Assembly: GCA_004284765.1 (NCBI GenBank)
Contig: NQJD01000005.1
Location: 30,001 to 62,000, forward strand
Reading direction: 5' to 3'
From: Candidatus Electronema aureum
GTDB lineage: Bacteria > Desulfobacterota > Desulfobulbia > Desulfobulbales > Desulfobulbaceae
DNA: 32,000 bases
The notes under the pieces are model-generated. The model had not been told where the DNA came from, did not search any database, and worked only from the letters and a program-made list of their open reading frames with translations. Every line of letters begins with the position of its first letter. Position 1 is the stretch's first letter. The translations under genes were made by a program, and so were the position numbers. Positions 1 to 32,000 of the stretch are shown piece by piece.

Positions 1-42
1 CTGCTGGTTGGCAGCGAAAAATGTCGGCGGAATTGGGGAAAG

Positions 43-1167
43 TTACTCTTCTTCGTCCATATCGAATTCTGGATCCGCCGAAGCTGGGCCTGCTGCTTCG
101 GCCTGCTGCTCATCGATCTTCTGCAAACCTTCCATCAGCAGGCCCATGAAACCGCCTAACGGCTGGAGCTTGTGGTATTTTGCGGCTAAGTGGGTGTTGT
201 AGCTGAAAGAACCTTTTTTCTTACCCATCACCGCAAACAGACCCTCTTTGCCCTCTAACTCGCCAAGAGTGGCATAGACAATCTCACCCTCATTAAAAAG
301 GATGACCGCATGGCCGTCGGGAAAAATCAGATCGACCTTACCGGATTTGCCGCCAGAATTGATCAGCTGAAACAACTCCACCGGACTGATATAAATCAAC
401 TCACCACTCATGCCAGAACTGATTTTACCGGAGCGGGCCATGTTCATCTGCGCCCGGTTAACCAAGAGGCGGTAGAAGAAAATTTGCAGCACTGGATACC
501 GGTTGAGGATGAACTTCAAATCCTTGCCGTTAATAGTGCCGAACTTAACCACCGTGCGCGAATAAACCGAGCTGCCCGCCGGTTCACCGGAAAGCAAGCT
601 CATCTCGCCAAAAATTTCTCCCCGTCCGATCTCAGCGATGACTTCTTTTTCGCCTTTGACAATGGCCACTTTACCGGAAAGGATAATGTAAAGATGGGTA
701 CCTCGAGTGCCTTCGGCAATGATCACTTTGCTGGGATCAAATTGCTTGAGCTTGAGCATGGAAATCAGATCAAGCAGATCGTGATCTTCGAGCAGCTCAA
801 AGACCTCCATCGTGCGCAAGTGCTTGAATAAAGCCTCAACATGCCGCTTGCGGGCCTTCTTATCCGCAATCCGCAGCAAGTTCATCTGGAGGGTAGAAAA
901 GCCCTTTTCCTTTTTGTACTCAAAGCGCATCGAGCCGGTGCAACCCGGACATTTGAACGAAGCCCGCTGCATCGACATTTGGGTGAAACGCTGTTCTCCC
1001 GGTTTTTTGACCAAAGCTTTGTGCAGTTCCTGCACCAGCAACATGCAGACAGGCTTTTCAAAATCGGCACTGACCGCACCATCTTGGACTTGGAGCTCTT
1101 CGCCTGTATTGTAGATGGGACAGGAGTCCTCCGAGGTGACGACAAAAACAGCGTTGCGATAATCCAT
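43..1167 (-). CDS. cyclic-nucleotide-binding domain protein with C-terminal DUF4388 (PATAN-associated) type domain
   Basis: Long ORF. The central segment IIAEGTRGTHLYIILSGKVAIV...GEIFGEMSLLSGEP matches the cNMP-binding beta-barrel signature. The C-terminal GELIYISPVELFQLINSGGKSGKVDLIF..GEIVYATLGELEGKEGLFAVM looks like DUF4388. The N-terminal ~110 aa is unassigned and contains CPGC. Start set at the first ATG (the track start is TTG at 1176); there is no strong RBS. Confidence 0.7.
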   Translation of the reverse strand: MDYRNAVFVVTSEDSCPIYNTGEELQVQDGAVSADFEKPVCMLLVQELHKALVKKPGEQRFTQMSMQRASFKCPGCTGSMRFEYKKEKGFSTLQMNLLRIADKKARKRHVEALFKHLRTMEVFELLEDHDLLDLISMLKLKQFDPSKVIIAEGTRGTHLYIILSGKVAIVKGEKEVIAEIGRGEIFGEMSLLSGEPAGSSVYSRTVVKFGTINGKDLKFILNRYPVLQIFFYRLLVNRAQMNMARSGKISSGMSGELIYISPVELFQLINSGGKSGKVDLIFPDGHAVILFNEGEIVYATLGELEGKEGLFAVMGKKKGSFSYNTHLAAKYHKLQPLGGFMGLLMEGLQKIDEQQAEAAGPASADPEFDMDEEE

Positions 1168-1212
1168 GCTGGTCAACCCGATTCAGAAAAAAGGAAAAAG
1201 TCCCGGCGATGC

Positions 1213-1557
1213 TCAAGATCGTCCGAAGAATAGATAAATGACAAAGGCTAGCACTGCGGCAGCTCCAGCTAACACTGGTAGCACTTTTTTAATCTGTAGC
1301 GTACCGTCCACAACTAAGGTTTGCATATACTCAGTTCCTGAGAGCCACCAAAGAGCAACGAAGATTACGACAATAATCAGCTCGTTGAAAGACTGCTTCC
1401 AGATGAGATAGCCAATCAAGGCGACAAAAGGAACCATAAACCAAGGGTTGGTAAATAGGCCGGTAAAATCAACATCCTTGATCTGCTGAGGGACATTGGT
1501 ACTCTGGAGCCAAGCACCAATTTTTGCGACAAAACCATCCGCTGCTGCGCTTGCCAT
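1213..1557 (-). CDS. small integral membrane protein (3 predicted TM helices), unknown function
   Basis: The ORF has hydrophobic stretches (WFMVPFVALIGYLIW, LIIVVIFVALWWL, VLPVLAGAAAVLAFVIYLFF). The internal ATG at 1557 is preceded by GAGGAG about 8 nt upstream, so it is preferred over the track start at 1620. Confidence 0.55.
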   Translation of the reverse strand: MASAAADGFVAKIGAWLQSTNVPQQIKDVDFTGLFTNPWFMVPFVALIGYLIWKQSFNELIIVVIFVALWWLSGTEYMQTLVVDGTLQIKKVLPVLAGAAAVLAFVIYLFFGRS

Positions 1558-1755
1558 TTTTCTACTCCTCTTATCTTTGGTATTCTGCCCTCCGGTGGGT
1601 TGCATCCGCTTCTGACCCAACTCGGAAAAATTATTTTTTATATGGTTTAGAGTACCAGCGGAGGTAAAATCATGTCAATTAAAAACCTTGTCCATCGCAG
1701 GCTATTTTCCCGCCGTCCGTGGAAAATCCGGCAGACGGCGGCTCTTGCCCGGCAG

Positions 1756-2022
1756 TCAGGAAGAAGCAGGACAAGTTTTACAATCTCCTGCGCAGGCGAC
1801 AGGAAGAGTTTTGCTCTCGCTGCTTCCGGCTTCCTTGCTGCTGCCGGAACTATAGCCATCCGCATACCAACCGCCGCCCTTCAAATGAAAGGCACTCGCG
1901 GAAACTAACTTTTTCACGGTGCTACCGCATTCGGAACAAATGGTCAGCGGCGGATCGCTAATTTTTTGCTGTAGCTCAAACACTCGTTCGCAGGTGGAAC
2001 ATTTGTACTCGTACACAGGCAT
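1756..2022 (-). CDS. FmdB-family putative regulatory zinc-ribbon protein
   Basis: The N-terminus MPVYEYKCSTCERVFELQQKISDPPLTICSECGSTVKKLVS is the canonical CxxC...CxxC FmdB/CxxC_CxxC_SSSS pattern. A GAGGTG RBS lies 6 nt upstream of the ATG. Confidence 0.8.
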   Translation of the reverse strand: MPVYEYKCSTCERVFELQQKISDPPLTICSECGSTVKKLVSASAFHLKGGGWYADGYSSGSSKEAGSSESKTLPVACAGDCKTCPASS

Positions 2023-2552
2023 TTCGTCACCTCGTTGTATATCGTCAACTGATCAATATTATTGTTGCAATCTACAGTCAGCACAGCTGGCAACACAATA
2101 ATGCTGCTTCAGCGACCTGTCAACTATGAAAGAGTGGAATAGCGCAGTCTCTTTGCAGACTACAGACTGTTCTGCATGACGATAGAAACCAGCTTCGACC
2201 ATCTGATTGTCGCAAAAATTCAGGCCGATCGTTACCGATCCTCTATGTCAGATCGCACTGAGGAAATTCAAAATAAATTTTTCCCGCTGCGTAATAGTAT
2301 TGCACTGCACAAATAAATCAGATACAGTAATCAAATTTGATTTATATATCATCGGTAGCGGACACCAGCTTGTTCGCGTATGACCATGCGGCAGCGAGTA
2401 CAGTTCTGATCCTATCGGCGGCAAAAAAAAACAGCAAATATGCTATAGAATCATCGACGTTTTTTAAAGAAAAAAAGAACCGATGTACAGCTGGTCTCAC
2501 AAGATTGGCAACAGCTATTTTTCTGTATTTTTTCGCCAGCAAGAGAGGTGGA

Positions 2553-2581
2553 TTGCCGATTTTATTTTCATCCGCTACTAT
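2553..2581 (+). promoter_or_regulatory. candidate sigma70 promoter for the MucR-family gene
   Basis: TTGCCG (2553-2558), a 17-nt spacer, then TACTAT (2576-2581), about 30 nt upstream of the ATG at 2614. Pattern match only. Confidence 0.4.
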
Positions 2582-2613
2582 ATTCTCAACCATTCATTTG
2601 CAAGGAGTACAAC

Positions 2614-3051
2614 ATGAGTAAAACATTAGTTGAAATGACCGCTGAAATCATCCAGTCCCAAATCAGCGGTTCCAGTATGAATACCGACGAAATCAAGGCA
2701 GCTCTGCATCACACCTATCAGACCCTGAAAGAGTTGCAAGAGGCTGAGGCTGTTGGCGGTGGCGTGGAGGAAAAGGATGTTGCGCCTTCTATGGACCCAA
2801 AACGTTCTATTCGCAAGAATGAAATCGTTTGTTTAGAATGCGGCCAGTCGTTCAAGATGCTGACCAAACATCTGAAGTCACACAACATGACTTCAAGGGA
2901 ATACCGTAAAAAATACGGTTTTGCCAGCCGTCAGTCGCTCTGTGCTAAGGCACTGTCCGATGAGCGTTCTGCGGCCAGCAAAGAGCGTGGCATTCATCCT
3001 AACCTGCGTAAGTCTATCGCCGAGCGGGCTGGCAAGAGCAAAAAGAAGTAA
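2614..3051 (+). CDS. MucR/Ros-family zinc-finger transcriptional regulator
   Basis: CLECGQSFKMLTKHLKSHNMTSREYRKKYGF is the Ros/MucR C2H2-like zinc finger and flanking motif. The ATG at 2614 follows AAGGAG with 6-nt spacing. The longer track ORF (from 2548) lacks an RBS. Confidence 0.85.
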   Translation: MSKTLVEMTAEIIQSQISGSSMNTDEIKAALHHTYQTLKELQEAEAVGGGVEEKDVAPSMDPKRSIRKNEIVCLECGQSFKMLTKHLKSHNMTSREYRKKYGFASRQSLCAKALSDERSAASKERGIHPNLRKSIAERAGKSKKK

Positions 3052-3072
3052 TATCTCTTTTCGCTGTTCAGC

Positions 3073-3861
3073 ATGATCGGCATTTTTGACTCTGGGGTCG
3101 GCGGGATGACTGTCGCCAAGGCAATTGAAGACCTTTGTCCTCAATTGCCGCTGATTTATTTTGGTGACATCGCTCGTAGTCCCTACGGTTCCAAAAGTCC
3201 TGAAGTCATTACCGACTGCTGCCGTCGCAACACCGACTTTTTGCTCAGTCAGGGAGCGGAAGCGGTGGTAATTGCCTGCAATTCGGCAGCTGCCACTGCT
3301 TCTGCAACCTTGCGGCAGCAGTATTCGGTGCCAATCATCGACGTGGTCGCGGCCACAGCGGAAAAAGCTGCGACTGTGACCACTACTGGTAAAATCGGTA
3401 TCATCGGCACGAGGGCGACTATTCGCTCGCAGGTCTATGAGCAGCGTCTGGAGGCAATTCGGCCCGGTTGCCGAATTGTCAGCCAGGCGTGTCCGCTGTT
3501 AGTTCCTTTAGTAGAAGAAGATTGGCTTGATAAGCGGGAAACGAAAATGATCCTGCGTCGTTATCTGCACCCATTACGTCAGCAGCAAATCGACACTCTT
3601 ATTCTGGGTTGTACCCATTATCCCCTGCTCGGCGGGCTGATTCAGGAACGAATCGGCAGGCGAGTACGGCTGATTGACTCCTCAGCAGAGGCTGCTCGAC
3701 ATTTAAAAGAATTTCTTGATAAAAATCCTGAGATCGGCTCAAATATGGCGGACGATAGTCGGCAGAGCCGTTTTTTTGTTTCCGACTCCACCGGCCCGGT
3801 GCAGCAGCTTGCTGACCGCATTTTTGGTCGATCTATTCATTTGGAAAAAATAGATGTGTAA
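3073..3861 (+). CDS. murI: glutamate racemase
   Basis: IGIFDSGVGGMTV at the N-terminus, plus ACNSAAA and GCTHYPLL, the two catalytic-Cys motifs of MurI. Confidence 0.9.
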   Translation: MIGIFDSGVGGMTVAKAIEDLCPQLPLIYFGDIARSPYGSKSPEVITDCCRRNTDFLLSQGAEAVVIACNSAAATASATLRQQYSVPIIDVVAATAEKAATVTTTGKIGIIGTRATIRSQVYEQRLEAIRPGCRIVSQACPLLVPLVEEDWLDKRETKMILRRYLHPLRQQQIDTLILGCTHYPLLGGLIQERIGRRVRLIDSSAEAARHLKEFLDKNPEIGSNMADDSRQSRFFVSDSTGPVQQLADRIFGRSIHLEKIDV

Positions 3862-4570
3862 TTCGGTGTTCCGCAAATCTTTTATCCTTCCCTTATTGTT
3901 CCTTTTTCTGCTGACGGCTACCGGGTTACATGAAGCCCGCGCTGCTTCCGAATCGGAGCTGCGTCAGCAGGTCGAAAATATGCAGAAAGTTTACCGTAGC
4001 TTGACCAGTTTCAGCTTTGATTTTCGTCAGCTTACTCGCAGCGGTGGGCGTGATCGGCATGGTGCGGGCAACAGTATTTTTTATCGGCCCGCAAGCGGTA
4101 GTACGGGCATTATGCGCTGGAACTACAATGAGCCGGATAAACAAATTATTCTGAATGACGGCAAAAAATTGTCTGTTTATACGCAAAAGGACAAACAAGT
4201 GCTGGTTTCATCAGCAGCAGAGTTAGAATCTGACATCACCTATTCTCTCTTCGCAGGAAATCGTAACTTAACCGATGATTTCAACGTGCGACCTGCCGAG
4301 AGTCGTTTTACCACCGGTGGTATTCGTCAGGATATTCAAGTGGCGCAGCTCGTTCCAAAACAGCCGCACGGTCAAATTAAGGCAGTGCATGTATGGTTTG
4401 ACGGCAAATCTATGATTCAAAAATTGGTAATGGAAGATCATTTTGATACGCTAACGGAATTGGTATTCAGCAATATCAAATTCAACGCTCTTCCTGCCGG
4501 TTCTGCCAAAACGGTGGAAGAGCTTGTCCGGCTGGATTTGCCACCGGGAACTGAGGTGGTGGAGCAGTAA
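3854..4570 (+). CDS. LolA-like outer-membrane lipoprotein carrier family protein
   Basis: N-terminal signal peptide (LPLLFLFLLTATGLHEARA). A LolA-like pattern is present (SFSFDFRQ..., ...KQIILNDGKKLSVYTQKDKQV, ...LVPKQPHGQIKAVHVWFD). The start overlaps the murI stop by 8 nt. Confidence 0.65.
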   Translation: MCNSVFRKSFILPLLFLFLLTATGLHEARAASESELRQQVENMQKVYRSLTSFSFDFRQLTRSGGRDRHGAGNSIFYRPASGSTGIMRWNYNEPDKQIILNDGKKLSVYTQKDKQVLVSSAAELESDITYSLFAGNRNLTDDFNVRPAESRFTTGGIRQDIQVAQLVPKQPHGQIKAVHVWFDGKSMIQKLVMEDHFDTLTELVFSNIKFNALPAGSAKTVEELVRLDLPPGTEVVEQ

Positions 4571-4697
4571 GAGATTTTGGGAATCTTTGTAAGTTTTTAA
4601 GAATATTTTCATGTTGATTCAACAGATTAACAAAAAGAATGTACGCATAGGGTGTTCATTCAGCATATAACCGCTATATGTTGAATAGGAGGATAAT

Positions 4698-5444
4698 ATG
4701 AAAAAACTTCAAAATATCAATGATAGGTTGACGATGTGCCTAATTGAAGCGGTTAGAGTCTCTTATCTAATCGCTGAATTAAATTATAATAATTTATTAG
4801 AATCGTTAAAGATATTCGATAATTCTAACACGAAATCCGTCGTGTTGATTTATTCTTCGGCATGGACATTGGTTGACATGCTGCATAGATATGGTGATTG
4901 TATAGGGAAAATACGAGGGCTTTCTCATAAAGATGAGAGATATTCTCATTTTTCTAGTTGCATCAAAGAAATAAATTCTTTTAGAAATTACATACAGCAT
5001 TTATCTGGCTCAAAAACTTCCCCTAAATTGGCAAAAGATGATGTGTATCCAGTGATAGGCGCAATATCCTATTCATTTGATAGTGTAACTTCAAAAACAG
5101 TAGCATATGCAACATTGCCAACCGGGACTGTCTTTAATACGTTAGCATACAGTGTAAATGATAAAAAATATGAAATAGATATTAAAATAGGATGTCTTGA
5201 CAAGGAGCTGTCATTAATGAAGTCAATAGAAAAAATGAAAAGTTGTCACTCTTATTTCAATGAATTTCTTCTTTCCAAGGGATTCATTTCAGATGAAGAG
5301 CTGAAAGTTCTTTATCTTGAGAGTGGGCCTATCTCTACGAATATAATTTCAGAAGAAGGGATTGATCTCTCTGATATTTATAGAGATATATTTAACAATC
5401 ATAAACATAACGTGCGATTAAAAGCAACTATTGTTAAATATTAA
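4698..5444 (+). CDS. hypothetical protein in a low-GC insert; candidate HEPN-like (RNxxxH motif) protein
   Basis: 248-aa ORF with AGGAGG 6 nt upstream of the ATG. It is markedly AT-rich (about 32% GC by eye) compared with its neighbours. SFRNYIQHL (R96...H101) fits the Rx4-6H HEPN signature, with the typical Asn after Arg. No other family was recognised. Confidence 0.6.
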   Translation: MKKLQNINDRLTMCLIEAVRVSYLIAELNYNNLLESLKIFDNSNTKSVVLIYSSAWTLVDMLHRYGDCIGKIRGLSHKDERYSHFSSCIKEINSFRNYIQHLSGSKTSPKLAKDDVYPVIGAISYSFDSVTSKTVAYATLPTGTVFNTLAYSVNDKKYEIDIKIGCLDKELSLMKSIEKMKSCHSYFNEFLLSKGFISDEELKVLYLESGPISTNIISEEGIDLSDIYRDIFNNHKHNVRLKATIVKY

Positions 5445-5503
5445 ATAATTTCTGCATGTTCGTGCAAAATAATTTTTCCAGAATCCTTTGATTATCCACC
5501 ACC

Positions 5504-6667
5504 ATGACCCAAGAATCCTTTGCAGACCTGTTCCAAGAAAAAACCGTCAATAGCCAAGATATCCGGCCTGGCGATAAGATAGAGGCAGTTATTGCCGACA
5601 TCAGCGGCGAGAACATTTTTCTTGATCTCGGCGGCAAAAGCGAGGGTGTCCTTAATGCAGCCGAATGCCGCAACGCAGACGGCGAGCTGACTGTCAGCGT
5701 TGGCGATAAAGTTTTCGTCTTTTTCTTGGCGCGACGTGGCGGTGAAATGGTCTTTACCGCTCGTGTCGGTTCAGGACATGTCAGCAGTGAAGAGCTGGAG
5801 CAAGCGTTTCAAGCGGGCATTCCGGTCAAGGGCAAGGTAACAGCGGAAATTAAAGGCGGCTTCCAAGTGACGGTAGCTGGCCAGCGAGCCTTTTGCCCCT
5901 ATTCTCAAATGGGCTTGCATCGGGTCGAATCAGCGGCAGATACCTATTTAGACCAAGAAATGATCTTTAAGATCATAGAATTTGGCAACAAAGGTCGCAA
6001 TATCATCGTCTCCGCCCGTGCTGTGCAGGAACAAGAGCGCGAGCAGCGCAGAGAGCAACTTCGCGAGAGCCTGCACGAAGGCGACCGGGTTGAGGGCACT
6101 GTCAGCTCAATCCGCGAATTTGGGGCCTTTGTTGATCTCGGCGGCGCGGACGGCCTGATTCCGATTTCCGAACTCGCTTGGGGGCAAACTGAGCGGGTTG
6201 ATGATGTTCTCAGTATCGGCCAGCAAGTCGCAGTGGTAATCAAAAAAATTGACTGGGCCAAAGAGCGCATCTCTCTCAGCCTGCGTGATACGCTGGAAAA
6301 TCCTTGGGATCGGGTCGAGGAAAAATACGCACCTGCCAGTATTCATAACGGCACGGTTTCGCGGTTGACCGCCTTTGGCGCGTTCATTTCCTTGGAGCCG
6401 GGCGTTGACGGCTTGCTGCACATTTCCCGGCTGGGTTCAGGTCGTCGCATCAATCATCCTCGCGAAGTATTGTCTATTGGCCAAGCTGTAACGGTAAAAA
6501 TCGACGGCATAGACAAGGAGCAACAGCGCATTTCCTTGGTGCCAGAAGATTACACCTCCAAGGCAGAAGAGGATCAAAATTACACCCCGCCGCCTAAAGA
6601 CGCTGAACCCAAGTCAATGGGTACTTTTGCCGATCTGCTCAATAAGGCAGCAAAAAAGAAGCGGTAA
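5504..6667 (+). CDS. S1 RNA-binding domain protein (four S1 repeats; ribosomal protein S1-like)
   Basis: MTQESFADLF resembles an S1 N-terminus. Repeated S1-fold motifs are present (G.V..I..FGAFVDLGG.DGL.HISEL, FGAFISLEPGVDGLLHISRL). At 387 aa it is shorter than canonical RpsA. Confidence 0.8.
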   Translation: MTQESFADLFQEKTVNSQDIRPGDKIEAVIADISGENIFLDLGGKSEGVLNAAECRNADGELTVSVGDKVFVFFLARRGGEMVFTARVGSGHVSSEELEQAFQAGIPVKGKVTAEIKGGFQVTVAGQRAFCPYSQMGLHRVESAADTYLDQEMIFKIIEFGNKGRNIIVSARAVQEQEREQRREQLRESLHEGDRVEGTVSSIREFGAFVDLGGADGLIPISELAWGQTERVDDVLSIGQQVAVVIKKIDWAKERISLSLRDTLENPWDRVEEKYAPASIHNGTVSRLTAFGAFISLEPGVDGLLHISRLGSGRRINHPREVLSIGQAVTVKIDGIDKEQQRISLVPEDYTSKAEEDQNYTPPPKDAEPKSMGTFADLLNKAAKKKR

Positions 6668-6678
6668 CTTCAGCAAAG

Positions 6679-6709
6679 GCCCCTGTCTGAACAAAATTCA
6701 AACAGGGGC
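6679..6709. terminator. hairpin between convergent genes (possible bidirectional terminator)
   Basis: GCCCCTGT (6679-6686) pairs with ACAGGGGC (6702-6709) around a 15-nt loop. The U-tracts are weak on both strands. Confidence 0.35.
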
Positions 6710-6719
6710 GGAAAGAAAT

Positions 6720-7715
6720 CTACGCCGCTTGCTGCAACGCCACCGCTACCGCTACCGAAGCCCCAACCATCGGGTTGTTGCCCATACCGATAAAGCCCAT
6801 CATTTCGACATGTGCAGGCACTGAGGACGAACCCGCAAACTGCGCGTCACAGTGCATCCGGCCCATCGTGTCAGTGAGACCGTAAGAGGCTGGGCCAGCA
6901 GCCATGTTGTCCGGATGCAGCGTCCTGCCAGTGCCGCCGCCAGAAGCGACAGAAAAATACTTCCGGCCCAGCTCTAAACATTCCTTCTTGTAGGTGCCTG
7001 CGACCGGATGCTGGAAACGGGTGGGGTTAGTCGAGTTGCCGGTGATCGACACATCGACCAACTCCAAATGGTTGATCGCCACGCCTTCGCGCACATCATC
7101 GGCACCGTAACAGCGCACCTTGGCGCGTTCTCCGATAGAGAAGGATTTTTCCAGCACGATGTTAAGTATGCTGCCCGCATAGTCGTATTGCGTCTTCACA
7201 TAGGTAAAGCCGTTGACGCGCGAGATGATATAGGCCGCATCCTTGCCCAAACCGTTAAGAATCACACGCAGCGGCTCAGTACGCACCCGATTAGCGGACT
7301 TGGCAATGCCGATGGCTCCTTCCGCCGCCGCAAAAGACTCATGCCCAGCAAGAAAAGCGAAGCATTTGGTTTCCTCGCTGAGGAGCCGCGCTGCCAAATT
7401 GCCGTGACCAATGCCCACCTTACGATTTTCCGCCACTGAGCCGGGAATACAGAACGCCTGCAAGCCAATACCCAAAGTGGAGGCGATTTCTACCGCTTTT
7501 TTCTGCCCCTTTTTCAGAGCAATGGCGGCACCAGCGATATACGCCCAGCAGGCGTTTTCAAAACAAATCGGCTGCACCTCTTTGACTAAGGCATAAACAT
7601 CCACGCCCGCATCTGAGCTTATTTGCTTGGCTTCGGCCAAATCTTTGATCCCGTGTTCAGCCAGCACCGCATTGATCTTGTCGATTCTCCGCTCGTATCC
7701 TTCAAAAAGTGCCAT
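6720..7715 (-). CDS. GGGtGRT-motif protein (uncharacterised family)
   Basis: Contains the eponymous motif SVASGGGTGRTLHPDN. The start at ATG 7715 is preceded by GGAAGGAG. The longer track ORF (to 7826) overlaps the upstream gene. Confidence 0.85.
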   Translation of the reverse strand: MALFEGYERRIDKINAVLAEHGIKDLAEAKQISSDAGVDVYALVKEVQPICFENACWAYIAGAAIALKKGQKKAVEIASTLGIGLQAFCIPGSVAENRKVGIGHGNLAARLLSEETKCFAFLAGHESFAAAEGAIGIAKSANRVRTEPLRVILNGLGKDAAYIISRVNGFTYVKTQYDYAGSILNIVLEKSFSIGERAKVRCYGADDVREGVAINHLELVDVSITGNSTNPTRFQHPVAGTYKKECLELGRKYFSVASGGGTGRTLHPDNMAAGPASYGLTDTMGRMHCDAQFAGSSSVPAHVEMMGFIGMGNNPMVGASVAVAVALQQAA

Positions 7716-7719
7716 GATT

Positions 7720-8412
7720 TTACTCCTTCCGGGGATCAACTGTTTTGACGGCCTCGGCAAACCGCCCGTAGGTGCCAGTGGCCTTTGCCATTGCCTCTGC
7801 CGGATCAATGCCTTTCTTGATCGCATCCATCATCGGCCCGATTTTGACGAACTTATAGCCAATAATTTCATCGTTCTTATCTAAGCCAAGTTCCATAATG
7901 TAGCCCTCGGCCAGCTCCAGATAGCGCGGCCCTTTCAGCCGGGTGCCGTAGGTGGTGCCGGTGACAGAGCGTAGCCCCTTGCCCAAGTCCTCCAGTCCTG
8001 CGCCGATGGGCAGCCCGCCCTCAGAAAAGGCAGATTGGCTGCGACCATAGCTGATCTGTAAAAACAGTTCGCGCATGGCCACGTTGATGGCATCGCAGAC
8101 CAAATCGGTGTTCAGCGCCTCCAAAATGGTCTTGCCCGGCAGAATCTCCGAGGCCATCGCTGCCGAGTGGGTCATACCGGTGCAGCCGATGGTCTCAACT
8201 AACGCTTCCTCGATGATGCCGTTTTTGATGTTCAGGGTCAGCTTGCAGGCCCCCTGATTCGGAGCGCACCAGCCCACGCCGTGGGTTAAGCCGTTGATCT
8301 CGCCAATCTGACGCACCTGATTCCACTGCCCTTCTTGGGGAATGGGCGCAGGGCCGTGGTTCGTTCCCAAGGCAATACAGTGCATCTCTTTGACTTCGTG
8401 AGAATATTCCAT
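7720..8412 (-). CDS. NifU/IscU N-terminal-like scaffold-domain protein with C-terminal extension
   Basis: GVGWCAPNQGACKLTLNIKNGIIEEALVETIGCTGMTHSAAMASEILPGKTILEALN parallels the IscU pattern (C...C...GC..aiAs...GKt..eA). The ATG at 8412 follows GAGGAGAA. The gene lies 4 nt upstream of the GGGtGRT gene, so it is probably in the same operon. Confidence 0.7.
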   Translation of the reverse strand: MEYSHEVKEMHCIALGTNHGPAPIPQEGQWNQVRQIGEINGLTHGVGWCAPNQGACKLTLNIKNGIIEEALVETIGCTGMTHSAAMASEILPGKTILEALNTDLVCDAINVAMRELFLQISYGRSQSAFSEGGLPIGAGLEDLGKGLRSVTGTTYGTRLKGPRYLELAEGYIMELGLDKNDEIIGYKFVKIGPMMDAIKKGIDPAEAMAKATGTYGRFAEAVKTVDPRKE

Positions 8413-8609
8413 AGTAGTTCTCCTCAGTAAAAATAAATGGTAAACTGCGCCCATGATACCAGCCGCCGCTGCAAAACGCCACTGCATTCAGGAACTTCCC
8501 GTTTTTTCCTCCTCTTTGGGGCAGTGGTTGACTTTTTTGCTTACCGCCGCTAAGGTGTTTATACTCAATCGATTGATTTTCAGAACAGCCCGGTAGCAAG
8601 GAGCAAGGC

Positions 8610-9251
8610 ATGGCAAACAATGGCAAGAAGCTGTCCGCTTTAGAAATTCTTCATACTGGGCCGGTGGTGCCGGTGGTGGTGCTGCGCAACGCTGATCACG
8701 CCGTGCCATTGGCCAAGGCACTGTTGGCGGGCGGCATCCGGGTGGTGGAAATCACTCTCCGCAGTGCAGCTGCGTTAGAAGGCATCCGGCGCATCAGCGC
8801 AGAGGTGCCTGAAATTATTGCTGGAGCAGGTACTGTACTGACTTCGGATGACCTGCGAGCTGTGGCCCAAGCAGGCGGGCAGTTTGCCATCAGTCCAGGT
8901 CTTACCCCTGCCCTTTTTGCTGCTGCTCATGACGGACCGATTCCTCTGATTCCCGGCATTGCTACGCCCTCCGAGCTGATGCTCGCCCAAGAACGCGGCT
9001 TCACCGAGCTGAAGTTTTTCCCGGCAGAAGCAGCAGGCGGAGTGGAGATGCTGAAGGCGTTGCACGGCCCTTTTCCTCGGATCACCTTCTGTCCTACTGG
9101 CGGTATTTCGCAAGAAAATTGCAAGAATTATCTCTCGCTTTCCAATGTTTCCTGCGTCGGAGGCTCTTGGATCGCTCCGCCGGAGTTGATTGAAAAGGGT
9201 GATTGGGATACAATCTCGGAGCTGGCCGTGAACGCAGCGTCAGGCAACTGA
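8610..9251 (+). CDS. eda: 2-dehydro-3-deoxyphosphogluconate / 4-hydroxy-2-oxoglutarate aldolase
   Basis: PVVPVVVLRNADHAVPLAKALLAGGIRVVEITLRS, FKFFPAEAAGG and CPTGGI are typical KDPG aldolase motifs. An AAGGAG RBS is present. Confidence 0.85.
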   Translation: MANNGKKLSALEILHTGPVVPVVVLRNADHAVPLAKALLAGGIRVVEITLRSAAALEGIRRISAEVPEIIAGAGTVLTSDDLRAVAQAGGQFAISPGLTPALFAAAHDGPIPLIPGIATPSELMLAQERGFTELKFFPAEAAGGVEMLKALHGPFPRITFCPTGGISQENCKNYLSLSNVSCVGGSWIAPPELIEKGDWDTISELAVNAASGN

Positions 9252-9427
9252 GCAATCAGTAAAAATTTACAGCAGAAACATCAGCTGTTCAATCAGTTTC
9301 AACCACTGTTTTAGTTGACAGATGAACGGTTAGCCTTTATTGTGTATTGTTGAAAATGCGGATGATAATGGTGGTATAAATTGTACGCACCTGTTGTATA
9401 ATGTCAAACTAACTCATGGGGTGATCA

Positions 9428-9991
9428 ATGAAGAAGAAAAACATGCTTGGCCTGTTGTGCGGTCTTTTGCTTACTGTTCCTACTTTAGCTTTTTCTCAAT
9501 CTTTTAGCCGAGATGCAAATGAAGTTGCTGATGCCATTGCTCGCTCTTCGGTACGCACCATTTATAACAATCTCCGGGCCGACGGTATTTCTTGGAAGAA
9601 AATTCGCGATGTACACATGCCGAAAATATTGACCAAGTCATTACGCACCATTCAGCAGAATTATTCCAGCGAGGTGATTCTGAACGATTTCCTCCCTACT
9701 CTGCTCCGCTCCTACTACAGCGAAATTGACAAGATCAATCGAGAAAATCGTATCACCTGTGTAGATGCAACTTTTATTGTCAGTACGATTGTACCTTTTA
9801 TCCGTGAATGTGAAGTACAACTGGGGCATTGGAGGATCACTGTCACACAGGTGGTTGACATGGTGCTGAATATTTCTTATCCCTACCAAGTGTGCAGCAC
9901 AGATTGTAAAACTAAGGTAAAGAAAGAATTTTCTTCTGCCTTTAGTTACAATTTTCCAGCGTCCAAGTTCAGTAAAATCTGCTCTGAATAA
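9428..9991 (+). CDS. secreted hypothetical protein (signal peptide, 6 Cys in the mature part)
   Basis: Signal peptide MKKKNMLGLLCGLLLTVPTLAFSQ. GC is lower than the flanks. No recognisable family. Confidence 0.55.
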   Translation: MKKKNMLGLLCGLLLTVPTLAFSQSFSRDANEVADAIARSSVRTIYNNLRADGISWKKIRDVHMPKILTKSLRTIQQNYSSEVILNDFLPTLLRSYYSEIDKINRENRITCVDATFIVSTIVPFIRECEVQLGHWRITVTQVVDMVLNISYPYQVCSTDCKTKVKKEFSSAFSYNFPASKFSKICSE

Positions 9992-10039
9992 GTAACAAGT
10001 TTGGATAACCCAAAACAAAAGAACAACAAGGAGTCAGCT

Positions 10040-10633
10040 GTGATAAAAAAAATAGCCTTATGCGGTGCGCTGCTTACTGTCTTTCTGCTGCACGGATTTT
10101 CAGATGCTGATGCTGCCAGACAGAGTAGTTTTTATAAAATGGCGAAGAAAACCTCCTCAACGCTCGTTTCCAGTTCATGGAATAGCTTGGGTAAAGACTG
10201 CCACCAAGCGGACAAGCTGGTGCAAATCATCGGCGACGGCGTTGATCGAGTTACCAGAGACCTGCGCAACAGGCGATTCAGAGGTCAGATGGCTGTGGAC
10301 TTCGGTAACGGCTACATTGAAGGCTTAGTCAGCACCTTGGATGACATTGTCAATCAGTGTTCCAATCAATGCAGTATCATCGGCCAAGCATCAGGTGAGT
10401 GGTCATCAGAAATCTTCTGCGCCGTATCTGAAGTTATTGGCAATCCAGCGAAGTTTGATGGTCTTATGGACAGGCCAAATATCGTCTGCGGCGAAGCGTA
10501 CCGCATGAGTTGTGAGTCCACCTTTGTCGGTCAGTGCAACAGCATCTGCCCGCAATACAACAAAGGCAAAAACTTTGACACCTACTATCCGGCCAGCACA
10601 GGCGGATGCTGCTCATATGATGTCCGGGATTAG
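10040..10633 (+). CDS. secreted cysteine-rich hypothetical protein
   Basis: The GTG at 10040 is preceded by AAGGAG (7-nt spacing) and opens directly into a signal peptide (VIKKIALCGALLTVFLLHGFSDADAA). The mature part has about 12 Cys (NQCSNQCS, VCGEAYRMSCESTFVGQCNSICPQY, GGCCSY). The track start at 10001 is also possible. Confidence 0.55.
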   Translation: MIKKIALCGALLTVFLLHGFSDADAARQSSFYKMAKKTSSTLVSSSWNSLGKDCHQADKLVQIIGDGVDRVTRDLRNRRFRGQMAVDFGNGYIEGLVSTLDDIVNQCSNQCSIIGQASGEWSSEIFCAVSEVIGNPAKFDGLMDRPNIVCGEAYRMSCESTFVGQCNSICPQYNKGKNFDTYYPASTGGCCSYDVRD

Positions 10634-10662
10634 TTTTCTACCTGCAATCAAGTGAACATACA

Positions 10663-10692
10663 GGGGGAACAACCGTTCCCTCTTCTTTATTT
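10663..10692 (+). terminator. rho-independent terminator candidate after the Cys-rich gene
   Basis: GGGGGAAC / GTTCCCTC stem with an AACC loop, followed by TTCTTTATTT. Confidence 0.55.
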
Positions 10693-10706
10693 AACAGGAG
10701 AGAACA

Positions 10707-12005
10707 ATGTTGAACTTTGCAAAGAAGTCAACCGTGCTAACCGTCTGGGCTGCCAGTCTATGTTTATGCGGCACAGCGTGGAGTAATCCGCACGGACTGA
10801 GCAGCAGCGGCCATTGGGCACTCCATCTGCCCTTTGATCTGGAGCCTTCTGAAATCGGTGGTGGCGCGAGAGCGTTGGGTATGGGCAATGCCTTTGTTGC
10901 TGTGGCAGATGATGTGCGAGCTGCTACTGTCAATCCAGCAGGCTTGTCAGCACTTCAACAGCTTGAGCTTGCCGCTGATCTCAGCTATTCGTCCTACGAG
11001 ATGGAATATATGGACACGCAAGCTGCGGTCAATAACATCGGAGTAGGGCCTGCTTTAGATGAAATCAGCACGTTTGACGACACTGTCACTGGCTTGTCTT
11101 TTGCTGGTGCGGCAATTCCGATCATTCCTGATCGATTCACCGCTGCTTTGTATTATCGTAGTTCCGCTGTTGAAGCCAACGATAGCCAGAACTCTGGGCC
11201 ACAGTCTGTTTTTAGTTCACTGAACGTTCGCCAGCAGAATATCTCAGAGAAAAGCATTGATGAATACCTGAAAAACAGCTACGGAGCAGCTGCTGCGTTC
11301 AAGTACAGCAAGATGCTTTCTTTCGGTGCAGGCGTTAGCTTAGAAACACTCAATGCCGACATGCGCGAGATGTGGACAACGAATAATTTCAACGGTAGCA
11401 CGCCTTATTCTTCACTCAGCTACGGTGGAAGAATCGAAGGTGATGACACTGATTTCGGCTTTAACTTAGGCGTAATGGTCACACCGATTTCAGGTGTATC
11501 GACTGGCCTCTCGTATCGTACAGGAAGCTCGTTTAGTATCGATTACACCAGTATGGACATGGATTGTGACAGTCTGGGTCACTGCCAGAACGGTGAAGAG
11601 AAATCACAAGCTGCCTTTGATACCCCGGATATCTGGAGTGCAGGCGCATCTTGGCAGCCAGCTGCTGATTGGCTCCTCTCTGCGCAAGCAGATTGGGTCG
11701 GGTATTCAGCCCTGGCTGATTCAACCACTACAGGCATCACGTTAGACGAGGATATTGATGACGAGGTGATTCTTCGCTTTGGTGCAGAAAAGACCTTTGC
11801 TATGGTCAACGATATGAACTATCAGCTGCGGGCGGGCCTGTTTCACATACCGGATCATGACGGCTTTGCAGCTCTGGATTCAGATCGGATGCACTACACG
11901 TTGGGTGGTGGTATGACGTGGAAGAAACAGATCAAGGTTGATCTTGGTACCAGCTTTTCCGAAGACACCTTCAACAGTGTGCTCTCGCTGACCTACAGCC
12001 TGTAA
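10707..12005 (+). CDS. outer-membrane beta-barrel transport protein, FadL/OMPP1/TodX-like
   Basis: Signal peptide present. The N-terminal GGGARALGMGNAFVAVADDVRAATVNPAGL resembles the FadL-family hatch motif. The rest shows an alternating amphipathic pattern and ends LSLTYSL. An AGGAG RBS is present. Confidence 0.65.
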   Translation: MLNFAKKSTVLTVWAASLCLCGTAWSNPHGLSSSGHWALHLPFDLEPSEIGGGARALGMGNAFVAVADDVRAATVNPAGLSALQQLELAADLSYSSYEMEYMDTQAAVNNIGVGPALDEISTFDDTVTGLSFAGAAIPIIPDRFTAALYYRSSAVEANDSQNSGPQSVFSSLNVRQQNISEKSIDEYLKNSYGAAAAFKYSKMLSFGAGVSLETLNADMREMWTTNNFNGSTPYSSLSYGGRIEGDDTDFGFNLGVMVTPISGVSTGLSYRTGSSFSIDYTSMDMDCDSLGHCQNGEEKSQAAFDTPDIWSAGASWQPAADWLLSAQADWVGYSALADSTTTGITLDEDIDDEVILRFGAEKTFAMVNDMNYQLRAGLFHIPDHDGFAALDSDRMHYTLGGGMTWKKQIKVDLGTSFSEDTFNSVLSLTYSL

Positions 12006-12023
12006 GCAGTTCTTTTCCAAACA

Positions 12024-12048
12024 AGGGGGCAGAACAACTCTGCCCCTT
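12024..12048. terminator. hairpin between the convergent OMP and Roco genes
   Basis: GGGGCAG (12026-12032) pairs with CTGCCCC (12040-12046), flanked by AAG/CTT and followed by CTGTGTTTCTCC on the + strand. Confidence 0.45.
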
Positions 12049-12085
12049 CTGTGTTTCTCCCCGCAGAGCAGGTTTATTCTGCCCT

Positions 12086-14170
12086 TCATCCCCGCCATGT
12101 CTTATACCGCTGCCAAGCTGCCTCGCCTACTGCTCTTAGGTTGATGCCAAAGCCGAAAAGCTCTGGCTCGGCTTTGAGATTCTTGCCTACCACATCAAGA
12201 AACGACTCCTTATCTTTTAAACCGTTAGGCACATTCTCCAGCAGCTTCAGCATCTTTTCCTCATCCACCGTATCGAGCAGCTCGCGTACCTTATATGCCT
12301 GCTTCGAGCCTTCTGGGATGTACTTTTCTATGCCTTGTTCAGCATAGTTGAGCAGCGTATTGTAATCAGCAGTGCGCTCTGGGTCATCAGGCATCGGCAC
12401 CCGCTCGCTCACCTTCAGACCAGCAAAGCCGGTGTTGATTTCTCGGAGCGTGAGCATGATCACAGTGAGGAAGGCTTTACGCTGCGTGCCTGTCACCGCG
12501 ATATGAATACGCCGGGTCTCGTTATCCGCCCGCACCACTGCGGTTGCTTCGAGCAGCGGATTTGCCAAGACAACGCCGCTCCGCCAGCGCAGCTTGTCCT
12601 TGATTTCGTGGTGCCGCTTGACGATGAAGCGCGGCATGACCGAAGGCGGTAGAAAGTCCTCATAATGGAGGACAAAGCGGAGCGCGTCCTCGCGCTTGAA
12701 ATCAAAGGACGGCTCTGACACATCGAGGAGCTGGGGCAGCAGAACCTCTTTGGCATTGAGTTCGTAGCACAGCTCGAACTTCTTCATCAGGTTGATGATA
12801 AAGATGTAGTCGTTTCGTTCATAACGATAGTCGTCACCCTCCTGCCATGCCAGTATCTCCTTGAGCGCATCTAACTTGAGCAGCCCTTTGCCTGCGGCAA
12901 TCAACTCGGCATTGATAATTTTATACACCGCGCCTGTCACCCACTTTGGATCAAGGATGTTGTTGCCGTCCAGCTCAAATTCATCAAAGTGAATGACAAT
13001 GCCGAGATCGTGCAGGAAAGCAGCCAGCACATTGCGGCTGATCTTACCGCTCACGCCTGCTTCCCGGCAGACTGCCTCGAACTGCTCATAGCTGATGCGC
13101 GGCTCGTTCATCTGCTCCAGCTGCGCCTTTGCTCTGAACCAACTCGTAGGCCATTCATTCTTGGTCAGAGGGACGTTGTTCAGCTCCTCGCACAGTGCTT
13201 GCTTGAAGGCTTCGATGCCGTTGCCAGTGTTGCAGGAAGTCTTCCAGAAGCCCTTGATGAACGGGTATTTCTCTTTCAGAAAAGGCCGGTTAAGATCAAA
13301 GCCGGGATTGGTGTCATACTTATTCAGCACAACTAAGACCGGTGAGCCACCGCCGAAGCTCTCAATATACCTCAGCCAGTATTCGGGCCGCTCGTCACGC
13401 CTGCCATCGAGGACAAGAACATACAGGCTGCGGCGCGAGAGGAAAAACTGGTGCGTGGCGTGCATGATCTCCTGTCCGCCAAAGTCCCAGAGCTTGCAGC
13501 GGATGTGCTGGCTGCCGGTATCGAGTTGCCAGTCCTTGATGCGGATGCCGTGAGTGGTGGCCTCGTGCGGATTGAACCGCTCATCGCGCAGGCAGCGGGT
13601 GAGCGAGGTCTTGCCCGACGCGCCTTCGCCTATAAGAATGATCTTGACCTCAGCTAATGTCTGCCCGCCTTCTTCGAGCGAGGTGAAGTATTCGCGAATG
13701 GCTTCGATGCCTTGGACAGCGAGTTCGTAGGGCGGGGAGATGAGGGGGTTGTTGCGCAGGTAAAGCTCTCTTAACCTGGGTAGCTGAACGATCTCCGGCG
13801 GGAGACTGGTAAGCTGGTTGTAGCGAAGGTTAAGCCAGGTGAGATTGGTCAGCTCAACAATCTCACCTGGCAGGGTGGAGAGATGGTTGTTGCGGAGGTC
13901 AAGCGTGGTGAGATTCTTCAGCTCAAAGAATTTTTGCGGCAGGATAGAAAGCTGGTTATCGTAAAGCAAAAGCACTTGCAGCTTGGTTAGCTGAAAGAGT
14001 TCTGGCGGCAAGGAGGTAAGTTGGTTGCCATTAAGCCAAAGCCCATATAGATTCGTTAGCTGAAAGAATTCTGGCGGCAGCTCGGTCAAGCCTTGATTGC
14101 TCAGTTCAAGCGTCGTTGCCCCTGTCTCCGCCGCCTCTTTAATCAGCTGCAACGCTTCTTCTTTGCCCAT
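12086..14170 (-). CDS. Roco-family protein: LRR - Roc GTPase - COR, plus ~110-aa unassigned C-terminal tail
   Basis: Five to six 23-aa LRRs (LTELPPEFFQLTNL..., LTSLPPELFQLTKL...). Roc G-motifs are GEGASGKT (P-loop), WDFGGQE (switch II) and VLNKYD (G4), followed by a COR-like region. The start MGKEEA at 14170 follows GGAGGAA. The longer track ORF reads through the upstream palindrome (RDTTCRVPT) and is rejected. Confidence 0.85.
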   Translation of the reverse strand: MGKEEALQLIKEAAETGATTLELSNQGLTELPPEFFQLTNLYGLWLNGNQLTSLPPELFQLTKLQVLLLYDNQLSILPQKFFELKNLTTLDLRNNHLSTLPGEIVELTNLTWLNLRYNQLTSLPPEIVQLPRLRELYLRNNPLISPPYELAVQGIEAIREYFTSLEEGGQTLAEVKIILIGEGASGKTSLTRCLRDERFNPHEATTHGIRIKDWQLDTGSQHIRCKLWDFGGQEIMHATHQFFLSRRSLYVLVLDGRRDERPEYWLRYIESFGGGSPVLVVLNKYDTNPGFDLNRPFLKEKYPFIKGFWKTSCNTGNGIEAFKQALCEELNNVPLTKNEWPTSWFRAKAQLEQMNEPRISYEQFEAVCREAGVSGKISRNVLAAFLHDLGIVIHFDEFELDGNNILDPKWVTGAVYKIINAELIAAGKGLLKLDALKEILAWQEGDDYRYERNDYIFIINLMKKFELCYELNAKEVLLPQLLDVSEPSFDFKREDALRFVLHYEDFLPPSVMPRFIVKRHHEIKDKLRWRSGVVLANPLLEATAVVRADNETRRIHIAVTGTQRKAFLTVIMLTLREINTGFAGLKVSERVPMPDDPERTADYNTLLNYAEQGIEKYIPEGSKQAYKVRELLDTVDEEKMLKLLENVPNGLKDKESFLDVVGKNLKAEPELFGFGINLRAVGEAAWQRYKTWRG

Positions 14171-14235
14171 TGTCTTGTTCCTCCGTGGGTGTTTTTGCCG
14201 CAACCATGTAGGGACACGACATGTCGTGTCCCTAC
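14171..14235 (-). promoter_or_regulatory. conserved leader plus perfect 28-bp palindrome upstream of the Roco gene (module copy A)
   Basis: GTAGGGACACGACATGTCGTGTCCCTAC (14208-14235) is a perfect palindrome. The sense-strand leader TTGCGGCAAAAACACCCACGGAGGA is near-identical to copy B at 15045-15107. Confidence 0.8.
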
Positions 14236-14265
14236 GGCCTGTCATCATGCCTCGAACGAATCTTG

Positions 14266-14398
14266 CTCCATAACCTATGCAACGCAAAGAGGATACCACT
14301 ATCCTCCTCAAGAGCATAACGTTATCCTCTTTGGGAGCATAGTACTATGCTCGGTAAGAGCATAGCGTTATGCTCCGCATGAGCATCGCGGCATTCTG
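14266..14398. repeat. tandem array A: six units at a 23-bp period, each an 18-bp (imperfect) palindrome of GAGCATAnnnnTATGCTC type
   Basis: Unit starts are 14266, 14289, 14312, 14335, 14358 and 14381. Units: ctccataacctatgcaac, gaggataccactatcctc, gagcataacgttatcctc, gagcatagtactatgctc (perfect palindrome), gagcatagcgttatgctc, gagcatcgcggcattctg. Spacers are 5 nt. Confidence 0.9.
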
Positions 14399-14461
14399 TT
14401 CAAAACACAGCAGCAAGGGAAAGTCAACGGCAAAGTGGTACGGGCAGGACGGCAAGGGTCG

Positions 14462-14701
14462 TCAGGCTCTCTTTGCCTGCGTGAAATCATAAACAGGGAT
14501 ATGCAGCATCTTGACCGGCTCGGTCTTCTTTTGGGCGATCTCCATCAGCATGTCCGCAACAGCCGGAGAATACACTTTCTCGCCGCAATGTGCGCAGACA
14601 TCAGCCGGAACATGCTCAACCAGCACATAGGCTTCCTCATCGTCATAGCTGAACGTCACTGTGCCGCTTCTGAGCGGCCCTCCGCAGAACACGCATCTCA
14701 T
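14462..14701 (-). CDS. YgiT-type zinc-finger protein (MqsA-N-terminal-like antitoxin without an HTH domain)
   Basis: MRCVFCGG...ADVCAHCGEKVYS has the CxxC...CxxC YgiT pattern. An AAGGAG RBS lies inside the upstream gene. The start overlaps the DUF4258 stop (ATGA). Confidence 0.8.
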   Translation of the reverse strand: MRCVFCGGPLRSGTVTFSYDDEEAYVLVEHVPADVCAHCGEKVYSPAVADMLMEIAQKKTEPVKMLHIPVYDFTQAKRA

Positions 14702-15005
14702 TGCCGGTGTCTCCTTGTCTTTCCTTCAATCCACTCTTCAGCATCTGGTTCGTATGCAGTGACAACGACCACCAGGGGCGGCAGTGTGATCAGCACGTGC
14801 AATGCTCTGCCCAGCCACGTCATCCCGCATATCAGACAGCTTGGGAGTATTTGTCGTGAGGATACTCTTCGATGATCTCGTCATGCAGCACAACAGCTTC
14901 CATCTCTTCTCGCCTGATCGAACGCTTGATCATCCTCTTCACGGCATGGTCAGAGAACTTGTAGTTTCCCGCCCTGATCTGCTCACGTATTGCATGGATG
15001 TCCAT
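14698..15005 (-). pseudogene. DUF4258-family toxin gene interrupted by a 1-nt frameshift
   Basis: Not in the ORF track. Frame 1 reads MDIHAIREQIRAGNYKFSDHAVKRMIKRSIRREEMEAVVLHDEIIEEYPHDKYSQAV*. The next frame continues SCLICGMTWLGRALHVLITLPPLVVVVTAYEPDAEEWIEGKTRRHRQ*. The total of 308 nt is not a multiple of 3. Adding one C to the CCC run (14843-14845) restores DKYSPSCLI and a 102-aa DUF4258-like protein. Confidence 0.75.
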
Positions 15006-15017
15006 ATTGTCTAATCT

Positions 15018-15044
15018 TCATCGCAAGGATTCTTCTTTGTCCAT
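15018..15044 (-). other. 8-codon mini-ORF (MDKEESLR*) occupying the start-codon position of module copy B
   Basis: It follows the conserved GGAGGAG RBS. Its first 15 nt (ATGGACAAAGAAGAA) match the Roco start ATGGGCAAAGAAGAA at 14 of 15 positions. It stops 12 nt before the DUF4258 ATG, which has no obvious RBS of its own. Whether it is translated is unknown. Confidence 0.3.
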
Positions 15045-15107
15045 AGCCTGCTCCTCCGTGGGTGTTTTTACCGCAAACTGTAGGGGCGAAAAATTTTTCG
15101 CCCCTAC
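15045..15107 (-). promoter_or_regulatory. conserved leader plus perfect 28-bp palindrome upstream of the toxin-antitoxin pair (module copy B)
   Basis: GTAGGGGCGAAAAATTTTTCGCCCCTAC (15080-15107) is a perfect palindrome. The leader TTGCGGTAAAAACACCCACGGAGGA matches copy A. Confidence 0.8.
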
Positions 15108-15162
15108 AATGGTGCCATCATAGCTGCGTCCGTCCTCTTTTCATCCGCCTTGGCAAACTAAG

Positions 15163-15337
15163 AACCATAGCCTATGCACGGTGCAAACCATAGGCTATGC
15201 TCCCTGCGAGCATAAGCTATGCAGCGCAAGAGCATAGGTTAAGCTCGATGGGAGCATAACGTTATCCTCTGTACGAGCATAAGCTATCGAGGCAGGCTCG
15301 ATAAGCTGTCCGAACGCTGCTGCATAGCCTATCGAGA
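15163..15337. repeat. tandem array B: eight units at a 22-23-bp period, same palindromic family as array A
   Basis: Unit starts are 15163, 15186, 15208, 15230, 15252, 15275, 15297 and 15320. Units include aaccatagcctatgcacg, aaccataggctatgctcc, gagcataagctatgcagc, gagcataggttaagctcg, gagcataacgttatcctc (identical to the third unit of array A, at 14312), gagcataagctatcgagg and ctgcatagcctatcgaga. Confidence 0.85.
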
Positions 15338-15456
15338 CAGCCGGGCAGCCTGTGGCGAAAGAGGGAGCTGGAGGGAGGAGCGCGGCTCAGGCAGCCGCTG
15401 GCGGGAGAGGCTGCCTGCTCTGGCCGCCCCTCCGCATCAGGCAGGAGGCAACGGGG

Positions 15457-16878
15457 CTACCACGTCACCATGTAGCAGGAGAGCGTGCGGCCTTCTTCAA
15501 GGTCTTTGCCCTCCATGTAACGCTGCATGGACTCCGCCGCCACCTTGCCTTGATAGACGGCCTTGGCTGCGGTCTGCGGGCCAAGCACGTCATCACCACC
15601 GGCAAAGATCCACGGCACCGAAGTCTGGAGGGTGCGGGGATTGACTGTGTAGGTGCCCCACGATTCTAACTTGAGATCAGTACCTCGGTCGGCCTCGTGC
15701 TGCACGTTCTGGCTGATGGCAGGAATGACCGCATCCGCCTCAATGATGAAGTTCGAGCCTGCCTGCTCCACTGGGCGACGGCGGCCTGAAGCATCAGGCT
15801 CACCTAACCCCATGCGCACGCACTCTAACCCGGTGAGCTTGCCGCTGGCATCAGCATGAATCTTGACCGGAGCAGCCAAGAACTCAATCCGCACGCCTTC
15901 CTCCTCCAAGTGCCGCACCTCTTCCTTCGAGGCAGGCATCTCTTCTTTCGTGCGGCGGTAGAGGATGAAGACTTGATCCGAGCCAGTGCGCAAGGCGGTA
16001 CGGGCTACATCAATAGCCACATTACCGCCACCCACCACCACGACCTTTCTGCCGATCTGCATCTCCTCACCGGTAAGCACCCGCCGAAGATAGTCCACGC
16101 CATGCAACACGCCCTTGGTATTCTGCTCGCCCTCAATGCCGAGCTTCTTGCCCTCATGCGCGCCAACGCCGATGAAGACCGCTTCGTAGCCCTCTTCGTG
16201 CAGCTCGTGCAGGGTCTTGTCCTTGCCAATGGTTATGCCGAGCTTGATCTCCACGCCACAGCTCTTGAGTGAAGCCAGCTCTGCTCCGATGATGTCGCGA
16301 GGCAAGCGGTAATGAGGAATGCCCACAGAGAGCATCCCACCAAAGACTGGCAGTGCCTCATAGATCGTGCATTTATAACCCTGATGCGCGAGCAGATACG
16401 CGGCGGTGATGCCTGCCGGGCCAGAACCGACAATGGCAGCCTTGCGTCCGTTAGGCAGGGCGCAGGCATGGGACATGGCTTTGCGCTTGGCAATCATCCA
16501 GTCGGTTAGGTAGCGTTCCAGCATCCCGATGGCCACTGGCTCGCCGCTCTTGCCGCGCACACAGCTGCCCTCGCACTGGAACTCGTGCGGGCAGACGCGG
16601 GAGCAGACCGAAGGCATGGTGCTGGTCTCACGCACCTTCCAGTAGGCTTCCTCGAATTGCTTCTCCCGCAGCAAACCAATGAAGCCGGGGATGTCATTGC
16701 GGATCGGACAGCCCTGCACACAGGCAGGCTTCTTGCATTGCAGGCAGCGGTTAGCCTCCAGCAAAGCCGTTGCCTCGTCGTAACCTGCGGTCACTTCAGC
16801 AAAGCTCCTGATCCGCTCCGCAGGCGCAAGCTCTTTGGGATGCTGGCGGGGAATGGCCATCCGTTCTTTGGTGTTCAT
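15457..16878 (-). CDS. glutamate synthase small-subunit-like NAD(P)H-dependent FAD/Fe-S oxidoreductase (GltD/SudA family)
   Basis: The N-terminus carries Cys clusters (CLQCKKPACVQGCP, CSRVCPHEFQCEGSC). Two Rossmann motifs are present (IVGSGPAGITAA, VVVVGGGNVAID). The start at ATG 16878 lies 6 nt after AGGAG. Confidence 0.8.
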   Translation of the reverse strand: MNTKERMAIPRQHPKELAPAERIRSFAEVTAGYDEATALLEANRCLQCKKPACVQGCPIRNDIPGFIGLLREKQFEEAYWKVRETSTMPSVCSRVCPHEFQCEGSCVRGKSGEPVAIGMLERYLTDWMIAKRKAMSHACALPNGRKAAIVGSGPAGITAAYLLAHQGYKCTIYEALPVFGGMLSVGIPHYRLPRDIIGAELASLKSCGVEIKLGITIGKDKTLHELHEEGYEAVFIGVGAHEGKKLGIEGEQNTKGVLHGVDYLRRVLTGEEMQIGRKVVVVGGGNVAIDVARTALRTGSDQVFILYRRTKEEMPASKEEVRHLEEEGVRIEFLAAPVKIHADASGKLTGLECVRMGLGEPDASGRRRPVEQAGSNFIIEADAVIPAISQNVQHEADRGTDLKLESWGTYTVNPRTLQTSVPWIFAGGDDVLGPQTAAKAVYQGKVAAESMQRYMEGKDLEEGRTLSCYMVTW

Positions 16879-16915
16879 GGGCATCTCCTGTAACAAGTTG
16901 GTTCAAAAAGAGTGA

Positions 16916-17281
16916 CTAATCGTTTTCTATGAAGCGCACCAAATCATTTCTGCTCATGTAGCCTAAGTTTTTCTTCACCTCTTTGCGGTTCTTGAGTCGT
17001 AGTACAAAAGGAACACTCTCGATGCCGAACTGCTCGGCCTTGGCCCTGTTCTTGTCCCAGTCCACTTCATAAAACTGCACATGCGGATAGAGCTTCTTCA
17101 CCTTCTCATATTCCGGTTTCATCGCTTGGCAGGGACCACACCAGTCAGCGTAAAACTTGAACACTTTGACATCTTGGCCTTTACCGTAGTCAGCATTGGC
17201 TGGGAGGTCGTGCTCTGGGCCGCAGCCGTATAAAGATACAAGGAACATCATTACAAGGAGGCTATTAAGTAATCTCATCAT
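16916..17281 (-). CDS. thioredoxin-family lipoprotein
   Basis: Signal peptide with a lipobox-like LYGC. The active site is WCGPC (FYADWCGPCQAMKPEY). The start at ATGATG 17281/17278 follows GGGAG. GC is lower than the neighbours. Confidence 0.75.
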   Translation of the reverse strand: MMRLLNSLLVMMFLVSLYGCGPEHDLPANADYGKGQDVKVFKFYADWCGPCQAMKPEYEKVKKLYPHVQFYEVDWDKNRAKAEQFGIESVPFVLRLKNRKEVKKNLGYMSRNDLVRFIEND

Positions 17282-17463
17282 GATGAAATAACTCCCAACG
17301 TTGCCGGGAAGACTGTCGAAGTTTATCTCATACGAAATGAGAAGGATGGAACAGTACAGCTGTTCCAATTGGAAACTACCTACATGAAGATGCTGACGAG
17401 CAGTAATAGCGGCACAAAACAGGACGCACTACCTTGGACGACGTGCTGATAGATGGCTCTCGC

Positions 17464-18084
17464 TTAACGACCCTTCCGTAACATCTCAGGATAATCCGCT
17501 CGCAGGAAGTTATGCAGCAGCACAATTCCTGCTTTAGTCATGATGGATTCGGGATGAAACTGCACGCCTTCCACGGCTAAGGTCTTGTGGCGCAGGCCCA
17601 TTAGCTCGCCTTGATCGGTGTGGGCTGTGGCTTCCAAGCAGTCTGGCAACGTGCTTTCTTCTACCACCAACGAATGGTAGCGCATCCCCTCAAAGGGATT
17701 CTCTAAACCAGAGAACACGCCTTTGCCGTCGTGAAACATGGGACTGGTTTTGCCGTGCATCACCCTGCCTGCTCGGATCACCTTACCACCGAAGGCCTCA
17801 CCGATGGACTGATGACCGAGGCAGACACCAAGAATCGGAATCCTACCGCTGAAATACTGGATCGCCGCGATGGAGATGCCTGCTTCCTTGGGCGTACAAG
17901 GGCCGGGTGAGATCAGTAGGCGGTCGGGCTGCATGGCCGCGATTGCCTCTACTGTAATCTTATCGTTACGGAAAACCCTGATTTCCGGCGACTGCCATCC
18001 CTGTGGCGCATCAGGCGGCGCAGCGGCCAAGGTCTGGACAATATTGAAAGTGAACGAATCGTAGTTATCAATAAGAACAATCAC
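17464..18084 (-). CDS. trpG: anthranilate synthase component II (glutamine amidotransferase)
   Basis: MIVLIDNYDSFTFNIVQ, GVCLGHQ (catalytic Cys) and VQFHPES. The start overlaps the trpE stop. Confidence 0.9.
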   Translation of the reverse strand: MIVLIDNYDSFTFNIVQTLAAAPPDAPQGWQSPEIRVFRNDKITVEAIAAMQPDRLLISPGPCTPKEAGISIAAIQYFSGRIPILGVCLGHQSIGEAFGGKVIRAGRVMHGKTSPMFHDGKGVFSGLENPFEGMRYHSLVVEESTLPDCLEATAHTDQGELMGLRHKTLAVEGVQFHPESIMTKAGIVLLHNFLRADYPEMLRKGR

Positions 18085-19571
18085 AGCTGCAACCCCTGTT
18101 CGGCAAGTTCCACGGCCCGGCGCAATCCGCGAGCCTTGTTGACGGTTTCCTCGAACTCCTTCTCTGGTACGGAGTCAGCAACAATGCCTGCCCCAGCCTG
18201 AATCCAGAGATCATTACCCTGCATGACAAAGGTACGGATGGCAATGCAGAAGTCCATGTTGCCAGAAAAGCCGAAATAGCCGACCGCACCTGCGTAGGGG
18301 CCACGCCGATCAGGCTCCAGCTCGTCAATGATCTTCATCGCCTGAATTTTGGCGGCACCACTGACCGTGCCTGCTGGGAAGCAGGCTTCCAACACATCAA
18401 ACTGGTCTTTGCCCGGAGCCAACCTACCGTGTACGCCGGAAACGATGTGCATGACGTGGCTATATTGCTCTACCACCATCAAATCTCTGACTTCGACTGT
18501 ACCGTGCTCGGCAACTCGGCCTGTGTCGTTGCGGCCTAAATCAACGAGCATCAGATGCTCGGCCCGCTCTTTGGGATCAGCCAGCAATTCCGCTGCTAAC
18601 GCCTTGTCTTCCTCAGCAGTCGCCCCACGCTTACGGGTGCCAGCAATCGGACGCAGCTCAATCTTCCCGTCCTCCAAGCGCACTAAGATTTCCGGCGAAG
18701 AACCGATTAAGCAGAGGTCGTCTAAGCGGAGATAAAAGAGGTAGGGGCTGGGATTAACGTGCCGCAGGGAGCGATAGAGCAAGAAGGGGTCAAGCGTGGT
18801 GGTTGTCCGAAACCGCTGCGACAGCACCACTTGGATGATGTCGCCCGCAGCGATGTTCTCTTTGGCCTGTTCGACCATGCGAGAGAATGCTTGCTCATCC
18901 ATGTTCGAGCTAAACTGATGAGGGCCGCAGCCTGTGGCAGTGCAAAGAGTTTCAGGCAGCGGCTGACGGAGCTGGGCAAGCACTGCGTCAATGCGTTGAC
19001 AGCCGTCCTGATACAACTTCGCAGCATCCTTGCCTTCCTCGCGCACTACATTGCAGACCACGGTCAGCTTCTGGCTGATTGAGTCGTGAATCAGCACTAA
19101 ACGAGGCACAATGAAGGAGGAATCAGGGAGATCAAGAGGCGGGTGGCGATCCGGGATTTCTTCGATAAAGCGAATCATGTCGTAGCCGAGGAAACCAACC
19201 AAGCCACCGTAAAAACGAGGCAATCCCGGTGCGGTACTCGCTTTGAAAGATTTCAGCAGTTCACGTAGCTCGACCAGCGGATTGACACCCTCGCGCACCT
19301 CAGCAGCTCTGCCGCAGCGAGACACGTTGACCTGCCCGCCCTTGGAGGTAAAGGTCAGCAGCGGATCAAGACCGATGAAGGAATAGCGGCCCCATTTCTC
19401 GCCGCCTTCCATCGACTCAAAAAGAAAAGCGTGCCGCTCGCTGCCTGCGGTTTTGGCAAAGATAGTCAGCGGGGTCTCAAGATCGGCGATAACCGTGCGG
19501 TGGAGCGGCACTAACCCAGCCTGCTCCATCATGCCAAAAAATGCTTCTTGCTCAGGAGAATACATACTCAT
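18081..19571 (-). CDS. trpE: anthranilate synthase component I
   Basis: Chorismate-binding-enzyme motifs are present (LFESMEGGEKWGRYSFIG, SPYLFYL, GTVSGAPK-like GTVSGAAKIQAM, IRT..., AGAGIVADS). The start at ATG 19571 (MSMYSPEQ) is approximate. The track start at 19601 is a GTG inside the upstream terminator stem. Confidence 0.9.
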   Translation of the reverse strand: MSMYSPEQEAFFGMMEQAGLVPLHRTVIADLETPLTIFAKTAGSERHAFLFESMEGGEKWGRYSFIGLDPLLTFTSKGGQVNVSRCGRAAEVREGVNPLVELRELLKSFKASTAPGLPRFYGGLVGFLGYDMIRFIEEIPDRHPPLDLPDSSFIVPRLVLIHDSISQKLTVVCNVVREEGKDAAKLYQDGCQRIDAVLAQLRQPLPETLCTATGCGPHQFSSNMDEQAFSRMVEQAKENIAAGDIIQVVLSQRFRTTTTLDPFLLYRSLRHVNPSPYLFYLRLDDLCLIGSSPEILVRLEDGKIELRPIAGTRKRGATAEEDKALAAELLADPKERAEHLMLVDLGRNDTGRVAEHGTVEVRDLMVVEQYSHVMHIVSGVHGRLAPGKDQFDVLEACFPAGTVSGAAKIQAMKIIDELEPDRRGPYAGAVGYFGFSGNMDFCIAIRTFVMQGNDLWIQAGAGIVADSVPEKEFEETVNKARGLRRAVELAEQGLQL

Positions 19572-19579
19572 CTGCGGAA

Positions 19580-19614
19580 AATAAAAAAGCCACGGAAGCA
19601 CTGCGCTTCCATGG
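19580..19614 (-). terminator. rho-independent terminator downstream of rpsT, abutting the trpE start
   Basis: Sense strand: CCATGGAAGC-GCAGT-GCTTCCGTGG followed by CTTTTTTATTTT. It has a 10-bp stem (one G-U pair) and a U-tract ending 8 nt before the trpE ATG. Confidence 0.75.
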
Positions 19615-19660
19615 CCGACAATCCTTCAGCACCAGCTGCCGGACGCATGAAGCCGACAGA

Positions 19661-19933
19661 TTAGGCGGTAGCCACCATGCCGTTGACTCGCTTGGTTAGC
19701 CGGGAAATCTTCCGGGCGGCGGTATTCCGGTGGATGGTACCCTTACTGGCGATTTTCTGGATAATCGGCATGGCTTTTTTCAAAGCCTCTTGCGCTGCAT
19801 CCCCTGCACCTGCGGCCATCGCGTCTTCCACGTGGCGGATTGCAGTATGGATTCTTGACTTGTTCATCCGGTTGCGCAAACGGCGCACTTTGGACTGCCT
19901 ATCTCTTTTCTCTGCCGATTTATGATTGGCCAT
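19661..19933 (-). CDS. rpsT: 30S ribosomal protein S20
   Basis: MANHKSAEKRDRQSKVRRLRNRMNKSR... is a typical basic S20 N-terminus, and the length fits. AAGGAG RBS. Confidence 0.95.
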   Translation of the reverse strand: MANHKSAEKRDRQSKVRRLRNRMNKSRIHTAIRHVEDAMAAGAGDAAQEALKKAMPIIQKIASKGTIHRNTAARKISRLTKRVNGMVATA

Positions 19934-19987
19934 GAAAGCTCCTTGCTGCTATGCTTAAAAGATGAATATTTCCAGAAGAAATAAAAA

Positions 19988-20016
19988 AATATAGCTGAAC
20001 TGTCCGCACTTGTCAA
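19988..20016 (-). promoter_or_regulatory. candidate sigma70 promoter of rpsT
   Basis: Sense strand: TTGACA (20016-20011), a 17-nt spacer, then TATATT (19993-19988), about 55 nt upstream of the rpsT ATG. Confidence 0.6.
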
Positions 20017-20037
20017 CTGTATTTGCAGCCAAGCGGA

Positions 20038-20790
20038 TTAGTTCTTTGGCGGTAGAGCGTCTGCGCTGGGCGTACCGGAAGGAGTCGTACAACTGGTTCC
20101 ATTTCCGACGGGTTGAGCAGGCTGAACTTCGGTCTTTGTTGCGGCAGTTTTTTCTGATGGAGAAACAGTCCAGACATCAATCTGATTGATCTTCTCTACG
20201 ATTGGCTGATCTTTTTTGATTTCTTCGGCGATGTTTTCTGAAACTGTTTCCGTTTCAATGACGGGTATTTCATCCACATCACGGCGGCGTGGCAGGGTAG
20301 TTTCTTGAGTATTTAGCGCATCCGCACCAAGTTCCCCTGCAAAAATGCCGGAAAGGACGTTATTGACTTCATTCGCCGCCGCCGCAGTGACTTGCTGTCC
20401 TGCGCTGTTGCTTGGCTTGCCGCTCAAGGTAAAATCAGCACCTTCCAAGTTGGTTCCAACCAAATTGGCCCCGGTGAGATCAGCACCGCCTAATGATGCA
20501 CCCCGCAGCACTGCACCGCGCAAATTGGCTCCAGTCAGACTGGTTGCATTCAACCGCGCATCGGTCATATCCGCGCCTTCCAGATCAGCCTCGGCCAGAT
20601 TCAGCCGGTTGAGTACCGCACCGCGCAGATCGCAACCTCGGCAAGCATTGGTGACGAGCAGTTGATTGAAATTTCTCCGAATCTTCGGGTCGGGTGAGCC
20701 AAGCAGCTCAACTGCACCAACCTTGCTACAACAGAACAAGGCTGCACAGCACATGATGCTTGCATGAAATTTCGTCCTTATTTTTTGCAT
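20038..20790 (-). CDS. secreted pentapeptide-repeat protein
   Basis: Signal-like N-terminus. A pentapeptide-repeat run is present (CDLRGAVLNRLNLAEADLEGADMTDARLNATSLTGANLRGAVLRGASLGGADLTGANLVGTNLEGADF). The start is set at ATG 20790 (the track start is TTG at 20817). Confidence 0.75.
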   Translation of the reverse strand: MQKIRTKFHASIMCCAALFCCSKVGAVELLGSPDPKIRRNFNQLLVTNACRGCDLRGAVLNRLNLAEADLEGADMTDARLNATSLTGANLRGAVLRGASLGGADLTGANLVGTNLEGADFTLSGKPSNSAGQQVTAAAANEVNNVLSGIFAGELGADALNTQETTLPRRRDVDEIPVIETETVSENIAEEIKKDQPIVEKINQIDVWTVSPSEKTAATKTEVQPAQPVGNGTSCTTPSGTPSADALPPKN

Positions 20791-20813
20791 GAGCCTTCCG
20801 GTACTAAAAAAAC

Positions 20814-21263
20814 TCAAGGCCAGACTAACTGCTTATGTATCCAGCCAGAGGGGAGCTGCGGATGAGAAACCTTAATCCAGTCGCCCTGCTGCTCTAACTT
20901 TTTAAGGATAACGTCGCGTACCACTTTGCCAACCTGCGGAGATTCCGTGCCTGCGCCAGACCGGATATTGCCTTTCGCTGCCTTGACGATCACAGAAGGG
21001 GTATTGGCCACCAAGCTGGCGGCAATCCAACCCTTGTCGTTTTCATAATCACTGACATTAAGCCAGTCGCCTTTGCGTTCAATGACCTGAAGCGGATATC
21101 CAGCAGGTAATTGAAATAAGACGGTCGCGTTGGTGTCCGGGTTAGCACGAAGATTCACTCCATCCTTGACAACGGATACGAATTCAGCTGCAGAAACCGC
21201 TGATGCCAGCAGCAGTGCTGTTAGTAGCGTCCCTGCTTCCGCAATAAAAGTCCGATGGTTCAT
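20814..21263 (-). CDS. secreted protein with two bacterial SH3 (SH3b) domains
   Basis: Signal peptide present. Two repeats of the SH3_3 pattern are seen (V..GVNLRANPDTNATVLFQLPAGYPLQVIERKGDWLNV and KGNIRSGAGTESPQVGKVVRDVILKKLEQQGDWIKV). Confidence 0.7.
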   Translation of the reverse strand: MNHRTFIAEAGTLLTALLLASAVSAAEFVSVVKDGVNLRANPDTNATVLFQLPAGYPLQVIERKGDWLNVSDYENDKGWIAASLVANTPSVIVKAAKGNIRSGAGTESPQVGKVVRDVILKKLEQQGDWIKVSHPQLPSGWIHKQLVWP

Positions 21264-21286
21264 TACATTGCCTCCTTTTCTTCACT

Positions 21287-22030
21287 CTACGGTGCTGATT
21301 TGAAATACAAGAGAAATTCTTGATTGCCCCCGGCTCCGCAGATATCAGCAGCAACGCTGCCAACGCAAACAAATCCAATGGAAGCCGCAAATTGTCTAAT
21401 TCCGGCCAAGACTTCCTCGTGGAGATGCTGCTCACGAACAATACCGCCCGTTCCGACCTTGTCTTTAGGCAGCTCGAACTGTGGCTTAACCAAGGCTAAT
21501 ATCCGCGCTCCATCTCTGCCAAACAACGGTAGTAGCGGCGGCATCAGAAGCTGGAGCGAGATGAATGAGGCATCAATAACGGCTAAATCCAAGGCTTCGG
21601 GGATTTGCTCTTTGTTCAGGTGGCGGGCATTGGTGCGCTCCAGCACTGTCACCCGTTGATTTTGGCGCAGCTTCCACGCCAGCAGCCCGTAGCCGACATC
21701 GACACTGTAAACCCGCGCGGCACCGTGCTGGAGCAAACAATCAGTAAAACCACCAGTTGAACAACCGATATCCGCGCATATCCAGCCGCTAGGGTTCAGG
21801 GCGAAATCACGCAGCCCACCCGCCAGCTTTTCACCGCTGCGACTCACATAAGCCGCACTTTTTTTAAGCTTGATCTCGCTGTCCACCGCAATTAAACTGC
21901 CTGCCTTGCAATCCGAGCGGGTACCAACCAGCACCCGGCCCGCGCCGATCAGGGCCGCAGCCTTGGCTGAGTCCGCTGCTATACCGCGCTCGGTGAGCAG
22001 TAAGTCCAGCCGTTTTTTTGCAGGCATCAA
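21287..22030 (-). CDS. tlyA: TlyA-family rRNA 2-prime-O-methyltransferase (hemolysin A-like)
   Basis: An N-terminal S4-like segment (KRLDLLLTERGIA.S...A..LI.AGRVLV) is followed by an FtsJ-type SAM site (DIGCSTGGFTDCLLQHGAARVYSVDVG) and a GNQEFLLYF tail. Confidence 0.8.
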   Translation of the reverse strand: MMPAKKRLDLLLTERGIAADSAKAAALIGAGRVLVGTRSDCKAGSLIAVDSEIKLKKSAAYVSRSGEKLAGGLRDFALNPSGWICADIGCSTGGFTDCLLQHGAARVYSVDVGYGLLAWKLRQNQRVTVLERTNARHLNKEQIPEALDLAVIDASFISLQLLMPPLLPLFGRDGARILALVKPQFELPKDKVGTGGIVREQHLHEEVLAGIRQFAASIGFVCVGSVAADICGAGGNQEFLLYFKSAP

Positions 22031-23187
22031 GGCTGACGCAGATTCTCCATCCGCTCTCGTGCCACCTTAGCCTCGCGGCTGTCAGGATAATCAGAAGCTA
22101 ATTTGCCGTAGATAATTTTGGCGGTCTCTTTGTCGGTCAACTTTTCAAAAGACATAGCCTGTCGCAGCAGAGCTGCCGAGCTGTGCGAATCATCGCTGTA
22201 ATTGGAAATAACCTTTTGATACTCCAAGATGGCCAAGTCATATTCTCCTTGGTTGAATAGGCATTCGCCCATCAGGTAAAGGGTCTTAGCCGCCTGCTTC
22301 TTGCTCGGTTGACCAGACAGATATTGCTCGAAAGATTTGTACGCTTTTTTGTAATTCTTCTCTTTAAAACTGCCCATGCTTTTATCGAACAGGCCACCTT
22401 CATCGCCGCTGACAGCATCTTCGGCGACTGGAGCAGAATCATTCTTTTTTTCCTCAGCAACAGGCGTTTCAAAGCCGTCCTCTTCCTCATCAGGCTGTTG
22501 AACAGGCGCAGATTCAGTTTTGCGTACTTTTCTGTTCTTCGGCTCAATAGTGGCCACATCATCGCCGCTGTCAATTTTACTGCTACTACTGTCCTCAACA
22601 GGCACTTTGCCGCCCTCAGCAGCAGTACGCAACGCCATGTCTGCCTTACGTCTGGCTTCTGCTGCTTTGTCCGCCGCCTCTTTAGCCCGAAGTTCCGCTT
22701 CTCTGGCCTTTTGAGCAGCTTCATGCACTTTGTTCTGGCTGGCCTGCTCAAGACCACTGGAAAGCTGCTCGATTTTCAGCTCTAACGAGCGCACCAGCTC
22801 TTGGTTGGATTTGCTCAGATGGCCGTTTTCCGACTGCATCTGTTCAATCGCCGCGTAAAGCGAAGAAATTTTATCCTCGGTCTCGGCCTTGTATTGATTG
22901 AAACGCTCAATATTTTCCTGATTAACCGAGCGCAGCTGCCGGGCCTCCTCAGCCACCTCCTCCAGCCGATTGGTAGAACTGGCTGTTTCCTTGAGCTGTT
23001 TGTCCGTGGCTTTAGATTCAACCTCTTTGATCTTTTCCTCCGTCTTTGATTCGACGGTCTGTACCTTCTGATTCATACTGCGGAGCTGATAATTCAACCG
23101 CCGTACCTCATCTTGACTGGCACACTGGCAAAGCAGCAAAAGTGTACAGGCCGCTGCCGCTGTATTGCTTAATCCTTTCATGAGCAA
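22027..23187 (-). CDS. cpoB: CpoB/YbgF-like Tol-Pal system protein with a long N-terminal coiled coil
   Basis: The C-terminal TPR region (YKKAYKSFEQYLSGQPSKKQAAKTLYLMGECLFNQGEYDLAILEYQKVISNYSDDSHSSAALLRQAMSFEKL) is YbgF-like. The N-terminal ~230 aa is E/K/Q-rich coiled coil. The gene sits immediately after tolB. Confidence 0.7.
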   Translation of the reverse strand: MLMKGLSNTAAAACTLLLLCQCASQDEVRRLNYQLRSMNQKVQTVESKTEEKIKEVESKATDKQLKETASSTNRLEEVAEEARQLRSVNQENIERFNQYKAETEDKISSLYAAIEQMQSENGHLSKSNQELVRSLELKIEQLSSGLEQASQNKVHEAAQKAREAELRAKEAADKAAEARRKADMALRTAAEGGKVPVEDSSSSKIDSGDDVATIEPKNRKVRKTESAPVQQPDEEEDGFETPVAEEKKNDSAPVAEDAVSGDEGGLFDKSMGSFKEKNYKKAYKSFEQYLSGQPSKKQAAKTLYLMGECLFNQGEYDLAILEYQKVISNYSDDSHSSAALLRQAMSFEKLTDKETAKIIYGKLASDYPDSREAKVARERMENLRQP

Positions 23188-23224
23188 CCTCTGATGGAAT
23201 AACTGAACAAAAAGAGAACGCAGC

Positions 23225-24502
23225 TCAATTGCGGCGTGGAGACCAGCGGGGATAAGACTGATTGCCCTTCAAACGAAAGAGCGTTCGCTCGCCCTTACCG
23301 TTGGCATGGATGATACAGAGTTCCATCTGCCCATTCCGTTTTCTGGCAAAGGCAATTTGTTTGCCGTCTGGTGACCAAGTCGGTGACTCATAATCGCCAT
23401 AGCTGGAAGTAATGCGGGTCGGTGAACCACCACCTACTGGAATGGTGAAGATGTGATACCGCCCAGAGGTCAAGCTGGTGTAGGCGATTTTATCGCCTTT
23501 GGGCGACCAAGACGGTTCCACATTTTCCTTTCCTTGTAGGGTCAACAAACGAGTTCTTTTGCTACCTATATCCATCACATAGACCTGGGGCTTGCCACTG
23601 CGATCAGAGACAAAGGCGACCTGGCTACCGTCCGGTGAAAAAGAAGGCGAGACATTAATGCCGGAGCCTTGAGTCAACCGATCAAGGATTTGTCCCTGCA
23701 TGTCCATGCGGTATAAATCTGGGCTGCCATCTCTACTCAGGGTGACGATCATGGTTCTGCCATCCGGCGAAAAAGCCGGAGCCAAGTTCATGCCTTCACG
23801 CCGAGAAATCGCCTTGGTTGTCCTGTTTTGGTTCAAGTCGGTGATGTATAAATTTTGATTACCGCGATGATACGAGGAATAGGCTAACTTACTTCCGTCG
23901 ATGGAGAAGCGGGGCGAGACGCAGAGATGGTTATGGCGGGTGATTTGGCGTACATTGCGGCCCAGCACATCAGCAATATAGACCTCTTTGCTGCCCGTAC
24001 TGTCGGAGACAAAGGCAATAGAGGTACGGCTAATGCCCGGTTCACCGGTGAAATCCTCAACCAACGCATCGACTAGCCGAAGTACCAAGTCGTCTTGCTG
24101 GGCGGCGGAACCTCTGAACTGTCGGGTAGGAAGGGTTTTTCCAGCCGCTGTATCGAGCAGGCTGGCTTCAACCATCATCTGGCCGCCCATCGAGGAATAT
24201 CTACCTTGCACGACATAATCTGCACCGTTTGTACTCCCCTCAACTATCTGAATAAATCCGTGAAATTCAAGCCCGCTAATGACTAAGCGAGCGATGTCTT
24301 TTCCAGCGGCACTATTCGGATTGCCAGAACCATTGGCAAAGGACGGTACGGCAACAGCCAGCTTGCGCACTCCTGAGCTAGCGATGTCTAACTGAATGCG
24401 TTCGGCAGCGGCATGAAAGGCGGTTAGCAGCACGAGGAGCAGAGCCAAGGGAACAGCAGAACGGAACATGGACAGACGGCGGTTCATAGCATGCATAGCC
24501 AA
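23225..24502 (-). CDS. tolB: Tol-Pal system beta-propeller protein TolB
   Basis: Signal peptide present. Repeated propeller motifs are seen (SP.FSPDG..LAY.S.R.G...LY). It occupies the canonical position after tolA. Confidence 0.9.
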   Translation of the reverse strand: MAMHAMNRRLSMFRSAVPLALLLVLLTAFHAAAERIQLDIASSGVRKLAVAVPSFANGSGNPNSAAGKDIARLVISGLEFHGFIQIVEGSTNGADYVVQGRYSSMGGQMMVEASLLDTAAGKTLPTRQFRGSAAQQDDLVLRLVDALVEDFTGEPGISRTSIAFVSDSTGSKEVYIADVLGRNVRQITRHNHLCVSPRFSIDGSKLAYSSYHRGNQNLYITDLNQNRTTKAISRREGMNLAPAFSPDGRTMIVTLSRDGSPDLYRMDMQGQILDRLTQGSGINVSPSFSPDGSQVAFVSDRSGKPQVYVMDIGSKRTRLLTLQGKENVEPSWSPKGDKIAYTSLTSGRYHIFTIPVGGGSPTRITSSYGDYESPTWSPDGKQIAFARKRNGQMELCIIHANGKGERTLFRLKGNQSYPRWSPRRN

Positions 24503-24515
24503 TAAAATGAAAATG

Positions 24516-26045
24516 TTATAAAGTGGTCAACCCTTGAGGGGTGAAATTCAAAACAAACTCTAATTTTTGTTCAGGAATCAGAGAGGGAAAATTCGGCAGC
24601 GGTGCCGCGCTGCGCAGTGCTTTGAGAACCGACTGATCAAACAGGGCATCACCGGATTTCTGCTCGATTTTCATATCCTCAATCGCACCGTTTCTGCTTA
24701 CGGTTAATGCGACTACGGTTTTCAGCTTTCGGCTGGGAACGACCATTTCTGGCACTTTCCAGTGGTTACTGATTTTTTCATTCAACAAACCAGCATAGCG
24801 ACTCAAAGCAACAGGACTACCTGTGCCGCTCCCGCCGCCAGACCCCAGTCCGCTGCCCAATAATCTCCCACCGCCCCCGGTTCCGCCAGTCCCAGCCGCT
24901 ACAGCGGAACTCACCGCAAGATTTTCTCGCAAGGCTTGAACTAACTGCTTTCTGGCGGTAATGGCCTCGCGCTGCGCCGCTGCCGCCTCTTGCTCAATGC
25001 GCTGGGCTGCGGCTAAGGCTTTCCGCCGCTCCTGCGCTGCTATTTTCTTCCGAGCCTCAATTGCGGCGGCTTTTTTTTCTGCCTCTATCTGTGCAACCTT
25101 GGCTACTTCTTGTTTTTTTGCCTCAGCAGCAATTTTGGCTCGCTCTTTCTTTGCTTCCGCGATGTTCGCTTCTTTCTCCCGTGCAGCCTGCTCTTCAGCA
25201 ACCCGTTTTTTTGCTTCGACGGCAGCTTTTTTCTCTGCTTCCAGCTTGGTTGCCTCCTCTTGCTTTTTTACTTCAGCAATACGGGCCAGCTCTGCCTGTT
25301 TTTTTGTTTCAGCGATTTTTGCCTGCTCTCTCGCCTTTTCCTCGACAGCGGCCTTGGCTTCTGCCTTCTGCTTTACCGGATTGAGGGAAACCACATTTTT
25401 TTTTGCCTGCGCTATAGGTGTCGGTGTCGGGGCAATTTCGGGTTTCGGCACAGAAATTTCAGCAGCTTTTGGCTCCGGGGCTTTCTCAACTATTTTTTTA
25501 ACCGTCGGCTCTGGCTTAAGTTCAACCGGCGGTGCCGCTGCTTTGACAACTGTTTTTTCAGCAACAACAGGCTCTGGCTTAACTTCCTCGACTGCTTCTT
25601 TTGCTACCGACTGCTTAACAGCTATTTCCGACGTTGCTTCAATTTCTTTAGTCACCGGCTTTTCTGGCACAACCTCTTTTTTCGCAATTTCTTTCACAGC
25701 TGGCTCGACAGCCTTCACCGCAGTTTTGCGCTGCTTACTCGCCTTAATTTCTACAGGCGGAGGCAATTCTTCAATCTTGGCCGCAGGAGCAGCAGCCATA
25801 GGTGCTGTTGCCAACGGTGCAGTAGCTGGAGCCGGACCGAATTCATCCAAGCTGACAAAATTCACTGTGACCGAATTATCTAATCTGAAGCCGGGACTGC
25901 TGCCAGCCATGTTTTGCAGGACGATCGCGCTGGCGAAAAGGGCAAGGTGCATCGCTACAGCCAAGTTCAGCGGCCACTGCCAGCCCGGACCATTCTCTCG
26001 CTGCTCTAAAAATGCCTGCCATTCGTCATAGTTCATCCCGCTCAT
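24516..26045 (-). CDS. tolA: TolA-like / TonB-family energy-transducer protein
   Basis: An N-terminal TM helix is followed by a very long A/E/K/P-rich linker and then a Gly-rich stretch. The C-terminal TonB_C-like domain reads VALTVSRNGAIEDMKIEQKSGDALFDQSVLKALRSAAPLPNFP. The start overlaps the tolR stop. Confidence 0.75.
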   Translation of the reverse strand: MSGMNYDEWQAFLEQRENGPGWQWPLNLAVAMHLALFASAIVLQNMAGSSPGFRLDNSVTVNFVSLDEFGPAPATAPLATAPMAAAPAAKIEELPPPVEIKASKQRKTAVKAVEPAVKEIAKKEVVPEKPVTKEIEATSEIAVKQSVAKEAVEEVKPEPVVAEKTVVKAAAPPVELKPEPTVKKIVEKAPEPKAAEISVPKPEIAPTPTPIAQAKKNVVSLNPVKQKAEAKAAVEEKAREQAKIAETKKQAELARIAEVKKQEEATKLEAEKKAAVEAKKRVAEEQAAREKEANIAEAKKERAKIAAEAKKQEVAKVAQIEAEKKAAAIEARKKIAAQERRKALAAAQRIEQEAAAAQREAITARKQLVQALRENLAVSSAVAAGTGGTGGGGRLLGSGLGSGGGSGTGSPVALSRYAGLLNEKISNHWKVPEMVVPSRKLKTVVALTVSRNGAIEDMKIEQKSGDALFDQSVLKALRSAAPLPNFPSLIPEQKLEFVLNFTPQGLTTL

Positions 26046-26497
26046 TGCGCTGTACCTCCTGTACGCTTCTCCTCATCTGGCTCTTGCGTCACCATACCTA
26101 ATTTTTCAAACCCAGCCTGTTTGATTTGAGCCATAACCTGCACCACAGTGCCGTAAGGAATAGATTCGTCTGCTTGAAGATAGATAGCTTGCGCTCGTTG
26201 CTCCGGCGGCAATTTTTCCAGCTCATGCCGAAGGCCAGAGACTGTGAACGGTGCCGAATTTTTGCCGATAAATATCTGGCCGGCACTATTAATCACTACT
26301 TGGAAAGGCTCTTCACCTTCCTGAGGTAAGGATTCGCCCGTGGTTTTCGGTAAATTAATGTCGATTCCTTGGGTCATCATCGGAGCTGTAACCATAAAAA
26401 TAATCAACAGCACCAGCATGACATCGACCAGCGGAGTCACGTTGATCTCCGCTGCCAGCGACTTGCGGCCTTTGCCGCCTATGGAACCCATTCCCAT
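26042..26497 (-). CDS. tolR: biopolymer transport protein TolR/ExbD
   Basis: [19 protein letters not shown] is the ExbD/TolR TM signature. The gene lies between tolQ and tolA. Confidence 0.85.
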
Positions 26498-26563
26498 AAA
26501 ATAATTTTGCTCAGTTTGATTGTTCTTTGTTTGTGTTTCCGAAAAGAAACAAACTGCCCGCTG

Positions 26564-27280
26564 TTACTTTCTTGTCAGCATGTCACGTTCAATCAGATTG
26601 AGAAAATCAAAAGAAAAATTTTCAATGTCCGCCTGAAAGTCAGCTGCTTTGTTTGAATAGTGGTTGTAGAAAATAACTGCCGGGATAGCGACGGCAAGTC
26701 CAGCGGCAGTGGCCACTAGAGCCTCTGAGATGCCAGGTGCGACAACAGCTAAGGAAGCTCCGCCTCTTGCGCCAATCTCCTGAAATGACACTAAAATTCC
26801 CCAGACTGTGCCAAACAAACCGATGAAAGGGGTCGCGCTACCAGTGGTGGCCAAAAAACCAAGCGAACGCTCAAGCCGCTCATTTTCGATTAACTGAGCT
26901 TTGCGCACGGCCCGCTTGAGGTTGTCCATCACCGCCAGCTTCATCTGGAGGGTTTCCGGCTTTTCTGCAGAAGCAGTCGCAGGTGATTGCCCACCAGCGC
27001 GTACTGCGCTGATTTTACGCAACTCGTTAAAGCCAGATACGAAAACTGCTGCTTCTGGACTAAGAGCCGAGGCTTTAGCCGATTCGTAAGCATTATTCAA
27101 GGTTTTTGATTCCCAAAAATCATTGAGAAATTTCTCAGATGCTTTGCGGGATCGGGAAAAAAGCAAATATTTGGAAATGACGATCCACCAAGAGACCACG
27201 GAAAAAAACAACAGCGTGAGCATGACTAATTTGACAACCAGACCTGCATGGGCCATCATGCTAAAAACAGAAAAATTCAC
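26564..27280 (-). CDS. tolQ: MotA/TolQ/ExbB proton-channel protein TolQ
   Basis: Three TM segments. LATTGSATPFIGLFGTVWGI and APGISEALVATAAGLAVAIPAV are TolQ/ExbB signatures. A GTG start at 27280 follows GGAG. Confidence 0.85.
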   Translation of the reverse strand: MNFSVFSMMAHAGLVVKLVMLTLLFFSVVSWWIVISKYLLFSRSRKASEKFLNDFWESKTLNNAYESAKASALSPEAAVFVSGFNELRKISAVRAGGQSPATASAEKPETLQMKLAVMDNLKRAVRKAQLIENERLERSLGFLATTGSATPFIGLFGTVWGILVSFQEIGARGGASLAVVAPGISEALVATAAGLAVAIPAVIFYNHYSNKAADFQADIENFSFDFLNLIERDMLTRK

Positions 27281-27581
27281 AAAAATACTCCTGCGGCGAT
27301 AATTAGTTGAATTTCATAGTATTAAACATCGTTCGCAACTCACCCATTCTCCTGCCCGCCGGTGTCGTGGTAGCTGAAGCATCTAAGGCAAGGGCGGGAA
27401 AATAAACGAAGACGTTCCTGACTGATTATAGCGGGTTCTGAAAATTCTGTCGACCCTCAACTGAATATAGTGTACATAGCCGGAAAGAAAAGCAAGGGTA
27501 TTGTCGAGTACAATTCATCAGCAGGCAATGCCGGAATCAGCATATACAAAAAATATCCCGAAAGGCAAGAGGGAGGTCTTC

Positions 27582-28505
27582 ATGTCGGATTCAATCTATG
27601 ATGTGATCATTGTTGGCACAGGTCCAGCAGGTATTCAGGCGGCTATTCATGCGTCGCGAAAAAAAACCAAGGTGTTGCTACTCGGTAGGATTGAGAATAG
27701 CGCGCTCTATCCGGCGCATGTGGAAAATTATGCCTGTATTGAAGGTGTTAAAGACGGTAGACAGCTTCTTGAAACTGGCATGACCCAAGCCAAACGCTTC
27801 GGCGCGGAGCGTTTGGCGGAAGATTTACTGAAGATCAATCAGCAGGAAAACGGTCTCTTTGCTGTCGAGACTGAAAGCGGCAAAACTATCCTTTGCCGTG
27901 CGCTGATTTTGGCAATGGGTACCGCCAAAACCAAACTGGCCGTGCCGGGCGAAAGTGAATTTGCAGGCCAAGGTGTGAGTTACTGCGTTGATTGCGATGC
28001 AAATTTTTTTCGGGGTGCAACAGTGATGGTGGTTGGCAATCACAGCGCGGCTATCGACGGCGCACTAACCCTGCTCGACTACGCCCGACAGGTTTATCTG
28101 GCCGCAACTGAACTCAAGGTCTCCGAGGAACTGCTCCGGCGGTTGCATGAAAGCAAGGTAGAGGTGTTAGCAGGCCGTCGGGTTAAGGAAATCCGGGGCG
28201 GCGATACCGGAGTGCAAGAAGTGCTGTTAGACAACAACGAAGCAATCAAGACTGAGGGCGTATTCATCGAACTTGGCTCTAAAGGAGCACTTCAGTTAGC
28301 TGCCCAGATTGGTGTACAGATGGACATGGAATTGTTCAAATACATTGATGTGAACCGACGACAAGAAACCAACATCCCCGGTGTGTATGCCGCCGGAGAC
28401 ATCACTGGGCCACCCTACCAAATGGCCAAGGCAGTGGGCGAAGGCTGCGTGGCAGGCATGGAGGCCGCTGTATATGCCCGCAACAAGCAGAAGCAGCAGA
28501 GTTAA
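27582..28505 (+). CDS. thioredoxin-reductase-like FAD/NAD(P)-dependent disulfide oxidoreductase
   Basis: YDVIIVGTGPAGIQAA (FAD), the redox motif CVDCDA (compare CATCDG in TrxB), VVGNHSAAIDGA (NAD(P)H) and GVYAAGDI. The ATG at 27582 follows GGGAGG. Confidence 0.8.
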   Translation: MSDSIYDVIIVGTGPAGIQAAIHASRKKTKVLLLGRIENSALYPAHVENYACIEGVKDGRQLLETGMTQAKRFGAERLAEDLLKINQQENGLFAVETESGKTILCRALILAMGTAKTKLAVPGESEFAGQGVSYCVDCDANFFRGATVMVVGNHSAAIDGALTLLDYARQVYLAATELKVSEELLRRLHESKVEVLAGRRVKEIRGGDTGVQEVLLDNNEAIKTEGVFIELGSKGALQLAAQIGVQMDMELFKYIDVNRRQETNIPGVYAAGDITGPPYQMAKAVGEGCVAGMEAAVYARNKQKQQS

Positions 28506-28592
28506 AAGAAAAGGTTGAGTTCAGCAGCGGCCAATGGTTTATTAAGGCTACTGTAATTTTTTCCCCATCAAACAGCAGAGGTGCGAATCCAA

Positions 28593-29054
28593 ATGACTGA
28601 CGAAAAAAAAATAAATCAGCAGGATATTCCAGTGTTTCGGATGCAGAAGATGTACATCAAGGATTTGTCTTTTGAAAATCCCAATGCCCCGCAGGTCTTT
28701 TTACCCCAAGAACAGGAAGCCAAGGTTGATTTTAACTTACGCCTTGGCAGTAAAAAAATTGATGAAGATCACTACGAAGTCTCTATTTTCGTCAATGCCA
28801 AGGTGTTGAATCAGAAAGCTGATGATGCGGTCATGTTTGTTGTTGAGATGGAACATGCAGCAGTATTTTTGCTGAAAAACATTCCAATGGAGCATGTGCA
28901 GCGTGTGTTAGCTGTAGATTGCCCGCTGATGCTTTTCCCTTTTACCCGTCAGATCGCTTCCCAGCTGTCAGTGGACGGTGGCTTCATGCCTTTCTTGATG
29001 GAGCCGATTAATTTTGTCGCCCTTTACGAGCGAGCGCAGCAGAAAGAAGCCTGA
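28593..29054 (+). CDS. secB: protein-export chaperone SecB
   Basis: FRMQKMYIKDLSFENPNAPQVF plus CPLMLFPFTRQIASQLSVDGGFMPFLMEPINFVALYE are typical SecB. Start set at the first ATG (the track start is GTG at 28581). Confidence 0.85.
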   Translation: MTDEKKINQQDIPVFRMQKMYIKDLSFENPNAPQVFLPQEQEAKVDFNLRLGSKKIDEDHYEVSIFVNAKVLNQKADDAVMFVVEMEHAAVFLLKNIPMEHVQRVLAVDCPLMLFPFTRQIASQLSVDGGFMPFLMEPINFVALYERAQQKEA

Positions 29055-29086
29055 TAAAAAAAGCCCGGACAGTTTTGCTGTCCGGG
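29055..29086 (-). terminator. rho-independent terminator of the lipoprotein/secretin transcription unit
   Basis: Sense (minus) strand: CCCGGACAG-CAAAA-CTGTCCGGG followed by CTTTTTTTATC. It lies 27 nt after the stop at 29113. Confidence 0.75.
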
Positions 29087-29112
29087 TCTGCACCTCATAT
29101 TTCCGGTACGAG

Positions 29113-30162
29113 CTACTGCTTCAAGCCGGTCTGCACAAAATCAGTCATCAGCGAGCTGGTTGCCTTTTTGATTGCCTGATCGAACAAGTCATCATACTGA
29201 CTGTCAGCCAATACTGATTCCGGTGCAACCCGCACCTCAACCTGATTGGTCCAAACTACTTGAGCATCATAGGCGTTCTGCACCCAGATGCGCAACCGTA
29301 CCACGGCCTGATCAACCCGACCACCGTGGTTAGCCATTGATCCAGCAGCCCCGCCGAGCATTGACCAAACGATAGTGTTAGCCCCTTGGCCGCCGCTTAC
29401 GCCGAAAAAACCTTTTGAGTCATCTGGGTCCCAAGGCCAACCTGCATTGTTGCCAATTGCCGCGCCCCATGCACTCCCTGAAACTGCATTGCCCAAGTTG
29501 TCATATTGCTCTGAATCGGCAAAACCAAAGGCCATACGATTGGTGCTACCAATAACAAAGGGTAACAGACCACGCTTGCGTGGATCCCACGTATGTTCTT
29601 GCCGGGTTCTGAATTCCAATATCCGACCCCGTATAATGTAGTCCGCTCCAAACCTGCGTCCGACCTTGACCACCTCTTGATCGCTCAATCCGTGCGCACC
29701 AGGACTATCAACAGCAGGATTTCTTCCGCCGCTTTCCTGCTGTTGCTGCATCTTCATGTAATCCCTGATCTTATCCTTCATCACGTCAGACCAATCAGGG
29801 TCTTCCAGCTCACCGACAAGGGAGACAGAACCGGACTGGTTTTCGTTGTACGAAGCAAGATTGATAATCTTCTGCTCAACCAAATGTTGAAACACATCTT
29901 CCTGCACTGGTGCGGCAAAACCATTGCGGCGGAGAGTATCGGTCAACGATTCCGTAATCATCAAGTTGCGGCGAAATGCCGAAGCAATGCGATCGCCGCT
30001 GCTGTAGTCAGCAAAAGGCAGAACAACAGCGGTCATGCCCTTTCCCTGAGCATTCGGATACTCTCCGTTCGGAACCATCATGGTTTCCACAGAGGTCTGA
30101 CCGCAGCCGGCCAGCATTCCTGTCAGCAGTATCCCTGCGGATACAAATTTCAGCAGGTTCAT
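29113..30162 (-). CDS. outer-membrane-associated lipoprotein, unknown function (weak LpoB/CsgG-like resemblance)
   Basis: Signal peptide plus lipobox (LLTGMLAGC). VVLPFADYSSGD... and VGRRFGADYIIRGRILEF resemble the fold motifs of CsgG/LpoB-type lipoproteins. A Gly/Trp-rich insert (GNNAGWPWDPDDSKGFFGVSGGQGANTIVWSMLGGAAGSMANHGG) is also present. The ATG at 30162 follows GGGAG. Confidence 0.65.
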   Translation of the reverse strand: MNLLKFVSAGILLTGMLAGCGQTSVETMMVPNGEYPNAQGKGMTAVVLPFADYSSGDRIASAFRRNLMITESLTDTLRRNGFAAPVQEDVFQHLVEQKIINLASYNENQSGSVSLVGELEDPDWSDVMKDKIRDYMKMQQQQESGGRNPAVDSPGAHGLSDQEVVKVGRRFGADYIIRGRILEFRTRQEHTWDPRKRGLLPFVIGSTNRMAFGFADSEQYDNLGNAVSGSAWGAAIGNNAGWPWDPDDSKGFFGVSGGQGANTIVWSMLGGAAGSMANHGGRVDQAVVRLRIWVQNAYDAQVVWTNQVEVRVAPESVLADSQYDDLFDQAIKKATSSLMTDFVQTGLKQ

Positions 30163-30200
30163 GGTTGCTCCCAGATAGATTGATATAAATCGCAATCAGC

Positions 30201-32000
30201 TCAGTTAATGATGCGCGGACGCAGCAGGATAATCAATTCACGCTTCTTTTTCTGCGTTTCCTCATAGCCGAACAGATATTTCAGATAGGGAATATTTTTG
30301 GCTCCGGGAAGAAATTCTCCGCTTTTTGTATCCACTTCACTGATCAGTCCGCCAACCACGAGCATCGAGCCGTCCTTGATTTTAACCGTGGTACTCATTT
30401 CTCGCTTGTTCACCACCGGCAGGCCAATTTTATTACCTTGACCAACTTCAACGTATTCAATGGGTTCTGAAAGCTCGGAAGTGATCGGCACCAAGTTCAT
30501 AACGATTTCGTTATCTTGCTTCACCACCGCTGACAAGGCCAACCCGATGCCGGAGAGGATGTCAGCCGTCGTCACGGTAGAGGCTAATCCGCCGCCTTCG
30601 GTTTGCGTTGTCGCTATCGATTTAATGTAGGTCACATTTCTTCCGACAGAAATCAGTGCAGGCTGACCATTCATCACACTGATCTTTGGATTAGAAAGAA
30701 TCGAAGTCTGGCCCTGATTCTGCAACGCCTTGATGAAAGAAGTAAAGTTAAAACCAGCTAATGTAACCCCTGTGGACACAGCTTCTGCCATCCCGCCGCT
30801 GCTGGTAATAAAGGTGGCAGCAGTGGTTCCCATAGACAAGGCATCGGTCAGACTGCGCACTGTTGACCTGCCGCTCGAATTCATGCTGGACTCTCCGCTT
30901 AACGTTGCGTCTGAAAATCCAGAATTGAGCGCACCTGACAATGTATTATTAGAACTATTGACACCTGTGGTAACGCCTGTGGTTGTATTTGTACCAGTAT
31001 TTGTATTTGTCGTGCCAGTGCTGTTAGTCACAGTGCCGGTATTTGTGTTTGTACCGGTATTGTTGACGGCACTGTCAGATAGTTGGCTATTCGTTCCATC
31101 GCTACTGCTGCTATTGGAACTGTCTTGATTGGAAAGGCGAGAATTTGCTTGGCTTGTTGTATCAGTTGTGGTATCTGAAAAATCAGCTGAAGAGGTCGTT
31201 CCACTGTCTTCGCCACTATCCCTGTTGTAAGTTTTCATTTTACCGTAGCGAATGCCGTCCAAGCTCAAACCCTGTAACAGCATGTTCCAGTTGACACCCA
31301 GCGAGGAGCTATCATTCAACTGTACCTCAATAATTTTTGCTTCAATCAGAATTTGCTTATACAGCTCCTTTTCCAAGGTAGCAAGATAATCGGAAATTCT
31401 CTTCTGTAGCGATTTGGGTGCGTGTACCGTGATCAAGCCGACAGGCTTATCGATGGTGTAGGTTGAATCGGTGGATGAAACCCGGCGAGAAAGCGGGGCA
31501 GGAGCGACCGCTTCCTCTTCATCACTCTTCTTTTTATCAGCAGTTGCAGCTCCCTTTTTTTCTTCTTTCTGCTCCGGTACAGCAGTTGTCTGCGCTTCCG
31601 GCGTGGCAACAGATGCACTCCATGTGCTTATGAGGCTATCGATATTTTTCTGGATATTTTCCCAGATATCAAATTTATTGTCGCTGCTGGAAACTGATGA
31701 CCCTGAATCAGTTCCGGTGAACGATTTATAATCCTGCTTAATGAAAGGCATAGCAACATGATAACGTTTTGTCTCCCGGTATTTAATAACCAGTGTCGAT
31801 CCTTCCACTTCGTGGAAATAATCTAACTGACGCAGGATATTATCAATCGCCTCATAAAAATTATCATTAGCCGTGGCATCAATATCAACAAGCAGCTCTT
31901 GATCTACATCGGGAGACCAACTCAGACTCATGTTTTTGGTTTTAACTATCGCCTTCATTGCCTCCCGCAGCGGAATCGGTTGCGTAGTGGTGATGTTGGC
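30201..32000 (-). CDS. secretin (type II/IV-pilus family, MshL-like), 5-prime partial at the window edge
   Basis: The C-terminal secretin domain reads ILSNPKISVMNGQPALISVG...GLPVVNKREMSTTVKIKDGSMLVVGGLI...NIPYLKYLFGYEETQKKKRELIILLRPRII. The reading frame stays open from 31958 to 32000 (ANITTTQPIPLREA precedes the first Met), so the true start is probably outside the window. A ~120-aa Ser/Thr/Asn/Gly low-complexity insert lies mid-protein. Confidence 0.8.
   Translation of the reverse strand, partial: ANITTTQPIPLREAMKAIVKTKNMSLSWSPDVDQELLVDIDATANDNFYEAIDNILRQLDYFHEVEGSTLVIKYRETKRYHVAMPFIKQDYKSFTGTDSGSSVSSSDNKFDIWENIQKNIDSLISTWSASVATPEAQTTAVPEQKEEKKGAATADKKKSDEEEAVAPAPLSRRVSSTDSTYTIDKPVGLITVHAPKSLQKRISDYLATLEKELYKQILIEAKIIEVQLNDSSSLGVNWNMLLQGLSLDGIRYGKMKTYNRDSGEDSGTTSSADFSDTTTDTTSQANSRLSNQDSSNSSSSDGTNSQLSDSAVNNTGTNTNTGTVTNSTGTTNTNTGTNTTTGVTTGVNSSNNTLSGALNSGFSDATLSGESSMNSSGRSTVRSLTDALSMGTTAATFITSSGGMAEAVSTGVTLAGFNFTSFIKALQNQGQTSILSNPKISVMNGQPALISVGRNVTYIKSIATTQTEGGGLASTVTTADILSGIGLALSAVVKQDNEIVMNLVPITSELSEPIEYVEVGQGNKIGLPVVNKREMSTTVKIKDGSMLVVGGLISEVDTKSGEFLPGAKNIPYLKYLFGYEETQKKKRELIILLRPRIIN

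Follow-up and report, generated by a model that had tools for sequence, protein, structure and literature searches.

Why should a Roco GTPase gene and an unrelated toxin-antitoxin (TA) cassette begin with the same 5′ region? The question arises in a 32,000-nucleotide stretch of Candidatus Electronema aureum DNA (GCA_004284765.1 NQJD01000005.1:30001-62000; hereafter the window), where a palindrome, a leader, a ribosome binding site and a few codons occur twice, and which the first-pass annotation took for a portable expression module onto which different cargo genes had been recombined. We think it likely that the two copies, A and B, are old paralogous versions of the intergenic region between a gltD-like gene and a Roco gene, together with the first Roco codons, that B is a stump, and that the palindromes belong to a REP-like family. 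On this reading the arrangement is a rearrangement scar and not a dedicated portable module, because the copies are Roco-family upstream regions and their hairpins come from a widespread palindrome family. The features concerned are as follows.

12086 to 14170, minus strand: intact LRR-Roc-COR (Roco) GTPase gene, 694 aa, ATG at 14170; Pfam LRR_8, Roc, COR-A and COR-B.
14171 to 14207, minus strand: leader A, with Shine-Dalgarno (SD) sequence GGAGGA at 14179-14184; aligned with other Roco leaders.
14208 to 14235, minus strand: palindrome A, GTAGGGACACGACATGTCGTGTCCCTAC, perfect 28-bp, GTAG-tagged and REP-like, 'ACA' type; pattern scan and folding.
14244 to 14249, minus strand: -10-like CATGAT box of copy A, position shared with copy B and relatives; putative function.
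14269 to 14400, minus strand: array A, about 5 units of period 23 bp, GAGCATA-N4-TATGCTC palindromes; TRF.
14462 to 14701, minus strand: antitoxin gene, encoding a 79-aa YgiT-type zinc-ribbon protein with an MqsA-type N-terminal domain and no HTH, with its own AAGGAGA SD; TIGR03831.
14698 to 15005, minus strand: DUF4258 toxin gene, broken, ATG at 15005; the called ORF, 14832-15005, gives 57 aa and the remainder is out of frame; Pfam DUF4258.
15018 to 15044, minus strand: probable relic Roco start, ATG (15044), 7 codons and TGA (15018-15020), MDKEESLR*; fits the conserved N-terminus M[GSN]KE[ED]AL[RQ] of 11 Roco 5′ ends.
15045 to 15079, minus strand: leader B, SD GGAGGA at 15052-15057; 86% identical to leader A and alignable with 10 other Roco leaders.
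15080 to 15107, minus strand: palindrome B, GTAGGGGCGAAAAATTTTTCGCCCCTAC, perfect 28-bp, GTAG-tagged and REP-like, 'GCG' type; pattern scan and folding.
15117 to 15122, minus strand: -10-like TATGAT box of copy B, 10 nt upstream of the palindrome; consensus scan, putative promoter function.
15166 to 15340, minus strand: array B, about 7 units of period 22-23 bp, ~18-bp palindromes (CATAGC.TATG / GAGCATA-N4-TATGCTC type); TRF, repeat families D1/D2 and alignment with L006.
15457 to 16896, minus strand: gltD-like NADPH-dependent oxidoreductase gene, conserved upstream neighbour and synteny anchor; Pfam Fer4_20 and Pyr_redox_2.

The copies lie on the minus strand at the positions originally given, 873 bp apart and in direct orientation. 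Each spans about 330-440 bp and follows the same order: a palindrome array with a 22/23-bp period, a -10-like box, a 28-bp palindrome, a 35-nt leader, the GGAGGA SD and the first ~8 codons. The similarity covers the hairpin, leader, ribosome binding site and first codons as first described, but it does not start at the hairpin and reaches 150-250 bp further upstream, through the arrays and the [T/C]ATGATG box. A and B are 75.8% identical; by segment the identity is 77% in the arrays, 64% (18/28) in the palindrome, 86% in the leader and 79% in codons 1-8. The leader core is near-identical, as the first-pass annotation had it, with 26 of 28 positions matching, and a 22-nt core occurs twice with 0 mismatches (0 matches in 100 shuffles). 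The pattern GTAGGG-N16-CCCTAC is found twice in the 32-kb window against a shuffle mean of 0.03, and no shuffle contained two matches; a chance origin of the shared leader and palindrome is excluded. Beyond codon 8 homology is not significant, and the breakpoint lies just within the coding region, where it had been proposed. An independent short-read assembly (L023, SRR14559661) is 100% identical across window positions 13020-16232, so an assembly artefact is ruled out and the duplication is real. An Rfam scan of 13500-16000 gave a chance miRNA match (E = 0.5) and nothing else, and the aligned Roco leaders have no conserved RNA structure.

The identity of the shared segment follows from its other occurrences. 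Copy A heads a gene with strong matches to LRR_8 (E = 3.5e-33), Roc (4.2e-28), COR-A (1.1e-32) and COR-B (2.2e-29), in that order, and with orthologues in L006 (83-88% DNA identity) and L018 (82%). In related cable-bacterial DNA the leader, SD and N-terminal codons turn up at 11 more sites: nine open LRR or Roco ORFs, another is a second stump (L009), and the last is truncated at 105 aa; the N-terminus at Roco sites reads M-G/S/N/D-KEE-A/S-L-R/Q...IKEAAETGAT. Over all 13 occurrences, drawn from about 10 genomes or metagenome contigs, 10 head Roco-type ORFs, one a truncated LRR ORF, and two are stumps before other genes: the TA cassette here and, after 39 Roco codons, a PPDK_N gene in L009. The leader is not part of a generic module common to unrelated genes. 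Since it heads Roco genes at the 11 other sites, the shared codons are the Roco family's own start; and because leader, SD and first codons all belong to LRR-Roc-COR paralogues, MDKEESLR* appears to be a decayed Roco N-terminus and copy B, to judge from these alignments, the 5′ stump of an LRR-Roc-COR gene. In L016 the upstream-gene 3′ end, array, palindrome, leader and Roco gene are all duplicated in tandem, showing that such duplications do occur in this family.

The gene pair that follows copy B is itself damaged. The toxin gene carries a 1-nt deletion at a C-run (14843-14845), visible as a gap in the homologue alignment; Pfam DUF4258 matches the called ORF at profile positions 1-38 of 71 only, the frame-corrected product matches 99-103-aa homologues from end to end (100%) with 78% identity, and the truncated product is identical in the independent assembly. 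The toxin gene is a pseudogene. The antitoxin ORF is intact and scores 42.3 bits against TIGR03831, above the cut-off, and 28.5 bits against Pfam MqsA_antitoxin, below the cut-off of 30; with the toxin ORF interrupted, the two do not form an intact type II pair. Anaerobe metagenomes commonly contain close homologues of the pair. Homology to related TA cassettes extends from within ~5 nt of the toxin ATG to the antitoxin stop, and in L003, L013 and L148 the DNA before the DUF4258/YgiT cassette is unrelated as far as the ATG and contains neither leader nor mini-ORF. Re-derived coordinates agree that the mini-ORF has 8 codons and ends (TGA, 15018-15020) 12 nt before the toxin ATG, a spacing that would allow toxin translation to depend on mini-ORF termination; on inspection that ATG has no obvious SD. 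With the toxin frameshifted, however, termination-reinitiation has little left to serve.

The module first proposed would be a transferable unit of palindrome, leader, SD and first codons serving varied cargo, with the mini-ORF feeding ribosomes to a cargo that has no SD. The toxin ATG fits this, as do the two independent positions of the unit before a non-Roco gene (L009 bearing out the claim that the same 5′ region can precede an unrelated gene), relic ORFs that in both cases end no more than about 15 nt from the following start codon, and a leader core better conserved than the arrays. We nonetheless consider it unlikely. The unit does not stand upstream of several unrelated families: Roco-type ORFs are opened at nine of the other 11 occurrences, and the codons are that family's conserved LRR-cap N-terminus. 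It is missing from the related TA cassettes, so the mini-ORF is not kept before homologous cargo, it is accompanied by no recombinase or recombination site, the relics are of unequal length (8 vs 39 codons), and the cargo toxin is itself defective. The two stumps before unrelated genes do leave some room for a recurrent, non-accidental process.

What, then, are the palindromes? Structure prediction agrees with the hairpins first proposed, each 28-mer folding at -20.4 kcal/mol (z = -5.6 and -6.9). Their sequences mark them as probable representatives of two subtypes (GTAGGGACA... and GTAGGGGCG...) of a dispersed GTAG-tagged REP-like family. The centre of palindrome B is identical in L009, near-identical in L016 and L011, and present in 8 copies in viral contigs, and a centre related to that of palindrome A lies at L008 1-24. 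Cable-bacterial DNA contains 12 family members in 162 kb of loci, a biased sample, some of them away from Roco genes (L006 7636, L004 3332 and 7533, L007 6041). The head is GTAG in 10 of the 12 and GTAA in two, paired with a CTAC/CTGC tail; 98.2% of cells are paired, double-sided changes occur at 8 of 14 pairs (30 compensated cells vs 10.9 in shuffles), and four members have U-G at pair 2-27. Classical unpaired-tag forms with the same head (GTAG-GGGCRG.C-loop) lie nearby in L018, L148 and L084. Doublets or BIME-like clusters of the two subtypes are seen in L006, L018, L148 and L084, L006 having an ACA-type plus GCG-type doublet and L084, which is viral, a cluster in which the two types alternate with constant linkers. 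Viral contigs of 49 to 73% GC contribute 144 occurrences in 124 stretches, with many different but still symmetric centres (84 perfectly palindromic, 44 with one mismatched pair); by crude ORF calls the median position is 15 nt past the end of the preceding gene, with 61 nt to the start of the following one. The window palindromes lie 36-38 nt ahead of a start codon, with >220 nt separating them from the preceding stop.

The palindromes also turn over. Orthologous sites with flanks 88-91% identical have entirely different family members; in L018 and L020 the slot is occupied by REP doublets of another structure, and in L003, L010 and L013 it is empty. The original proposal that structure and not sequence is conserved therefore holds in that symmetry is kept while sequence changes, but this is not the slow compensatory evolution of one hairpin. 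The symmetry extends through two central base pairs that are unable to pair in a hairpin, which points to a DNA-level process as well as any RNA structure. With YafM and IS608 TnpA sequences as queries, a phmmer search of every ORF in the 1.2 Mb of DNA retrieved found no RAYT transposase; its one match was an ordinary IS200 TnpA (L003 87-527), not flanked by GTAG palindromes.

Upstream of the palindromes, TRF places array A at 14275-14386 (period 23, 4.8 copies) and array B at 15189-15287 (period 22, 4.5 copies); array units at different loci are unrelated in sequence. The TATGAT of copy B is part of a conserved [T/C]ATGATGG motif, found at the same position in copy A, L006, L016 (twice), L018 and L020 and lying 6-11 nt upstream of the palindrome element across sites. 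The consensus scan gives ATGAAA-16-TATGAT for copy B, with a weak -35 partner, and promoter-like sites in the region do not in total exceed shuffle expectation. One could suppose from this layout that the 28-bp palindromes, and perhaps the 23-bp arrays, are operators for symmetric regulators co-controlling the Roco and TA genes, with GTAGGG/CCCTAC as the contacts. Dyad symmetry that includes the central pairs, invariant outer half-sites at fixed spacing, the location between the -10-like box and the leader, and arrays phased at about two helical turns and abutting the putative -35 would all be in keeping with such a role. It is nevertheless improbable: a protein contacting the outer half-sites would not explain why the variable centre remains palindromic, these palindromes also follow gene ends and turn up in phage contigs across the range of GC contents noted above, the slot can be refilled or empty, and the array units are not conserved between loci.

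The age of the duplication can be judged from synteny. The gltD-like gene is 92.3% identical to that of L018 and 90.1% to that of L006. In L018 it is followed by an A-type array, a REP doublet, the leader and Roco, and in L006 by a B-type array, two palindromes, the leader and Roco, with no TA genes in either; the A-type intergenic region is 91.3% identical to L018 and the B-type 88.5% to L006. As each lineage retains one type at a divergence like that of gltD, copies A and B would have arisen before this lineage parted from those of L018 and L006. The spacer after the antitoxin has marginal similarity to that after gltD. That this genome alone underwent a recent tandem duplication at the locus, or that its assembly is at fault, is suggested by copies just 873 bp apart in direct orientation in a long-read-based reference. 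Either is very hard to credit given the short-read identity over 3.2 kb and the 76% identity of A and B, each of which has a closer orthologue in another lineage.

Under the paralogue reading that we prefer, copy A still heads its intact LRR-Roc-COR gene, and copy B would be what is left of a former or duplicated Roco start, kept from the array to ~8 codons and now adjoining a DUF4258/YgiT ORF pair that lacks its own 5′ region. The junction has the appearance of a rearrangement at which a promoter and 5′ UTR were captured. The TA genes could have come to lie between the copies by tandem duplication and later replacement, by Campbell-type integration, or by homology-facilitated illegitimate recombination. 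Between the -10-like box and the leader there would be a fixed slot, at which whole palindromes have been exchanged for one another. Given the conserved [T/C]ATGATGG box and a leader with no conserved structure, transcription probably starts a few nucleotides ahead of the palindrome, so that the mRNA would open on a 12-bp stem-loop and continue through an unstructured leader to a strong SD. On the copy B transcript ribosomes would translate the 8-codon relic and stop short of the toxin AUG, and the antitoxin would be translated from its own SD.

Overall, this is a known kind of thing. The cassette resembles DUF4258/YgiT TA pairs in having two small ORFs that, once the frame is corrected, overlap at ATGA, and in matching both Pfam DUF4258 and TIGR03831, but differs in its frameshifted toxin, an antitoxin reduced to the zinc ribbon, and the lack of a promoter region of its own. 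Integron cassettes come to mind where promoterless TA cargo adjoins a palindrome that is imperfectly conserved, fixed at its outer ends and variable in the centre; we reject that reading, as the palindromes end in GTAGGG/CCCTAC and not in the RYYYAAC/GTTRRRY of attC and lie within a gene's own 5′ region, and the window, where the neighbours are gltD, thioredoxin, trpEG and FadL, contains no integrase or cassette array. The two copies also resemble the 5′ remnants and captured promoters left by segmental duplication or insertion, in which a direct repeat of intergenic DNA and first codons flanks inserted DNA, the remnant ORF is short and frameshifted, and the downstream genes have no upstream region of their own; the present duplication differs in being old, with the A and B types each kept singly elsewhere, and in belonging to a family with a second stump and a full tandem duplication. 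The predicted strong stem-loop near the probable transcript start, ahead of an unstructured leader and a strong SD, recalls the 5′-terminal mRNA stabilisers of the E. coli ompA 5′ UTR type, except that it belongs to a dispersed repeat family and is not gene-specific. The palindromes share several properties with GTAG REPs, REPINs and BIMEs (PMC3733652): they are GC-rich palindromic units of 20-40 bp beginning with GTAG, their sub-families differ by complementary stem changes and now and then show a G-T pair, they stand singly, in doublets or in tandem clusters of two partner types, they lie mostly between genes and near gene ends (in the viral sample), and they turn over fast between related genomes. 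They depart from these in pairing the GTAG head, classically an unpaired tag, with a CTAC tail, in lacking an associated RAYT gene in the 1.2 Mb, in forming perfect 28-bp palindromes with a self-complementary centre and stems of 12-14 bp (6-9 bp in most REP families), in occupying, in the window, a fixed slot before start codons, and in their many copies in bona fide phage contigs. It is these repeat families that are the more curious part of the finding.

The two minus-strand copies considered here differ in what follows them: copy A heads an intact Roco (LRR-Roc-COR GTPase) gene and copy B precedes the open reading frames of a DUF4258/YgiT toxin-antitoxin (TA) cassette. Their features and those of the adjoining genes are as follows, in window coordinates.

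ATG 14170, minus strand: start of the 694-aa LRR-Roc-COR (Roco) GTPase gene
Leader A, minus strand: 37 nt, with GGAGGA at 14179-14184
14208-14235, minus strand: palindrome A, perfect, 28 bp
14269-14400: palindrome array of copy A
14462-14701, minus strand: YgiT-type zinc-ribbon antitoxin gene, intact, 79 aa, with its own AAGGAGA Shine-Dalgarno (SD) sequence
ATG 15005, minus strand: DUF4258 start, 12 nt past the stop of the relic ORF
ATG 15044, stop 15018-15020, minus strand: relic ORF of copy B, MDKEESLR
Leader B, minus strand: 35 nt, with GGAGGA at 15052-15057
15080-15107, minus strand: palindrome B, perfect, 28 bp
15166-15340: palindrome array of copy B
15457-16896, minus strand: gltD-like oxidoreductase gene, upstream

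The duplication of hairpin, leader and first codons reported in the first-pass annotation is real and non-random. The 22-nt leader core matches twice in the window without mismatch and not once in 100 shuffles, GTAGGG-N16-CCCTAC has two matches where shuffles average 0.03, both palindromes have a predicted fold of -20.4 kcal/mol (z = -5.6 for A and -6.9 for B), and window 13020-16232 is reproduced without a difference in an independent short-read assembly (L023). The breakpoint had also been correctly placed just inside the first codons. The extent of the duplication, however, had been described incompletely, since the similarity reaches further upstream than the hairpin, to a conserved [T/C]ATGATG box before both palindromes and, beyond it, to an array in each copy that repeats an ∼18-bp palindrome (GAGCATA-N4-TATGCTC or a variant) every 22-23 bp. 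Copies A and B are 77% identical in the arrays, 64% in the palindrome, 86% in the leader and 79% in codons 1-8. In copy A an out-of-frame ATG (14205-14207) directly follows the palindrome (CCCTAC-ATGGTTGCGG) and opens a short ORF overlapping the Roco start; copy B lacks this ATG.

The shared codons were first interpreted as common to two unrelated genes, a view that does not hold when other loci are compared. Thirteen 5′ ends were collected, using the motif SD-ATG-xxC-AAAGAAGA in the compared DNA and including four from a metagenome scan, and all of them carry the leader TTGCGG.AAAACACCCACGGAGGAAC... and align to a common N-terminus, M-G/S/N/D-K-E-E/D-A/S-L-R/Q-x-I-K-E-A-A-E-T-G-A-T. Where the sequence continues, the ORF after the leader encodes a leucine-rich-repeat or Roco protein (confirmed by Pfam for L013, L016 and L018, three of the cable-bacterial and Desulfobulbaceae comparison loci), the exceptions being copy B of the window and L009; in L020 this ORF ends at 105 aa. 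Because leader and N-terminus recur at Roco and LRR genes, the shared first codons are a single gene family's native start, and MDKEESLR is a decayed Roco N-terminus. The second exception is a similar 5′ remnant, or stump, of a Roco gene: L009 5268-5460 consists of an array, a GTAGGGGCGAAAAATTTTTCGCCCCTGC palindrome, the leader and 39 Roco-type codons. An unrelated PPDK_N/PEP-utilizer gene follows without a gap, its ATG (5450) overlapping the stump ORF at its end. Homology of the window stump past codon 8 is not significant, save for a weak signal against L009 (80 of 2000 shuffles, uncorrected).

The exact leader core has no match in a one-genome-per-species collection, of which the source genome is not a member. 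Eleven leaders yield no consensus RNA structure (-1.45 kcal/mol, no covariation), an Rfam search of window 13500-16000 returned no match, and a literature search on Roco proteins in cable bacteria found nothing. The leader and first ∼19 codons of the Roco paralogues (window 14125-14207 and relatives) are far more alike across species at the DNA level than the rest of the genes, and within this genome leader B resembles leader A more closely than it does its positional orthologue in L006. This likeness suggests gene conversion or a constraint at the nucleotide level.

The TA cassette, two ORFs now sitting between copies A and B, is itself damaged. Only the N-terminal half of a DUF4258 toxin is encoded by the ORF at 15005, the remainder continuing in another frame, and a three-way DNA alignment places the loss of one base in the C-run at 14843-14845; the frame-corrected toxin aligns end to end with homologues of 99-103 aa at up to 78% identity. 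Three assemblies, the independent short-read run among them, give the same truncated product, and the frameshift is therefore real, leaving the antitoxin as an orphan beside a toxin pseudogene. Homology to related cassettes (76% identity, L003/L017 and L013) begins within ∼5 nt of the toxin ATG and stops at the antitoxin stop, and the upstream DNA of those cassettes is unrelated. PADLOC defence models give no match for the Roco protein, toxin or antitoxin. Elsewhere in the window, the region 25000-26000 has a strong AT skew (-0.355) and three copies of a CTTCTTGTTTTTTTGCCTCAGC-like 22-mer inside a 509-aa ORF (24516-26045, minus strand), which probably reflect a repetitive protein.

Comparison of the gltD-Roco intergenic region among relatives, termed A-type or B-type according to the window copy that it resembles, indicates the age of the duplication. 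After gltD, L006 has a B-type array, then two palindromes and the leader, ahead of a Roco gene sharing 83-88% identity with the window gene; L018 has an A-type array, then a REP doublet and the leader, ahead of Roco. L006 lacks a TA, and L018 lacks both a TA and a B copy. The A-type region is 91.3% identical to L018 (gltD 92.3%) and the B-type region 88.5% identical to L006 (gltD 90.1%), against 75.8% between A and B, and so both types predate the split of the three lineages. The simplest history is an old duplication that copied the intergenic region and gene start, with both copies retained in the window and one lost in each of L006 and L018 through recombination between the repeats. An intact tandem segmental duplication of a transketolase-like 3′ end, array, palindrome, leader and Roco is found at L016 500-4179, and its paralogous copies bear different palindrome subtypes, as do those of the window. 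The TA may have arrived between the copies by replacing a duplicated Roco body, by Campbell-type integration or by homology-facilitated illegitimate recombination. Homology between the post-antitoxin and post-gltD spacers is marginal (49 to 364 of 1000 shuffles), and there is a marginal hint that the start of copy A resembles the sequence after the gltD stop.

The palindromes have a distribution of their own. Twelve 28-mers of the window type occur in 162 kb of cable-bacterial DNA, several of them not beside a Roco gene (past the end of a gene in L006, intergenic in L004 and L007, at a contig end in L008). Pairing across the 12 members holds in 98.2% of cells, with double-sided changes in 8 of 14 pairs, and the two innermost pairs, which a hairpin could not form, are complementary too; the symmetry therefore belongs to the DNA and not to a transcript alone. 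At orthologous sites the element differs wholesale between flanks that are ∼90% identical: window B has a GCGAAAAATTTTTCGC centre where L006 has a ACAATTCATGAATTGT centre and a second palindrome, and the 28-bp palindrome of window A corresponds in L018 to a 74-nt doublet of classical GTAG-stem-loop repeats. The same position holds yet another GTAG...CTAC element in L020 and is empty in L003, L010 and L013. These wholesale differences indicate that whole elements replace one another at a fixed slot, which lies between the [T/C]ATGATGG box and the leader. An integron attC reading is excluded on core motifs, and a literature search on the palindrome sequence in a bacterial context found nothing.

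Related palindromes are abundant in viral contigs from IMG/VR, with GTAGGGGCG-N10-CGCCCCTAC in 111 stretches and an ACA variant, GTAGGGACA-N10-TGTCCCTAC, in 13. Of the 144 viral occurrences (L024-L147), 84 have an unconstrained 10-nt centre that is a perfect palindrome and 44 have a single mismatched pair there; the centres differ in dozens of ways, in contigs of 49 to 73% GC. By crude ORF calls, most of the palindromes fall between genes of the same direction, at a median distance of 15 nt past the upstream gene end. L084 2104-2250 is a BIME-like cluster in which two subtypes alternate with constant linkers, and L060 has four palindromes (5521, 6503, 8677 and 12417) in a contig encoding a terminase with less than 30% identity to that of any cultured phage. 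A direct repeat of the right arm alone trails several viral palindromes (L048, L060, L073), and beside one palindrome of L060 (∼6531-6565) is a solitary sequence (GTCGCCCCCCCCACGCGGGGGCGCGGATTGAAAC) that may resemble a type I-C-style CRISPR repeat.

The array pattern has no match in the viral contigs. Intergenic DNA of Candidatus Electronema and Desulfobulbaceae commonly has ∼18-bp palindromes repeated in tandem at a strict 22-23-bp period (L013 5060-5160 and 11160-11289, L004 3380-3530, and L002, L005, L007, L008 and L012), and a search with two adjacent units found 11 loci, all in genomes of these groups, which identifies the source as a cable bacterium. The window belongs to the 2.94-Mb chromosome OW818638.1 (assembly GCA_942492785.1), probably among the closed Electronema genomes of PMC10030654. 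The unit sequence is particular to each array (GAGCATA..TATGCTC, GACCTAAGC.., AATCCTAAGC.., GTGACAGC..GCGTCAC, GAGCACAC..). The arrays have no Rfam match, and no paper on them was found.

As to how the region may work, the [T/C]ATGAT box would act as a -10 element, transcription would start a few nucleotides before the palindrome, and the mRNA would open with a 12-bp stem-loop, with an unstructured leader and a strong SD behind it. The -35 partner is weak and a promoter scan is not above shuffle expectation. A sigma-54 reading of TGGCA-N-GTAG fails by eye on GG/GC spacing, and a Bacteroidetes-type TAnnTTTG promoter inside the leader is dismissed for a host belonging to the Desulfobulbaceae and not to the Chlorobi. 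Copy B would transcribe the TA remnant, and translation begun at the relic AUG would end 12 nt short of the toxin AUG. Both the mini-ORF ending at this distance and the lack of an SD at the toxin start, as first noted, are present, and they make some reinitiation there plausible; however, the reading frame of the toxin is disrupted, and an SD of its own serves the antitoxin.

The wider proposal of a portable expression module for unrelated cargo is not sustained: the unit is the 5′ end native to the Roco family, copy B is a scar, and the palindromes belong to a dispersed repeat family. We give a small probability to some less accidental process that sets stumps before unrelated genes, given that L009 has a second scar of this kind. 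The 8-codon ORF should be annotated as a gene remnant rather than a designed upstream ORF, and the DUF4258 gene as a pseudogene. More broadly, cable-bacterial intergenic DNA contains at least two abundant, undescribed small-repeat systems, the GTAG...CTAC perfect palindromes and the 22/23-bp-period palindrome arrays, both of which sit at rearrangement junctions and beside promoters of the fast-turning-over Roco gene family. If the palindromes are 5′-terminal mRNA stem-loops exchanged as units, they would offer a natural system in which to study REP-type tuning of expression, and their abundance in phage contigs poses the question of who mobilises them. The repeat families deserve follow-up for their symmetric hypervariable centres, phage distribution and 23-bp arrays.

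The Rfam, PADLOC and literature searches gave no match, and we rate the locus as joining known kinds, namely REP-like repeats and a gene remnant with promoter capture. According to PMC3733652, GTAG-tagged REPs are units of 20-40 bp that carry a GTAG tag and follow ORFs; their sub-families differ by complementary changes in the stem, G-T pairs occur, and copies form dimers and clusters. The window-type palindromes bear these hallmarks, with the position after ORFs seen by crude ORF calls in the viral sample. Their membership in this group is likely, as judged from these shared traits, and not proven, since no RAYT transposase was found in the compared DNA; L003, a Desulfobulbaceae contig that also bears a TA-array-Roco arrangement, encodes an ordinary IS200-type Y1 transposase (87-527; Pfam Y1_Tnp, E = 3e-43) not flanked by GTAGGG palindromes. 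A more ambitious possibility, to which as a whole we attach rather little credence, is that the 28-bp double-tagged palindromes (GTAGGGRCR-N10-YGYCCCTAC) are an undescribed REP-like class, in which template switching, hairpin copying or some other DNA-level process keeps the hypervariable centres symmetric and which has spread in phages and cable bacteria and is swapped at a fixed 5′ slot of Roco-family mRNAs, forming with the promoter-proximal 23-bp arrays a recombination-prone expression cassette repeatedly captured by inserted genes (TA here, PPDK_N in L009). Unlike GTAG-tagged REPs, the window-type palindromes have a paired CTAC tail, a long and perfect stem and a self-complementary centre, and they are present in phage contigs.

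Follow-up and report, generated by a model that had tools for sequence, protein, structure and literature searches.

Two phased arrays of short palindromes upstream of a Roco gene in Candidatus Electronema aureum appear to belong to an undescribed, lineage-wide class of such arrays in cable bacteria. We favour, with about even confidence, the explanation that they are cooperative binding arrays on duplex DNA, occupied by a putative protein and acting in transcription control. The two arrays, A and B, are homologous to each other and belong to a family that recurs across the lineage; at other loci its members stand upstream of promoters in a conserved register, and the statistics of the units disfavour hairpins. 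From these features we infer protein binding, its cooperativity and the direction of any regulatory effect. No description of such a class of phased arrays was found in the literature on repeats of cable bacteria or Electronema. The window denotes the whole stretch of DNA that was analysed, 32,000 nucleotides in length, and related loci are designated L003, L004 and so on.

Structure of the arrays and their surroundings

The arrays and the genes and elements around them in the window are as follows.

12086 to 14170, minus strand: Roco gene (694 aa, LRR-Roc-COR-A-COR-B), with array A upstream
14171 to 14207, minus strand: Roco leader and ribosome-binding site (TGCGGCAAAAACACCCACGGAGGAACAAGACA)
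14208 to 14235, no strand: REP-like 28-bp perfect palindrome GTAGGGACACGACATGTCGTGTCCCTAC, a separate small insertion
14266 to 14398, no strand: array A, 6 units, 23-bp period, 18-bp palindromes of the GAGCATA-N4-TATGCTC type, 5-nt spacers
14462 to 14701, minus strand: MqsA/YgiT-type zinc-finger antitoxin gene, 79 aa, without HTH domain
14698 to 15005, minus strand: DUF4258 toxin gene, frameshifted (57-aa and 41-aa ORFs), intact with 102 aa in L004
15018 to 15044, minus strand: 8-codon remnant of the Roco 5' end, MDKEESLR-stop, homologous to the MGKEEALQ start at 14170 and also found in L004
15045 to 15079, minus strand: second copy of the Roco leader and ribosome-binding site
15080 to 15107, no strand: REP-like 28-bp perfect palindrome GTAGGGGCGAAAAATTTTTCGCCCCTAC, with a ATGATGGCA flank to about 15123
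15163 to 15337, no strand: array B, 8 units, 22-23-bp period, with orthologous arrays in L009, L004 and L003
15457 to 16896, minus strand: gltD-like oxidoreductase gene (Fer4_20 + Pyr_redox_2)

Read from the sequence, the units of array A start at 14266, 14289, 14312, 14335, 14358 and 14381, and those of array B at 15163, 15186, 15208, 15230, 15252, 15275, 15298 and 15321. Array B is composed mostly of 17-mers (GAGCATA-N3-TATGCTC) together with a single 18-mer that matches the 14312 unit exactly, and its last two units (15298 and 15321) are degenerate. Both arrays are built of 7-bp half-sites, GAGCATA with S permitted at position 4, that alternate in orientation and recur once per 11-12 bp in a 7-4-7-5 layout; both registers, the units and the unit junctions, are palindromic. 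The period of 22-23 bp stays constant for units of 17 or 18 bp, the spacer (4-6 nt) compensating for unit length.

The first-pass annotation had described two related phased palindrome arrays, and unit reading, Tandem Repeats Finder (14275-14386, period 23, 4.8 copies; 15189-15287, period 22, 4.5 copies) and shuffle statistics all bear this out. The sequence GAGCATANNNNTATGCTC, with up to 3 mismatches, has 6 matches in the 32-kb window, 5/6 of them within the arrays; the shuffle control gave an expectation of 1.36, and 6 matches were reached in 0/100 shuffles. Phased chains of at least 3 palindromes with 7-bp arms occur at a rate of 0.13 per shuffled 32 kb. The perfect palindrome among the units is GAGCATAGTACTATGCTC at 14335 and the unit common to both arrays is GAGCATAACGTTATCCTC at 14312 and 15252, both as annotated. 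The gene-proximal units had been taken for degraded copies and are instead a conserved 17-mer variant: the unit at 14266 is of the CATAnCCTATG form, and TGCATAGGYTATGG is invariant in 6 homologous upstream regions. The arrays lie outside real coding sequence, as had been assumed: a 743-aa ORF (12086-14317) overruns array A, but the called Roco gene begins at 14170, where its start is preceded by a GGAGGA ribosome-binding site, and the same N-terminus is present in L009, L012 and L016.

The same annotation had placed a 28-bp palindrome and a conserved leader near each array. Both are there, the palindromes (14208-14235 and 15080-15107) at 30 and 55 nt from the arrays and the leader copies with 93% identity (14176-14203 versus 15049-15076). 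The palindromes stand apart from the array module, being REP-like insertions that occur in 0, 1 or 2 copies at the same place across genomes, and GTAGGGGCGAAAAATTTTTCGCCCCTAC with its ATGATGGCA flank is missing from the otherwise collinear metagenomic contig L004. The REP-like family of the region is a GTAGGG..CCCTAC palindrome separate from the arrays, and we found no earlier description of this family or its insertion polymorphism. No regulator gene adjoins the arrays in the window, and the small neighbouring protein (79 aa) carries only the YgiT/MqsA zinc finger and no HTH, in agreement with the first reading. ARAGORN found no tRNA or tmRNA in the window, Rfam covariance models at the gathering score gave 0 matches over its whole length, and PADLOC gave no defence-system match for the Roco, toxin, antitoxin and HU-HIG proteins.

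Distribution of the family in the cable-bacterium lineage

A strict two-unit pattern was found at 10 loci among 185,579 species' genomes, 8/10 of them in Electronema/Desulfobulbaceae, with at most 3 loci per MAG, and 3 more metagenome loci carry the unit family. Phased copies thus exist elsewhere in the lineage, with at least eight loci in Electronema-type genomes. Two matches were set aside as not belonging to the family, namely an isolated coding-region match in Peribacteria (L007) and a short AT-rich operator-like cluster of 2-3 sites in Rhodospirillaceae (L014). No related arrays were found in viral contigs, 72,556 plasmids or 50,697 phages.

Members of the family also lie between pstS and pstC of the phosphate-transporter cluster, in the order pstS-orf-array-pstC (L008 and L013), upstream of metW, and after a transketolase gene; in L006 the array follows just after a stop codon. 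Because some arrays stand beside such housekeeping genes, the family is not specific to accessory cassettes, with which it had initially been associated. In L017 a genuine small CRISPR array, with a different repeat, is located beside one family member.

Arrays upstream of HU-HIG promoters

In a small sample of loci, ascertained by pattern search and by the choice of one gene family, a 23-bp array precedes HU-HIG/DUF4469 paralogs at 10/11 informative loci. These arrays are of five sequence types (GAGSATA, TTGCAC-GAGAG, GAGACAC..GTTACTC, GAGTCAC..GTGACTC and GCCTGAA..TTCAGGC), and all are located 20-110 bp upstream of a conserved TTGACA-17-TAnnnT promoter. Since they lie upstream of the promoter, mostly in divergent intergenic regions, they are outside the transcript of that gene. 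The dyad centres fall at -73 to -77, -96 to -100, -119 to -123 and -142 to -146 from the centre of the -35 element, which corresponds to a phase of 4-8 modulo 23 in nearly all cases irrespective of sequence type; in L027, where some steps measure 22 bp, the distal units have shifted to about phase 3. The TTGATCGAGAG arrays of L018 are direct repeats for which a hairpin is impossible, and they retain both the period and the register. Part of this conservation of register could be due to inheritance from one shared ancestor of the upstream regions.

Autoregulation, in which the HU-HIG/DUF4469 protein would act on the array upstream of its own gene, was considered and downgraded, as array type and protein phylogeny disagree. 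The L010 protein is 57% identical to P0001, both being associated with the GAGSATA type, yet it is 60-61% identical to proteins of the TTGCAC type; different array types belong to P0120 and P0112 in spite of 69% identity (the cluster member P0122 stood in for the source-genome protein P0120). Array type being independent of protein phylogeny, there is no co-variation that points to the binder. In the closest solved structure, 4FMR, the Ig domain sits in the DNA cleft (PMC5499826), and this occupied cleft was likewise counted against autoregulation.

Conservation and symmetry of the units

Array A with its proximal flank differs between the window and L016 at 3/131 positions, all of them outside the half-sites, compared with identities of 91.7% for the gltD coding DNA, 74% for the first 300 nt of Roco and 60% for the gltD-array spacer. 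Older arrays in general have conserved half-sites with variable spacers and centres, while the units of the young arrays L010, L018 and L024 are 89-94% alike, spacers included. The number of units differs between orthologous loci. The array at the pst locus has diverged more rapidly than the sequence around it, with turnover of units, and this counts against a protein-binding function.

These patterns bear on the possibility that the arrays are a non-functional minisatellite, in which a 23-bp repeat arose once, was inherited by Roco and the HU-HIG paralogs, and was homogenised by slippage and unequal crossing-over. The uniformity of the young arrays, the varying unit number among orthologues and the homology of the paralogous upstream regions speak for this history, which we nevertheless consider unlikely: the older arrays keep their half-sites while the rest varies, dyad symmetry is maintained in five unrelated sequence types, the promoter register holds within about 2 bp despite complete replacement of the sequence, and array A is conserved above the flanking coding DNA. 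The half-site also occurs at unrelated loci (pst, metW and transketolase), which descent from one upstream region does not explain.

Among 32 distinct 18-mers, the outer positions G1, A2 and T17 are invariant. The stem pair 4-15 is complementary in 17/32, and five loci retain the mismatched unit GAGCATAACGTTATCCTC. At the centre, pairs 8-11 and 9-10 are complementary in 15/32 and 17/32 of the distinct units, against an expectation of 8. Symmetric recognition of duplex DNA would predict such statistics; a hairpin would need no paired loop and would tolerate no central C-C mismatch.

The same observations weigh on a REP/BIME-like interpretation, according to which the units would act as hairpins in RNA or single-stranded DNA, as stabilisers of mRNA 3' ends, intercistronic attenuators or substrates of a RAYT-type transposase, and would have been amplified locally. 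The arrays are indeed clusters of palindromes outside genes whose copy number differs among orthologous loci, their single strand is predicted to fold strongly (z = -5.9 and -6.1), and their placement between pstS and pstC (L008, L013) and after a stop codon (L006) resembles that of E. coli REPs; we count these typical REP positions against protein binding. We nonetheless regard hairpin function as rather unlikely. The central stem pair is mismatched in 15/32 distinct units, one such unit being conserved across species, and the centres are self-complementary above chance. Orientation relative to transcription varies (L006 and L012 differ from the window), ten arrays precede their promoters within divergent regions and are not in the HU-HIG transcript, and some are direct repeats. 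Finally, the copies per genome are few by the strict pattern (3 in one MAG), and the real REP-like family is a separate one.

Origin of arrays A and B and the toxin-antitoxin cassette

Judged from their flanks, arrays A and B derive from a single Roco upstream region, of which each is a copy. Copy B is recognised as a duplicated Roco upstream region because the leader and 8 Roco codons have been retained; these are followed by the inserted DUF4258/MqsA toxin-antitoxin pair. The first-pass annotation had placed each array upstream of an accessory transcription unit; the two are not independent elements, and this picture has to be replaced. On its upstream side the array has the gltD-like gene as a conserved neighbour in the window, in L009 and in L016, and an ancestral gltD-array-Roco layout may have been duplicated around the DUF4258/MqsA insert, giving rise to arrays B and A.

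The array-toxin-antitoxin-array-Roco layout occurs in three lineages and two chromosomal contexts (the window; L004; L006/L015). L016 has the order gltD-[one B-type unit + A-type units]-Roco without the toxin-antitoxin pair. Behind the same pair and its 3' flank, the window has a GAGCATA-type array and L004 a GACATAA-type array. Inserts flanked by arrays in three lineages, together with an insert-free hybrid B/A array, indicate that the arrays participate in cassette gain and loss, and we found no earlier description of repeated upstream modules that mediate such gain and loss of toxin-antitoxin cassettes. The earlier proposal of a portable regulatory or recombination element of accessory cassettes is partly supported: the arrays participate in gain and loss, a dedicated recombination site finds no support, and the family is not confined to cassettes.

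A boundary element at which accessory cassettes such as toxin-antitoxin pairs insert, exchange or delete would account for the recurrent layout, for the hybrid array of L016, expected from recombination between arrays B and A, and for the shared pair meeting different array types. As an explanation of the arrays it is improbable. Neither the window nor the surroundings of the other arrays contain a recombinase or integrase, an attC-like R''-L''...L'-R' structure is absent, and most arrays, including those at HU-HIG promoters, pst and metW, border no cassette. The duplication spans the leader and 8 Roco codons, which fits Campbell-type homologous recombination over the whole upstream region better than a site-specific event at the units, and the exchange resembles ordinary homologous recombination. 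Boundary repeats of the toxin-antitoxin island in L006 (CTTGAGCAACGGATAGTTGCA; GCAAGCCGTTGCAGAT) were evaluated as a general cassette signal and rejected, being absent from the window and all other loci.

Promoters at the Roco locus and a proposed mechanism

No convincing promoter was found downstream of array A or B, so the HU-HIG architecture is not simply transferable to Roco. The best sigma-70 candidate between these arrays and the genes, a 9/12 match, lies within the REP-like insertion flank missing in L004 and was discarded. As a special case of protein binding, the arrays could be upstream activating sequences for a sigma-54 enhancer-binding protein driving Roco, a suggestion that we find quite improbable. 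The sequence TGGTTCTTAGTTTGCC (or ..TTTGCA) comes immediately after array B, and after the orthologous arrays of L004 and L009, overlapping the last unit; its GG and GC have the -24/-12 spacing of sigma-54 promoters (B-type TGGTTC-N5-TTGCC), and enhancer-binding proteins bind tandem 17-18-bp dyads. However, the A-type copy reads TGGAGCAAGATTCGT, without the -12 GC, clear sigma-70-type promoters accompany the same arrays at HU-HIG loci, and one match of 7 bases carries little weight, its chance being about 2% per 300 nt. That the arrays are left over from an integrated replication origin (the iterons of a plasmid or phage) or from an integrated partition centromere is very improbable and close to refuted: a 22-23-bp period is classical for iterons and sopC-type centromeres classically consist of short palindromes in arrays, but the window units are dyads and not direct repeats, rep, par and mobile-element genes are absent from the 32-kb window, no similarity to plasmids, phages or viral contigs was found, and the arrays occupy conserved chromosomal positions in several species.

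The geometry and unit statistics fit a dimeric protein that binds duplex DNA cooperatively, as had been suggested at the outset, and we take this protein-binding explanation as the basis for a tentative mechanism. Since units and junctions are all dyads, a putative sequence-specific protein that self-associates through two interfaces could cover 130-180 bp. HU-HIG/DUF4469 paralogs and a Ros/MucR protein, encoded at 2614-3051 of the window, are candidates for this binder. The protein would form a chain with head-to-head and tail-to-tail contacts, and 23 bp per dimer would make the chain wind gently around the helix. The fixed register with sigma-70-type HU-HIG promoters makes modulation of transcription the most likely outcome, with the array as an upstream activator or architectural site. 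Arrays A and B would then be part of the Roco 5' regulatory region, the array between pstS and pstC could be a roadblock, and the 22-23-bp architecture may be a general upstream module in cable bacteria. An extended version, unlikely as it stands, is a modular cis-regulatory system in which i) the 23-bp register is fixed, ii) the half-site sequence is swappable among at least five types, each with matching self-associating binders (possibly HU-HIG/Ig proteins), and iii) the arrays wire fast-evolving families (HU-HIG, Roco, toxin-antitoxin, a CRISPR leader) and also serve as homology handles that move cassettes.

To our knowledge, cable bacteria are not yet in pure culture, and we are aware of almost nothing on their gene regulation. 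The dispersed, strictly phased dyad arrays offer a pull-down bait and a footprinting target for finding a regulator and, once a binder is found, should also reveal the set of genes that it controls. Their promoter register is kept while the recognition sequence is replaced, and they mark lineage-expanded gene families. HU-HIG/Ig proteins, earlier described as a Bacteroidetes radiation, appear to be expanded in the cable-bacterium lineage, an expansion of which we found no earlier description. Even if inert, the arrays would provide copy-number markers for strain typing in uncultured organisms.

Comparison with known systems

The initial statement that the arrays match no described repeat class holds for CRISPR, REP/BIME, attC, iterons and centromeres, with the exception of the iteron period. 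CRISPR arrays have repeats of 23-47 bp and unique spacers of about 26-72 bp, in contrast to units of 17-18 bp and spacers of 4-6 nt here, and no cas domain was found among the window genes. No attC structure (57-141-bp R''-L''...L'-R' with a GTTRRRY core) was found, nor an integrase among the window neighbours. REP/BIME elements are 35-40-bp imperfect palindromes with a GTAG head and an active hairpin whose stem is maintained, whereas the array units are 17-18 bp, begin with GAG and do not maintain their stems (pair 4-15 complementary in 17/32); the GTAG head is present only on the separate 28-bp palindromes. Like BIMEs, the arrays are lineage-specific extragenic palindromic clusters of variable number, sometimes within gene clusters (pstS/pstC). 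BIMEs have alternating orientation, defined linkers, hundreds of copies and an associated RAYT gene, whereas the arrays are probably few per genome and are phased with promoters.

Plasmid iterons share with the arrays the 22-23-bp period, or two helical turns, and the 4-8 contiguous copies. They are direct repeats (17-22 bp at about 22-bp spacing) recognised by Rep monomers, with rep, an AT-rich unwinding element and DnaA boxes close by, whereas most arrays, including those of the window, consist of dyads; the L018 type is a direct repeat, and no rep gene was found among the window neighbours. Partition centromeres (parS/parC/sopC) were sought through Par domains, of which the window has none. 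Omega of pSM19035, ParR-parC and SopB-sopC resemble the arrays in having long rows of short direct or inverted repeats coated cooperatively by a small dimeric protein, with one array type common to several promoters or loci; such arrays wind DNA and protein into a superhelix. They are plasmid-borne, lie beside the binder gene and have periods of 7, 10-11, 20 or 43 bp, whereas the arrays described here are chromosomal and dispersed, with a 23-bp period and no par or regulator gene nearby.

Cooperative operators are built of 14-18-bp dyads at about two helical turns, and the arrays agree with this. In the lambdoid operators OR1-3/OL1-3 and the ARG-box pairs of ArgR, adjacent 17-18-bp (pseudo)palindromes stand 21-24 bp centre-to-centre, adjacent dimers bind cooperatively on duplex DNA, and half-site centres are about 11 bp apart, as in the arrays. 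The arrays differ from these operators in having 4-10 sites and not 2-3, in lying upstream of the promoter without overlapping it and without an adjacent repressor gene, and in that at least five unrelated half-site sequences share one geometry within the lineage.

Anatomy of the arrays

Arrays A (14266-14398) and B (15163-15337) are real. Tandem Repeats Finder (TRF) gave periods of 23 and 22 bp, and six units in A and eight in B were read from the sequence, in agreement with the coordinates and unit counts of the first-pass annotation. The consensus unit, with at most three mismatches, has 6 matches in the window against 1.36 expected, a number reached in 0 of 100 shuffles, and the shuffle rate for chains of at least three phased palindromes is 0.13 per 32 kb. 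Every gene around the arrays is on the minus strand, in the order trpE, trpG, thioredoxin, gltD-like gene, array B, palindrome, leader, toxin, antitoxin, array A, palindrome, leader, Roco.

Genes and remnant flanking the arrays
15457-16896, minus strand, gltD-like oxidoreductase
15018-15044, minus strand, Roco N-terminal remnant MDKEESLR* (8 codons and stop), after the array B leader and before the toxin-antitoxin (TA) pair
14698-15005, minus strand, DUF4258 toxin gene, frameshifted
14462-14701, minus strand, MqsA/YgiT zinc-finger antitoxin, 79 aa
12086-14170, minus strand, Roco protein gene (LRR-Roc-COR)

Both arrays are intergenic, so that a position inside real coding sequence, named as a refuting condition in the first-pass annotation, does not apply. 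A longer ORF does extend into array A, but the gene itself begins at 14170, since this Roco start has a ribosome-binding site and the same N-terminus in three other genomes. A 69-bp TRF repeat at 13811-13957 was ruled out as a regulatory repeat, since it is coding and represents the leucine-rich repeats of Roco in 23-residue units. The toxin gene carries a 1-nt deletion that leaves ORFs of 57 and 41 aa; in L004, a related metagenomic contig, the toxin is intact (102 aa) and the antitoxin protein is identical, which leaves the window with a decaying toxin gene and an antitoxin that has been orphaned.

In each unit, a centre of 3 or 4 nt separates two 7-bp half-sites, GAGCATA and its complement; neighbouring units are 5-6 nt apart, and the period is 22-23 bp for both 17-bp and 18-bp units. 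Dyad units imply dyad junctions as well (TATGCTC-N5-GAGCATA), and the arrays are therefore best described as half-sites that alternate in orientation at intervals of 11-12 bp. Across 32 different 18-mers taken from 12 loci, positions 1, 2 and 17 are invariant, self-complementary centres have about twice their chance frequency, and the choice of C or G at position 4 is independent between the halves, so that no more than 17 of the 32 units have a complementary "stem" pair 4-15. The mismatched unit GAGCATAACGTTATCCTC is unchanged in the window (twice) and in the related loci L006, L009 and L012. A second half-site variant, GACATAA/GACCTAA, retains the outer GA..TC with a shifted inner CATA..TATG core, and hybrids that combine a half from each of the two variants are common. 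These features fit half-site recognition on duplex DNA and not hairpin selection.

Duplication of the Roco upstream region

The alignment of six Roco upstream regions (window A, window B, L004, L009, L012 and L016) spans array and leader up to the start codon, and the proximal unit TGCATAGGYTATGG is invariant among them. Simpler states are seen in L009 (gltD-arrayB-Roco) and in L016, where gltD is followed by one B-type unit, A-type units in preserved order and Roco, without the TA pair. Taken together, the alignment, the Roco remnant and these simpler states lead us to read the window as X-TA-X, with X being the array, the leader and the Roco 5' end. Such an arrangement is the product expected from homologous integration, and that of L016 the one expected from deletion between arrays. 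The remnant is preceded by the full Roco leader and ribosome-binding site, with the toxin gene directly downstream, and could be a small upstream ORF for the TA pair.

The order array-TA-array-Roco recurs in another genome (L006/L015), behind a transketolase gene, and L004 has the TA pair as in the window, followed by an array of the GACATAA variant. In L006, the TA island flanked by the two arrays carries boundary repeats of its own, CTTGAGCAACGGATAGTTGCA and CCAAGCACA..GTCGTTTGCAGCAAGCCGTTGCAGATAG, partly inverted mutually (4513-4533, 6073-6093; 5139-5197, 5940-5977, 6721-6779); L006 and L015, two contigs of one organism, are the only places where these repeats occur.

The 28-bp palindromes proved separable from the array module: L004 is collinear with copy B except that the palindrome and its ATGATGGCA flank are both missing, which points to a mobile insertion of ~45 bp. 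In other genomes this site is occupied by one or two copies, their inner sequences different yet perfectly palindromic, and the copy number between array and Roco leader is 0, 1 or 2 by genome. These palindromes, GTAG head included, are REP-like insertions separate from the arrays.

Palindromes of the GTAGGG...CCCTAC type (28 bp)
Window, 14208-14235 and 15080-15107
L009, 3446, 3492 and 7636
L012, 1371

Between the window and L016, array A with its proximal flank differs at 3 of 131 positions, none of them in half-sites, against identities of 91.7% in gltD coding DNA, 74% in early Roco and 60% in the gltD-array spacer. This conservation supports a function for the array.

Distribution in the lineage

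Phased copies exist in other genomes of the lineage. With one genome per species (185,579 species), the strict two-unit pattern was found at 10 loci, eight of them in Electronema/Desulfobulbaceae, and a four-half-site pattern on three metagenome contigs; viral contigs, plasmids and phages gave no matches. A restriction to accessory cassettes is contradicted by the pst, metW and transketolase contexts.

Genomic contexts of the arrays
Upstream of Roco, in two chromosomal settings
Between pstS with a conserved small ORF and pstC
Upstream of metW
Bordering a TA island, immediately 3' of a transketolase stop codon
Upstream of a 358-aa HU-like/DUF4469 gene

In the pst clusters, the small ORF on the pstS side of the array (L008 5279-5560, L013 1646-1996) is conserved (83% aa identity) and has no Pfam match, and a terminator-like hairpin lies between array and pstC. 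At L017, a small CRISPR array with four repeats of GTTGGAGTACCTACCCTATGAAGAGGGTATTAAGAC (2850-3095) starts ~90 nt past the far side of the palindrome array; a single degenerate repeat of this type is left at L010 4405-4440. Two further palindromic 23-bp arrays of other sequence were chance finds in the fetched DNA (L013 6482-6570, L018 12046-12128). One alternates CATCG-GG-CGATG with CGGGAT-N4-ATCCCG and is followed, after ~40 bp, by the TTGACA promoter of a gene pair (108-aa and PIN-like); the other has units based on GATCGAAACCATGGTTTCGATC. Among tandem repeats with a period of at least 10 bp in 142 kb, a sample enriched by locus choice, 14 arrays have period 23, another 7 have periods of 22 or 45-46, and the remaining periods are represented by 1-3 arrays each.

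Promoters of HU-HIG/DUF4469 genes and array register

Electronema and Electrothrix genomes each encode several paralogs of a ~358-aa protein combining HU-HIG (4FMR-like) and DUF4469/Ig parts (583 matches, the best 120 all at least 55% identical). Its AlphaFold model (pLDDT 88) matches 4FMR, a Bacteroides HU-HIG protein with an Ig domain; the HU-HIG clade has been described as a Bacteroidetes radiation (PMC5499826). In the HU-HIG/DUF4469 loci (L010, L011, L017, L018, L020, L021, L024, L026-L030), a strong TTGACA-17-TAnnnT promoter is conserved in 11 of 11 informative cases, with constant hexamers and variable spacer sequence. The ATG follows 55-60 nt past the -10 element, and 5' UTR length is shared. 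A 23-bp-period array is present in 10 of the 11, 20-110 bp upstream of the promoter and mostly in divergent intergenic regions.

Unit types at HU-HIG/DUF4469 loci
GAGSATA dyads: L010, L011, L017, L027
TTGCAC/TTGATC-GAGAG, direct or inverted repeats: L018, L021, L028
GAGACAC-GCCC-GTTACTC: L024
GAGTCAC-CCTC-GTGACTC: L026 (E. aureum-like contig)
GCCTGAA-CCTC-TTCAGGC: L029

Measured from the -35 centre, every array-bearing HU-HIG locus has its dyad or repeat centres near -75, -98, -121 and -144, and the phase is 4-8 modulo 23 in nearly all; in L027, which has 22-bp steps, distal units drift to about phase 3. The conserved register may be partly inherited. Because the arrays at these promoters lie outside, and upstream of, the transcript of the neighbouring HU-HIG gene, and because some types have no hairpin potential, the conserved feature is periodic duplex geometry in polymerase register, which would be expected of an upstream array bound by a self-associating protein. 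By their shared half-sites, the window arrays belong to the GAGSATA group. We give about an even chance to the prediction that the arrays are protein-binding regulatory sites. With one dimer every 23 bp (2.2 helical turns), each would be rotated by ~70 degrees against the one before, giving roughly one superhelical turn per five units.

Our search for a binder of the arrays found none. The array sequence type does not track HU-HIG protein phylogeny, and Ig-fused HU-HIG proteins were argued from 4FMR not to clasp DNA (PMC5499826); autoregulation by the downstream HU-HIG protein is therefore only a weak candidate. A further candidate binder, a zinc-finger DNA-binding protein of the Ros/MucR type, is encoded in the window at 2614-3051, ~11 kb away from the arrays. 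In alpha-proteobacteria, members of this family oligomerise on DNA. The stretches that separate arrays A/B from their genes yielded no credible promoter; a lone 9/12 match was rejected since it sits in the REP-insertion flank missing from L004. A sigma-54-like TGGTTC-N5-TTGCC follows B-type arrays and not A-type ones.

Comparison with known systems

Array members between pstS and pstC, and the quicker array turnover at that locus, leave some probability to two explanations other than protein binding, REP-like elements and neutral minisatellites. The arrays fail the defining tests of CRISPR, REP/BIME, attC, iterons with rep context and centromeres, in line with the earlier impression that they match none of the first three. 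No prior description of such arrays was found in the literature searched. Among their closest likenesses are cooperative operator arrays (lambda OR/OL, ARG boxes) and repeat rows coated by omega or ParR. Unlike these systems, the cable-bacterium arrays have no adjoining binder gene, and they differ further in number, position, chromosomal dispersal and the interchangeable sequence of their half-sites.
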